From positions 106,332,001 through 106,396,000 of the forward strand of contig NC_086107.1 of NCBI RefSeq assembly GCF_963921235.1: DNA of 64,000 nt. Direction: 5' to 3'. Each line of letters begins with the position of its first letter. Within the stretch, counting starts at the first letter, position 1. Positions 1 to 64,000 of the stretch are shown in pieces. Both the position numbers and the translations under genes were made by a program. The stretch is from Mobula hypostoma. Lineage: Eukaryota. The notes beneath the pieces are model-generated. The model searched no databases, was not told where the DNA came from, and saw nothing but the letters and a program-made list of their open reading frames with translations.

Positions 1-61
1 AAGGAACTGGATAGACAGTACGAGTGGTAGGTGGAGGTGGCCTCACGGTACTCTCTCCCAC

Positions 62-398
62 CTTCTGTTCTCTCCGGAATGCTTTGGGCATCCTCGTCCT
101 CAAACTCCGAGTCCGGGAACTTGCTCCGCCCGTCCCGACCGGCGTCCTCCTCCGAGCGCTCCCTGGCGCCGTGGCTCTTGGCCAGGCTGACGGCCCGCGC
201 CGCGCACTTGCTCTTGGCCACCTTGAAGAACTTGTGCTTCCGCGCCAGCGGGAACGGGATCCGCTTCCCGTTCTCGCCGAGCTCCAGCTGGGCCGGGCCG
301 GACACCGAGGTGCCGTCAAAGCGCCGGGACAACGAGAGGCGAACCTTCCCCTTCTCCTTGAGCTTGCTGGCGCTCCGCAAGTCCATGCCATAGATCCG
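62..398 (-). CDS. CBX7: CBX7 coding exon 5 (RIYGMDLRSASKLKEKGKVRLSLSRR...IPERTE); the gene continues beyond the left edge
   Basis: AG acceptor at 400-399 after a poly-C tract. The frame is open and continues exon 4. YxMDLRS matches CBX7 (human RLYSMDLRS). GT donor at 61-60, with an alternative in-frame donor at 46-45. Confidence 0.88.
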
Positions 399-1326
399 CT
401 GGTGGGGGGGGGGGGACACAACGCAGGTGAGACAACACCATAGCAATCTACACCCCTCCCCAACTAACACCAAGGTAGCAGGTGAGCTATACTATTTAAA
501 GTCCTCACCTCAAACCCTCAGGATCCCCCAAAACATCATCCCAACAATCCAATTGGAATACTGATCCCTGCGGCAGCATAGGAAATGCAGCAACCAATCA
601 CAGAAAACCTCAACAAGCACCAGTAAGGTGCAAAGCTGCTTCTTCCAGCACCTCACTACCGCGCCCAGTGCCGACATCCGCGTGGGAACGGGTGGCTGTC
701 AGAAAGCACGTGGCTGGGCGGGCAAGTGCTGGAAGATCAGCCAGGAACATCCAGGGTAGGAGAGGGCCAAGCAGTAGTGCACCTAGACTACACTGAGCAT
801 GACGACGTCCGGAAGGGTGTTTGGGACAGGCATGGCGAACCTATGGCACACGTGCTCAAGATGGCCATGCGCAAAAATTTTATTGACACGCGGTTCCCCC
901 CAATTCTTTAAACCCCTCCCATAATAAAAGGATAGATAACGGTAATCTTTATTGCCAAGTAGAGAATGATTCTTTTTTTACAACCCAAGAGCAGTGGGGT
1001 CCTTTCACATTAAACGTCTTGCGCCAGCTTGGCGCCAACTCGACAGTTGCAAGAACAAGTGACATTGGATAGTTTTCGCAAACTGTCTGCACAATCAATA
1101 TTTAGATAGTAAATGTTTACAATAACAAAGCTATTTAGAAATGATGTTAATTTTCAACTGCCTTTTTAAAAGATTAATATTACTATCATTTCAACAGGTT
1201 TTCTAAAATGCTTCATTTATTTTAATCTGCTATAACTTTATTAATAGTAAAACAATGCAACTGAACTCATTCTCTTTCCTTAAAATAGTCCATAATTATT
1301 GTTACTAATTCATTAATCAATGATAA

Positions 1327-2116
1327 CACTAGACAACAAAGATTTTGCTTCCTGAATACTTCTGGTGTATTTTATGGATTTTCGGCTGCTGTTATAAAAA
1401 TCACCATGAAATTTCCCTATCACACACCATTTTTTGGAAATCACCTATATTCATAATTCACAATTCAAGTCAGAGTAACTGATGCCAAGGTTAAGGAAGG
1501 CATTTTTGCTGGTCCACAAATCAAACAGGTCATCAATGACAGACAATTTGAAGAACTTCTAGTGGGACTGGAGAAAATCACATGGAAGGCATTCAAAGAT
1601 GTTACTAAAAGTTTTCTTGGCAATTACAGAGCACCAATCTATATGCAGCTGGTGAACAACATGCTTCAAGCATACAAAACCATGAAGTGCAACATTGTCA
1701 CTGAAGATTCATTCCCATTTAGATTCTCTTCTGCATTCCCATTTAGACTTCATCCCTGCAAATCCTGGCGCTGTCAGTGACGAGCATGGGGAAAGGTTTC
1801 ACCAGAACATTGCAGTCATGGAGAAATGGTATCAGGGCAACTGGAACCCATCAATACTGGCTGATTATTGTTGGACACTTAAGCCAGAAGCCTCAGACAC
1901 TGAGTACAAATGAAAATCACCAAAAAAAACATTTTTAGCTTAGTTGAACAATTGCGAAATGTCAGCACTGTTACACCATTAAAAGCATTATATTCAATAA
2001 AAGTTAATTTCTTGTTTCTCCAAATTCCTACACGATACAAATAATCTGAAATTATATTTGTGTTCAACAAAGAAAATTTCTAAGGAAGCAACACCTTTGA
2101 AAAATGTTGTCCAGTG
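1327..2116 (+). mobile_element. Chapaev3 (CMC) DNA transposon, internally deleted, with a transposase C-terminal remnant
   Basis: CAC...GTG termini (cactagacaaca / tgttgtccagtg) and TAA TSD at 1324-1326 and 2117-2119. Frameshifted peptide KEGIFAGPQI...MSLKIH..HSHLDF..GAVSDEHGERFHQ..YQGNW...ADYCW. Confidence 0.8.
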
Positions 2117-2339
2117 TAATCTCTGCTCAGAATTACTAAGCGAGGGATTTTTCTTTTTTAAAAGAGGATAATCACCATTTTGGGGACACATTCTCAAAAG
2201 TCGTTCGACACCCTGCTTCGGGAAGAGGAGCTTGCAGAGGAAGCGGTCAGGAAGGGGGACTGGCTTTGAGGGAGGACAGGAACTGGCGGTGCTGTGGGTT
2301 CCCTAGTTGGTCAATAGCAGAGCAGACGCTTGGTTGGTG

Positions 2340-2665
2340 ACACAGGCGACACAGCAGCCCGAGCTGTTCCTTCGCGCCTCCAGCGACTCAGGTTCAATCC
2401 CCACCCCGGGAGCTGCCCGGATTGCAGTTTGCACTTCCTCCCCCCAAGACCACGTGGGCTCCCGGCCTCTCCCCACAGGCCACAGGTGCTGTGGATTTGC
2501 TGGTCACTGTAAGATGACCCTGGTGTGTGGGTGAGTGATGGGAATGTTGGGGGGGAAGTTGATGTGAATTTGGGGAGAATAAATGGAATCAGTATAAATG
2601 GTGAATGGGTGGGGGTGATGACCGTCTCAGTGGACAAAGGGTTTGTTTCTACCCCCTGTCGCTAT
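2340..2665 (+). mobile_element. Degenerate V-type tRNA-SINE
   Basis: B-box-like ggttcaatccc, V-domain remnant and ggtcactgtaa, similar to other copies in the window. Confidence 0.5.
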
Positions 2666-3080
2666 GACAACAGGCCTCTCTTGGCAGTGGGCATTGGTTT
2701 GACTAAAGGCAGGGAGAGGAGGCAATTCAGCCCTGTGTTCTACCACTCAGAAGGGCAGAAGATTTAGCAGCAGGCCCTTTGGCCCTTCGAGTCTATTCTG
2801 CCTTTAGACATAGGAGCAGAATCAGGTTATCTGGCCCATCGTGGCTGATCCAAATCACAGCCTCAGGGCCACTTTCCTGCTCTGTCCTTCATAAACCTTG
2901 GCCTCGAGTGGAGGGGCCAGAAAATGCAGGTCTCTGGAGTAGGATTCGAACCTGTAACTTGCTGATTTCGGCCTTGAACAGATTCAATGAGTCGACCGCC
3001 ATGTCACCGGGGGACAGCCGCCTGAGTTTTAGCGAACTGGCCACCCTGCAACACTGCGCCCGCATTCCCGCGTCCCTCAC

Positions 3081-3147
3081 CTGCAGTAGAAATCGTTTCG
3101 GTTTCGGGCCCCGCTTCCTGTATCCAAGCGCACGGTCTCTCTGCTCC
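3081..3147 (-). CDS. CBX7: CBX7 coding exon 4 (EQRDRALGYRKRGPKPKRFLLQ, AT-hook-like motif)
   Basis: 67 nt, AG at 3149-3148, GTGAG donor at 3080. Contains the RKRGPKPK motif of Pc-class CBX proteins. Confidence 0.95.
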
Positions 3148-3597
3148 CTGGTGGAGGACAGGCCAAAGTGTCCAAGTTTAACAGGAGGAACAAGAGGAGA
3201 GAAGAGAGCTCAGTACAAGTTCCAGAGTATCAGCCCTTTGCTACGCCAACACGAAGCTGGAGAAACGCGGCAGATTAGGCTGCACCTATGGCAAGAAACG
3301 GACAGCTGACGTTTCGGTTGGACGGATGACGAAACGTCGACTATCCAATTCCCTCCATAGACGCTGCCTGACCTGCGGAGTTCCTGCAGCATCTTGTGTG
3401 TTGCTCCAGATTTAAGCATCCTGTGTCTCTCCTACAACATGGATGTGTCCTGTTCAGATGCATTACGGCTTGGTACAGCAACTGCTCTATCCGTGACCAC
3501 AGGGAACTGCAGAGCTGCGGACACAGCTCAGCGCGTCACAGAGTTCTGCATTCACCTCTCTCACCGCCTCGGTAAAGCAGCCAGTGTAATCCAAGGA

Positions 3598-4262
3598 GCA
3601 CACACAACACGCTGGAGGAACTCAGCAGGCCAGGCAGCATCGATGGAACAGAGTGCACAGCCGACGGTTTGGCCCGAGACTCTGACCTGCGGAGTTCCGC
3701 CAGCATTTTGTGTGCGTTGCTTTGGACTTCCAGCACCTGCAGATTTTCCTGGGGCCAAACATTTCCCGCTGGCCAAACCCATTCCCAATCCAGCGTGCCG
3801 GTCCATGGCCTCCTCCTGTGGCAATGAGGCCACCCTCGGGGTTGAGGAGCAACCTCTTATATTGCGTCTGGGTAGCCTCCAACCTGACAGCACGAATATC
3901 AATTTTTCCTTCTGGTGGGCAAATTTCCCCCCCCACCAACTTCTTCTATTCCCTACTCTAACCCTTTACCTCTTCTCACCTGCCTATCGCCTCCCCGAGT
4001 CCCCTCCTCCTTCCCTTTCCCCTATAGTCCACTCTCCTCTCCTATCAGATTCCTTCTTCTCCAGCCTTTTACCTTTCCCACCCACCTGGCTTCAACCATC
4101 ACCTCCCAACTAGCCTCCTTCCCCTCTCCCAACTTCTCTTTCTGTCCTCTTCCCCCTTCCTTCACAGTCCTGAAGAAGGGTCTTGGCCCAATACGTCGAC
4201 TGTTTATTCATTTCCATAGATGCTGCCTGACCTGTTGAGTTCCTCCAACATTTTGTGTGTGC
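3598..4262 (+). mobile_element. Penelope-like element remnant with an inverted 5' piece, GIY-YIG C-terminus and mutated hammerhead
   Basis: Peptide EATLGVEEQPLILRLGSLQPDSTNINFS, then a pyrimidine-rich tract, then acagtc-CTGAAGA-...-AATA-cgtc-gactgt at 4164-4203. Confidence 0.75.
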
Positions 4263-5124
4263 TGCTACTTTTATTTTTTTTTGCAAATTAATGGCATTTT
4301 GTTTGGTATCTTGCACTGTACTGATGCCACAAAACAATAACCTTCACAACGTACATACGTCAGTGATAATGCACCTGATTGTGGAATTCCAATTATAGAA
4401 TCTCAGGGAGAAATACTGAAGCACAAGGTGACAGCCCACGACCGGCACACCCAAGCAGAAACTAGTTCCCTTCTCAAAGTTCAGAGTAAATTTGATACCA
4501 AACTACATATAGGTCACCATATACATTCCCGCCTCCCAAAGCCTAACCCTACTCCCCTATCATGAGAGGTGGAAACAGGTAAGGCCGGTCAACAGGGCTC
4601 TGGTGCGGCTGTACAGGTCAATCCCCCGTACAATGGACAGCAGAGGTGTTGATGAACTCCAACCACACCATTGACTTCCGAGGACGATGGAGATGGGAGG
4701 TCATTGATGGCCTGTGCTCCACTGGGAGCTGAGGGCCCAAGTATGTACAACCCTGAGATCCACTTTTTTGTGGGCATACTCAATAAATCAATAACCATTA
4801 CAGAATTAATGAAAGACTGCCCAACTTGGACATTCAACCAGGGTGCAGAAGACAGCAAAATGCAAATACCAAAAGAAAGGAACAATAATAATAAATAAAC
4901 AAGAAATAAATATCCAGAAAATGAGATGAAGAGTCCTTGGAAGTGAGTCTGTTGGTTGTGGGAACAGTTCGAAGACAAGTGAAATTGAGTGAAGTTATCC
5001 CCTTTGGCTCAAGAGCCTGATGGTTGAGGGGTAATAACTGTTCCTGAACCTGGTGGTGCGAGTTCTGAAGCTCCTGTACTTGTGATGTATTGTTGCAAAT
5101 ATCTGTTAAACACACTTACAAACA

Positions 5125-5470
5125 CTTACGAGGAGTGTTTGACGGCTCTGGGACTGCATTCCCTGAAGTTTAGAAGAATGAGGGAAAATCTCATTGAAAC
5201 CTATTGAATACTGAAAGGCTTAGATAGAGAGGACGTGGAGAGGAGGTTTCTATTCGTCAGGGAGTCTAGGACCAGAGGGCACAGCTTCAGGATACAAAGA
5301 CGTCCCTTTAGAGCAATGATTAGGAGGAATTTCTTTCGCCAGAGGGTGGTGAATTTGAGGAACTCATTGCACAGAGAGCTGTGGAGGACAAAACAATGGG
5401 TACATTTAAGGAAGAGGTTGATAGGTTCTTCATTAGTAAGGGCGTCAAAGGTCGTGGGGAGAAGGCAGAA
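5125..5470 (+). mobile_element. CR1 LINE 3' fragment
   Basis: ESRTRGHSFRI...RRNFFRQRVVNL, the CR1 ORF2 C-terminus. Confidence 0.8.
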
Positions 5471-5944
5471 TCATTTCAATTTCAAGGTTAATTGTCATTT
5501 GACCACATATGAATACAGGCAATCGAGACAGCATTACTACAGGGTCAAGATGCAAAGACGTATCACCCACAGCCACACACTAAGCACACACAAGCTCACA
5601 GTCACAGAATAAAAGAATCCCAATGCCAACCCAACCCCCAAACCCACAGCATGATACCCAATCCTCTCCCATACAATTCAACAGACCCGTACAGAGTATC
5701 GCTAAGATACCATGACGCAGAACATACATGTATGTAGTCAGACCCCCCACCCCACAGACCGCCTGTCAACCCGCTCCGACACCCGGGGTTAAGAGGGATA
5801 GTAAATCAGCCTCGATGGGCCAAATGGCTTGATTCTGCTCCTCTGTCTCCCGGTCGAAACCCAACTAAAACACACATCTTTACTTGCTGGGGCTGATGCT
5901 CTGATACACCATAATGATGGGGTAAAGTTTAAAAACTCTCTTAC

Positions 5945-6010
5945 TTCTCCTCATAAGCCATGACGAGTCGTGGATCCAGGATGTGGTCTTCGGGCTCCCA
6001 AGTGCTGTAC
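5945..6010 (-). CDS. CBX7: CBX7 coding exon 3 (YSTWEPEDHILDPRLVMAYEEK)
   Basis: 66 nt, AG at 6012-6011, GTAAG donor at 5944. Encodes the chromodomain C-terminal half. Confidence 0.96.
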
Positions 6011-7519
6011 CTGTGAGGTCAAGCGGACAGTTAGACCGTAAGACACAGGAGACATCAATTCTGCTTTGCCGTTCCATCGTGGCTGAGCCTAGATGGCGCA
6101 CTTATCATCGAGAGTGTAACAATGTCCCACGATTAAATTCAATCAACACCACCGCCACCCCCCCCCCAGCCTCTTCGAGAACCCTGGTTGACATTAAAAC
6201 ATTGTGCAACTCCACCATTCCTGGACATCCCAAGGCAATTTACTGCTGTTTCACAGTTGGCAACGTAGGGAAAAAGCAGACCCGAGCGACTACGGGACGT
6301 GGGACCGGGAGCAGCAAACACTCGGCGGGTCGAGCAGCACCTGTAGTGAGGGGAGAGAAACCGTCGATGTTTCGGGTCAACACCCTGCATCAGGGCTGGG
6401 CACGGAAAGTGTAGAGCGCCGGTGCGAAGAGGGGAAGGGGATGGCTGAGACGGCGACGGGTAGGTGATCGGTGGACCGCGGAGGGGTGAGGAAATGACGG
6501 GTAGATGGAGGTAGGGGAGGGAGAATAGCAGAGTTGGGAGACAAGGGCAGGTGGAGGCAGGCAGAGAGAGGCAGAAGAAGCCAGGTTTGGGGGGGTGGGG
6601 GGAGAAAATGGAGAATAGGCAGTCTGTTTTTATGATAAGCTATATGGGCTGGTTGTCTTCTATGTGCAAGGACAGACCTCATGCTGTGGTGTCACGGGGG
6701 GGGCGGGTCAGGGTGCTCTACCAGGAGCGGTGTGGCACGGCGTCCAGGTTGGAGTCGGAGTTGCCCTCCCTAGTGTCCGCTCTGCAGGATATAGGCTCTA
6801 TTGTGCTCAACTGTCAACTGATGGTGCGAGTTTTTGACTCTGCTATTGTGTGACTGCGGTATCATTTATGCTGGCTACCTCAGGTGTGCTTTGTGCTGTG
6901 TATGACCGCTGGTACTGCATTCTGTACCTTGACCCCGCAGTAACACTGTCGTTTGGCTGTATTCATGCATGATTGAGTAACAATTAAACGAATTGAATAT
7001 TGCTAGAATTATGGGTCAGGATAAACTCCATCCTTCAACAGGTCATCATGGGATCTTGCATCCATCTGAGAAAGCAGACAATGGAGCCCTTGGTCTAGTA
7101 TGTCACCCGGTACTTCTGAAGGTGCAGCACCCCCCTGCTCCACCACCCCAGCACTGCAGTGGAGGGTCAGCCGAGACTTCTGAACCTGGGTCTCGGGAGC
7201 AGAAATCAAACCCACAACCTTCAGGCCCAACTACCACTTTGACTTTGAGACTATTCGGGTGACTGCAGAGAGAAGCAGAGGATGGACGACCAGTGTTTCT
7301 TGATTAGCCAGGGCATCAAAGGGTGTGGGGTGAAAGCAAGGGAGTGGGGATGACTTGAAGAACTGGATCAGCCCATGATTGAAGGGTGGAACAGACTCGA
7401 CAGGCTGAATGGCCTACTTCTGCTCCTGTATCTTATGGTCTAACTGAAGAACCAAGTAGTATCACTGTCACCAGCACTGACGCTAGATTTTTATTCCAGA
7501 CTTATTTAGTTATTGACTT

Positions 7520-8430
7520 GCCTGCAGAAGGCAGAGGGTGGTAGCAGATGGAGAGTGTTCTGTCCGGAGGTCAGTGACCAGCGGTGTTCCTGCAGGGCTC
7601 TGCTCTGGGATTTTTATAAATGACTTAGATGATGAACTCCAAGGGTGAGTTAGTAAATTTGCAGATGACATGATGGGTTGGTGGCATTGTGGATAGTGGA
7701 AAAGGCTGTCGTAGGTTATGACGGGATATTGACAGGATGCAGAGATGGGCTGAGAAGTGGGAGATGGAGTTCAACGTCGAGAAATGTGCAGTGATTCAGT
7801 TTGGAAGGCTGAGACATAAAGACAGATACAGGCATAACGACAGGATTCTCATCAGTGTGGAGGAACAGAGGGACCTTGGGGTCCACCTCTACAGATCCCA
7901 CAAAGTTGCAGCACAAGCTGATAGGGTATAAGAAGGCATAAGGTGTGTTTGCCTCCATCATTCAGAAGAATAAGTTCAAGAGTCACAAGGTAATGTTGCA
8001 ACTCCTTGAAACTCTGCTTAGACTACACTTGGAGCATTGTGCTCAGTTCTGGCCACCTGATTATAGGAAGGACGTGAAAACTTTACAGAGGGTGCATAGG
8101 AGATTTACCAGAATGCTGCAGGGATTAGAGACCATGTCTTATGAAGAAAGGCTGAGCAAGCTAGGGCTTCTCTCTCTGGAGTGAAGGAGTTTGAGGGGGC
8201 AACTTGACAGAGGTGCATAAGATGATAAGAGAAACTGGGGAAGTGGACAGTCAGTGCTTTTTCCCAGTGCAACAGTGGCTAACACGAGAGGATATTATCT
8301 TAAATGTGACTGGAGGAAAGTATAGTAGGGGAGGGGAATGCCAAAGGTAGGGCTTTTTTAAATCTTACACAGACAATGGTACGTACATGGATGGCACTGC
8401 CGGGGGTGGGTAGAGGCAGATACACCATCG
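7520..8430 (+). mobile_element. CR1 LINE RT fragment (degenerate)
   Basis: WAEKWEMEFNVEKC, QRDLGV, RLHLEHCAQFW motifs. Confidence 0.8.
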
Positions 8431-8506
8431 GATAATGCCAGGTGCCTGACTGATGCTATTGTTGAAGGGTCCCGACCTGAAACGGTGACTATTTCCCTCC
8501 AAGGCT

Positions 8507-8735
8507 AAACACGAGGAAATTTGCAGATGCTGGAATTTCAAGCAACACACTTAAAAGTTGCTGGTGAACGCATCAAGCCAGGTAGCATCTCTAGGAAGAG
8601 TTACAGTCAACATTTTGGGCTGAGACCCTTCGTCAGGACTAACTGAAAGAAGAGCTAGTAAGAGCCTGTCCACTGTACCTCTTCCTAAAGATGCTGCCTG
8701 GCCTGCTGCGTTCACCAGCAACTTTGATGTGTGTT
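8507..8735. mobile_element. Short fold-back Penelope-like terminal insertion nested in an older Penelope-like remnant
   Basis: Inverted copies of aacacac..aaagttgctggtgaacgc..ggcagcatct, flanked by the direct repeat cctccaa(g/a)gct. Confidence 0.65.
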
Positions 8736-9504
8736 CCTCCAAAGCTGCTGCCTGACCTACTGAGCTCCCCCAGTGCTGTACATCAATCCTTCTCACTTGC
8801 TCTTTCCCTGCTGCCCTGTCAATGTTTTCTTTTCACACGTTCGTGCAATTCTTTTCTTTCCTCTCTGGCCCTTGACCTTTCCCACCCTCCTGGCTTCACC
8901 TATCATCTTCCAGCTAGCCTCTTTCCCCTCCCCTCACCTTTTTAATTCAGGCATCTTCCCCCTTCCTTCTCAGTCTTGAAGGGTCTCAGCCCAAAACATC
9001 GACTGTTTACTCTTTTCCACAGATGCTGCCTGACCTGCTGAGTTCCTTCAGCAAGTTGTGTGTGTATTGCCCTTTTGAAACACTCTGTTGAATCCATTTC
9101 CTTCTGACCAAAATTTTCCAAACCGTTGAAACTGAATTTCTCGATCTCCCCGCTGGTTCTCCTGTCGTGTTCCTCATATTCCGGAAATTCCAGTCACTAC
9201 AAAAGATTCTTTCTTCCCTTGATCAAAGCCCCAAGTAAGATGGAGTAGAATTCTGTGCTTCCAACTACATTGTCCCAGTCCCCAACTCTCCATTATTCCA
9301 GCTGTCTCCCAAACCTCGCATACATGGATTTGTTCTCAATAGTCCTGGCAAACCAAGCAACCAATCACAGAAGCGGCCCATGAGCACATGACGGCTGGCC
9401 AAAGGATGGGTTGCCAGCTCTGATTGGTTGCAAGGATCCATCATGTGATCTCCTGTTGACTCTTGCCAATCTTTACTGAGGCACCACAGAAAGCATTGGG
9501 TCTG

Positions 9505-9900
9505 GATACAGAATCAGGTTTAATATCACTGGCATGTGTCGTGAAATTTGTTTTGTGGAAGCACGTTGTAATATATAATGATAAAAACTATAAATTGCAG
9601 TAAGAAGTACAAAAAAATTAACATGTAGTGCAAAAAGAGAGTAACAAATAAAAGTTACTGTACATGGGTTCAATGTCCATTCAGAAATCTGATGGCAGAG
9701 GGGAAGAAGCTGTTCCTGAAATGCTGAGTGTCTTCAAGCTCCGGTACCCCCTCCTTGATGGTATGAATGAGAAAGCATGTCCTGGGGAATGGGGTCCTTA
9801 ATAATGCATAATGCCTTTTTGAGGCATAGTCTTTTGTATTCAATGCCGGAGAGAGCCGTGCCCAAGATGGAACTGGCTGAGTTAACAACTTTTTGCGGCT
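9505..9900 (-). mobile_element. Rex1/Babar-like LINE 3' fragment
   Basis: QKVVNSASSILGT...IIKDP and FRNSFFPSAIRFLN motifs. Confidence 0.65.
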
Positions 9901-10903
9901 TTTTTCGATCCTGGTGCAGCGACTGCTCTGCACGTAACAGAAATAAACCGCAGAGTGTGGCGCACACAGTCCATCACATCACGGGAACCATCCTCCCCTC
10001 GACTACCCACTGCCTCGGTGAGGCAAAGACCCCACACACCCCAGACTTCTCTCTTCTCCCCTCTTCCACTGGGTAGAAGATAAGAAAGCCTGGAAGCACG
10101 TACTATACCACCGGGCTCGTGGACAGCTTCTATCCCTGTTATCCGATTCCTGATGGACCTCTAGTACCATAAAATGGACTCTAGGCCTCACAATCTAGCT
10201 GTTACAGTCTTTATCATTGACCTCTGCTGCACTTTTTCGCAAATTTTTACACTTTATTCTGCATTATTACTGTTTTACCTAATCCTACCTCAATGCACTG
10301 AGTAATGATCTGATCTGTACGAACAGTATGCAAGACAAGCTTTTCACTGTATCTTGGTATTTGTGTCAATGATACAACAGTATATATCTCATGCTGAGAA
10401 CTGAACACCGGGAAAATGGAAAAGACAAGGCAGCCAACTAAATTCACCTTGCCTGTCGGTAGAATCTCTCTTCAATATTGTAACGAAAGAGGCAAAGACT
10501 ATTTTGTGTGATACTCCCATGATGTTCCTCCTGGGTTTATTTGAAGACACAGGAGAAGAGTTAAGCCATTCAGCCCATCGAGTCTGTTCTGCCGTTCCAT
10601 CACGGCTGATTTATTATCCGTCTCGACCAGATATCGAGCACTAGATTCCACAGGAATCTGTTGCTAGCGACCCCTTTGCAATCCTGGCAGGACACGCCCT
10701 CACTGCATCAATCAGGCACCAGGAGGCTCTGGCCTCAACCTGCCAAGACTGGGGCCGAGAGGTCGATCCCACCTACCTCCCGGCTTACTGTTCAGGGCCG
10801 CGCCAAGCTGAGACAGGATGGTCAGTGCAGCAGAGTCAGGGACCAAATACCGCGAGGGGAAGGGGCAGGGAGAGGCACCGGAAGAACAAGACAGCCGACT
10901 TAC

Positions 10904-10947
10904 TTTGGGGGCCATCCTTTCCACTTCACAAGGTATTCCACTCTGCC
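10904..10947 (-). CDS. CBX7: CBX7 coding exon 2 (GRVEYLVKWKGWPPK)
   Basis: 44 nt, AG at 10949-10948, GTAAGT donor at 10903. Contains the chromodomain aromatic-cage residues W32 and W35. Confidence 0.96.
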
Positions 10948-11362
10948 CTGTAGACAAGAAGAGAAACCATCGTCAGGGTTACAATTAGAGAGGCGCTCTG
11001 GTATGGAACCTGACGCGACCGCAGCCACTCTGAGCCCCCGTACTCAGCTTCCATTTGCAACCCACCCACTGCTGTTCGTGTAATGTGCTACAGTAAGACC
11101 GTAAGACATAGGAGTATGATTAGGCCATTCAGCCCATCAAGTCCGCTCTGCTGATCCATTTCCTTCTCAACCCTAGTCTCCTGCCTTCCCCTCATCAAGG
11201 GATCTGGTGAGAGGGTAGGTGTATGGGGTTGAATGGGATCCTGTATCAGCCGTGATGAAATGCTGGACAGGGCCCAAAGGGTTGAATGGCCTAATTCTGC
11301 TTCATTGTCTTATGGTCTTATAACATTTCACACCCAGACTAATAGGAACCTATCATACCCTG

Positions 11363-12031
11363 TGTAGCCCCCCAGTCAGCCTCAGGGTCGCTCGGCTCGC
11401 TGTCATCTAGGGAAACAGCCCTCGGCCCCGCCAAACAGGGTAATTACTTTGTGTGGATGCTGTGAGATGTACCCCACCCCACCCAAATAACAGACAATAC
11501 ACCAGATACGATTAAATGATTTACAGTTTATAGATATTACTGGAAATATATAATTAATACAGAATAAAATATAAAAGGAAAATAAAAGGCGCTACACTTA
11601 TCAAAGTTCAATCTCTTCGTGCACCAACAGTTGGAGCTCAGGACCCTTCTTCTTCACCCTGCGACCCCTCGGACCACCTCGACTAGCCGCCTGGGACCGA
11701 CAACGGTGGTCGACCAGATGCTCCACACAAGTCCATCTCCGTCTCCTCTCCTCACTGAACGCCCTCCTCGGGGTCCGACCCCTTTAGCGGACTCACGGCA
11801 CCTGGTCCATCCTCTCTCTCTCCCGCCTTCTCCCTCCAAAAACCCCGCGCATACAATATCTTACAGATACACCAAAAGCATAACAACTATCCCAATTGGT
11901 TCGTAACATCTTCTTATAACAATCTAACCCAAAACAAGTTGCTAGCGCAAGAACTTTCTCACCGTTTAACATAACAAAGAAGCCATCTTAATTAGCCTAC
12001 ACAGTAACATAAAAGACGAAACCCCCTTACA
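11363..12031. mobile_element. Solo LTR (Gypsy or ERV type) inserted into a CR1 3' remnant in CBX7 intron 1
   Basis: TGTA...TACA termini and a 4-bp TSD CCTG at 11359-11362 and 12032-12035. No internal coding sequence. Confidence 0.8.
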
Positions 12032-13282
12032 CCTGTCTTAAAATGCACCCAGTGGACTGACCTCCATAGCTGCCTGTGGGAATGAATTCCACAGATTCAC
12101 CACCCTCTGGCTAAGGAAATCCCTCCTCATCTCTGTTTTAAAAGCATGTCCCTATATTTTGACGCCGTGCACTCTCCAATAACCTGCTATCCGAGTATTC
12201 TGAAACCCTGATGGTTCGGTATCTGACTCACTGGGTGACGTTCTGCACTCTCACCTCCTCAACTCAGCTAGGACCTGGCACCCCACCCACTCCCCCACCT
12301 CCCAAAACTCAGTTGGGACCATGTTTGCTCAAACAAGAAGCAACTAGGACCATGTCCCGCTCGCAGAAATGTTCACTGGACTGGAGTCTCATTTCCTGCA
12401 TTCTTAAACTTAACAAGTTCCCTCGATAACTTATAACAATAGACAACATATCCACTAGATAACTTACAACATCTTAAAAAATCTGATTAAAAATGTGCTG
12501 CAGTGTTAAGATAACATCAAAAAGTCAGGAAGATCTACCAATCCAAAGTCCTGAGCACATAGGTTATCTTAGCCAGAAAGTGGTGTATCTGTGGAATTCA
12601 TTGCCACAGGCGGCTGTGGGGGCCAAGTCATTGGGTATATTTAAGGCAGAGGTTGATACATTCTTGATTAGTCAGGGCGTGAAGGGATATGAGGAGAAGG
12701 CAGTAGATTGGGGCTGACAGAAAAAATGGACCAATCATGATAAAATGGCAGAGTAGACTCGATGGGCCAAATGGCTTAATTCTGCTCCTATATCTCATGG
12801 TCTTATTGGAATATTACTGTAGTACAAAGATAAAAATTAGCTTTATTTACACATGTACATTAAAACATAGTGAAATCTGTCATTTGCGTCAACAACCAAC
12901 TGGCCAGTGTTGCATTACTAGAAGTTATCAATGGAATTTACTGTTAGCAGTATTTGAGTATAAGGAGACCACACCACCTTCATTTCCTCTCTTCTCCCCC
13001 CTTCTTCATCCTCTCTCCTCACCCTTCTCTCTTCATCTTCTTTGTTCTTGTAACACTTAATGATGGAAGCAACAAGTTGTATGCTTCATCCTTAACTTCT
13101 GAAGAATCTTTGGATTGCAAGAACATCAGGATCCAACACATCTCAGTATGGCGTTATCCCGTGGGATGGATACAGTCATACAGTATAGAACAAGACCCTT
13201 CAGCCCCATCATTCATCCATGCCAACCAGGAGTCCATGTAAGCCAGTCACACTGGCCTGCATTTGGTCGTATCCCTCTAAAC

Positions 13283-13349
13283 CAGGGGTTCCCAACTTTC
13301 CTTGTGCCACTAGCTAAGGGGTCGGTGGATCCCAGGTTAGGGAGACTTG
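13283..13349. mobile_element. hAT (Charlie-type) MITE
   Basis: caggggttcccaac terminus and 8-bp TSD CTCTAAAC at 13275-13282 and 13350-13357. Confidence 0.75.
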
Positions 13350-14261
13350 CTCTAAACCTTTCCTCATCAAGGTACTTGTCCAAATAATAAACACGAGAGA
13401 TTCTGCAGATACTGCAAATCTTCAGCAAAATGCTGGAGGATCTCAGCTGGTTAGTCAACATTTCGAGCTGAGACCCTTCAACGGGACAGTCAGCCTTTCC
13501 AAATGTCTTTTTGGGCACACTGTTGGTGTCCAAGGTTTCATCATCAGGCAAAACAAACTCTCCCTTGGAGCGCGAATGGGAAGAGGCAGAGAAGGAGACA
13601 TGTCCATCCCTGAACTCCTTACCAGCCATTTGGAATCACTGACCACCCCTCCATAAAATCACGGGAGACGTCCCAGTTCCAACCTTCCCTGGGATCACTC
13701 ATTCCTGAAACCAGGATCCCTACCTAATCCAGTCACCAGGGTCAGCATTAAGATTTACAGGGGTTGTACAACACAGAAATGGGTCTTTCAGCCCACCTCG
13801 TCCATTACAGAATGTTAACAGTGCAGGCCATTCAGCCCATCATGTTGTACTTACCTCCTACAAGATCAAGCTAACCCTTCACTCCCACATAACCCTCAAT
13901 TTTTTATTCATCCATGTGCCCATCTAAGAGTCTTTTAAATGTCCCTAATGTATCTGCCTCTACCATCACCCCCGGCAGTAAGATCCATGCACTCGCCACT
14001 CTGAGTAAAAAAAAACACCTCTTCTGACAACCCCCCCTATAAATTTCCTCCGATCACCTTAAAATTATGTTCAAAGTTCAAAGTACATTTATTATAAAAT
14101 ATGTATACATTATACAACCTTGAGATTTGTCTCCTTACAGGCAGCCACTAAACAAAGAAACCCAATAGAACCCATTAAAAAAAGACCCTCAAATACTCAA
14201 CGTGCAGAGGGAGAAAAAATAGTGCAAACAATGAAAGTAAGCAAATAGCATTCAGGACAGA

Positions 14262-14720
14262 GGTTTTACAAAAGTGATTCTACAGACACGAAGTTTTACG
14301 AAAGTGATTTCAACAGTCACTAAGTTTTACGAAAGTGATTCTACAGGCAAAGTTTTACGGAAGTGATTCCACAGACACAAAGTTTTACGGAAGTGATTCC
14401 ACAGACACAAAGTTTTACGGAAGTGATTCTACACACAAAGTTTTACGAAAGTGATTCTACACACAAAGTTTTACGAAAGTGATTCTACAGGCAAAGTTTT
14501 ACGGAAGTGATTCCACACACAAAGTTTTACGAAAGTGATTCTACACACAAAGTTTTACGAAAGTGATTCTACACACAAAGTTTTACGGAAGTGATTCCAC
14601 AGACACAAAGTTTTACGGAAGTGATTCCACAGACACAAAGTTTTACGGAAGTGTTTCTACACACAAAGTTTTACGGAAGTGATTCCACAGACATGAAGTT
14701 TTACGAAAGTGATTCCACAG
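14262..14720. repeat. Minisatellite with a 29-31 bp unit (aagttttacggaagtgattccacagacaca), about 15 copies
   Basis: Directly visible tandem array with no unique spacers. Confidence 0.92.
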
Positions 14721-14999
14721 AATCAGGAATCACTGTAGCCAGAGCAGACGTCAGCCTCAGTTCAGCACTGAGCTGAGTAAACCTTACAGAGCAGCCAGCA
14801 GAACCAGCCCGTCCCTCGCTCCCAGTCCCGACAGCCTGAACTTTTCCATCTGGTTCACTGCTCAAATCACCCAAAGATCAGGCTCTGTCGTTTGGATACG
14901 TTCTGGGGCCTGGACCCTGCCACACGATTCAGCCCCGAACCTGAGCTTTCTGATTCGGCCCGGCACTTAAATCGATCACATTGGAAAGGTCAGGCACTG

Positions 15000-15780
15000 G
15001 CCCTCATGTATTAGCCATTTCCACCCTGGGAGAAAGGCTCTGGCTGTCCACTTGATCTAGACCTTTTAACATCTTATACTTACCTATTGTCACATCTCAT
15101 CCTCCTTTACTCAACCTTTCCTCATAAGTCATGCACTCTAATGCAGACAGTAATCTGGTGAACCTCCTCTGCATTCTGTCTAAAGCTTACACATCCTTCC
15201 TAAAACGAGGAGACCAGAATTGAACACAATACTCCAAGCGTGGTCTAACCAGTTTTATAGAGCAGCAATGTTATCTCATGGCTCTTGAATTCAATCTCCA
15301 ACTTATATCTTCTTAACCACTCTATTAACTTGTGTGGCAACTTTGATCTATGGACAAAGACAACCCCAACGTCCCTCTATTCCTCTACACTGCTAAGAAT
15401 CTTGTTATTCATCCTGTACTCTGCCATCAAGTTGGACCTTCCAAAGTGAATCACTTCACACATTTCCGGGTTGAACTCCATCTGCCTCTCCTCCGCCTAG
15501 CTCTGCATCCTGTCAATGTCCCGTTGCAACCCACTGTACAACAACGTCCTACATGATCCACAAGTCCACCAACCTTCATGCCAAACACATTCTTACTAAC
15601 CCACCCTTCCAAGTCATTAATAAAGGTCACAAAGAGTGGGGTTCCCAGAACAGATCCCTGTGGAACCACACTGGGAACCAACCTCCAGGCAGAATACACT
15701 CATCTACTACCACCGTCTATGGACATCCCATGCCTCCTGGCTTTCTTAATAAGCCTACCATGGGGAACCTTGTTGAAACT
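15000..15780 (-). mobile_element. CR1 LINE RT fragment
   Basis: VPQGSVLGTPLFVTFINDL on the minus strand. Confidence 0.75.
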
Positions 15781-16340
15781 TCTCTATGCCAGTCCTGTTT
15801 ATCCACACTTGGTCCTTGGCCTTCCATGCCTTGTCGATGTAACTGCTTGTTGAAATACTTCTTCAATATTGTAAGAACCTTTTGCCCACCACCTCCTCAG
15901 ACAGAGCTGTTCCAAATTCCAAACACATTTCCCTTCAGATCCTCCCACCATCAGCCTTCGACCTCTGACTTCATACCCTTGCCCCTTGTGTTAGACACTA
16001 CCACCACTGGGAAAAGTGCCATCCACACGGATTGTTAAACCACACTGGAACGCCGAGGTAATACTGGGGACAACCAGTCACGGAGTGCAGAAAATAGTAT
16101 TACATTTACAGAGAAAGTGCGAGCAGACAAGGGCCATGACGATGTAGATCGTGAGGTCAAGAGTCCATCTTATCAGACAAGAAGTCCGCTCAGTAGTCCT
16201 ATAATGGTGAGATAAAAGCTTTTCAAAGTTTAAAGTAAATTAGATTATCAAAGTATATATATGTCACCATATACAACCCTGAGATTCACTGTCTTGTGAG
16301 CATACTTAATAAATCTAAGAAATAATAACCATCATCATGT

Positions 16341-17193
16341 GCCATGTCGAAGATCGCAGAGAGACATTGATAGGATGCAGAAGTGGGCTGAGAAGTGGCA
16401 GATGGAGTTCAACCCGGAGAAGTGCGAGGTGGTACACTTTGGAAGGACAAACTCCAAAGCAGAGTACAAGGTAAGTGGCAGGATACTTGGTAGTGTGGAG
16501 GAGCAGAGGGATCTGGGGGTACATGTCCACAGATCCCTGAAAGTTGCCTCACAGGTGGATAGGGTAGTTAAGAAGGCTTATGGAGTGTCAGCTTTCATAA
16601 GTCGAGGGATGGAGTTTAAGAGTCGTGGGGTAATGATGCAGCTCTATAAAACTCTGGTTAGGCCACACTTGGAGTACTGTGTCCAGTTCTGGTCACCTCA
16701 CTATAGGAAGGATGTGGAAGCATTGGAGGGGTACAGAGGAGATTTACCAGGATGCTGCCTGGTTTAGAGAGTATGGATTATGAGCAGAGATTAAGGGAGC
16801 TAGGGCTTTACTCTCTGGAGAGAAGAACAATGAGAGGAGACATGATAGAGATATACAAGATAATAAGAGGAATAGATAGAGTGGATAGCCAGCGCCTCTT
16901 CCCCAGGGCACTACTGCTCAATACAAGAGGACATGGCTTTAAGGTAAGGGGTGGGAAGTTCAAGGGGGACATTAGAGGAAGGTTTTTTACTCAGAGAGTG
17001 GTTGGTGCATGGAATGCACTGCCTGAGTCAGTGGTGGAGACAGATACACTAGTGAAATTTAAGAGACTACTAGACAGGTATATGGAGAAATTTAAGGTGG
17101 GGGGGTTATATGGGAGGCAGGGTTTAAGGGTCGGCACAACATTGTGGGCTGAAGGGCCTGTACTGTGCTGTACTGTTCTATGTTCTAAGTTCT
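16341..17193 (+). mobile_element. CR1 LINE 3' portion inserted into a non-autonomous RTE-like element
   Basis: WAEKWQMEFNPEKCEV...RPHLEYCVQFWSP...FFTQRVVGAWNALP with a (tgttcta) tail. The host element continues at 17194-17545. Confidence 0.85.
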
Positions 17194-18699
17194 ATGACAT
17201 GGGCAATCATGGTCAAGGGGCTATGATTGTTCTAGGCAAGTTTTCCTACAGAAGTGGTTTGCCATTGCCTTCTTCTGGGCAGTGTCTTCACAAGATGGGT
17301 GACCCAAGCCATTATCAGAACTCTTCAAAGATTGTCTGCCTGGCGTCAGTGGTCGCATAACCAGGACTTGTGATAAGCCCCAGCAGCTCATACGACCATC
17401 CACCGCCTGCTCCCATGGCTTAAGGTGGCCTTGATTGGCGAGCTAAGCAGATGCTACACCTTGCCCAAGAGTGAGCTGCAGACTAGTGGAGGGAAGGAGC
17501 AACTTACACCTCCATTTGGTAGAGATGCACCTCCACCCCACTGCCCAATAATAACCATAACAGAATCAATGAAAGACCATCCAACTAGGCCGTTCAACTA
17601 GAGTGCAGAAGACAACAAAACTGTGCAAATACAAAAAGGAAGAAATAATAATAATAAATAAGCAATAAGTACTGAGAACATGAGATGAAGATTCCTTGAA
17701 AGTGAGTCCATTGGTTCTGGGAACATTTCAGTGATGGGCAAGTGAAGTTGTCCCTTTTGGTTCAAGAGTCTGATGGTTGAGGGGTAGTAACTGTTCCTGA
17801 CCAAGGTGGTTTGACCCATATCCCCCAAAACTTTTCTATCCAGCTGCATTGTTCCAACTTCTAAAATCATCCATTGTCCTCCATGCACATCACTCCTCAA
17901 TTAAGGACCTTAACCTCCCCTTAATGATCACTTTATCTAATTCCTGGAACAGAAATTCTATTTGTTGCTTCCCAAGACTTCTCTACTGTTGATTTCTTTC
18001 CTTCTCAGGTTTTTGACCTGATGTTATCATTGTCCGTTCCTCTTCACAGATGCCGACTGACCTGCTGAGTGTTTCCGGCAGTTTCTGCTTTCATTTGTGG
18101 ATACTATAGAAAGAATGCAGAGGACATTTACGAGGATGTTGCCTGGATTGGAGAGTGTGCCTTATGAGAATAGGCTGGGTCAACTTGTCCTTTTCTCCTT
18201 GGAGCGACGGAAGATGAGAAGTGACCTGATAGATGATGAGAGGCGTTGATCATGTGGATAGTCAGAGGCTTTTTCCCAGGGCCAAAATGGCTAACACAAG
18301 GGTGCATAGTTTTAAGGTGCTTGGAAGTAGGTACAGAGGGGATATCAGGGGTACATTTTTCACACAGAGAGCAGTGGGTGCATGGAATGCATTGCCAGCA
18401 ACGGTGGTGGACGCGGAGTCTTTTAAGAGACTCTTAGATAGGTACATGGAGCTTAGAAAAAATAAGAGGGAAATTCTAGGCAGTTTCCAGAGTAGGCTAC
18501 ATGGTTGGCACAACATTGTGGGCCGAAGGGCCTGTAATATGCTGTAGATCTCTATGTTCTATATTCATATTTCCAGCCTCTGTAGTTTTCTTTTATTTTC
18601 ACCCCTCACAGTCATCACTCCCTACCCTCCATTGTAGCTCAGCCACAGCCCTCCCCAAGACAGATGGTCCTCAGCATCTCAAGATTGGTCCCTATATAA

Positions 18700-19100
18700 C
18701 CATATAACAATTACAGCATGGAAACAGGCCATCTCGGCCCTTCTAGTCCGTGCCAAACTCTTACTCTCAGCTAGTCCCACCAACCTGCACTCAGCCCATA
18801 ACCCTCCATTCCTTTCCTGTCCATATATCTATCCAATTTAACTTTAAATAACAACATCGAACCTGCCTCAACCACTTCTGCTGGAAGCTCGTTCCACACA
18901 GCGACCACTCTCTGAGTAAAGAAGTTCCCCCTCATGTTACCCCTAAACTTTTGTCCTTTAACTCTCAACTCATGTCCTCTTCTTTGAATCTCCCCACTCT
19001 CAATGGAAAAAGCCTATCCATGTCAACTCTATCTATCCCCCTCATAATTTTAAACACCTCTATCAAGTCCCCCCTCAACCTTCTATGTTCCAAAGAATAA
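18700..19100 (-). mobile_element. CR1 LINE 3' fragment
   Basis: RGNFFTQRVVAVWNELP and an (atatggtt)-type tail. Confidence 0.8.
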
Positions 19101-19520
19101 AGTCCCTGTAGCTTAACAGGCGTGGGCAAGTGATTCTATTGTGTTTCTTTGTACTCACTGTGATTGGCCACAAGAAAATGAACCTTAAGTGTTGTACATG
19201 GTGCTATGAGCGCACTTTGATAATAAATTTACTTTGAACTTCGAAGGGAGCCACAGAGCCACCGGCAAAAAGCCGCACTTCTCTGGTCACTGGTCACCCG
19301 TTCACACTGTGCTCACGGTGTTCCAGCTCTCTGCCCCGGAGCGCGCCGGGAAAATAAACGACAGAAGAACTACCCCTTCCAGCCCCCACACAACCCCTCA
19401 CCGTGAACTCAGCCCAAATCCCAATACTGCCATCAGTCTCCCTTCAACATCACAGGTCCACATCCAACAAATATTTCTCAGAGCACTGGAAGGGGTGCTA
19501 GGTACTTGGGACATCGGGAG

Positions 19521-19758
19521 TGCTTCTGTATTTAATATTTCAGTCATATTTGAATAAACTTGTAAATTGTTTGATTAGGCATTCCTTGTTGTTTACATAA
19601 TTCATTATGAGTTGCATGTAAAAATACGCAAATTACATACGTTATCACGTTACCAGGTGATACATGCACAAGGTGTGAAGTAAACCTGAAGTTAGACTCA
19701 GTTTTCTGACTTCTGTGTCTTCCTTTGAATTAGTTTGATGTTTTTAAGTTACATAACA
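19521..19758. mobile_element. Short AT-rich solo-LTR-like repeat (second copy at 33446-35167, split by insertions)
   Basis: Shares tgtatttaatatttcagt...acataac with the 33446 copy. TG...CA-like ends; no clean TSD. Confidence 0.45.
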
Positions 19759-20214
19759 GATAGGGGGGAAACAAACCAGGTAGAATACCTCCCAATCCCA
19801 CAGATCCTGCACCAGAAACTGCTGCCCTACGGTCTCCAGCCCAATAACAATTGGCCTGAGCAAAGACCCTTCCCTATTGCTTCACCCGGCTATTAGTCCA
19901 CAGAAGCCGCGCAGAAGCGCTGTGTGAGCTAGCAGTTGACATGTCCCGTCCTGCCTCTTTTCACGGCTCAGTTCCTCTGACCACAGCTTGAGGGAGCACT
20001 TGTTTGTGCCCAACCTACCGCTGGCAAACGAGATGAACTGTCCCTCAGGACAAGCTGATCAACATACCTGCAAAATCATTCTAGATCTCCCTGACACTGC
20101 TGTGTGCCTGTAGGGACAGCAGATTAGCTACAAAAATAAGAGAAAATTCTGGAAAGGCTCAGCATCTGTGGAAAGGAAAAGTCACCGTCTCTCGTTGCAA
20201 CAAGCGGGATGCTG

Positions 20215-20500
20215 TGGCGCGACGGTGGCGTAGCGGTTAGCAGGACACCGTTAGAGCTTGAGGGGGGGGGCTCAGATTTCAGATTTCAAATTTCACTTCC
20301 GGCATCCTCTGAGAGCAAGTCTGTACGTTCCTTCCCATGCGTGTTTTTTCCAGCCACTGCGGTTTCCTCCCACAGTCCAAAGTCCTACGAGTCCGTAGGC
20401 TAGCTGGTCATTGTAAATTGTCCCGTGACTACACTAAGGTTAAACCAGCGAGCTGCTGGGCAGCGCGGCTCAAAGGGTCTGTTCCATGCTGAATCTCTAA
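20215..20500 (+). mobile_element. V-type tRNA-SINE
   Basis: ggtggcgtagcggttagc head and ggtttcctcccacagtccaaag V-domain motif. Confidence 0.65.
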
Positions 20501-22124
20501 ACAAATCCAAAAGTATAACGAAGAACTCAGTGAGTCAGACAGCATCTGCAGAAAGAAAGAGCCACCATTTCCTGTCGCAACAAACAAGATGCTGGAAGAG
20601 GTCTGCGGCTCAGGCAGCATCTGCGGAAGGAAATGGACAATCAACATTTTCAGGTCAAGACCCTCTATCAGGGACACCACTTCCTTCATGACATCTCCTT
20701 CGTCGCTCCAGATATCAGCATCTGACATCGCAAGTCAATATTCACGGTTTCGCTTTCCACAAAGGCCTGACCTGTTGAGTATTTTTATTATCTGCGATTT
20801 TAATTTTCAAAAATCGAAACTATCACTGTACGGTGCATCTACTTTAGGAAAGTGCCCTCACAGAACACACTGGAGTTTTTTTTGGCACATATTCATCCCT
20901 AGAATCAGAATTAAATGTATATATCACTGGCACATGTCGTGAAATTAGTTTTTTTGTTGCAGGAGTACATTGCAATGCATGGTAATAGTCTATAAATGAC
21001 AATAAGTATTTTTTAAATTAATAAGCAGGGCAAAAAAAAGGGGTAAATAGTAGTGTTCACGGGATCAATGTCCATTCAGAAATCGATGAAACTGTTCCTT
21101 AAACGTTGAGTGTGTGCTTTCAGGCTCCTGTACCTCCTCCTTGATGGTAACAATGAGAAGAGGACATGTCCTGGGTGACGGGGCCCTTCATGACGGACGC
21201 CACTTTTTGAGGTATCGCCTTTTGAAGGCGTCGTGGACGCCGGGGAGACTAGTGCCCACGATGGTACAACTTCCTGCAACATCATCCTGCCGTTTGACTG
21301 TGAGAGGCAGCGCCAAGCTCATGCCGGACCCTGCCCCTGTCCAATTGCTGCACGACTTTCCCATTGATACCCCGCTCTCTACCAAAACAGAGAAAGGCAG
21401 GCAAACGGGACTCGAGGATGTTCAGATATAATGGACGGAACAGCCTCCAACTGTTGGAATTATACTAATAATTACCTGATTCCAACAAGCCCACGTTCCC
21501 CCATAAACAACATACGCATCCTGACCTGTATTTGAATTCAGTCACCCAACCCTCTTTTAAACTCCGACTAACCCAGGCCGTGTACTTGTTAAGATTTAAA
21601 TCACTCAGTAATTAACCTCTAAATAATTGAAGTTCGAAGAATATGCTTCTCCGCTGGTAATTCTTCATGTTTATTTTGCATGTCATAATTTATGGATTAA
21701 TTAATCCGTTAATTGATTAACCAACTGAACTCCCAGCAAAATTTGGCCACTACCGGTAGCAAGTAAATAAAATTTGCAAGTTGTAATCTCCCCTCCCACA
21801 ATGAGTATTTTTAAACGCTACGTTTCTGCCCTCATGCCTACAATTTAAAACACTACGCACCGTTGCAGATAAAGTCCATTGCAGTTAGCTGCAGCCGTTT
21901 TATTTTGCATTATTGATTTTCCCTTCGCATTAATTGTAATAGTGTTTATATCCGGATGGTAATACAAACCTTCCCCGCTCAAGCCCCTTCCAGAGCCTCA
22001 AAGACAGCTGCTGGCACGGGTTTCAATGCGGTACAATAATATTTCATTTTATTTCTCTTAATTGACTGCAGTGCATTGAAACTCTTGCACACCCTGGCGG
22101 GGTTTGCATTGTTTGATGGATTAC

Positions 22125-22193
22125 CTTCCTGATACGCTTCTTTCTGATGTCCTCCACCGCGAACACTTGCTCTCCTATCGCAGACAGCTCCAT
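22125..22193 (-). CDS. CBX7: CBX7 coding exon 1 (MELSAIGEQVFAVEDIRKKRIRK)
   Basis: ATG at 22193-22191, 69 coding nt, GTAATC donor at 22124. The N-terminus is nearly identical to CBX7 (MELSAIGEQVFAVESIRKKRVRK). Confidence 0.96.
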
Positions 22194-22520
22194 ACAGCCG
22201 GGTTCGCAGCTTTCTTCCTGCGCAACATTTTCAGACGCGCGCCCCCGAGCCTCCTCTCTCCCCCTCTCCCCTCCGTGCACGCGCACGCTCTCCCTGCACG
22301 GCGAGCACGCGCAAAAAAAACCCGGCTCGTGCCCGTGAGCGGAGGAAGAGTCTGCGGGGGTGGGGGTGGGTGCGGCGTGAAAAGATCAAAGAGGCCGGCT
22401 CGCGGTGCGCGCTCCCGTTAGCACGGGATAATGTCGCGCGTGTTCGCGATGGTAAAATTAGAATGAAAGGACAACCGCAGTAAGTTGCATGTGGTGCATT
22501 GCAGAACGCGATCGCGCCTG
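22194..22520 (-). promoter_or_regulatory. CBX7: CpG-rich CBX7 5' UTR and promoter
   Basis: Dense CpG (cgcgcg, gcgcacgc, tcgcgcg) immediately upstream of the ATG, in otherwise CpG-depleted DNA. Confidence 0.7.
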
Positions 22521-22924
22521 CTGGTATTCTATAACCGTAAGCTGCTCGACCTGCTGAGTGTTTTCCAGGAGTCGCCGTCCTTTCAGATTGCAAGTCAGAA
22601 GGAAGATCCCACAGGAGAGAGCGCAGCGAAGGAGAGAGGGTGGAAGTCCAGGCTGACCCGGGGGCTCTGTGATCAGCCGGACAGTGCCGAGCTGTCAGAA
22701 AGAGAAGGTGCAGAACTTTTGGGGAGAGCCTGTTAAGGGAGTGTCACACCACTGGAGGGCAGCACTGAGAATGTGTTTCACTGTCAAGAGAGAAAAATCT
22801 CTCCAATGCCCCAAAACAACAGAGAAACAGGACCTTCAATCCACTAGCTCCGTGATAACTATCGACCACCCATTTACACTTATCTACATTAATTCCTTTC
22901 TTAAAATTCTCTGTATGTAGTATG

Positions 22925-23406
22925 TAGTCATAGTCATACCTTATTGATCCCGGGGGAAATTGGTTTTCGTTACAGTTGCACCATAAATAGTAATAAAACC
23001 TTAAATAGTTAAATAGTAATATGTAAATTATGCCAGGAAATAAGTCCAGGACCAGCCTATTGGCTCAGGGTGTCTGACCCTCCAAGGGAGGAGTTGTAAA
23101 GTTTGATGGCCACAGGCAGGAATGACTTCCTATGACGCTCTGTGTTGCATCTCGGTGGAATGAGTCTCTGGCTGAATGTACTCCTGTGCCCAACCAGTAC
23201 ATTATGTAGTGGATGAGAGATATTGTCCAAGATGGCATGCAACTTAGACAGCATCCTCTTTTCAGACACCACCGTCGGAGAGTCCAGTTCCATCCCCACA
23301 ACATCACCGGCCTTACGAATGAGTTTGTTGATTCTGTTGGTGTCTGCTACCCTCAGCCTGCTGCCCCAGCACACAACAGCAAACATGATAGCACTGGCCA
23401 CCACAG
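22925..23406 (-). mobile_element. Rex1/Babar-like LINE, 5'-truncated
   Basis: VASAIMFAVVCWG...HPLH...SFLPVAIKLYN with an (atgact)n tail. Nearly identical to the 3' part of 36001-37172. Confidence 0.8.
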
Positions 23407-26400
23407 TATGGGATCTGGTTCAGCGTAAGGATGAATTGTACAGAAGGGACGGGTTGCATCTTAACAGACGGGGGACCAGCATTCTGGCAGGCAAGTTTGT
23501 TACTGCTACACGGGCGTGTTTAAACTAAGTAGTGGGTGGGGGGGGGAGGGGACGAATTGGAAATATAAGAATGGAGTTAAAGGGAAAGAGAGAATAAGAA
23601 AAGTTAAGAAAGACAACAGAAATTAACGGGACAGAAAGCTCAGGAAGGGTTCAGAGAGCGTGGCCAAGTGCAATAGGAATTGATGTGAAAGGTGAGGGGA
23701 GTAAGAGTATTACTTTACATGGATTAAAAGTATTATATATCAATGCACGGAGTATAAGAAATAAAGTGGATGAGCTTGAGGCTCAGTTGGAAATTGGCAA
23801 GTATGATGTTGTGGGAATAACAGAGACATGGCTGCAAGAGGACCAGGGCTGGGAAATGAATATTCAGGGTATACATCCTATCGAAAGGACAGACAAGTGG
23901 GCAGAGGGGGTGGGGTGGCTGTGTTGGTGAGGAAAGATATTCAGTCACTTGTGAGGGGGGACATAGAATCAGGAGATGTAGAGTCAGTATGGATAGAACT
24001 GAGAAACTGTAAGGGCAAAAAGACCCTAATGGGAGTTACCTACAGGCCCCCAAACAGTAGCCTGGATATAGGGTGCAAGTTAAATCAAGAGTTAAAATTG
24101 GCATGTCGCAAAGGTAATACTACGGTTGTTATGGGGGATTTCAACATGCAGGTAGACTGGTAAAATCAGGTTGGTACTGGACCCCAAGAAAGGGAGTTTG
24201 TGGAGTTCTTCAGAGGTGGATTCGTAGAGCAGCTTGTACTGGAGCCTACCAGGGAGAAGGCAATTCTGGATTTAGTGTTGTGTAATGAGCCAGATTTGAT
24301 AAGGGAACTCGAGGTAAAGGAGCCATTAGGAGGTAGTGACCATAATATGATAAGTTTTAATCTACAATTTGAAAGAGAGAAGGGAAAATCGGAAGTGTCA
24401 GTATTACAGTTGAATAAAAGGGAATATGGACCCATGAGGGAGGAGCTGGCCAAAGTTGACTGGAAAGATACCAGCAACTTTGATGTGTGTGGCTTGAATT
24501 TCCAGCACCTGCAGAATTCCTGTTGTTTGGAAAGATGCCCTAGCAGGGATGACAGTGGAACAACAATAGCAGGTATTTCTGGGAATAATACAGAAGGTGC
24601 AGGATCAGTTCATTCCAAAGAGGAAGAAAGGTTCTAAGGGGAGTAAGGGGCGACCGTGGCTGACAAGGGAAGTCAAGGACAGTATAAAAATAAAAGAGAG
24701 GAAGTATAACATAGCAACGATGAGCAGGAAACCAGAGGATTGGGAGACTTTTAAGGAGCAACAGAAGATAACTAAAAAGGCAATACGGGGGGAAAAGATG
24801 AGATACGAAGGTAAGCTAGCCAAGAATATAAAGGAAGATAGTAAAAGCTTCTTTAGGTATGTGCACAAGAAAAAATTAGTTAAGACCAAAGTTGGGCCCC
24901 TGAAGACAGAAACGGGTGAATTTATTATGGGGAACAAGGAAATGGCAGACGAGCTGAACAGGTACTTTGGATTTGTCTTCACTAGGGAAGACACAAACAA
25001 TCTCCTAGATGTAATAGTGGCCAGAGGATCTAGGGTAACGGAGGAACTGAAGGAAATTCGCATTGGGCAGAAAATGGTGTTGGGTAAACTGATGCGACTG
25101 AAGGCTGATAAGTCCTCAGGGCCTGATGGTCTGCATCCCAGGGTACTTAAGGAGGTGGCTCTAGAAATCGTGGACGCATTGGTAATCATTTTCCAATGTT
25201 CTATAGATTCAGGATCAGTTCCTGCGGATTGGAGGGTAGCTAATGTTATCCCACTTTTTAAGGAAGGAGGGAGAGAGAAAACAGGCAATTATAGACCAGT
25301 TAGTCTGACATCAGTGGTGGGGAAGATGCTGGAGTCAATTATAAAAGATGAAATAGCGGCATATTTGGATAGCAGTAGCAGGATAGGTCCAAGTCAGCAT
25401 GAATTTACGAAGGGGAAATCATGCTTGACTAATCTTCTGGAATTTTTTGAGGATGTAACTATGAAAATTGACATGGGAAAGCCAGTGGATGTAGTGTACC
25501 TGGACTTTCTGAAAGCTTTTGATAAGGTCCCACATAGGAGGTTAGTGGGCAAAATTAGAGCAAATGGTATTGGGGGTAAGGTACTGACATGGATAGAAAA
25601 TTGGTTGGCAGACAGGAAGCAAAGAGTAGGGATTAACGGGTCCTCTTCAGAATGGCTAGTGACTAGTGGGGTACCGCAAGGCTTGGTGCTGGGACCACAA
25701 AGCTGGGTGACAGTGTGAAATGTGAGGAGGATGTTATGAGAATGCAGGGTGACTTGGACAGGTTGGGTGAGTGAGCAGATGCAGTTTAATGTGGATAAAT
25801 GTGAGGTTATCCACTTTGGTGGCAAGAACGGGAAAGCAGATTACTATCTGAATGGTGTCAAGTTAGGAAAAGGGGAAGTACAACGAGATCTGGGTGTCCT
25901 TGTTCATCAGTCACTGAAAGTAAGCATGCAGGTACAGCAGGCAGTGAAGAAAGCTAATGGCATGTTGGCCTTCATAATAAGGGGAGTTGAGTATAGGAGC
26001 AAAGAGGTCCTTCTGCAGTTGTACAGGGCCCTGGTGAGACCACACCTGGAGTACTGTGTGCAGTTGTGATCTCCAAATTTGAAGAAGGACATTCTTGCTA
26101 TTGAGGGAGTGCAGCGTAGATTCACTGGGTTAATTCCAGAGATGGCGGGAATGTCATATGTTGAAAGATTGGAGCGACTGGGCTTGTATACACTGGAATT
26201 TAGAAGGATGAGAGGGGATCTGATTGAAAGATATAAGATTATTAAGGGATTGGACATGCTAGAGGCAGGAAACGTGTTCCCGATGTTGGGGGAGTCCAGA
26301 ACCAGATGCCACAGTTTAAGAATAAGGGGTAGACCATTTAGAACGGAGTTGAGGAAAAACTTTTTCACACAGAGGGTTGTGGTTCTGTGGAATGCTCTGC

Positions 26401-26596
26401 CTCAGAAGGCAGTGGAGGCCAATTCTCTGGATTCTTTCAAGAAAGAGTTAGATAGAGCTCTTAAAGATAGCGGAGTGAAGGGATGTGGGGATAAGGCAGG
26501 AACTGGATACTGATTGTGGATGATCAGCCATGATCACAGTGAATGGTGGTGCTGGCTCGAAGGGCCAAATGGCCTACTCCTGCACCTATTGTCTGT
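23407..26596 (+). mobile_element. Long CR1 LINE: ORF1 esterase C-terminus plus disrupted ORF2 (APE endonuclease and RT)
   Basis: DGLHL (SGNH esterase), YINARSIRNK, ITETW, MGDFN, SDHN, GPDGLHP, NYRPVSLTS, YLDFxKAFDKV, GVPQG. Contains stops, frameshifts and a deletion across the RT active site. (tattgtc) tail. Confidence 0.93.
24470..24527 (+). mobile_element. Penelope-like terminal micro-insertion in CR1 ORF2
   Basis: ccagcaactttgatgtgtgt..gaatttccagcacctgcag flanked by the direct repeat tggaaagat (24461-24469 and 24528-24536). Confidence 0.7.
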
Positions 26597-27259
26597 TGTC
26601 CTCCCAGTTGCATCACTCACCCACGCACAAGACATTCTGCAGATGCTGGAAACCCAGAGTAACATACACAAGGGTCCTGAAAGTTCAAAGTACATTTACT
26701 ATCAAAGTGTGTATAAATTATACAACCTTGAGATTCGTCTGCTTACAGGCAGCCACAAAACAAGAAACCTGAAAGAGCCCAATTAAATTAAGACCAACAC
26801 CCAATGCGCAGAGAGAGAGAGAGAGAGAAAACACTAATCATGCAAACAATAAAAGCAAGCAACATCATTCAGAATGAAATGAAGTCCCCGGACACAAAGC
26901 AGCAGGAGCAGGCTCACAGCCTCAGTTCATCACACAGCGGGGCAAATCGCCACCAAACCCGGAGCAGGGTCTCAGCCCAAAACATTGACTCTTTATTCCT
27001 CTCCATAGATGCTGCCTGACCTGCTGAGTTCCTACAGCCTTTCGTGTGTGCCACTTAGGACAAGTCCGTTGCAACCAATGAACCTACCCAACCACGCATC
27101 CTCGAAATGCAGAAGGAAACTGGATCACCCGGTGGAAGCGTACGCAGTGCAGGGAGAACGTGCCAGCTCCACGTGGATTACACCCGAGGTCGGGATCGAA
27201 CCTAGGTCCCTAGAGCTGGAAGGGGGCAACACAATAAACTGTGCTGCTGAATGAAGACA

Positions 27260-28281
27260 AGGCTGATTTATACTTGTGCGTCAAATGTACGCCGTAGATA
27301 CCGCATACCCTACGCCATAGGGTGATGTGCACCTCCCAAAAAATGTAACTCACGCGTCGCAGCGACGCAGACTGCAACAACTGTGATTGGTCCGCTTGGT
27401 AGCATCGCATTTCCTCCTACACATTTCCGGTGGCTTCTCTCCGCCATGTCTATACACTGACGCGAAATAAATGGCTGGAGACGATGAACCAAATCGTCAA
27501 GTCTACCTGCCAACATCCGAAAATATTTGAAATGCATTTTCTCGTCATAGAAACATAGAAAATAGGTGCAGGAGTAGGTCATTCGGCCCTTCGAGCCTGC
27601 ACCGCCATTCAGTATGATCATGGCTGATCATCCAACTCAGAACCCTGCACCTACCTTCCCTCCATACCCCCTGATTCCTTTAGCCACAAGGGCCATATCT
27701 AACTCCCTCTTAAATATAGCCAATGAACTGGCCTCAACTGTTTCCTGTGGCAGAGAATTCCACAGATTCACCACTCTCTGTGTGAAGAAGTTTTTCCTAA
27801 TCTCAGTCCTAAAAGGCTTCCCCTTTATCCTCAAACTGTGACCCCTCGTTCTGGACTTCCCCAACATCAGGAACAATCTTCCTGCATCTAGCCTGTCCAA
27901 TCCCTTTAGAATTTTATACGTTTCAATAAGATCCCCCCTCAATCTTCTAAATTCCAGCGAGTATAAGCCTAGTCGATCCAGTCTTTCATCATATGAAAGT
28001 CCTGCCATCCCAGGAATCAATCTGGTGAAACTTCTTTGTACTCCCCCTATGGCAAGAATGTCTTTCCTCAGATTAGGTGACCAAAACTGCACGTCTCTCA
28101 CGAAGAAACTCAACACAGTGGCATAGAAACCCCACCGCCAACTAGTGTTTTGGCGGTGAATTGCAGAGCGACGCAGACACAACTACGCATGCTCGCTACG
28201 GCGTAGGGCTACGCAAAAGTATAAATCAGGCCTACGGCGTTGGCTACGGCATAGCCCGTACGCACAAGTATAAATCAGCCT
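27260..28281. mobile_element. Non-autonomous DNA transposon (PIF/Harbinger-like; superfamily uncertain) carrying a nested CR1
   Basis: 22-bp perfect TIR aggctgatttatacttgtgcgt / acgcacaagtataaatcagcct, with an extra partial TIR at about 28211-28231. Confidence 0.75.
27548..28092 (-). mobile_element. CR1 3' fragment nested in the MITE
   Basis: QFWSPNLRKDILAI...FFTQRVVNLWNSLP with a (ttctatgt) tail. Confidence 0.85.
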
Positions 28282-28309
28282 TTAATCACCTCACACCTGG
28301 GCACTCAAT

Positions 28310-28930
28310 ATCACCTCCCTCAATAAGAAGGCACAGCAGTGCCTCCACTTCCTGAGGAGATTGAAGCAAATGCGACTACCCCCCACCCCCATACAAAAAT
28401 GGTGCTCCTGACAAGTTGCTTCTCCATCTGGTATGGGAGCAGCAGAGCATCAAACCGGAAGTCCCCGCAAAGGACCGTGAGGACAGCCGAAAGGATCATT
28501 GGGGTCTCCACACCGTCCATTGAGGACATTTATCAGGAGCACTGCATACATAGGGCCCTTAGTAATATCAAGAATCCCACCCACCCTCTTTGACTTTCTA
28601 CCATCAGGCAGGAGACTTCGATGCATAAAAACAAGAACGGTCAGGATGGGAAACAGTTTCTTCCCCCAGACCGTTAGGCTTCTGAACTCCCTGCTGCATC
28701 ACATTCGAAGTGTCACTGGTTAATTTATTCTGTACCCGACAATATCTAATTTATGCACTTTTCTGTGTTTATTTATGCGTAATTCATTTGTAGATTGAAT
28801 TCTTACTTTCCTAAGTTATTGTGTGTTAAATGTATGGGATGTGTATTACTGTACTTTACACCCTGGTTCGGAGAAATGCTGTTTCATTTGATGTATACAT
28901 GTATACAGCTAAATGACAATAAACTTGAAG
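28310..28930 (+). mobile_element. Rex1-like LINE 3' fragment
   Basis: QRTVRTAERIIG...PTHP...LPSGRR...NSFFPQTVRLLN. Confidence 0.7.
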
Positions 28931-29009
28931 TGACTGTGGCCTCACCTGATTTCCCGGATGAACATCAAAGTTCCTCCAGCCTCTAATTTGAAGGAGGAGT
29001 GCTCACTGG

Positions 29010-29887
29010 CTGCATACCTGTCCTACGTAGAAAAGTTCTTCCAGGAGAACGCCTTTGACCACAGGGTCATCAGGTAGTGGTCGGCATGTAATGTCCTGCA
29101 GGCACTGCAGGAGAAGGACGTGATGGACACAGTGGGGTGGTTCCCTGAGCAGACTGTCCAGGTCATCTGGCAAAATGCCTCATCGCCAGATCTCACCAAC
29201 AGGCACCAGGACCTCGCCTGGCTGGTGGTGAGAGGGGCCCTCCCAGTCAGAGCCCTCCTGAACGCCCGGAACGTCGTTTCCGCACCCCACTGCCCACGGG
29301 AGGACTGCAGTGAGGAGGAGTCTGTGACGCCCCCCCCCTTTGCACACTGTCAGTTCGCAAAGAGGGTGTGGAGGAGGATGGACGGGCTGGTGTCACGTTT
29401 CATCCCCAGCAGCTGCGTAACAGAGGACTCTCTGATCTACTGGGGACGCACACGGAGACCAACATCCGGTGCTGCTGGCAGATCATCAACTTGGTGAAAG
29501 ACGCTCTTCGGTTGGTCTGAAACTTGATGATCTACCAGCACATGGAGATGTCCGTGGGAGAATGCTGCCAACTGGCACATTCTCGGCTGCAGGAGTACGT
29601 GCTGAGGGACGCACTGAAACTCGGTGCAGCCACCACAAGGGCCCGGTGGGGAAGGACCACGGTATAGGTTTCTCCACCCGCGGGAGTGTGAGGGGTCGGG
29701 GGGCGGGGAGTACACCCCTCACCAATGATGTGGTAAGGTGAACAACTGGAGTGTGACGTGGGTGGCCATAAATACGGATATGTACTGACTATAATGGGAA
29801 CGTATGTAAAGGATGGAAAGTTATTGAATGGTTTATTGTATATAATTTTATTTTTGAATAAAGTATATTTTGAAATTTTAAAAAAAC
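29010..29887 (+). mobile_element. L1/Tx1-clade LINE 3' end
   Basis: HQDLAWLVVRGALPVR...CPREDC..EESV...HC..AKRVW zinc-knuckle-like region, AATAAA and an A-rich tail. Confidence 0.78.
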
Positions 29888-30040
29888 CCAAAGAATTAAG
29901 CTGCAGATGCTGGAAATCTGAGGTAAAAACAGGAACTTGCCGGCAGTGCTCGGCAGATTGGGAAGCACCTGTGGAGAGAGAACTCAAGTTATCACTTCAG
30001 GTCCAAGAGTTGCCATCAGAACTGGGAAAGAGAGAAAACC

Positions 30041-30683
30041 GCTCGCAGCGGCCACTCTGGTGGTGATGTCTGTTATCTGTCAAGTAGGGTGCCGTGCACA
30101 ATCCTGATTTGATGGAGACAGACGTGAGAGCACAGAGGAACACCTGGTGAAACTAAGTTCTGAAATGCCTGCTTCGCTGCTGCTGCTACTGTGTGATCCG
30201 GAATCTCCGGAGGGGAAGGCCCCGAGTCCTCGGCTTTGCTTGTTGCTCAGCGGCCAGGACGGGCTCAAAGCGCTTGGCAGAGGATGATGATCGGTGCTCG
30301 GCATCGGAGGGCCGGTCAGAGGCTCGAAGTTTTCAGACGGACTCAGAGTCCGCTGCGGCCGGGTGCTTCCAATGCATCAGCAAGTTTGCGGTGCTTGGAG
30401 TTCATGGCAGGGAGAGTTTCTCCCTTCTACCATTTGCATGAGATGATGGGGCTATCAGGACTTGAGACTTTTTTTTTACCGTGCCCATGGTCCGCTCTTT
30501 ATCAAATTACGGTATTGCTTTGCACTGTTGTAACTATATGTTATAATTATGTGGTTTTTGTCAGTTTTAGTCTTGGTTTGTCCTGTGTTTTCTTGTGATA
30601 TCTTTCTGGAGGAACATTGTGTCATTTTTTAATGCATGCATTTCTAAATGACAATAAACAAGGACTGAGTGTCCTCATAATCT
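30041..30683 (+). mobile_element. Non-autonomous non-LTR element, 5'-truncated copy of the 34465-35143 family
   Basis: High similarity to 34465-35143 over its whole length. Confidence 0.75.
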
Positions 30684-30839
30684 TAAAAAACAAGTTAGTT
30701 TCAGTTACAGAGACTATGGGGGAAGAATGGATGGGACAAGGGGAATATCTCCAGTAGGGAGAGACCAAATGGGTTAATGTGGCAATTAGAGGCTGATTAG
30801 GATTCTTTGTCTCTTGTTGTATCATGAAGTCTGAGTCAT

Positions 30840-31460
30840 CCAGCACAGAAAGAGACCCTAAGGCCCAACTCGTCTATGCCAACCAAGATTCCCATCTAAG
30901 GTCATTCCAGATGCTCCCATATCCCTCGGAACCTTTTCTGTCCCTGTACCTGTCCAAGTACCTTTTAAATATTAATAATGTACCTGCCGCAACCACTTCC
31001 TCTGGCAGCTCGTCCCATGTGCACACAATGCTCTGAATGAGAAAGTTTCCCCTCGGGTTCCTATTAAATCTCTCCCCTCTCACTTTGAACCTGTGCCCTC
31101 TAGTGCTGAGAAGAAGACTGTGCATTCATTCCATCCATTCTCCTCTTCAATTGATACACCTCTATTAGATCACCTCTCAATCTCCTACTCTCTATTGAAA
31201 AAGAAGTCCCAGCCTTCTCAATCTCTCTCCATAACTCAGTCCCACAAGTCCCGGCAACATCCTTGTAAATTTTCTTGGCACTGTTTCCAGCTTAATGGCA
31301 TCTTTCCTATAGGAGGGTGACCAAAATGGAATACAATATTCCAAATGCAGCCTCACCAATATCCTCTGTAACTGCAACATAACATCCCAACTTTTATACC
31401 TCATGCCAACATACTGAAAGCCACCTTCATTGCCTTGTCTACCTATGACGCCACTTTCAA
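30840..31460 (-). mobile_element. CR1 fragment
   Basis: RLHLEYCIPFWSP and RGNFLIQSIVCTWDELP. Confidence 0.75.
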
Positions 31461-31888
31461 GGTTCAAGATTGCTTAATGTCATTTCCCGTGCACAAGTGT
31501 AAAGGAGAACCAAATAATTGTTACTTTGGAACTAATGCAGCACAAGATAAAAACATAGAAGATAAAGAACACAATAATAATAAGAAAAACACAATAACTA
31601 TATATATAGCAACACACATCAAAGTTGCTTTTAAACTATATATATAGATAGCCCATGCATGTAGATTGATTGTATGTCCAGAAAGTGACGCTAGGCTGTG
31701 TATATGGTGACTGGCAGGAAATAATAAAGTAGTGGTGGAGTTAGTGGGTGGAGGTGTTGATCAGCCTCACTACTTGGGGAAGGTAACTGTTTCTGAGTAT
31801 GGAGGTCCTGGCATGGATGTTACATGCAACACACATCAAAGTTGCTGGTGAACGCAGCAGGCCAGGCAGCATCTCTAGGAAGAGGTAC

Positions 31889-31924
31889 AGTCGACGTTTC
31901 GGGCCGAGAACCTTCGTCAGGACT
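31889..31924 (-). ncRNA. Minimal type I hammerhead ribozyme motif
   Basis: Minus strand AGTC-CTGACGA-A-GGTTCTCGGCCC-GAAA-CG-TC-GACT. Core intact, one mismatch in stem II. Confidence 0.7.
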
Positions 31925-32453
31925 AACTGAAGGAAGAGTGAGTAAGGGATTTGAAAGTTGGAGGGGGAGGGGGAGATCCAAAATGATAGGAGAAGACAGG
32001 AGGGGGAGGGATGGAGCCAAGAGCTGGACAGGTGATTGGCAAAAGGGATATGAGAGGATCATGGGACAGGAGGTCCGGGCAGAAAGAAAAGGGGGATGGG
32101 GGGCAAAACCCAGAGGATGGGCAAGGGGTATAGTCAGAGGGACAGAGGGAGAAAAAGAATGTGTGTATATAAATAAATAACGGATGGGGTATGAGGGGAG
32201 GTGGGGCATTAGCGGAAGTTTGAGAAGTCAATGTTCATGCCATCAGGTTGGAGGCTACCCAGACGGAATATAAGGTGTTGTTCCTCCAATCTGAGTGTGG
32301 CTTCATCTTTACAGTAGAGGAGGCCATGGACAGACATATCAGAATGGGAATGGGACGTAGAATTAAAATATGTGGCCACTGGGAGATCCTGCTTTCTCTG
32401 GCGGACAGAGCGTAGGAAAAATCTCAAATCTCTTACTAGCTCTTCCTTCAGTT

Positions 32454-32489
32454 AGTCCTGACGAAGGGTCTCGGCCTGAAACATCGACT
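32454..32489 (+). ncRNA. Minimal type I hammerhead ribozyme motif
   Basis: AGTC-CTGACGA-A-GGGT(CTCG)GCCT-GAAA-CA-TC-GACT. Confidence 0.65.
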
Positions 32490-33540
32490 GCACCTCTTCC
32501 TAGAGATGCTGCCTGGCCTGCTGCATTCACCAGCAACTTTAATGTGTGTTGCTTGAATTTCCAGCATCTGCAGATTTCCTCGTGGATGGTACATAGCTTC
32601 CTCCCTGATGGGAGTGGGACAAGCAGTCCACGAGCAGGATGAGTGGGATCCTTCACAATGTCGCTGGCCCTTTTCCCGCACCTTTCTGTATATATGCCCT
32701 TGATGGTGTGTAGGCTGGTGCCGGTGATGCATTAGGGCAGGTTTTACTACCTGCTGTAGAACCTTCCTCTCCGCCACTTGTGTAGTTTCCATACCCAGCT
32801 TCTTGGGATGCTTTCTACTGTGCATTTGTAAAATGATGTGAATATGGATGTGTAAAGTCCAGCTCTCTTCATGCTCCTCAGAAAGCAGAGACATTGGTGA
32901 GCTTTCTTGACCGTGTAGGGTGTGCTCTAGGACCATGAGAGCTTGTGTGAGATGTGCACTCCCAGGAGATTGAAACTGTTTGCAGTTTCCCCTGCTGTGC
33001 CGCCGATGTAGAGGAGGGTGCGAGGGGTGCGAGTTCTCCTGAAGCCGACGACCAGCTCCTTTGTCTTGCTGGCTTTAAGAAAGAGGTTATTTGCCTGGCA
33101 CCAGGCCTTGAGCTCTTCCACCTCCCTTCTACAGGCTGTCTCATTGTTGTCGGTGATGTTGTATATCAGCGGTGAACTTTACAGTGTGATTGCTCAGGTG
33201 TTTGGCCGTGCAGTCATGTGTGTGCAGAGTGTACAGCAGTACACAGCCCTGGGGGGGGGGGGTGGAGGGATGATGGGGAGGGCACCATCTACTTCTACCC
33301 CTAGGTCCCTCTGTTCTGCTACACTCCCCGGGGTCCTACCGTCCATTGTGAAAGTCCTACTCTGATTTGCCTTCCCAAAATTCAACATGTGGCACTCATC
33401 AAATTAAACTCCATTTGCCATTCTCTGGCCCACTTACACAGGATAGTTGTGTATTTAATATTTCAGTAATATTTGAGTAAGATTGTAAATATATTGTTTG
33501 AGTAAGCATTCTTTATTTGTTTAAATCGTTAATTACGGGT

Positions 33541-34324
33541 TCATCATCATTATGTGCTGTGTTGTACACATACACATACACATGGGCATCCGTTAGTCTC
33601 ATGAGACCATGGATTTGCGCCTTGGAAGGTTTCCAGGGCGCAGGCCTGGGCAAAGTTGTATGGAAGACCGGCAGTTGCCCAAGCTGCAAGTCTCCCCTCT
33701 CCATGCCACTGATGTTCTCCAAGGGAAGGGCACTAGAGCCGATACAGCTCGGCACCGGTGTCGTCGCAGAGCAATGTGTGGTTAAGTGCCTTGCTCAAGG
33801 ACACAACACGCTGCCTCAGCTGAGGCTCGAACTAGCGACCTTCAGATCACTAGACCGACGCCTTAACCACCTGGCCACGCACCAACACTGCCGTGTTGTA
33901 TGACGTGGGGGCAATCACAGTTTTCTGTCTGTCTTTAACCTGATCGTTGCCTGTGGGGAAGATCCCGTTCACGCTGGTGTTCTGACTCTTTTCTCTATCC
34001 GTGACCATGATTGCTCTTGGCAAATTTTTCCACCAAAGTAGTTTGTCATTGCCTTCGCTGGGCAATGTCTTTACAAGACAGATGACCCCCGCCATTATCA
34101 ACACTCTTCAGAGATTCTCTACCTGGCATCAGTGGTCGCACAACCAGGACTTGTGATCTGCACTGGCTGCTCACACGGCCATCTACCACCTATTAACATG
34201 GCTTCACATGACCCTGATCGGGCGGCTAAGAAGGTGCTACACCTTGCCCAAGGGTGACCTGCAGGCTAGCGGAGGGATGGGGCACCTTACACCTCCTTTG
34301 GTAGAGACGTACCTCCGCCCCACC
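33541..34324 (-). mobile_element. Non-autonomous RTE-like element with a (GAT)n tail; other copies at about 17194-17545, 39225-39835 and 50905-51708
   Basis: Repeated noncoding sequence of about 400 bp with a gcaaaccact-like 3' motif and a gatgatga tail. The RTE assignment is tentative. Confidence 0.55.
33567..33888 (-). mobile_element. tRNA-derived SINE (tail type A)
   Basis: A box TGGCCAGGTGG, B box GTTCGAGCC and a 12-bp TSD tgc(t/c)gtgttgta. Confidence 0.85.
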
Positions 34325-34464
34325 ACGGGCTATATGTAAAAATACCTAAATTGCTAATATGTCATGTTGCATGTTATGCGCACGCCTTGTCTGAAGTAAA
34401 GATGGAGATAGACTTGGTATTCCCAGCTTCCTTATATTCCTTTCACTTAGTTTCATGTTTCATA

Positions 34465-35143
34465 GAGGAGGAGAAGATGGCGGCGTGACGCAGCTCGCAG
34501 CGGCCACTCCTGTGGTGATGTCTGTTATCTGTCAAGTAGGGTGCCATGCACAATCCGGATTTGATGGAGACGGACGTGAGAGCACGGAGGAACATCTGGT
34601 GAAACTTCTGAAATGCCTGCTTCGCTGCTGCTGCTACTGTGTGATCCAGAATCTCCGGAGGGGAAGGCCCCGAGTTCTCGGCTTTGCTTGTTGCTCGGCG
34701 GCCGGGGCGGGGTCGAAGCGCTCAGCAGAGATGGTGCTCGGTGCTCGGTGTCGGAGGGCTGGTCGGAGGCTCAAAGTTTTCGGACGACTCAGAGTCCAAC
34801 TGTGGTCGGGTGCTTCCAGGGTGCTGCATCGGCAAGTTTGCGGCGTTTGGAGCTCATGGCAGGGAGAGTTTCTCCCTTCTACCGTCTGCGTGAGATGTTG
34901 GGGCTATCGGGACTTGAGACTTTTTTTTACCGTGCCCATGGTCTGCTCTTTATCAAATTACGGTATTGCTTTGCACTGTTATAACTATATGTTTTAATTA
35001 TGTGGTTTTGTCAGTTTTAGTCTTGGTTTGTACTGTGTTTCTGTGATATCTTTCTGGAGGAACATTGTATTATTTTTTAATGCATGCGTTTCTAAACGAC
35101 AATAAATGAGGACTGAGTGTCCTCATAATCTAATCTAATCTAA
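34465..35143 (+). mobile_element. Full-length non-autonomous non-LTR element with an AAGATGGCGGC 5' end and (TAATC)n tail
   Basis: LINE-like 5' motif, aataaa followed by a microsatellite tail, and a second copy at 30041. Confidence 0.75.
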
Positions 35144-35508
35144 TGTTTAGGAGGAATAAAACATAATGAAGATCTTCTGTAAATCGCGATAATCATCTCC
35201 TCCATAATGACCCCACTTATCAGTGTTATCTGCAACAGTCGTGCTAATATTGGCTCATAGGACAGTGAGACATGTCTAGCTACACGAATGGAAAGGAAGC
35301 ACAGAGCCAGAATCAAGACCGATAATAGGCAAGAGATGGGTGAACTCTTATAAGGAGAAAAAAGATTGAAAGATTTAGCTTTAATTGTCACATTACATTG
35401 AAGCCTATTTCGTATCAACAACCAACACAGACCGAGTATGTGCTGGGGGCAGCCTGCAAGTGTTACCGTGCTTCCAGCAGCAAAATAGAACCGACCCACT
35501 CTCACCTT

Positions 35509-35834
35509 TGTGGCGCGTGGCCAAGTGGTTAGGGTATTGGGCTCATGATCTGAAGGCCATGGGTTCGAGTCTCGGCCAAGGCAGCGTGTGGTGTCTTTGA
35601 GCAAGGCACTTAACCACACACTGCTCCAGTCCACCCAGCTGAAAATGGGTACCGGCAAATGCTGGGGGTTAACCTCACGATAGACTGGCGTCCTATCCCG
35701 CGGGGGAGTCTCGTGGGGAGTCTCGGGGGACTCCCGCGGGGGGAGTCTCGTACTGTCAGTTGCTTCATGCCACAGAAACCGGCATAAGCACCAGCCTGAT
35801 GGGCCACAAGGCTCGGGACAGACTTTAACTTTTA
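35509..35834 (+). mobile_element. tRNA-derived SINE (tail type B)
   Basis: A box TGGCCAAGTGG, B box GTTCGAGTC, (actttta) tail and an 11-bp TSD actctcacctt at 35498-35508 and 35835-35845. Confidence 0.85.
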
Positions 35835-36000
35835 ACTCTCACCTTCAATGTATGCCCTGTGGTATTAGTCATTTCTATCCTAGATAAAAGATACCCCCTG
35901 TCTACTCTGTCTGTGCCTCTCATAATCTTTTAAACCTCTATCAGATCTCCTCTCAGTCTCCGGCCTGCAGAGAAATCAACCCAAGTATGTCAAGTCTCTC

Positions 36001-37172
36001 ATAGTCATACTTTATTGATCCCGGGGGAAATTGGTTTTCGTTACAGTTGCACCATAAATAATAAATAGTAATAGAACCATAAATAGTTAAATAGTAATAT
36101 GTAAATTATGAAATAAGTCCAGGACCAGCCTATCAGCTCAGGGTGTCTGACCCTCCAAGGGAGGAGTTGTAAAGTTTGATGGCCACAGGCAGGAATGACT
36201 TCCTATGATGCTCTGTGCTGCATCTCGGTGGAATGAGTCTCTGGCTGAATGTACTCCTGTGCCCAACCAGTACATTATGTAGTGGATGGGAGACATTGTC
36301 CAAGATGGCATGCAACTTAGACAGCATCCTCTTTTCAGACATCACCGTCAGAGAGTCCAGTTCCATCCCCACAACATCACCGGCCTTACGAATGAGTTTG
36401 TTGATTCTGTTGGTGTCTGCCACCCTCAGCCTGCTGCCCCAGCACACAACAGCAAACATGATAGCACTGGCCACCACAGACTCGTAGAACATCCTCAGCA
36501 TCATCCGGCAGATGTTAAAGGACCTCAGTCTCCTCAGGAAATAGAGACAGTTCTGACCCTTCTTGTAGACAGCCTCAGTGTTCTTTGACCAGTCCAGTTT
36601 ATTGTCAATTTGTATCCCCAGGTATTTGTAATCCTCCACCACGTCCACACTGACCCTCTGGATGGAAACAGGGGTTACTGGTACCTTAGCTCTCCTCAGG
36701 TGTACCACCAGCTCCTTAGTCTTTTTCACATTAAGCTGCAAATAATTCTGCTCACACCATGTGACAAAGTTTCCTACCGTAGCCCTGTACTCAACCTCAT
36801 CTCCCTTGCTGATGCATCCAACTATGGCAGAGTCATCAGAAAACTTCTGAAGATGACAAGACTCTGTGCAGTAGTTGAAGTCGGAGGTGTAAATGGTGAA
36901 GAGAAAGGGAGACAAGACAGTCCCCTGTGGAGCCCCAGTGCTGCTGATCACTCTGTCGGACACACAGTGTTGCAAGCACACTTACTGTGGTCTGCCAGTC
37001 AGGTAATCAAGAATCCATGATACCAGGAAAGCATCCACCTGCATCACTGTCAGCTTCTCCCCCAGCAGAGCAGGGAGGATAGTGTTGAACGCACTGGAGA
37101 AGTCAAAAAATATGACCCTCACAGTGCTCGCTGGCTTGTGCAGGTGGGCGTAGACACGGTTCAGCAGGTAGA
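36001..37172 (-). mobile_element. Rex1/Babar-like LINE RT segment (young, long open frame) nested in a CR1
   Basis: 282-aa ORF with GAPQGTVLSPFLFTIYTSD, KFSDD and YKYLG. CR1 sequence continues on both sides. Confidence 0.88.
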
Positions 37173-37264
37173 CTCATGCCAGCACATGTCCTCTAAACCA
37201 GGCAGCATCCTGGTAAACCTCTTCTGCACCCTCTCCAAAGCCTCAACATCCTTCCTGTGGTAGG

Positions 37265-37905
37265 GCATTACTATCACGCTAGGTGTCAAAATGGTGGATG
37301 TGACGCGTCTAGGGTGGTAGTGTAGTGGATCGTGTTTGTCGCTCTCACTTTCAGCTCCCACCACTGGCCAGCAGTCTTGCAAAAAGGAGAGCTGAACATG
37401 CAAGTCTCTCCCTGCCAGTAGATAGCCTGTCCGACAGCAAGCCTCATGTTGTGCCTCGTTGTTGGCGACACATAGAAACTGAACTCCTTTCGGACTCAGG
37501 CTGAGTTACAGAGGACGGGGAGGAGGTCTAGACCCTGCACGCGGGTAGCACGGAGGCCCACCAGTGTGTGGACACACCCTGGTGCTCATGAACCATATCC
37601 CCAGCTAGGGGTAAATAGCCCCACTGCCTGTGAGCAGCCTCGGGAGAGACGAAGGCTACGGGAGTAAACCCAGGGTGGAGCCCCTATGGCGGCTGGACAT
37701 CATTGAACATCCTTCCGGCAGCTCCTGCTGCCAAGCTGGTGCCAACGTATTGCTTCAACAGCTTTCCTTTGGACTACGTGGTGAGGCCGAGAGGGGGATC
37801 TTGACAACTGGGCATCTCAGGATCTCTGTATCTCCGCCCAGGCTTGTGATGATGATCGCACCCATTGCCCTTCAAGACAGACGGATGCCAACCACTATAA
37901 CGTCA
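37265..37905 (+). mobile_element. Unclassified noncoding retro-element-like insertion
   Basis: Its 3' end gac..acggatgcc resembles the tail of the SINE at 33567-33888. Single copy in the window. Confidence 0.35.
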
Positions 37906-38178
37906 GAAACGAAACACGCTGGACAACGTACAGAGTGAGAGCTATGAACTGTGCCAGCCGAGACAAAAGACATGCACACTCAAAAGCCTTCACGAAAAAT
38001 ATAGAGCCCTCTGCACGTCGGAGGCCCAAGCGATTCGCTGCGCGATCGATCGGCCGCAATTGATCTGATACGGTTCAGGTAGGTCAAGCAGAAGATGGGA
38101 GTACGCAGTAGGCAGCAGGACTATCTACAGAACAACCTTGGGGTCCATGCCCCCAGCTCCCTGAAAGCGGCAAAGCAG

Positions 38179-38874
38179 TAACACAAAATACTCGGCAGAT
38201 GCTGGGGTCAAAGCAACACGCACAACACGCTGGAGGAACTCAGCAGGTCAGGCAGCATCTGTGGAAACGAACGGTCAACGTTTCGGGCCGAGACCCTTTG
38301 TCAGGACTGTAGGGGGAAGGGGCAGAGGCCCTATAAAGAAGGTGGGGGGAGGGTGGGAAGGAGAAGGCTGGTAGGTTCCAGGTGAGAAACCAGTAAGGGG
38401 AAAGATAAAGGGGTGGGGGAGGGGAAGCAGGGAGGTGATGGGCAGGAAAGGTGAAGAAAGAATAGAGGAAAACACAATGGGTAGTAGAAGGAGGCAGAAC
38501 CATGAGGGAGGTGATAGGCAGCTGGGGGAGGGGGCGGAGTGACATAGGGATAGAGGAAGGGAGGGGAGGGGAATTACCGGAAGTTGGAGAATTCAATGTT
38601 CATACCAAGGGGCTGGAGACTACCCAGACGGTATATGAGGTATTGCTCCTCCAACCTAAGTTTAGCCTCATCATGGCAGTAGAGGAGGCCATGTATGGAC
38701 ATATCCAAATGGGAATGGGAAGCACAGTTGAAGTGGGTGGCAACCGGGAGATCCCGTCTGTTGTGGCGGACGGAGCGGAGGTGCTCGACGAAGCGGTCCC
38801 CCAATCTGGGTCGGGTCTCACCGATGTAGAGGAGGCTGCACCAGGAGCACCAGATGCAATAGATGACCCCAACA
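38179..38874 (-). mobile_element. Penelope-like element 3' end (GIY-YIG domain plus mutated hammerhead)
   Basis: GVIYCIWCSWCSLLYIGETRPRLGDRFVEH...GMNIEFSNFR* and a CTGACAA...GAAA motif at 38271-38310. Confidence 0.88.
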
Positions 38875-41800
38875 AAAGCGGTAATGACAATAAACGCATG
38901 GTTGTATCCATCAGGATGAGTGATGACCTGATAGAGATGTACAAGATGAGAAGAGGCATGGATAAAGAGGTCAGACAGCACCTTTTTCCCAGGGAAGAAA
39001 CTGCTGATACTAGACGGCATAATTTCAAGGTAATTGGAGGAAAGTGTAGGAGGGACGTCAGAGATAGATTTTTCTTTTACACAGAGAGTGGTGGGTGCAT
39101 GGAACATACTCCCAGGGGTGGAGGTAGAGGCAGATACATTAGGGACAGTTAAGATACTCTTAGATAGGCACATAGACGAAAGAAAATTGGAAGGCTATGT
39201 AGGAGGAAAGTGTTAGACTGATCTTCATCTGCCATGTCATATGATGTGGGCGATCATGGTCTTCCACCTCTCTTTATTTGGGGTGGCACAGTGGTTAGCA
39301 CGACCCGGGTTCAATTCCCGCCGCTGCCTGTAAGGAGTTTGTACGTTCTCCACGTGCCCGCGTGGGTTTCCTCCGGGTGCCCCAGTTTCCTCCTACAGTC
39401 CAAAGACGTACTTGTTGGTGAGTTAATTGGTCACTGTAACTTGTCCTGTGATTAAGCCAGGGTTAAATTGGTGGTGGGGGGGTTACCTGTAGGGTTCTTA
39501 CTCTTTTTTTCTATCCATGATCATAATTGTTCTTGGAAATTTTTTCAAAGGAGTGGTTTGCCATCGCCTTCTTCTGGGCAGTGTCTTTACAAAATGAGTG
39601 ACCCCAGCCATTATCAATACTCTTCAGAGATTGTCTGCCTGGCATCAGTGGTCACAAAACCAGGATTTGTGATATGCACCGGCTGCTCTTACGACCTGCT
39701 CCCATGGCTTCACATGATCCTGATCGGGTGGTGGGTGCTAAGAAGGTGCTACACCTTGCCCAAGGGTGACCTCAGGCCAGCAGAGGGAAGGAGAGCCTTA
39801 CACCGCCTTTGGTAGAGAAGTATCTCCACCCTGCTATCCTAAGATTGATCTTAGATTACAGTAACAGGTCAGTACAACATCGTGGGCTGAATGATCTGCA
39901 CTGTGCTGTACTGCTCGATGTTCTGAGTTCATTGTTCAGAGTGCTGAATATAATCAAATCAAATTTAATTATCATTCAACCATACGTGGACACAGCCAAA
40001 CAAAACAGCTTTCCTCTGGGGCCAAGGTGCAAAGCATACACAGCACATTTAAAATAGCGAGCAAAAAAAACATAGTCATGCTAAAAAAAAACACTCATAT
40101 ATAGTCCAAGACCCTGAGTAACATGTCCTGCAAATTGATGGTACATTTCCAGCCTGTCATTCCACCGAATGAACACAAGAGGACAGCACTGAAGGGAGAG
40201 GCCAGCCCCCAACCGAGTGCAGACGCCACGCTACACTGCCTCCTGCATCTCCTCCCTGCACTGCAGATGCAGGCAAGCCCGCGGCTCGAGGCCTAATCCT
40301 CGCTACAACTGAGGCTGCGCATCTCCCATGCCTCCTGTCTTGCGACCAAGCAAGGGAAACAGGCCTGCGGCATTTTACATTACCAATGTCCAACAGGGTC
40401 TTGCGATTGCAAGAGAAACGTCCAAGGCAGTCACCCACAGTTACACTGCATGCCACCTTCGCAGACCAACTCCAATGCCTTCGAGTAGCGGGCAGCAACA
40501 CGGTCTGACCCAGGTTAGCTCCTCCAACCCGCCAGCCGCCTTCTCCTTCTCCGATATACCGGTCGGCTCCTTCAACACCTCTGATCAACAAGTAGTTCAC
40601 TGATACGGTAGACCTACTGCTCCTTAAGTTCTCGGAGTCTAGTATAGTCTTGTGATCATTAAAAAAAACATTTAACAAAGAGAAAAAACACCTTTGGTTG
40701 GCCCCTGAGAGGTCACTGCGTTCAAATGCTCTGCCTTCTTACCAGAAAAAGTTGAGAAGTCATGTAGCAGTTGCATAAAACTTTGGTTAGGTCACAATTT
40801 GGAATATTTTGTGTATTTCCGATCACCGCATAAGATATATTATATTATATATTATGTTGTAGAAGAGAATCACCAGGATGTTACCTAGATTCAAGAGTAT
40901 CAGGTATAAGGAGTCATCATTCCCCTTCATTCACACCTGGACTCTCACATTCCCTGCTAACTTGTGCTCCTCCCCTCTCCCTACCTTTCATTCCAGCCCT
41001 CTTCCTGTCCTGTCCTGTCCTGACGAAGGGTCTCGGTCTGAAACACCGACCATTCATTCTCCTCCACAGATGCTGCCTGAGCTGTTGAGTCCTTCCAGAA
41101 CTTTGTGTGTGTTTCCCTCATTGGCAGATCCTCCTGTGTCTCTGTTGGACTGTTTCTCCTGGAGTCTCGGGGGCTGAGGGATGGCTGATACAAAACACAT
41201 ACTTATGAGGAGCGGTTTTAGGGTTGATAGTCGGAGTCCTTTTCCCCAGGGTAGAAATGTCAAATACTAGGGGCATAAGTTGAGAAGGGGAAAGTGTAAA
41301 GGAGATTTCCGAAGCAAGTTTTTATACAGAGGGTGGTAGTACACTCACTTGGCTGGAGTAAAATGTTCTCCAAAGTCAGGCGTTCTCGAGCTTTCTTATG
41401 CCATGGACCAATACCATTAAGCATGGGGTCTGTGAATCCCTGTCCTAAGTGGTTAACGGAGAATGTTTGTGCGTGACTTTATTGAGCATGTGGAGGCTGA
41501 TACACGGGGGGGCCACCACACCGTCCTTGACAGATCGTGGTCAGGGTCCAGTAGCACGGAGTGCAAGGTGACTGGGGACCCTTCATCGCCGTTGTGATGT
41601 GTTGTCATCTTCCGCCAGCTCCGCCGCTGAGGTCTTGGTTGAATCGATCTTTGTCTGGGACCTCCTTCTTGAGCTTACCGCTATGGGTGACTGTACCAGG
41701 ACCTAAGTTCCAGACAGGATCACCCTTGGGATCGGAGGAACTCACAAGCCTCTTGAGGTGATGATTCTCAGAGAAGACAGAGTGGTACATGCCTAGAACA

Positions 41801-42384
41801 CTCTGCCAGGGGAAATGGTGGAAGATATAAGAGGCACTTGAACAGGAAGGGATATAGACCAGGTGCAGGCATGGGTTGCCAATAGTCTTTTATTGTAAGG
41901 GGCATCATGCATTTACATAGAACAAAAGGTTGAAGGGTTTATTTTAACATCGGAGAATGTGTACCATATACAACCTGAAATTCTTACTCTTCACAGACAA
42001 CCATAGAATGAATGATAGAAACATTGAAGGCCCGAAGCCCCCCCCCCCCCCGGTTTTGCACAATTTTCAACAAACGTTGTTGACATCTGTGGCGTCCAGA
42101 CTGGAGTCAGTGCTTCCCAACAACCCCCCCACCCCATTCCCTCACCCCCGCCCCGGTGTTCGCTCAGCAGAAGACAAGCTGTGTCGTTATCGTCTGCAAA
42201 TCTTGGCGGTGTTGGAAGGCTTGACTTTGGACTCTTCTATCGTGTGGCTGTATCTTTCTATCTTATACGTGTTATGTCTGATTTGTGCCGTCTGTGACTG
42301 TTGGTACTGCACTTTGCACTTTCACCCTGGAGTAAGACTGTCTCGTTCGGCTGTATTGATGACTATTCATGTAAGCTTGAATGA

Positions 42385-43980
42385 CCATAAAATCATAAGA
42401 TATAGGAGCAGAATTAAGCCATTTGGCCCATCGAGTCTGCTCTGCCATTTCATCATGGCTGATCCAATTTTCCTCTCAGCCCTAATCTGCTGTCTTCCCC
42501 CTGTATCTCTTCACGCCCTGACCAATCAAGAATTTATCAACCTCTGCCTTAAATATACATAAAGACCTGACCTCTACAACTGCCTGTGGCAAAGAATTCC
42601 ACAGATTCACCACTCTCTGGCTAAATAAATTACTCATCTCCATTCTAGAAGGATTCTCCTCTATTCTGAGGCTCTGTCTCCTGGTCTTAGACTCTCCCAC
42701 CATCCTCTCCACATCCACTCTATCGAGGCCTTTCACCATTTGATAGATTTCAATGAGGTCACCCCTCATTCTTCTGAATTCTAGTGAACCATCAAACACT
42801 CTTCACATGACAAGCGGTTCAATCCGGAATCATTTTCGTGAACCTGCTTAGAGCCCTGCCCAATGTCAGCACATCTTTTTGAAGGTAAGGGGCCCAAAAC
42901 TGCTCACAATACTCCAAGTGACACCACATCAGTGCTTTATAAAGTCTCAACATTACGTCCTTGTTTTTTTATTCTAGTCCTCTTGAAATGAATGCTAACA
43001 TCGCATTTGCCTTCCTCACCACAGACTCAACCTGAAAATTAACCTTTAGGGAATCCTGCACAAGGACTCCCAAATCCCTTTGTGCCTCAGTTTTTTGCAT
43101 TTTCTCTTCATGTAGAAATAGTCAACCCTTTCATTTCTTCTACCAAAGTGCATGACCATACACTTTCCAACACTGTGTTCCATCTGCCATTTCTTTGCCC
43201 ATTCTCTGTCATAATCCGTTTAAGTCCTTCGGTAGCCTTTCTACTTCCTCAAAACTACCTGCCCCTCCATCTATCTTCATATCATCTGCAAACAATATAT
43301 CTTCTGCAGACCCCTGTGGAACCCCACTAGTCATCAGCAGCCAATCAGAAAAGGCTCCCTTTATTCCCACTCTTTGCCTCCTGCCAATCAGCCACGACTT
43401 TATCAATGCTAGAAGCTTTCCTGTAATAGCATGGGCTCATAGCTTGTTATTCAGCCTCAAGTGTGGCAACTTGTCAAAGACCTTCAGAAAGTCCAAGTAC
43501 ACAACATCAACCAATTCTCCTTTGTTTATCCCGCTTGTTATTCCTTCAAAGAATTCTAACAGATTTGTCAGGCAAGACTTTCCTTTGAGGAAACCATGCT
43601 GACTGTGGCCTATTTTATCATGTGCCACCAAGTACCCCAAGACCTCGTCCTTCATCATTGACTCCAACATCTTCCCAGCCATTGAGGTCAGACTAACTGA
43701 CCCATAGTTTCCTTTCTTCTGCCTCTTTCCCTTCTTGAAGAGTGGAGTGACATTTGCAAGATTCCATTCTTCCAGAACCATTCCAGAATCCAGTGATTCT
43801 TAAAAGATCATTACTAATGTCTCCACAATCTCTTCAGCCACCTCTTTCAGGACCGTGGGGTGTTCACCATCTGGTCCAGGTGACTCATCTACCTTCAGAC
43901 CTTTTAGTTTCCCAAGAACCTTCTCTCTAGTAACAGTAACTTCACACACTTCATGACCCCTGACACCTGGAACTTCCACC
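42385..43980 (-). mobile_element. CR1 LINE RT and 3' end
   Basis: WNLANVTPLFKKG, QHGFLKGKSCLTNL, VPQG, FADD. Confidence 0.85.
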
Positions 43981-44479
43981 TTATGACAATTGAACCTGCG
44001 CTGAATTGAATTGAAGTGAAAGTATTATCATGGGAAAAGAAAGGCTTCAAACTCTATTGGTTTGCCAGGGTACAGACCCGTCTCTAAAGCTAGACAGTAA
44101 TGCAGGTCATGTATAACATACTGACTAATTGCAGAAATAATATTTGGAAACAATATAATTAGTGGCTGTGTACCACAGCGCACTGTTAGGAAATCATTAG
44201 GATCAATAGTTTCTAATTGACGTGGAATAATCAGGGACCAGGTCTGCACAGGAGTTGTTAAGAAAACAGTCAGTATATCCGAGATATAATGTTGGCAGAC
44301 TTAATTACTATGAAAGCACTCGTGACCAGTGCAATTGCTCCTTTCTATCTGTGTTTGCAAAGCACACCGACTGTTCTGAACTGGATGATCCGCGAAGTAC
44401 AATAATTAACCAGACACATACTGAGCTCCTGTAGTGAAACACTGAGAGGGATTTCTCAAGGGGAGGTGGATACAAGCAG

Positions 44480-45050
44480 AAGACAGAGGAGCAGAATTAG
44501 GCCATTCATCCCATCAAGACTGTTCTACCATTTGATCCCTCTCAACCCCATTCTCCTGCCTTCTCCCCGTAACCTTTGATGCCGACTAATCAAGAGCCTA
44601 TCAACCTCCACCTTAAATATACCCAATGACTTGGCCTCCCCAGTCGTATGTGGCAATAAGTTCCACAGATTCACCTCCAGCTGAAGAAATTCCTTCCCAT
44701 CTCTGTTCTAAAGGGGTATCCCCGTGTTCTGGGGCTGCGTCCTCTAGTCCTTGAATCTGCCACTATTGGAAACATTCTCCTCACACCCACTCTGTTTGGG
44801 CCTCTCAATATTCGATAAGTTTCATTGCGATCCCCCCCCCCCACCCCCCAATTCTTCTAAACTCCAGCGAGTACGGGCCCAGGGCCATCAAATGCTCCTC
44901 ATACATTAACCATTTCATTCCCTGGATTACTCTTGTGAACTTCCTCTTGACCCTCTCCAATGCCAGCATATCTTTCCTCAGAGAAGGGGCCCAAAACTGC
45001 TCAAAATACTCTGTGTGGTCTGTCCAATGCCTGATAAAGCCTCAGCATGG
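44480..45050 (-). mobile_element. CR1 3' fragment
   Basis: Similar to the other CR1 3' ends in the window. Confidence 0.7.
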
Positions 45051-45814
45051 CATATGGACTTGGATATTTGTCTTCTGCTTTGGAATAAATATGTAAAAAT
45101 CTCTTCTTTTTCCAACTTTCTTACAGCCTCCTTCAACCACTCCAAGAACATTTGTGCTCATCAGTTCTAGTTTCTTCCTCATCCCCGAGTTCAATTGCAC
45201 CATCCCTGGCGGCCATAACTTCAGCTCATCTGGTCTCTCTCCAATGCTGCCACATTCTTTCTTAGGTAAGAGGCCCAAACCTGTTCACAATGGTTGCAAT
45301 GTGAGACTGAGTTCGGCCCAGTGGCATAGGGGGACCTCAAGCCTCTAATTCAAGGCAGGAAGGTCCAAAGAGGGATTGAGAGATTGGACAACCAGGGTGA
45401 AAATGAGCTGGAGAATAAATGAATGGTCCTGGGGATGGAGGGGGATGGCTGGACGGAGGGGGAAGCATGAGGAAAGGATGCTCTCATGTTCTGCAGAGGC
45501 AGGGGTGGGGAATAGCCTGAGATTTGGAACCCGGCTTCAGTAAGGCCGATAACCATTCACCAGTAACAGCACCACCCAAAAGGTCTAATAACTTAAAACA
45601 AGCTGCTGGAGGAACTTGCTGGGTGGGAGAAATGGAGGGTTGAAGTTTCGGGTGAGACCCTCCACATGGACTGAGAGATAGAGGGGAGGCAGCCAGATTA
45701 AGGAGGTGAGAGGAGCCAAAGGAGTGGGGAGAGGGCTGGCAAGTAGCAAGGTGGATCCAGGTGATGAGGTGAGCTTTTTGTTTGTTTATTTGTTTGTTTG
45801 TTCATTTATTTACT

Positions 45815-46068
45815 GACATACACCATGGAGTATGCCTTCCGGCTCCTTCCAGCCACGCCATTTAGCATTCCCCTAATCCAGTCCTAGCCAAATCAAGGGA
45901 CAATTTGCAATGACCCAATTAACCTGCCATTTGGTGTGTCTTTGAAGTGGGGGAGAAAACGGGAGCGGTCACGGGGAGAACGTACAAACTCCAACAGGCA
46001 GCAGCGGGAATTGAATCCGGGTCGCCGGTACCGTAAAGCGTTGCGCTAACCACTACGCTCCCGTGCCG
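45815..46068 (-). mobile_element. V-type tRNA-SINE
   Basis: ggagcgtagtggttagcgc head and gagtttgtacgttctccccgtgacc V-domain. Confidence 0.65.
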
Positions 46069-46663
46069 CTCCAGATAGGCATTTGGAGGAGCGAGGAGGG
46101 GAAAGAGCAACAGCGACTGGGAGGTGAGGGGCGGAGGCAACACGTGTAGGTCGCCAGGACTGCGAAGCTGGAGTTTTTTGTAGTTGGGGCAATTTAACCT
46201 GGGTGTTCAAAAGCTTGTGGGGTTTATTAAAATGGGGGGGGGGGTAGAACTGCTTCCAAGGGGACAGAGAGATCAGTGAGAGTGGGGAAAGAACGTGAGA
46301 AGGGCGCGGATTTAAATGCAGCATAGAGTTGCAATGTGGAGCATACTGCCAGGAGGCAGGTACGACAGCAGAAACGGTGAACGTGTGTTGGATTGCAACA
46401 TTTAAGAGAAGTGTGGGTAAGTACTTGGCTGGGAGGGGTATGGAGGACTATGGTCCGGGTTTCGATTCGATGGGACCAGTCAGAATTACGGTTCAGCATG
46501 GACTAGATGGGTAGAAGAGCCTGCTTCTGTGCTGTACTGGTCTATGGCAGGAACTTTCACAAAATCACAGAACAGTACAGCACAGGAACAGGCCATTCGG
46601 CCCACAATCTTGTGCTGAACCGGCTAAAAAAACAAATCAAAAACACCCAAACACTAATCCCTC

Positions 46664-47117
46664 CTGATCGTTTCCACGGATGCTGCCCAACCTGCTGAGT
46701 TCCTCCAGCGTGTTGTGAGTGTTGCTTTGACCCCAGCACCTGCAGAGTATTTTGTGTTTACGATTTGCTACTCCGCTGCGGTCTTCGGGGTTTGCCTACC
46801 CTGAAGAAGTTTAAATCTTCCCTTTGACGGGAGTTCAGTGAGACCCTCTCTCACTGCTCCCCCTCTGTGATCTCCGCCTCTCTCCAACTCTCTGACCAGA
46901 TCCCCTTACTTTTCACCTGGAACCTACCAGCCTTCTTCTTTCCACCCTTCCCCCACCTTCTTTATAGGGCCTCTGCCCCTTCCCTCTTCAGTCCTGACGA
47001 AGGGTTCCGGCCTGAAACGTTGACTGATCATTTCCACGGATTCTGCCTGACCTGCTGAGTTCCTCCAGCGTGTTTTGAGTGTTGCTTTGACCCCAGCATC
47101 TGCAGTGTTTTGTGTTT
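46664..47117 (+). mobile_element. Compact non-autonomous Penelope-derived unit with a direct terminal repeat and hammerhead (retrozyme-like)
   Basis: 11-bp TSD actaatccctc (46653-46663 and 47118-47128) and a direct repeat of about 95 bp (46664-46760 and 47024-47118). Confidence 0.8.
46988..47027 (+). ncRNA. Minimal type I hammerhead ribozyme, best-preserved copy; predicted cleavage after 47021
   Basis: TCAGTC-CTGACGA-A-GGGT(TCCG)GCCT-GAAA-CG-TT-GACTGA: 6-bp stem I, intact core, palindromic AACGTT in place of stem III. Confidence 0.75.
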
Positions 47118-47517
47118 ACTAATCCCTCGTACCTACACCATGTCCATATCCCTCCATCTTCCTTACACCCATGTGCCTATCTAAACAACTCTTAAAATAA
47201 AAGCCTCTAATGTCTTTGCCTCTACCACCGTACCAGGCAGCACATTTCAGGCATCCACCACTCTCTGAGTAAAAAAAACTTATCCCTCACATTCCCCTTG
47301 AACCTATCCCCCCTCACCTTCAGTGCATGCCCTCTGGTATAAGACATCTCCACCCTGGGTAATGGATACTCCCTGTCCACTCTATCGATGCCTCTCATAA
47401 TCTTGTAAACCTCTATCAGATCTCCCCTCAGCCTCCGACGCTCCAGAGAAAACAACCCAAGTTTATCCAGCCTCTCGTGATAGCACATGCCCTCTAAACC
47501 AAGCAGCATTCTGGTAA

Positions 47518-48329
47518 CACACATCAAAGTTGCCGGTGAACGCAGCAGGCCAGGCAGCATCTCTAGGAAGGGGTACAGTTGACGTTTTTGGGCTGAGACC
47601 CTTCGTCAGGACTAACTGAAGGAAGAGCTAGTAATAGATTTGAAAGTGGGAGGGGGAGGGGGAGGGGGAGATCCGAAATGATAGGAGAAGACAGGAGGGG
47701 GAGGGATGGAGCCAAGAGCTGGACAGGTGATTGGCAAAAGGGATACGAGAAGATCATGGGACAGGAGGCCTAGGGAGAAAGAAAAGGGGGAGGGGGGGAA
47801 GCCCAGAGGATGGGCAAGGGGTACAGTGAGAGGGACAGAGGGAGAAAAAGGAGAGGGAGAAAAAGAATGTGGGTATATAAATAACGGATGGGGTACGAGG
47901 GGGAGGTGGGGCATTAGCGGAAGTTAGAGAAGTCAATGTTCATACCATCAGGTTGGAGGCTACCCAGATGGACTATAAGGTGTTGTTCCTCCAACCTGAG
48001 TGTGGCTTCATCTTTACAGTAGAGGAGGCCGTGGTCAGACATGTCAGAATGGGAATGGGATGTGGAATTAAAATGCATGGCCACTGGGAGATCCTGCTTT
48101 CTCTGGCGGACAGAGTGTAGGTGTTCAGCGAAATGATCTCCCAGTCTGCGTCGGGTCTTGCTAATATATAAAAGGCCACATCGGGAGCACCGGACGCAGT
48201 ATATCACCCCAGCCGACTCACAGGTGAAGTGTCGCCTCACCTGGAAGGACTGTCTGGGGCCCTGAATGGTGGTAAGGGAGGAAGTGTAAGGGCATGTGTA
48301 GCACTTGTTCCGCTTACAAGGATAAGTGC
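47518..48329 (-). mobile_element. Penelope-like element 3' end with GIY-YIG endonuclease, nested in a CR1
   Basis: FTCESAGVIYCVRCSRCGLLYISKT..EH..HFN..GMNIDFSNFR* and a perfect 14-bp TSD cagcattctggtaa (47504-47517 and 48330-48343). Confidence 0.9.
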
Positions 48330-49018
48330 CAGCATTCTGGTAAACCTCTTCTGCACCCTCTCCAAAGCCTCAACATCCTCCCTGTAGTGAGGCGACCAGA
48401 ATACTCCAGATGGGGCCTAACCTGAGTTAGAGAATTAGTTAAATCCGCTCCCTCCTCACCTTCTTTCCCCACTCACACTGATCTCTCTGTCCCCTTGGAA
48501 ACAGTTTTTTTCCTGCTATTTTAGTAATAGGGGGAATGAAAGGAAACCGTGCGTGTGGCAGTGGGGTGGAGGGAGGCAGGGAAAGCAATGGGAATACGAT
48601 TAAGCAGGTTCAAAGAGCTAGCACAGGCCTGAGTCGAATGACCTCTGCCTGCTCTGTATGGCCGCAGAAGCCCACAACAGTCTGATATTACATCACTCTG
48701 GGTTCATCTGAAGTTCATAAGCAGCTTGAGTGTGGGACTTGTGATTTACCGCGATGTCACACGAACCTCGCTTCACAAAGCTGCATTGTGCGCTCCTGCT
48801 CTCGAAGTGCCTCTCCCTTTGCGATTTGCATATCTCCATGGAGTTACCATGGAATGCCATGTCAGTGCCTGTGTGGCGACTGTCTCTGGAAAACATGAAA
48901 TAGTGACTCAGCACAGGCGAAGTGTAGCACAGTCGAAGCCAGGCTCACTATCGCGTCATTTTAAAGTCATTTCTGCCCACCTCCCCCCACCCCCGCAATC
49001 AAACTCTGTGTCAAAACA

Positions 49019-50005
49019 CAGTGGATTCTGGTTAATTAGGCCATCGGTTTAATGGGGCAGCCGCTTATTTGGGACAACTCTTAAAGAATGAAGACTCATT
49101 GAGAAAACAGCCGGGATTCCCTTCGTTTATCTGGGACATGATCCCGCTTTATCCTGCCCCGCTGTCTGTTAAGAGTTTGTACGCTCTCTCCGTGACTGCG
49201 TGGGTTTCCTCCCACCGTCCAAAGACAAACCAGTTGGTAGGTTACTTGGTCATTGCAAATTGCCCCATGATTAGTGTAGGGTTAAATCGGGGCTTACTGT
49301 GTGGCGTGGCTTAAAGGGCCGATTCCACGCTGTATAAATGAACAATTAATCAATTAATTAATTGGACAGGAGACTGTTGCTGAATGGGTTTTAACTAGCA
49401 TCAGTTGCATGCACTTGTGTGGCTGTTAGACACTACACTGCGCTTAGAGTGAATGGTTTTTAGATCACATCAATTGCGTGCGTTTGTGTTCAAAAGCAGC
49501 AATTTTTGTCACTGTTTGTTAGAAATAAGCAGTAAGACAATTCAGAACTGTTTTGCTCACTGCAGCTTCAAGCATTCAGGCTTGGAGATGCCAGAAGCGG
49601 CCGGGAGAGAAAATGAAGCAACTACTTCAACAAGTTAGGAACTACGAATAATTTGAAGGTATCGACAATCATCTTGAATGTGACGGTGAAAATGAGGATT
49701 TGGAGGATGCAATCATCGATAGTATTCTACGAAGGCAGTCCAATAGCTATACTAGGTGTCTGCATTGATTTTGTTCATTGCACACGCTGGATGAATTCCT
49801 CTGTCGACAACTATTAGGAACTAATACACAGTTTTATAGTACTGTAGTGCTATTGGTAGTGTTCTAATTCATTATGTATTTCATTTAAACATAATTTGTT
49901 ACTCAGTTCGTCTATTTTTTTCGTACCTTTTTAACTATTTCCATGAATTCTCGGCTTATTGGGGCTGCTGCTTCATTGAGACAAATTGCACCAGTCTTGA
50001 TGTCT
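49019..50005 (+). mobile_element. Tigger/pogo-like DNA transposon remnant with a nested V-SINE
   Basis: cagtggattc..ggggcagccgcttatttgggac end motifs and a TIQNCFAHC transposase-like remnant. Confidence 0.5.
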
Positions 50006-50048
50006 CTGCTACAATCTTTTCAGCTGAATGGGCATCTTCCCTCTCGCA

Positions 50049-50142
50049 CAGAGGTCCCCAGCCTTTTTTTTTAATGCCATGGACCCCCCCTACCATTAAC
50101 CGAGGAACCAAGGTGTCTGTGTATTCCAGATTGCGAATCCCT
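50049..50142. mobile_element. hAT MITE (same family as 13283 and 59202)
   Basis: TSD ctct(c/a)gca and internal atgccatggacc shared with the family. Confidence 0.6.
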
Positions 50143-50154
50143 CTCTAGCAGGTT

Positions 50155-50605
50155 AGGACCATAAGATACAGGAGCAGAATGAGGCCATTTGGCCCATTGA
50201 GTCCACTCCACCATTTCATCATGGCTGATCCATTTCCCCTCTCAGTCCCAACCTCCTGTCTTCTCCACATATCTCCTCCCCCGACTAATCAAGATTCTAT
50301 CAAACTCTGCTTTACATATACCCAATGACTTGTCCTCTGCAGCCACCTGTGGCAACAAATTCACCACTCTCTGGCTAAAGAAATTCCTTTTCTCCATTCT
50401 AAAAGGACAATCCTCTATACTGAGGCTGTGCCCTCTGGTCTTAACTCCCCCACCATAGGAAACATCTCCTCCACATCCACTCCAACCTCCACTGGGCTTC
50501 AATGAGTCGCCCCTCATTCTTCTGAATTGCAGCGAGTAGAGGCCCAGAGCCCTCAAACGCTCTCCGTGTGACAAGCCTTTCAATCCCGGAACCATTTTCG
50601 TGACG
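50155..50605 (-). mobile_element. CR1 3' fragment
   Basis: ERLRALGLYSL..TRGHSL..NFFSQRVVNL. Confidence 0.75.
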
Positions 50606-52931
50606 GAGAGGATTAGGAAGGGAAGTCCAGAAGAAAGGGTGTGCCAGTCTGGAGACAACTCAGAGTTGTGTGTACATGCCTGAAGATCCAGTTTACTGTG
50701 TCGTTGGGAGAGGGGACGGTATGGTGAAAACACCAGAGCGACAGAGGGAGTATCAGCAGTAACGTACGTTTTTGAACAGTGCTGATGGAATACTGCCCTA
50801 TCAGAGTCGCAGTATTAAACACCCACGTGGTCAGAGGGCCAGTGCAGTGGGAGCACTGCATACTCTGAGTGGCACCAACCTCTGCTAGTCACAGGATTAA
50901 ACATAGAGAAATGGGTGACGGGGTGGCAACACTTCTCCACCAAAAGAGGTGTAAGGCGCTCCTTCCCTCTGCTAGTCTGTAAGTCATCCTTGGGCAAGGT
51001 GCAGCATCTGCTTTGCCCCCCTGATCAGGGTGACATGAACCCACGCGAGCAGTTGGTGCACATCACAAGTCCTGGTTATGTGACCACTGATGCCACGCAG
51101 ACAGTCTCTCAAGAGCATTGATAATCCGTCCGTGGACTCACTTAACATCGCACGCTGTCGGAGCAGTGCTGCCAGGATAATCAAGGATACGACCCACCCA
51201 GCCAACAGACTTTTCGTCCCTCTTCCCTCTGGGAGAAGGCTCAGGAGCTTGAAGGCTTGTACGGCCAGATTTGGGAACAGCTTCTTTCCAACTGTGATAA
51301 GACTGCTGAATGGATCCTGACCCGGATCTGGGCCGTACCCTCCAAATATCCGGACCTGCCTCTCGGTTTTTTTCGCACTACCTTACTTATCAATTGTTCT
51401 ATTTTCTATTTATGATTTATAATTTAAATTTTTAATATTTACTAATTTTTACTATTTTTAATACTTAATATTTGTAATCCAGGGAGTGGGAAGCGCAGAA
51501 TCAAATATCGCTGTGATGATTGTACGTTCTAGTACCAATTGTTTGGTGACAATAAAGTATAAAGTATTGCATGTCACTCATCTTGTTAACGCACTGCTCA
51601 GGCAGAGGAAATAGCGAACAACTACTGTAGAACAGTTTGGCAAGAACAATCATGGTGGAAGACCATGATCGCCTATGTCATACGACATGGCACGTAATGA
51701 CGATGATGGTCAGCAGGCCAGTGCAGAGGGAGCACGACACACTGAGAGGAAGTAAAGAGAACACTGCATTATCAAAGTCTCAGTATTAAGCACTGAAGTG
51801 GTCAGCAGGCCAGTGCAGAGGGAGAGAACACTGCACTGTCAGAGGGACAGTACTAAAGGAGGCCTGTATTGTCACAGACACTGTGTTCAGCAGAGACTAC
51901 ATTTTTAAAGGAACAGGATTGTCAAAACACAATCTTTAACATACCTTTAAACTGAATCCTCATCTACCTCCCCCACCCCACCTAGTGTATGTGAAAGCTC
52001 CCAGAGTTATAATAAGAAAAACAAGTTCCTTCCCAAGTGAGCTGGGGGCCAATTTTATCTCTCAACAAAAGGACACTAGCTGGGTTAACATTTCATGGGA
52101 CCATACCGCTGTCTATAAGGAGTTATGAGTTTGCACATTCTCCCTGTGACCTTGCGGGTTTCCTCCTATGTTCCAAAGATATTCCAAAGGGTTGGCATCG
52201 GAAGCATGGCGACACTTGCGGGTTATCCCCAGCACATCCTCACGCTTGTTGGTCATTGATGCAAACAATGCATTTCAACTCTATGTATTGATGTACAATT
52301 GACAAATAAAGCTAAACTTTTAAATCTATAATCTCTACCTCGCTGGACACATTGTGACACTACAAAAACAAATACTTCGTTAGCTGTAAGGTAGATCTGA
52401 AAGATGTTCTGAAAAGAAAACAAACAACAGCTTTTTTAAAAATAGACTCTCAGCTGACAGCCAAATGAGGAAATGCATCCCTAACATTATGACTAAAGGA
52501 AAGCCAGGGGTTAAGAGGAATTGGGCAATAAATCAGTTTAGAAATGAGCAACTCAAGAGTAGGCATAGTCTATTCTCCCTTGTATTTTGCATGTTCTTAA
52601 AAGGATCCCTTCAGGAAAGTGCTATAGCGCTATTAAAACAAAAACTTAATGCAATTTTAATAGTTTCTTCCCCCAGGCAGATAATCTGATCAACCGTTCT
52701 AGTTGACCCACACCACTCCGTCTAATTATTACCTGGCACTGCATTGTAAACACTTCAAACCACTTTTTATAATACATGCTGGTAGTTATGTATTTATGCA
52801 TATTTTATTCCGTTTCAGTAGTTTAGCTTTTACGTTTATTTTTAAAGATAATTCTTTATAACTGAATGTTGTTTTTATTGTTGCATGTCACACAAACATA
52901 CAACTGCAAATTTCTAACACATGTAAGTATA

Positions 52932-53425
52932 CGGTGGCCACTTTATTAGGTATCCCGGCTCATTACGGCAATCAGCCAATCATGTGGCAGCGACACCACA
53001 GGTAAAAGCATGCCAACATGGTCAAGAGGTTCAGACCAAACAACAGAATGGGGAAGACAAGTGTTCTAAGTGACTTTGACTAGGATGATTTTTGGTGCCA
53101 GACATGGTGGTTTGCGTTTCTCAGAGACTGCAGATCTCTCGTGTTTACAGAGAACGGTGCAAGAAACAAAAAAAATCCTGTGAATGGCGGTTCTGTGGAT
53201 GAAAACGCCTCGTTAATGTGAGAAGTCAGTGAGAATTGTCAGACTGGTTCAAGACGGCAACAGCAACTCATATAACCACACGTTGCAACAGTGGTGCACA
53301 GAAGAGCATACTGGATTGCACAGAATATCGAACCATAAAATGGATGGGCTCCAGCAGCAGACGACCACAAACATATTCTCAGTGGCCACTTTATTAGGTA
53401 TAGGTACCTAATGGAGTGGCCTCTG
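52932..53425 (+). mobile_element. Tc1-like non-autonomous transposon with a degenerate transposase N-terminus
   Basis: TIRs cggtggccactttattagg / cctaatggagtggcctctg, TA at the left end, and remnant MGKTSVLSDF...MGSSSRRP. Confidence 0.75.
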
Positions 53426-53984
53426 CATGTATATGATGAATAAAGTTGATTCTTGATCCTTCTCAGCAGGGGCATAAGCACCAGCAGGCATTCAAACAAT
53501 ATTCCATGATATGCAATCACTTGAGTCCCTTGCAGATTTACAAAAACCTGGTGAGATTAATGTTGGATGGCTGGGCATCCAAATGCTGACTTATTCAAGT
53601 CAGTTTTATTATCTCAAAAGTTACATAAATAAGTTCCTGCCCATCTGATCTGTGTTCATAATTGATCCTTCAATCAACTGCTTAACTGTACCCAGTATAT
53701 CTTGAGAAGTAACGTCTCAGAGGATTGCCATCTTGCTATGGTGGAGAGGCTTGTGAGGTCCTGACACACTGAAGCGACACTGTCTGGAGTTTAGCCTTCT
53801 AAGCAATTAGCTCCTGGTGGGGTCACCCATTGCTGGTAAGATCAAGGGGAAGGTTCCAGACGAAGAGCGATGCAACCAAGACCTCAACAGTGGAGCTGGT
53901 GGATGTTGATGCATCTGGAGTATTGCGTACATTTCTGGCCGCCTCACCATTGAAAAGATGTTGAAGCTTTGGCAAAAGCTCAGA

Positions 53985-54465
53985 ACCATTTTACCAGGAT
54001 ACTGCCTGGCTTAGAGGGCATGTGCTGGATAAACTTTGGTTTGCTTTCTCTGGAGTGGTGGAGGCTGAGGGGAGATCTGGTAGAGGTTTACAAGATTATG
54101 AGGCTTAGATAGACTGGACAGGGAATATCTATTTCCCAGGGTTAAAATGCCGAACAGCAAAGGGCGTGCATTGAAGGTGAGAGAGGGTAGGTTCAAAGGG
54201 GATGTGAGGGATTAATATTTTTTTCACTCAGAGTGTGTTGGATGCCTGGAATGCGTTCCCTGGTATGGCGGTGGAGCCAAATACATTAGAAGCTTTTAAG
54301 AGACGTTTCGATAGGCACATAGATGTAAGGCAGGTGGTTGGATATGGACATTGTGTAGATAGGAGAGATTGATGTTTTGGGTGTTTTAGATTTGCTTTTC
54401 AGCTCGTTCGGCATAACATTGTGGGACGAAGGGCCCGTTCCTGTGCTGTAGCGTTCTATGTTCTA
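53985..54465 (+). mobile_element. CR1 3' fragment
   Basis: Similar to the host CR1 at 47119-47517, with a (tgttcta) tail. Confidence 0.75.
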
Positions 54466-54799
54466 TCACAATAGCAATAAAGATGGAGAAAGGCTACAGC
54501 AGTGAAGATGTCTTGCACTTCATGCCATTTAGACTCTGACCACAGACCCTGACTGTGTGGTGGCTGTCCATGCACCCAGCTCTGCACTTTAAACGAAACA
54601 ATACACAGGCTTTCTCCTTTAAGGGAATTCACCCGAACATCCAGTTTATGTGGACCCTGGATGGGTCTCGAGAGCCACTTGAAAACACAACAGACAACAC
54701 CTTCGGAGAGCATCACGCTCGGCTCGAGTGATCGTAGTACTGAAACAAGGGCAGATTCTCCGTACATATTACAACAGTTGGAATAACGTTATTCAAACA

Positions 54800-57700
54800 G
54801 AAGTTGATTGCCAAGAAAAGTTTAATAGCCAACTTTTCTCAAACATTTTTTTTAATCTTACATATGAAGGCCACAAAAACCAATAGCAATTTCATATTTA
54901 AACAAATTGATGGAAACTTTTACTGAAACATAGGAGTTAGAGCAGGAGCAGGCCAGATGTATCCTGGAACCTGCTCCAAATCAATGTGTATTATTTTCTT
55001 TTAAGTACCACAACACAAAGTAGATGATGATGGTATCTGTCAAGTAGAAATGTATAATTTTATTTTTCTGTGGCCTGAGAATTTTGAAACAAAAGAATCC
55101 TTACAATTACCCAAAACATAGTGTTTATTATACAGCTTAGCAATTTTTCTCCCTCGCAAATACAAGGGGTAAGAAACAGTGACAGGATGGTAATATCACA
55201 GAAATACGTACTGATTTAATTCGTGCCTGCAATCATGCCAGGTTCTGTGTTAGCTATCTTTAAATTTATTTTGATTTCTAAAGTGCAGAGGCAGTAGAGA
55301 TATGCATGTTTGGAGCCCCTGTTGGACATCTGCTGATTGCTCAGGGACCCTATTTCCCTGTTGACTCCAGTTAATGGGGAAAGAGAAACGAAGATGATCT
55401 GGGAACTGCCGAGTCACCTTTCTGAACATATTAACCCTAATGACTGCCCCCTCCTAAAATGAGGGGATCAAAGGTAACCCCAGCATCTAAATCGAGAGAC
55501 TGAATGCTGAGCGCATTTCCTTCCAGTTCAGTGTTATGGTCTGTGCCAATATAAAAGATAAAGGCGTTGACACTTTGGTCACATCCAGAAATGCTGGGTT
55601 TCTGCAACAAAAGACTCAGATTTATAGGCACTACTCGTCAGGCATGTGAGAAAAAACTCCATTACTTAACAGATCTTTTCTTCACACATAATCTTCTTGC
55701 AACAAATTCCTCCAAACCTTACATAAACCGTTCCTACCTCCCACCCCAACATTATCTACAATACCGACTCATCCCATACAGATCACCATTTCCAGTCTGC
55801 AGATATCATCTCCTGAACGTAATCTACTGATACCATCTCTATAACCCATTCAATGTACAGAGATCACGTGCAAAAGAGCTTCCACACTGTGCTCAGAGCA
55901 CACAACCTTCATATTCTGTCTCCAAAGGCTGTCCTTTTTAACCTAATCAATATCACCTCCAGATCGACAAGAAACAAGACAGTACCGTCCAAACTTTCCA
56001 GCTCTCCTAGCTAAAAGGACAAGCAGTAGAAACACCAAGTAAAGGTTGTCCTCCAAGCCACAGACACCGACCTGATAATATCTCACTGTTCCTTCATCGT
56101 CACTGGATCATATTCTTGAACTCTCTCCTCACAGCATAGTCATTACCACACCTCAAGGACTGCAGCAGTTCAGGAGGGCAGGATACCATCACCTTTGCCA
56201 GGGCAATCAAACGCTGGCTCAGCCTGCAAAGCCCCCATTGCTCAAATTAAAATAAACTACACACACACACACACACAAACACACACACTCTTACATGTGC
56301 AAAAGTAGATTCACCCCCAGATTCATTCCAGAAGCTGACAGTGCTAATATGATCAAGTACGAGGAGTCTTCCCATTTTAAGTGACAGTAACATGAGGGGA
56401 AAAAAGGGATTGAGAAGGTATTCAGCTGCAATTCTCTCTTCATTTTCAGCTAAGTTAGAAAAAAAAACCCCTTCAGGAACAGAGTTAGAACAATGGCTGG
56501 TATATGGAACAAATAAACAATCTTCCCCAACGGTAACAAGACCGGGCGTTCAGAAGGTTTTAGTTTTTTAAGGAGGTAAGAGGTTCGATTTGTTAGTATA
56601 AATCCTGTTGTTGAAGAGAGAAAGCATTGACATAATAATGATGATTCCCGGCCAATATGTTTGCTTCAACTAAAACTAGATTGTACCAGCAGCTGATGAT
56701 GAACATCCAGTTCCTCTTGGGCTCAATAGTCCCGAGAGATTTTCAGATTTGGATTTATTGCTACTGTCTAGATGTTGGCTTCTTATTGAAATCTCAATAG
56801 TACAGTTAACCCACTTGTTCTGCTTTTCTCTCTCTCTGCTGCTCCAAACAAGCTTCAATGAAATCTTTTTCGCATCTGGCTGCTTGATCGTTCCTTAACC
56901 TCAAGTGACAATAAGCCCAAATCTTTGAAAACTTCATGAGAAACAAACTAATGACCTGGGTTCATTGCACTGAATCCTGAATGACTCGAGGCCTACACAG
57001 ACACTTGGAAAACACTGTTTAGCTCAACCAGCTGAGTCTAAGCAGCAGCCTTACTCAGGGACTGACTCTACACACTGTTGCTCTGATAATAAACCGCGAG
57101 GTGAAGCGGGGTGAGCGGACAAAATTATTGCTTTCTAGGGCGTTAGCTCAAGGGCATGCAAACATCTCTCACCATTGCTGAGTTTGCTCATCAGAAGCTG
57201 GGTCAGAGAAGTGAACCAAGAGAACTCCCTTCTCCGTGGGTTTTCTTCAAAATACACATTCATTATCTAACCAAATCCTCTGGGTATCTCATTCTATCTT
57301 TAGCTCTCAGTAAACAGAGGCAAATTTATAAAGTGTGAAGTGAAGGAATCACTGGGTTCTTTAAGGTCATCCCTTCTACACTTCACAAGACTGTGAAACA
57401 TTTCAGGGCAACCCAAGGTTGGGAAAGCTACTATAGAAATATACATCTTCTGTGCGCTCCATTTGGATGTTAATGGGAGGGCTTTAATTTAGCTAAATAA
57501 GCAGTCATTTTTGAACCACACAATGCAGTCTTCGTGTGCATCTTGATGCTTTCTCTCCTCTGTCATCTTCTGTCCATTAACGTGTGGGGTCAAGTCCATC
57601 TGGAAGATCAGAATACTGAAGGACAGAGGGATCATGCTTTTCATTGTCCTCTGATCACTCTTGCGACACATAATTTTGCTGTCTACTTGGATAGTATGGA

Positions 57701-59723
57701 GAGGATTTTAGTTTGCAGTCATTTTGGAAGGACACTATCTACAAGTTACTGACTGAAGGACAAGACATCAACTGTGCCAATTCCAGGGAAGCCTATCCCA
57801 GAGTGCCCATGTACCCAGTCAGAGGGGCAAGCCTCATTAAAAACAAAACAATGTCTGTAGCCAAATGTGACTTGACTGATAAGCGTTACTCACGTTCCTC
57901 GATCTTCTGAAGAGATTAGCTTCCACTACTTTCCTCAGCTGTAGACAATAGACATTCAAGGAAATTTGCCCCAGTTGCTACTGGAGAGGCATCTTTCCAA
58001 AATTGCACCATTTAACCAGAATCTTAAAAAGAAACTCAACGTGACCTAGTGAATCCAAATTCACCGAGTCACACTATCCATAGGACAAGGCAAAGCAAGA
58101 CGAAGGGATGATTCTTCTTGCCCTGGATGTAGCCGGACTTGACACCATACAGAATATGGAGGAGGGAAACGCAAGGACAGATCAGGTGTCTGACCTACTG
58201 GCAAACCCTACTAGTGCAAGTATACACCCTTAACCTCTAGAACTATTCCATTCAACCTGCAACTGCAGTGATTCAGCTCTAATATGGCATATACATTTAC
58301 TTAAATTAGATAAAACCTTCAGCTTCTGTGACTTTAGAAACTCTATCAATGGATTGTCAAAACATTTTTTAAGGTGCCAAAAGTGTGCCTAATTGTTCTA
58401 CGCGACATATTATCGCATCTTCCCACATTATTTCGGTAGATGGTAGACCAAGTTATAAGCTCTGATTTTTGTTGTTGACTGTCCTCTGATATGGTTTTGG
58501 GCTTGGGGGTGGTGGGGGGGAATGATAAGCTCTAACCCAGCCCTCCAAGCCAAGATCGGTTGACTTTATACTCTGTGTGGCAGGGACTTAAATCTCGTGG
58601 GGGTACGTAGGGGACCTACCCATCCTTGGAGATGGACGTCACCTAGTGTGAAGTACTTCAAGTAATGGGGCATTTGAATTGCACAGAAAAACTCATAGGC
58701 AGTAACGCACTACACATTTTTAAACAAGCTACAAAGCAGTTAGAAACCCTTTATCAACAGGATCCCAACTGTGCCCTCTACTCTTGACCAGATTGTCAAT
58801 GTGACCACCGAAGTTTAGTGTCCATTTTAAGAAACAAAGAGCCAAAACAATTTAGAACTTGATTTGTCACTAAGTCTGAGTGCAAAGGCCAAATGGACAA
58901 AAAAGGGACAATTTTGGCCAACATAAGCATTCTCCCAGTCATCTATATATTAGTAACACCATTGGCAATAATCTCTTTTTGGTTTCCTAATGTTACAGCA
59001 AGTGTTTAGAAATCTAATCCTTTTTAATTCTCAACTAGAGAACATTAGCAAGCTGTGCAGGGGCAGAAATACAAAATCATGCATCAGCTCTGAAGGTTTA
59101 TCACATTAGTTGTTTTTCTCTCTCATTCTCTTTCCGGAGATGCTACCCAAAAAGCTGACAGCTTGCAGCATCTTCTGTGTTTCTGAGAAAATCCTCCAGA
59201 ACAGGGGTTCCCAACCTGGGGTCAATGGACCCCTTGCTTAATGGGATTGGCCATTGGCATAAAAAAAAAGGTTGGGAACTCCTGCTCTAGAAGGAGCCTA
59301 GTGAGACATTAATGGGAAGGGGAGCATGCTGCTCAATTGAATTTTTGCTTTAATTTAGCCTTGGCCCCAGAGGTCAAGTGTTACCTGGCCTGCCTTAATC
59401 TTGTACTAACTTTTGATATTTATACATAATACACTTTTTCTTTACTAAAGCAACAAGACAAAAACAAAACACTTACTGTCCCTCATCAAGTTTTCCCACA
59501 CAGAGTAGTTTATATATATAATTTTTTGTTTAAAAAAAGCACCAGCTCTTGTGTAGGATACTTTAGGCCACCGAATCATTTTAAGATATGCAGACCTGAA
59601 ATAAAATGTACTTTTTTCCTCTGATAAAATTTTCTTTATGCATTGTGGCTGAAAGTTCAGATCTGTCCATTGAACGCAGAGCTGTAGTGGCTACAAAGAC
59701 AGGTTTGATTGAGATTCCTCGCG
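54800..59723 (-). other. JOSD1: Probable long JOSD1 3' UTR (3' end not defined)
   Basis: Nearly repeat-free unique DNA downstream of the stop codon. Minus-strand AATAAA at 55270-55265, 55129-55124 and 55064-55059, and ATTAAA near 54821. Confidence 0.5.
59202..59284. mobile_element. hAT (Charlie-type) MITE
   Basis: TIR caggggttcccaacc / ggttgggaactcctg and 8-bp TSD ctc(c/t)agaa. Confidence 0.8.
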
Positions 59724-59823
59724 TCAACCATCTATCCTCCAGCTCTGGTGAACTTCCACCTCCTCGCTTACGACTAAGAGAAGTTCACAGTTCTTCCCCC
59801 TTAGCTGGTGTTTCAGGAACTTC
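59724..59823 (-). CDS. JOSD1: JOSD1 terminal coding exon ([32 protein letters not shown])
   Basis: Acceptor tttcaatctttccacag and TGA at 59726-59724. Matches the Josephin-1 C-terminus (human [32 protein letters not shown]). Upstream exons lie beyond the right edge. Confidence 0.92.
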
Positions 59824-61274
59824 CTGTGGAAAGATTGAAAATACAGAATTGGGCATTTGTGGAAAAAGGATTCTCAAGGTTATAGCTGAAACTGGAAAGA
59901 GACTATCACATAATTATTACATCTGCTGCAAATCTCATTTTTGCACTTTATAGTACAATTCCCCCAAAGAGGAAGCTCATATTTCCCCCTCTCTCCAATG
60001 TTTTACATCTCTGGTCTTCACAGACTGATGGGCCAAATGGATCTTGCTGCACTAGTCCATGAAGAGGGCTTGAGCCCAGGAATTGGGAGAGCAGGTTAAC
60101 ATCGCAGCCAAGCACACAACACAGCACGACTAATACAATGAACTCTCTCAACAAACTGCAATCTTGGCGGGTCATAGAACACTGTAGCACAGTACAGCCG
60201 AGTTGGTGAATGAAATGCCCAAGCTGAGCCGGTTAGAGGGTCTCCAGGGTCGGACTTGGCGCATGAACTGCTGGAGCCGAGTTGGTTAGAGAATCGCCCG
60301 AGCGGAGTTGGTCAGTGAATCACTGGGGCCAGGCTTAATGCATGAACCATTGTATACAGGCTCATCAGCCCACAATGTTGTGCCGACCTTTTAACCTACA
60401 CTTAGATTAATCTAATCCTTCCTTCCTAGCCCATTTTTCTATCATCCTGGGGTCAGAGATCCACAGGAGTCCAAGTTGAGGCTGGAGGTCAAAGTCCGAA
60501 GGTTGAAGTCCTTATATCTGGAGGTTGGAGGCCTAATGCCTGAGAGTCTGGGGTCAAGAATTAGAGGTCAGAGGCTTGGAAGAGTCCTGTCCGCAGGTTG
60601 GGGGCCACTCCGTGTGTGAGAGTGGGAAAGGGGCTTGCTCACGGTTGTTTAGTTTTTGTTGCTGTCACTTGCGTTATTCTGCCGAACGCGGCGTCGGAAT
60701 GCACGGTGACACTTGTGGACTGCCCCCAGCACAGCGCTAGGTTGTGTTGGAGGTCGTTGATGCAAACGATGCACATCACTGCAGGTTTCGACGTACATGC
60801 AATAAATAAATCTGTATCTGAATCTGGAGCTTACAGCTGTGGCTGAAAGTGTGCTCTCCACACCTCAGACCCCTCGTTTCCATGATGGAGCATGAATTCT
60901 GCTCCTTGTCTTATCTCACAACCCAATCATCTCTGCCGGCTCACAGCTGATGACAACCACCCTATGATGATTGAACTCTAATGGTCACAAGAGTGCTGAA
61001 CAGCACACTGAGGTGGCCATTACACTTTGAGCCTTGGAACCAGTCAGATATCTGTAGAGGAGAACAGAGCTGAGGGACGGCATCATTGGGTGGGCCTGGA
61101 AGCGTAGCATTTAGTGTACTGCTGTTACAGCTCCGGTGAATTCTGGTCTAATTCTGCTGCTGTCGATGAGCAGTTTGACAACTCTCTCCCAGTAGGTTTC
61201 CTCCAGGTGCTCTGCATTCCTCCCATGTTCCAAAGATGCACGCGTTTGTAGGTTAATTGGTCACATGACTATTG

Positions 61275-61650
61275 AGAGACAATTTCATAGAGGTATACAA
61301 AATTATGAGGGGTATAGATAGAGATAACAGGGTTTTTCCACTAAGGTTGGGTGGGACGACAACCAAAGGTCATGGGTTAAGGATGTAAGGTGAAAAATTT
61401 AAGGGGAACATGAGGGGAAACTTCTTCACTCAAAAGGGTTGGGTGTGTAGAGCGAGCTGCCGGCACAGGTGGTGCTTGTGAGCTCAGTTTCAGTCTTTAA
61501 GAGAAGTTTGGATAGGTGCGTGGATGGTGGCGGTATGGAGGGCTATGGTCCTGGTGCAAGTAGATGGGAGTAGGCAGTTTAAATGGTTTAGCATGGGCTA
61601 GATGGACCAAAGGGCCAGTTTCTGTGCTGTACTTTGCTACGACTCTATGA
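61275..61650 (+). mobile_element. CR1 3' fragment
   Basis: aggggaacatgaggggaaacttcttcactca with a (gactctat) tail. Confidence 0.7.
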
Positions 61651-61969
61651 CATGGGTGTAACTGAGCTGCGTGGGCTTGTTGAACTGGAAAGGGCTGTTA
61701 CCGTGCTGTTATCGCTAAATTTTTAAAACTCCTCTATTGATAAATGGCCATTCAAGATAGCCAGCTGTGCTTGTAAAGTAACTCATTACACAAAGCACAG
61801 TTAAAAGCTACACAATGGTATATTAGGGGAGGAGACTGGGATGGCTGGTCAGTTACCGTCCTACCATTAGCGATCAGTGCATCTATCTCACTGGCTCTGC
61901 CACCGCTTCTGGTCACGGAGTGTTGACGCAGGACTGCAAGCTCGTGGCCATCGCAGAGGTTGCCATGGA

Positions 61970-62194
61970 GAATGGTTTAAGGATAAGGATTAGCTTTTAG
62001 TTGTCACACGTACATCGAAACACACAGTAAACTGCGTTGTTTGTGCAAATTAAACCTGCAAGGATTGTGCTGGGCAGCCACCATGAATGGTTTAAGGATA
62101 AGGATTAGCTTTTAGTTGTCACACGTACATCGAAACACACAGTAAACTGCGTTGTTTGTGCAAATTAAACCTGCAAGGATTGTGCTGGGCAGCC
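61970..62194. repeat. Perfect 110-bp direct duplication of a SINE 3' end
   Basis: 61970-62079 is identical to 62085-62194. Confidence 0.85.
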
Positions 62195-62554
62195 CCGCTT
62201 CCAGTGCCAACACACCATGCCCACAACTCACTGACCCTAACTGCACGTCTTTGGAAAGTGGGAGGAACCCACGTGGTCACAGGGAGAACGTACAAACTCC
62301 TTACAGACAGCAGTGGGGATGGGGTTTCAACATTACATCTGGTGCTGGGAAGTGTTGCACGTACCACTACATTACTGTACCACCCAGGGCCCAGAGGTGA
62401 GACACGGAAACTCATCAGCACTCCTGATCGAGGTCAGGGCAGACTCACCTTCCTCCTTCAACGTTTTCTTAATGCCAGAATGAAGGGCATGAAGAGGCCA
62501 AAATTCCTGACTTGTGTATGTAAATAGTTGTGATATACCAGTTATCACTGTCTG

Positions 62555-62945
62555 CTATGGGGGGCACTGCACAGGATCAAAGTAAGCTGCAGAGAGTTGT
62601 AAACTCAGTCAGCTCCATCATGGGCACCAGCCTCCGTAGCATCCAGGACATCTTCAAGGAGCTGTGCCTCAGGAAGACAGCGTCCATCGTTAAGGACCCC
62701 CACCACCCGGGCCATGCTTGTTCTCATTACTACCATCAGGGAGGAGGTACAGGAGCCTGAAGACACACACTCAGTGATTCAGGAACAGCTCCTTCCCCTC
62801 TGCCATCTGATTTCTGAATGAGCATTGAACCCATGAACATTAATTCACTACTTCTTAAAAAAAAAAATTTCCCCTCAGTTATTAAGCATTGCACTGCTGC
62901 TGCAAGCTAACAAATTTCATGATATTAAACCTGATTCAGATTCTG
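62555..62945 (+). mobile_element. Rex1-like LINE 3' fragment
   Basis: KLQRVVNSVSSIMGT...IVKDPHHPGH. Confidence 0.7.
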
Positions 62946-63335
62946 GAGTGTACGAACTTGTTAAATACAATCCAGTGAACAAAAATAATTTGAACCAGTG
63001 CTGATGCCTCAGTATCTTGCAACCAGAGTGCCGCCCCCACCCCGCCTCCTACTCCCAGTGGGGGATGTCACATCTATTTTGTCTGCTTTGCTTGCAGGGA
63101 ATTTTCCCAATTAACGCATCTTGTTCCACATCCGGGTCTCCGGTGCTGCGAAGCAGTAAGCTTACTATTTGTGCCATTGTGTCAAGGAGATGGCGGCAAT
63201 GCTCAGTTGGCTAAATCCCTCTAAATGTAAACACCCCCGCCACGTTCCCTCAGCAAAACAGTAATCACAGGGTCTGGACTATATACATATATGTTTTCCA
63301 TGACTGTTTTACTGATATCCTACCTGTGCTTACTA

Positions 63336-63884
63336 CAGACATCCCACCCTGCAAAAACTCATTTCAGGGAGGTAGCACCATCAATTTGGGGGAGACTCCC
63401 GGAACTTCCGGGAGAGGTGGGATGTCTGCAACAGAGTAGCTCCTTAGCAGCCAGCCAGCTAGTTTAACTAACATTAGCTATGCTAATGAACGAATGACAC
63501 CTGTTAAACTCACCTCAACATGTCTTTTACAGTCTAACCCACCATGGGCAATAGAAGAGTCACTGTTGCAAACAGTGCAGCGAGCAACACTGTCATTATT
63601 TTTGACCCCTATTAGGCAGGGGTACACTTTAGTGTAGTCTGGGGTGACGTACGTTTTATATTTTCTTTTTCTGGAACACTCTGCCATGGCGTGCTCTCGC
63701 TCTCTCTCTCTCGCGTGCTCTCTCTCTCTCTCTCTCGTGGTCGCTCTCACGCTCTCTCTTGCTTTCTCTCGCTCGCTCTCAAAAAAATTGATTTCCGTGA
63801 TATTGTATATAATTTGTGGGCATCAGGGAGCCACTATTAATATGCGGGAGACTCCTGGAACTTCCGGGAGAGGTGGGATGTCTG
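63336..63884 (-). mobile_element. hAT-type deletion derivative with a 6-bp TSD and zinc-finger transposase exon
   Basis: 13-bp TIR cagacatcccacc / ggtgggatgtctg, TSD TTACTA (63330-63335 and 63885-63890), and peptide ARCTVCNSDSSIAHGGLDCKRH followed by a GTGAG donor. Confidence 0.75.
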
Positions 63885-64000
63885 TTACTATCTTGTATGT
63901 GTGAGAGCTAGGCCTCAAACCATGGTGTTGCCTGTTTACAGTGCCGGGAGAAAGGTGTCAGAGCCAGTGTGCTCCACCAGAGGCAGTGTGGCGCAGTGTC

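Follow-up and report, generated by a model that had tools for sequence, protein, structure and literature searches.

EN+ Penelope-like elements (PLEs) are reported with short and tailed ends (PMC8557442, PMC3846280), and introns are known in the PLE 5' UTR (PMC8557442). Penelope copies flanked by a target-site duplication (TSD) and carrying microhomology-mediated internal deletions are described in PMC3846280 as a common inactivation route. The role of the hammerhead in EN+ PLEs is called unclear in PMC8557442; in the assays reported in PMC4209133, the minimal dimer-type hammerhead does not cleave as a monomer in vitro and cleaves little as a dimer. For Poseidon, PMC11167929 reports a hammerhead dispensable in vitro, a ribozyme that required protein, reverse transcription (RT) starts 111-118 nt into the ORF, a cut at +26, and a need for 54-61 nt beyond the RT start in vitro; subtraction of these figures places the RT starts 85-92 nt past the cut.

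Animal non-LTR retrozymes are described as low-GC tandem repeats expressed as linear and circular RNA, with a GC criterion of under 45-50% (PMC7229834). Their unit is around 300 bp, and lengths of 51-972 bp are reported (PMC7229834, 10.64898/2026.07.22.740005). A 2026 preprint derives retrozymes from PLE pLTRs, gives an average of 363 bp in one chondrichthyan, defines active retrozymes by two or more hammerhead-bearing units and reports cleavage in one of nine dimers tested (10.64898/2026.07.22.740005). Retrozymes are also proposed as PLE descendants in PMC5680766.

The insert described here is located at 46664-47117 of a 64-kb window, the whole stretch of 64,000 nucleotides of Mobula hypostoma DNA that was analysed. 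It resembles the EN+ PLEs described in PMC3846280 and PMC8557442 in its direct repeat of the pLTR type, 30-40-nt tail, short TSD, GIY-YIG parent and internal deletion at a microhomology, and its relatives carry the CX2-5CxxC linker reported for the Neptune/Nematis clades (PMC8557442). Unlike those elements, its deletion removes nearly the whole ORF and its 5' pLTR is trimmed to just past the hammerhead site. With the minimal PLE hammerheads of PMC4209133 it shares the core, an extra nucleotide after A9, a palindromic 15.1-16.1 segment, the absence of loop 3 and a helix I of 6 bp, whereas it shows U11.1 in place of the conserved G10.1-C11.1 pair, U17 and no partner motif. Like Poseidon of Anolis, the insert has its 3' end past the cut, at 96 nt versus 85-92 nt (PMC11167929), but it belongs to a different clade, and the ORF, which in Poseidon starts within the hammerhead, here probably starts 130 nt past the cut. 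Non-LTR retrozymes (PMC7229834, 10.64898/2026.07.22.740005) and the insert are both non-coding and PLE-derived, with a type I hammerhead, a unit of around 360 nt and a TSD longer than 4 bp; unlike the retrozymes of those sources, the insert is not tandem, contains one hammerhead, shows a GC content of 53.6% and keeps a probable piece of the ORF start. As in the R2 SIDEs of PMC3414825, the 5' and 3' ends of an autonomous element are joined by internal deletion and the 5' end is ribozyme-related, whereas R2 SIDEs are described as propagating elements with an intact 5' ribozyme and the insert has a PLE parent, has no 5' core and is known from one locus. By analogy, it would work like the seed of an R2 SIDE, had it ever propagated. 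In the best reading the insert is of a kind already described, a microhomology-deleted PLE copy; whether gutted PLE copy or member of a small family, it belongs to a known kind. A literature search, whose scope left Repbase/Dfam entries and preprint supplements outside, found no paper describing this ray element.

Target site and host repeat

The 454-bp insert sits between two identical 11-bp words, ACTAATCCCTC, located at 46653-46663 and 47118-47128 on the plus strand (100% identity between both copies); the TSD would be 9-13 bp if the 2-nt junction overlaps were counted otherwise. It splits a host repeat on the minus strand (46566-47517), the 3' end of a LINE, which shows a colinear uninterrupted homolog at 54460-53991. 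This LINE is putatively CR1-like, judging by the C-terminal peptide of a homologous ORF; Pfam shows no match for the homologous ORF of the host repeat.

Contig evidence comes from four of 24 listed runs, which belong to related organisms and perhaps to species other than M. hypostoma. Part of the stretch is contained in 20 of the 24 runs, with a best share of 0.61; none of the 24 is given as an RNA source, and for six an RNA origin is only a guess. The contigs, which cannot reveal RNA ends, list no position at which many molecules start or stop. The empty site is present in contigs from other copies of the host repeat, joining 46664 to 47130 and skipping 465 nt, which equals the insert plus one TSD. 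This joint is present in all four runs (three, two, two and two contigs). Insertion and TSD are real, since both flanks match the uninterrupted copy at 54460-53991 and the empty-site contigs are found in the four runs. The TSD-bounded insert of the original prediction, made from the letters alone, is therefore confirmed by an identical 11-bp TSD and by the empty site in other copies of the host repeat, and the predicted lack of a long ORF also holds: the longest stop-free stretch contains 76 codons and the longest frame from an ATG contains 35, with no intact RT-endonuclease ORF.

Two other features are located around this site. A 39-bp inverted repeat is found at 46508-46604, where apparently two repeat ends in opposite orientations meet; six sub-threshold Rfam matches to miRNA models fall in this hairpin flanking the insert. 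The other, on the minus strand (47508-48400), is a 5'-truncated copy of a second Penelope-like family. It has a CX4CxxC linker and a frame resembling GIY-YIG, lies directly against this host LINE at 400 bp from the insert, and shows 89% identity to 31828-32416.

Parent family, terminal repeats and hammerhead

The 64-kb window contains 22 stretches related to Penelope-like ends, which belong to at least three families, and four of them match the strict hammerhead core pattern. A 5'-truncated copy of the parent family is located at 38180-38880 on the minus strand (the 38 kb copy) and contains the GIY-YIG end (PF01541, E 7.4e-05), 3' UTR, hammerhead and tail. Its 3' UTR, hammerhead and tail match 46901-47116 of the insert at 89% identity and have the same end point, and the 5' repeat copy of the insert is 93% identical to 38180-38270. 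For the GIY-YIG fragment (38.6-38.9 kb), the five best protein matches come from Hypanus sabinus and M. hypostoma, with 72-87% identity; the fragment shows 87% to a ray RT-GIY-YIG-derived protein. The CX2-5CxxC linker precedes the endonuclease in 10 of the 11 sequences checked, including the window copy at 47.9 kb and the protein P0001. These sequence comparisons support the derivation of the insert from an EN+ PLE, and the Penelope origin originally proposed agrees with the 89-93% identity to the GIY-YIG-bearing 38 kb copy. Judged by the linker motif, the parent appears Neptune-like; the closest copy, at 38 kb, is truncated before the linker. The window also contains three head-to-head inverted pairs of Penelope-like ends (8500-8738, 3588-3746 and 31820-32584). 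Relative to the cut, the plus arm located at 8668 begins at -3 to +1 and the others at +25 and -62.

The direct repeat of the insert (46664-46759 and 47024-47117) shows 87 identities, seven mismatches and one 2-nt gap, with a spacing of 360. The insert is thus 360 + 94 nt long, or 1.26 units, with its 3' end at cut +96. The 5' copy (46664-46759, plus strand) contains the pLTR downstream of the hammerhead cut and the tail; it starts at cut +2 to +4 and is without the ribozyme core. The 3' pLTR stretch and tail (47022-47117, plus strand) end at cut +96, where the 38 kb copy ends as well. Most related pieces of the window end at cut +58 to +72 or at +94 to +101; in the contigs, loose ends are found behind 46726 (+64) in three of the four runs, and there are pieces ending at 46758-46761. 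By their positions in the sequence, these two end classes correspond to the short and tailed ends known for PLEs. The 3' repeat is the ordinary end of any family copy, because the 38 kb copy and window pieces end there too. Each repeat differs from the 38 kb copy by eight substitutions, about as much as from the other repeat; the insert copy is therefore old, and for the same reason the repeats give no sign of a shared template. In the tail (46720-46745 and 47080-47100), a pyrimidine-rich run ending in CAG looks, by eye only, like a 3' splice site.

The predicted hammerhead is a minimal type I motif of the dimer type (46988-47027, plus strand), with a predicted cut after 47021. Helix I contains 6 bp (TCAGTC at 46988-93 and GACTGA at 47022-27), the complete core is formed by CTGACGA (46994-47000) and GAA (47014-16), and the palindromic ACGT at 47017-20 occupies 15.1-16.1 with no loop. 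There is one extra A after A9, and helix II pairs GGGU with GCCU around a 4-nt loop. Position 11.1 is U, in a G10.1-U11.1 pair, and C is found there in 22-89% of the depth across the four runs; position 17 is U. In the minimum-energy fold of the motif, some of the core is base-paired. Rfam shows no hammerhead at E up to 5 and gives seven matches, all below the gathering score; the identification consequently rests on the published minimal descriptor (PMC4209133). Since the 5' repeat begins after the cut, without a core, the insert has one ribozyme motif. The direct terminal repeat of about 95 nt, the monomer of about 360 nt and the hammerhead geometry with a cut after 47021 were as predicted; the term intact, used originally for this hammerhead, is generous for a motif with U11.1 (a G-U pair) and U17.

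Deletion junction and probable ORF start

The predicted internal deletion near 46900 was located at a TCC microhomology (46901-46903, plus strand): the 3' UTR match starts at 46901 and the ORF-side match reaches 46903, so both sides overlap in these letters. Two of the 11 listed pieces over the middle segment match up to 46903 and then diverge for 16 and 41 letters. Downstream, 46901-46987 (plus strand) contains the end of the parent 3' UTR, of which 121 nt up to the cut are kept; in the 38 kb copy the distance between stop and cut is 297 nt. In three of the four runs, loose ends preceding 46910 (14, 14 and nine records) continue as the parent 3' UTR found at 38.4 kb, and the contigs listed beside the junction either go on into parent sequence or diverge from the insert. 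Among the 32 longest pieces (at least 82 nt) of more than 102,000, none spans the deletion junction or either flank junction, and the deletion-junction unit has one copy within the 64-kb window. Summed depth, which is no copy number, is 10-32x lower in the junction bin than in the left bin and 123-413x lower than in the right bin; its ratio to the subfamily-specific 5' UTR bin (46767-46789) is 0.5-1.3. The depth data do not point to an abundant derivative family and are compatible with a small one.

The middle segment, judged from its letters, is probably the parent 5' UTR followed by the first 37 codons of the parent. The probable remainder of the 5' UTR (46760-46791, plus strand, 32 nt) would be placed between the tail and the probable ORF start, and the probable first 37 codons of the RT-endonuclease ORF (46792-46903, plus strand) carry TTG as the initiation triplet, and codon 12 is a stop. 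The fragment 46760-46900 has no match elsewhere within the 64-kb window; 46790-46881 is abundant (multi-copy) in all four runs. Seven of the 11 listed pieces start at 46792-46794, four with 51-203 unlike letters upstream, and cross-family similarity accordingly begins at the TTG at 46792. The in-frame stop at 46825 reads C in 75-84% of the depth, and the two other commonest changes, 46821 and 46842, are both in third codon positions of that frame. The coding pattern of the middle segment lies in frame 3.

At the protein level, a database search with the middle segment gave none of 20 candidates at E 0.01, BLASTP against 17 relatives gave no significant match, N-terminal HMMs gave no significant match (best E 0.021 and 0.21), and in a pairwise test the best score was reached by 148 of 300 shuffles. 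In an ungapped register against 16 PLE N-termini anchored on KTRF, the best position ends the peptide two residues before the motif, and L-P-T-L of the insert faces the M-P-T-L start of P0021; a score as high was obtained with 10 of 1000 shuffles, with 12 of 1000 random translations and also with frame +2 of this segment. Exact-pattern scans found the ORF-start motif in no metagenome or viral contigs and the tail motif in no metagenome or genome contigs, collections in which ray DNA is unexpected.

Origin of the insert and of its 5' end

On balance, the insert is likely to consist of the 5' and 3' ends of a PLE fused at a 3-nt microhomology, a rare and decayed deletion copy of an abundant parent that was inserted by the parent RT/endonuclease. 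The RT-GIY-YIG protein would nick the target. The template would be a linear RNA of more than one unit, on which reverse transcription would start at the usual tailed site of the family, 96 nt past an uncut hammerhead. Copying would reach approximately the upstream hammerhead cut position, and the cDNA would be attached through the 2-nt overlap. Around 2.7 kb between codon 37 and the 3' UTR, as estimated from relatives of 850-900 residues, would be lost at TCC through a template switch while the RNA was copied, or through microhomology-mediated repair at a later time. We infer this scheme by carrying the Poseidon mechanism over to the insert. Insertion by the RT/GIY-YIG machinery of the element had been proposed originally and is in agreement with the TSD and the 3' end of the family.

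The proposal that the RNA template was cut to unit length has to be abandoned. A single pass over a unit-length linear RNA is ruled out, because the insert (360 + 94 nt) passes an uncut hammerhead by 96 nt. The RNA that was copied either was linear and exceeded one unit (full-length or already deleted, with the downstream pLTR uncut), was a circle, or consisted of two jump-joined units. The first option needs nothing new, since TSD-flanked copies deleted at a microhomology are described in PMC3846280. Several observations stand against a deletion copy, among them the following: the depth of the junction bin is about that of the 5' UTR bin, as a modest derivative family would give; the 5' end is at most 4 nt from the cut; the unit of 360 nt is within the range of sizes known for retrozymes; and of four protein tests three did not support the ORF-start assignment, the fourth being matched by another frame.

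The 5' end itself has two explanations of similar weight. The repeat spacing of 360 puts the equivalent cut after 46661, which makes the start of the insert cut +2. In other copies of the host repeat, the TSD is followed by CT (seen in loose ends behind 46665 and in the window copy at 54.4 kb). CT also opens the insert and 46664-46665 may be target; given this overlap of 2 nt, the true start lies anywhere from +2 to +4. The closeness to the cut predicted originally stands, and the exact distance of 2 nt becomes this range. That ribozyme cleavage set the 5' end has about even odds, and cleavage is a fair explanation for this one end. Ordinary 5' truncation owing nothing to cleavage is equally probable; RT pausing in helix I, a match of 2 nt between insert and target, or transcription starting at this place would favour it. 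The insert 5' end lies inside the 3' strand of helix I (cut +0 to +5), and the RNA reads described for Poseidon include none that start or end at the cut site (PMC11167929). In the window, 14 other pieces have 5' ends between -65 and +50, and only two of them fall within -3 to +4 (0.97 expected, P 0.25); this count omits the focal insert and six pieces starting further upstream, one of which is the insert's own junction, and uses BLAST edges, which are imprecise on old copies. Against truncation, the insert reaches the element 5' end and is a different class from the window pieces, with n=1; a stop within 5 nt among at least 130 possible positions would be a chance event of a few percent; and the inverted arm at 8668 likewise starts at -3 to +1. 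Whether cleavage defines the template is a question to put to copies that reach the element 5' end, of which this insert is one, and a ray genome has enough copies for a count, a single locus proving nothing.

Membership of the insert in a retrozyme-like or SIDE-like non-autonomous family is unlikely. In such a family the parent protein would mobilise the 360-nt unit in trans, the unit would be transcribed as a tandem or circular RNA, and RT would start at the tail and copy 1.26 units. The 360 nt of the unit compare with 363 bp reported for chondrichthyan retrozymes (10.64898/2026.07.22.740005), all likely cis signals are kept, the TSD is clean, circles are proposed as more-than-unit templates in PMC4209133, and the junction-bin depth is above zero and equal to that of the 5' UTR bin. 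The unit could be a template, since it keeps the tail and 140 nt downstream of it, above the 54-61 nt of Poseidon. However, the insert has one hammerhead and no tandem, GC is 53.6%, the listed junction-side contigs are of the parent type or unlike the insert, and a fusion of ORF start and 3' UTR at a microhomology is the product of ordinary decay as described in PMC3846280. A stop at the cut site is not explained by a circle alone, since circles lack ends. The circular fold of the unit has z -2.5 to -2.6 with 53% of bases paired; z -2.5 or lower was also reached by two of 16 random windows and by none of four parent-type 3' ends, and the fold was set aside as weak evidence for a retrozyme. Of the features that mark non-LTR retrozymes, the insert has the unit size and lacks the tandem arrangement (one hammerhead, 1.26 units) and the low GC. 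Reads across GTT/GAC, the check originally suggested for circles, cannot tell a circle from a linear RNA, since this sequence is already contiguous in the DNA at 47021/47022.

The weakest explanation, a highly improbable one, is that unit-length linear RNAs cut by the hammerhead at both ends were joined by an RT template jump, in which RT starts at +96, runs to the cut 5' end, jumps to the 3' end of a unit and copies it whole: the geometry fits the exact prediction of 360 + 96 nt with the 5' end at the cut, internal initiation is demonstrated for Poseidon (PMC11167929) and template jumps are reported for R2, but a donor with two hammerheads around a deleted unit is needed and none was seen here, the 47021/47022 joint is flush with no bases added or lost, minimal hammerheads cleave poorly in vitro (PMC4209133), and cleavage is reported as unnecessary for Poseidon insertion (PMC11167929).

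The full form of the proposal, a Neptune-derived non-autonomous ray family with a hammerhead-released 360-nt unit, circular or template-jumped, inserted in trans and with 5' ends at the cut, is quite improbable. If true, it would be the origin of a retrozyme by internal deletion caught in the act, and the fossil would prove that the transposition template is cleaved in vivo by minimal PLE hammerheads. If the junction recurs as a family, the route from PLE to retrozyme would be internal deletion and not pLTR amplification, which would refine the model given in the 2026 preprint (10.64898/2026.07.22.740005).

Penelope-like endonuclease sequence is also contained in three Hypanus proteins, P0001, P0002 and P0016, named as kinase-domain, mucin-2 and ABHD14A isoforms, and P0001 contains RT sequence besides. 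In these proteins it is probably annotation read-through into repeats or exonisation.
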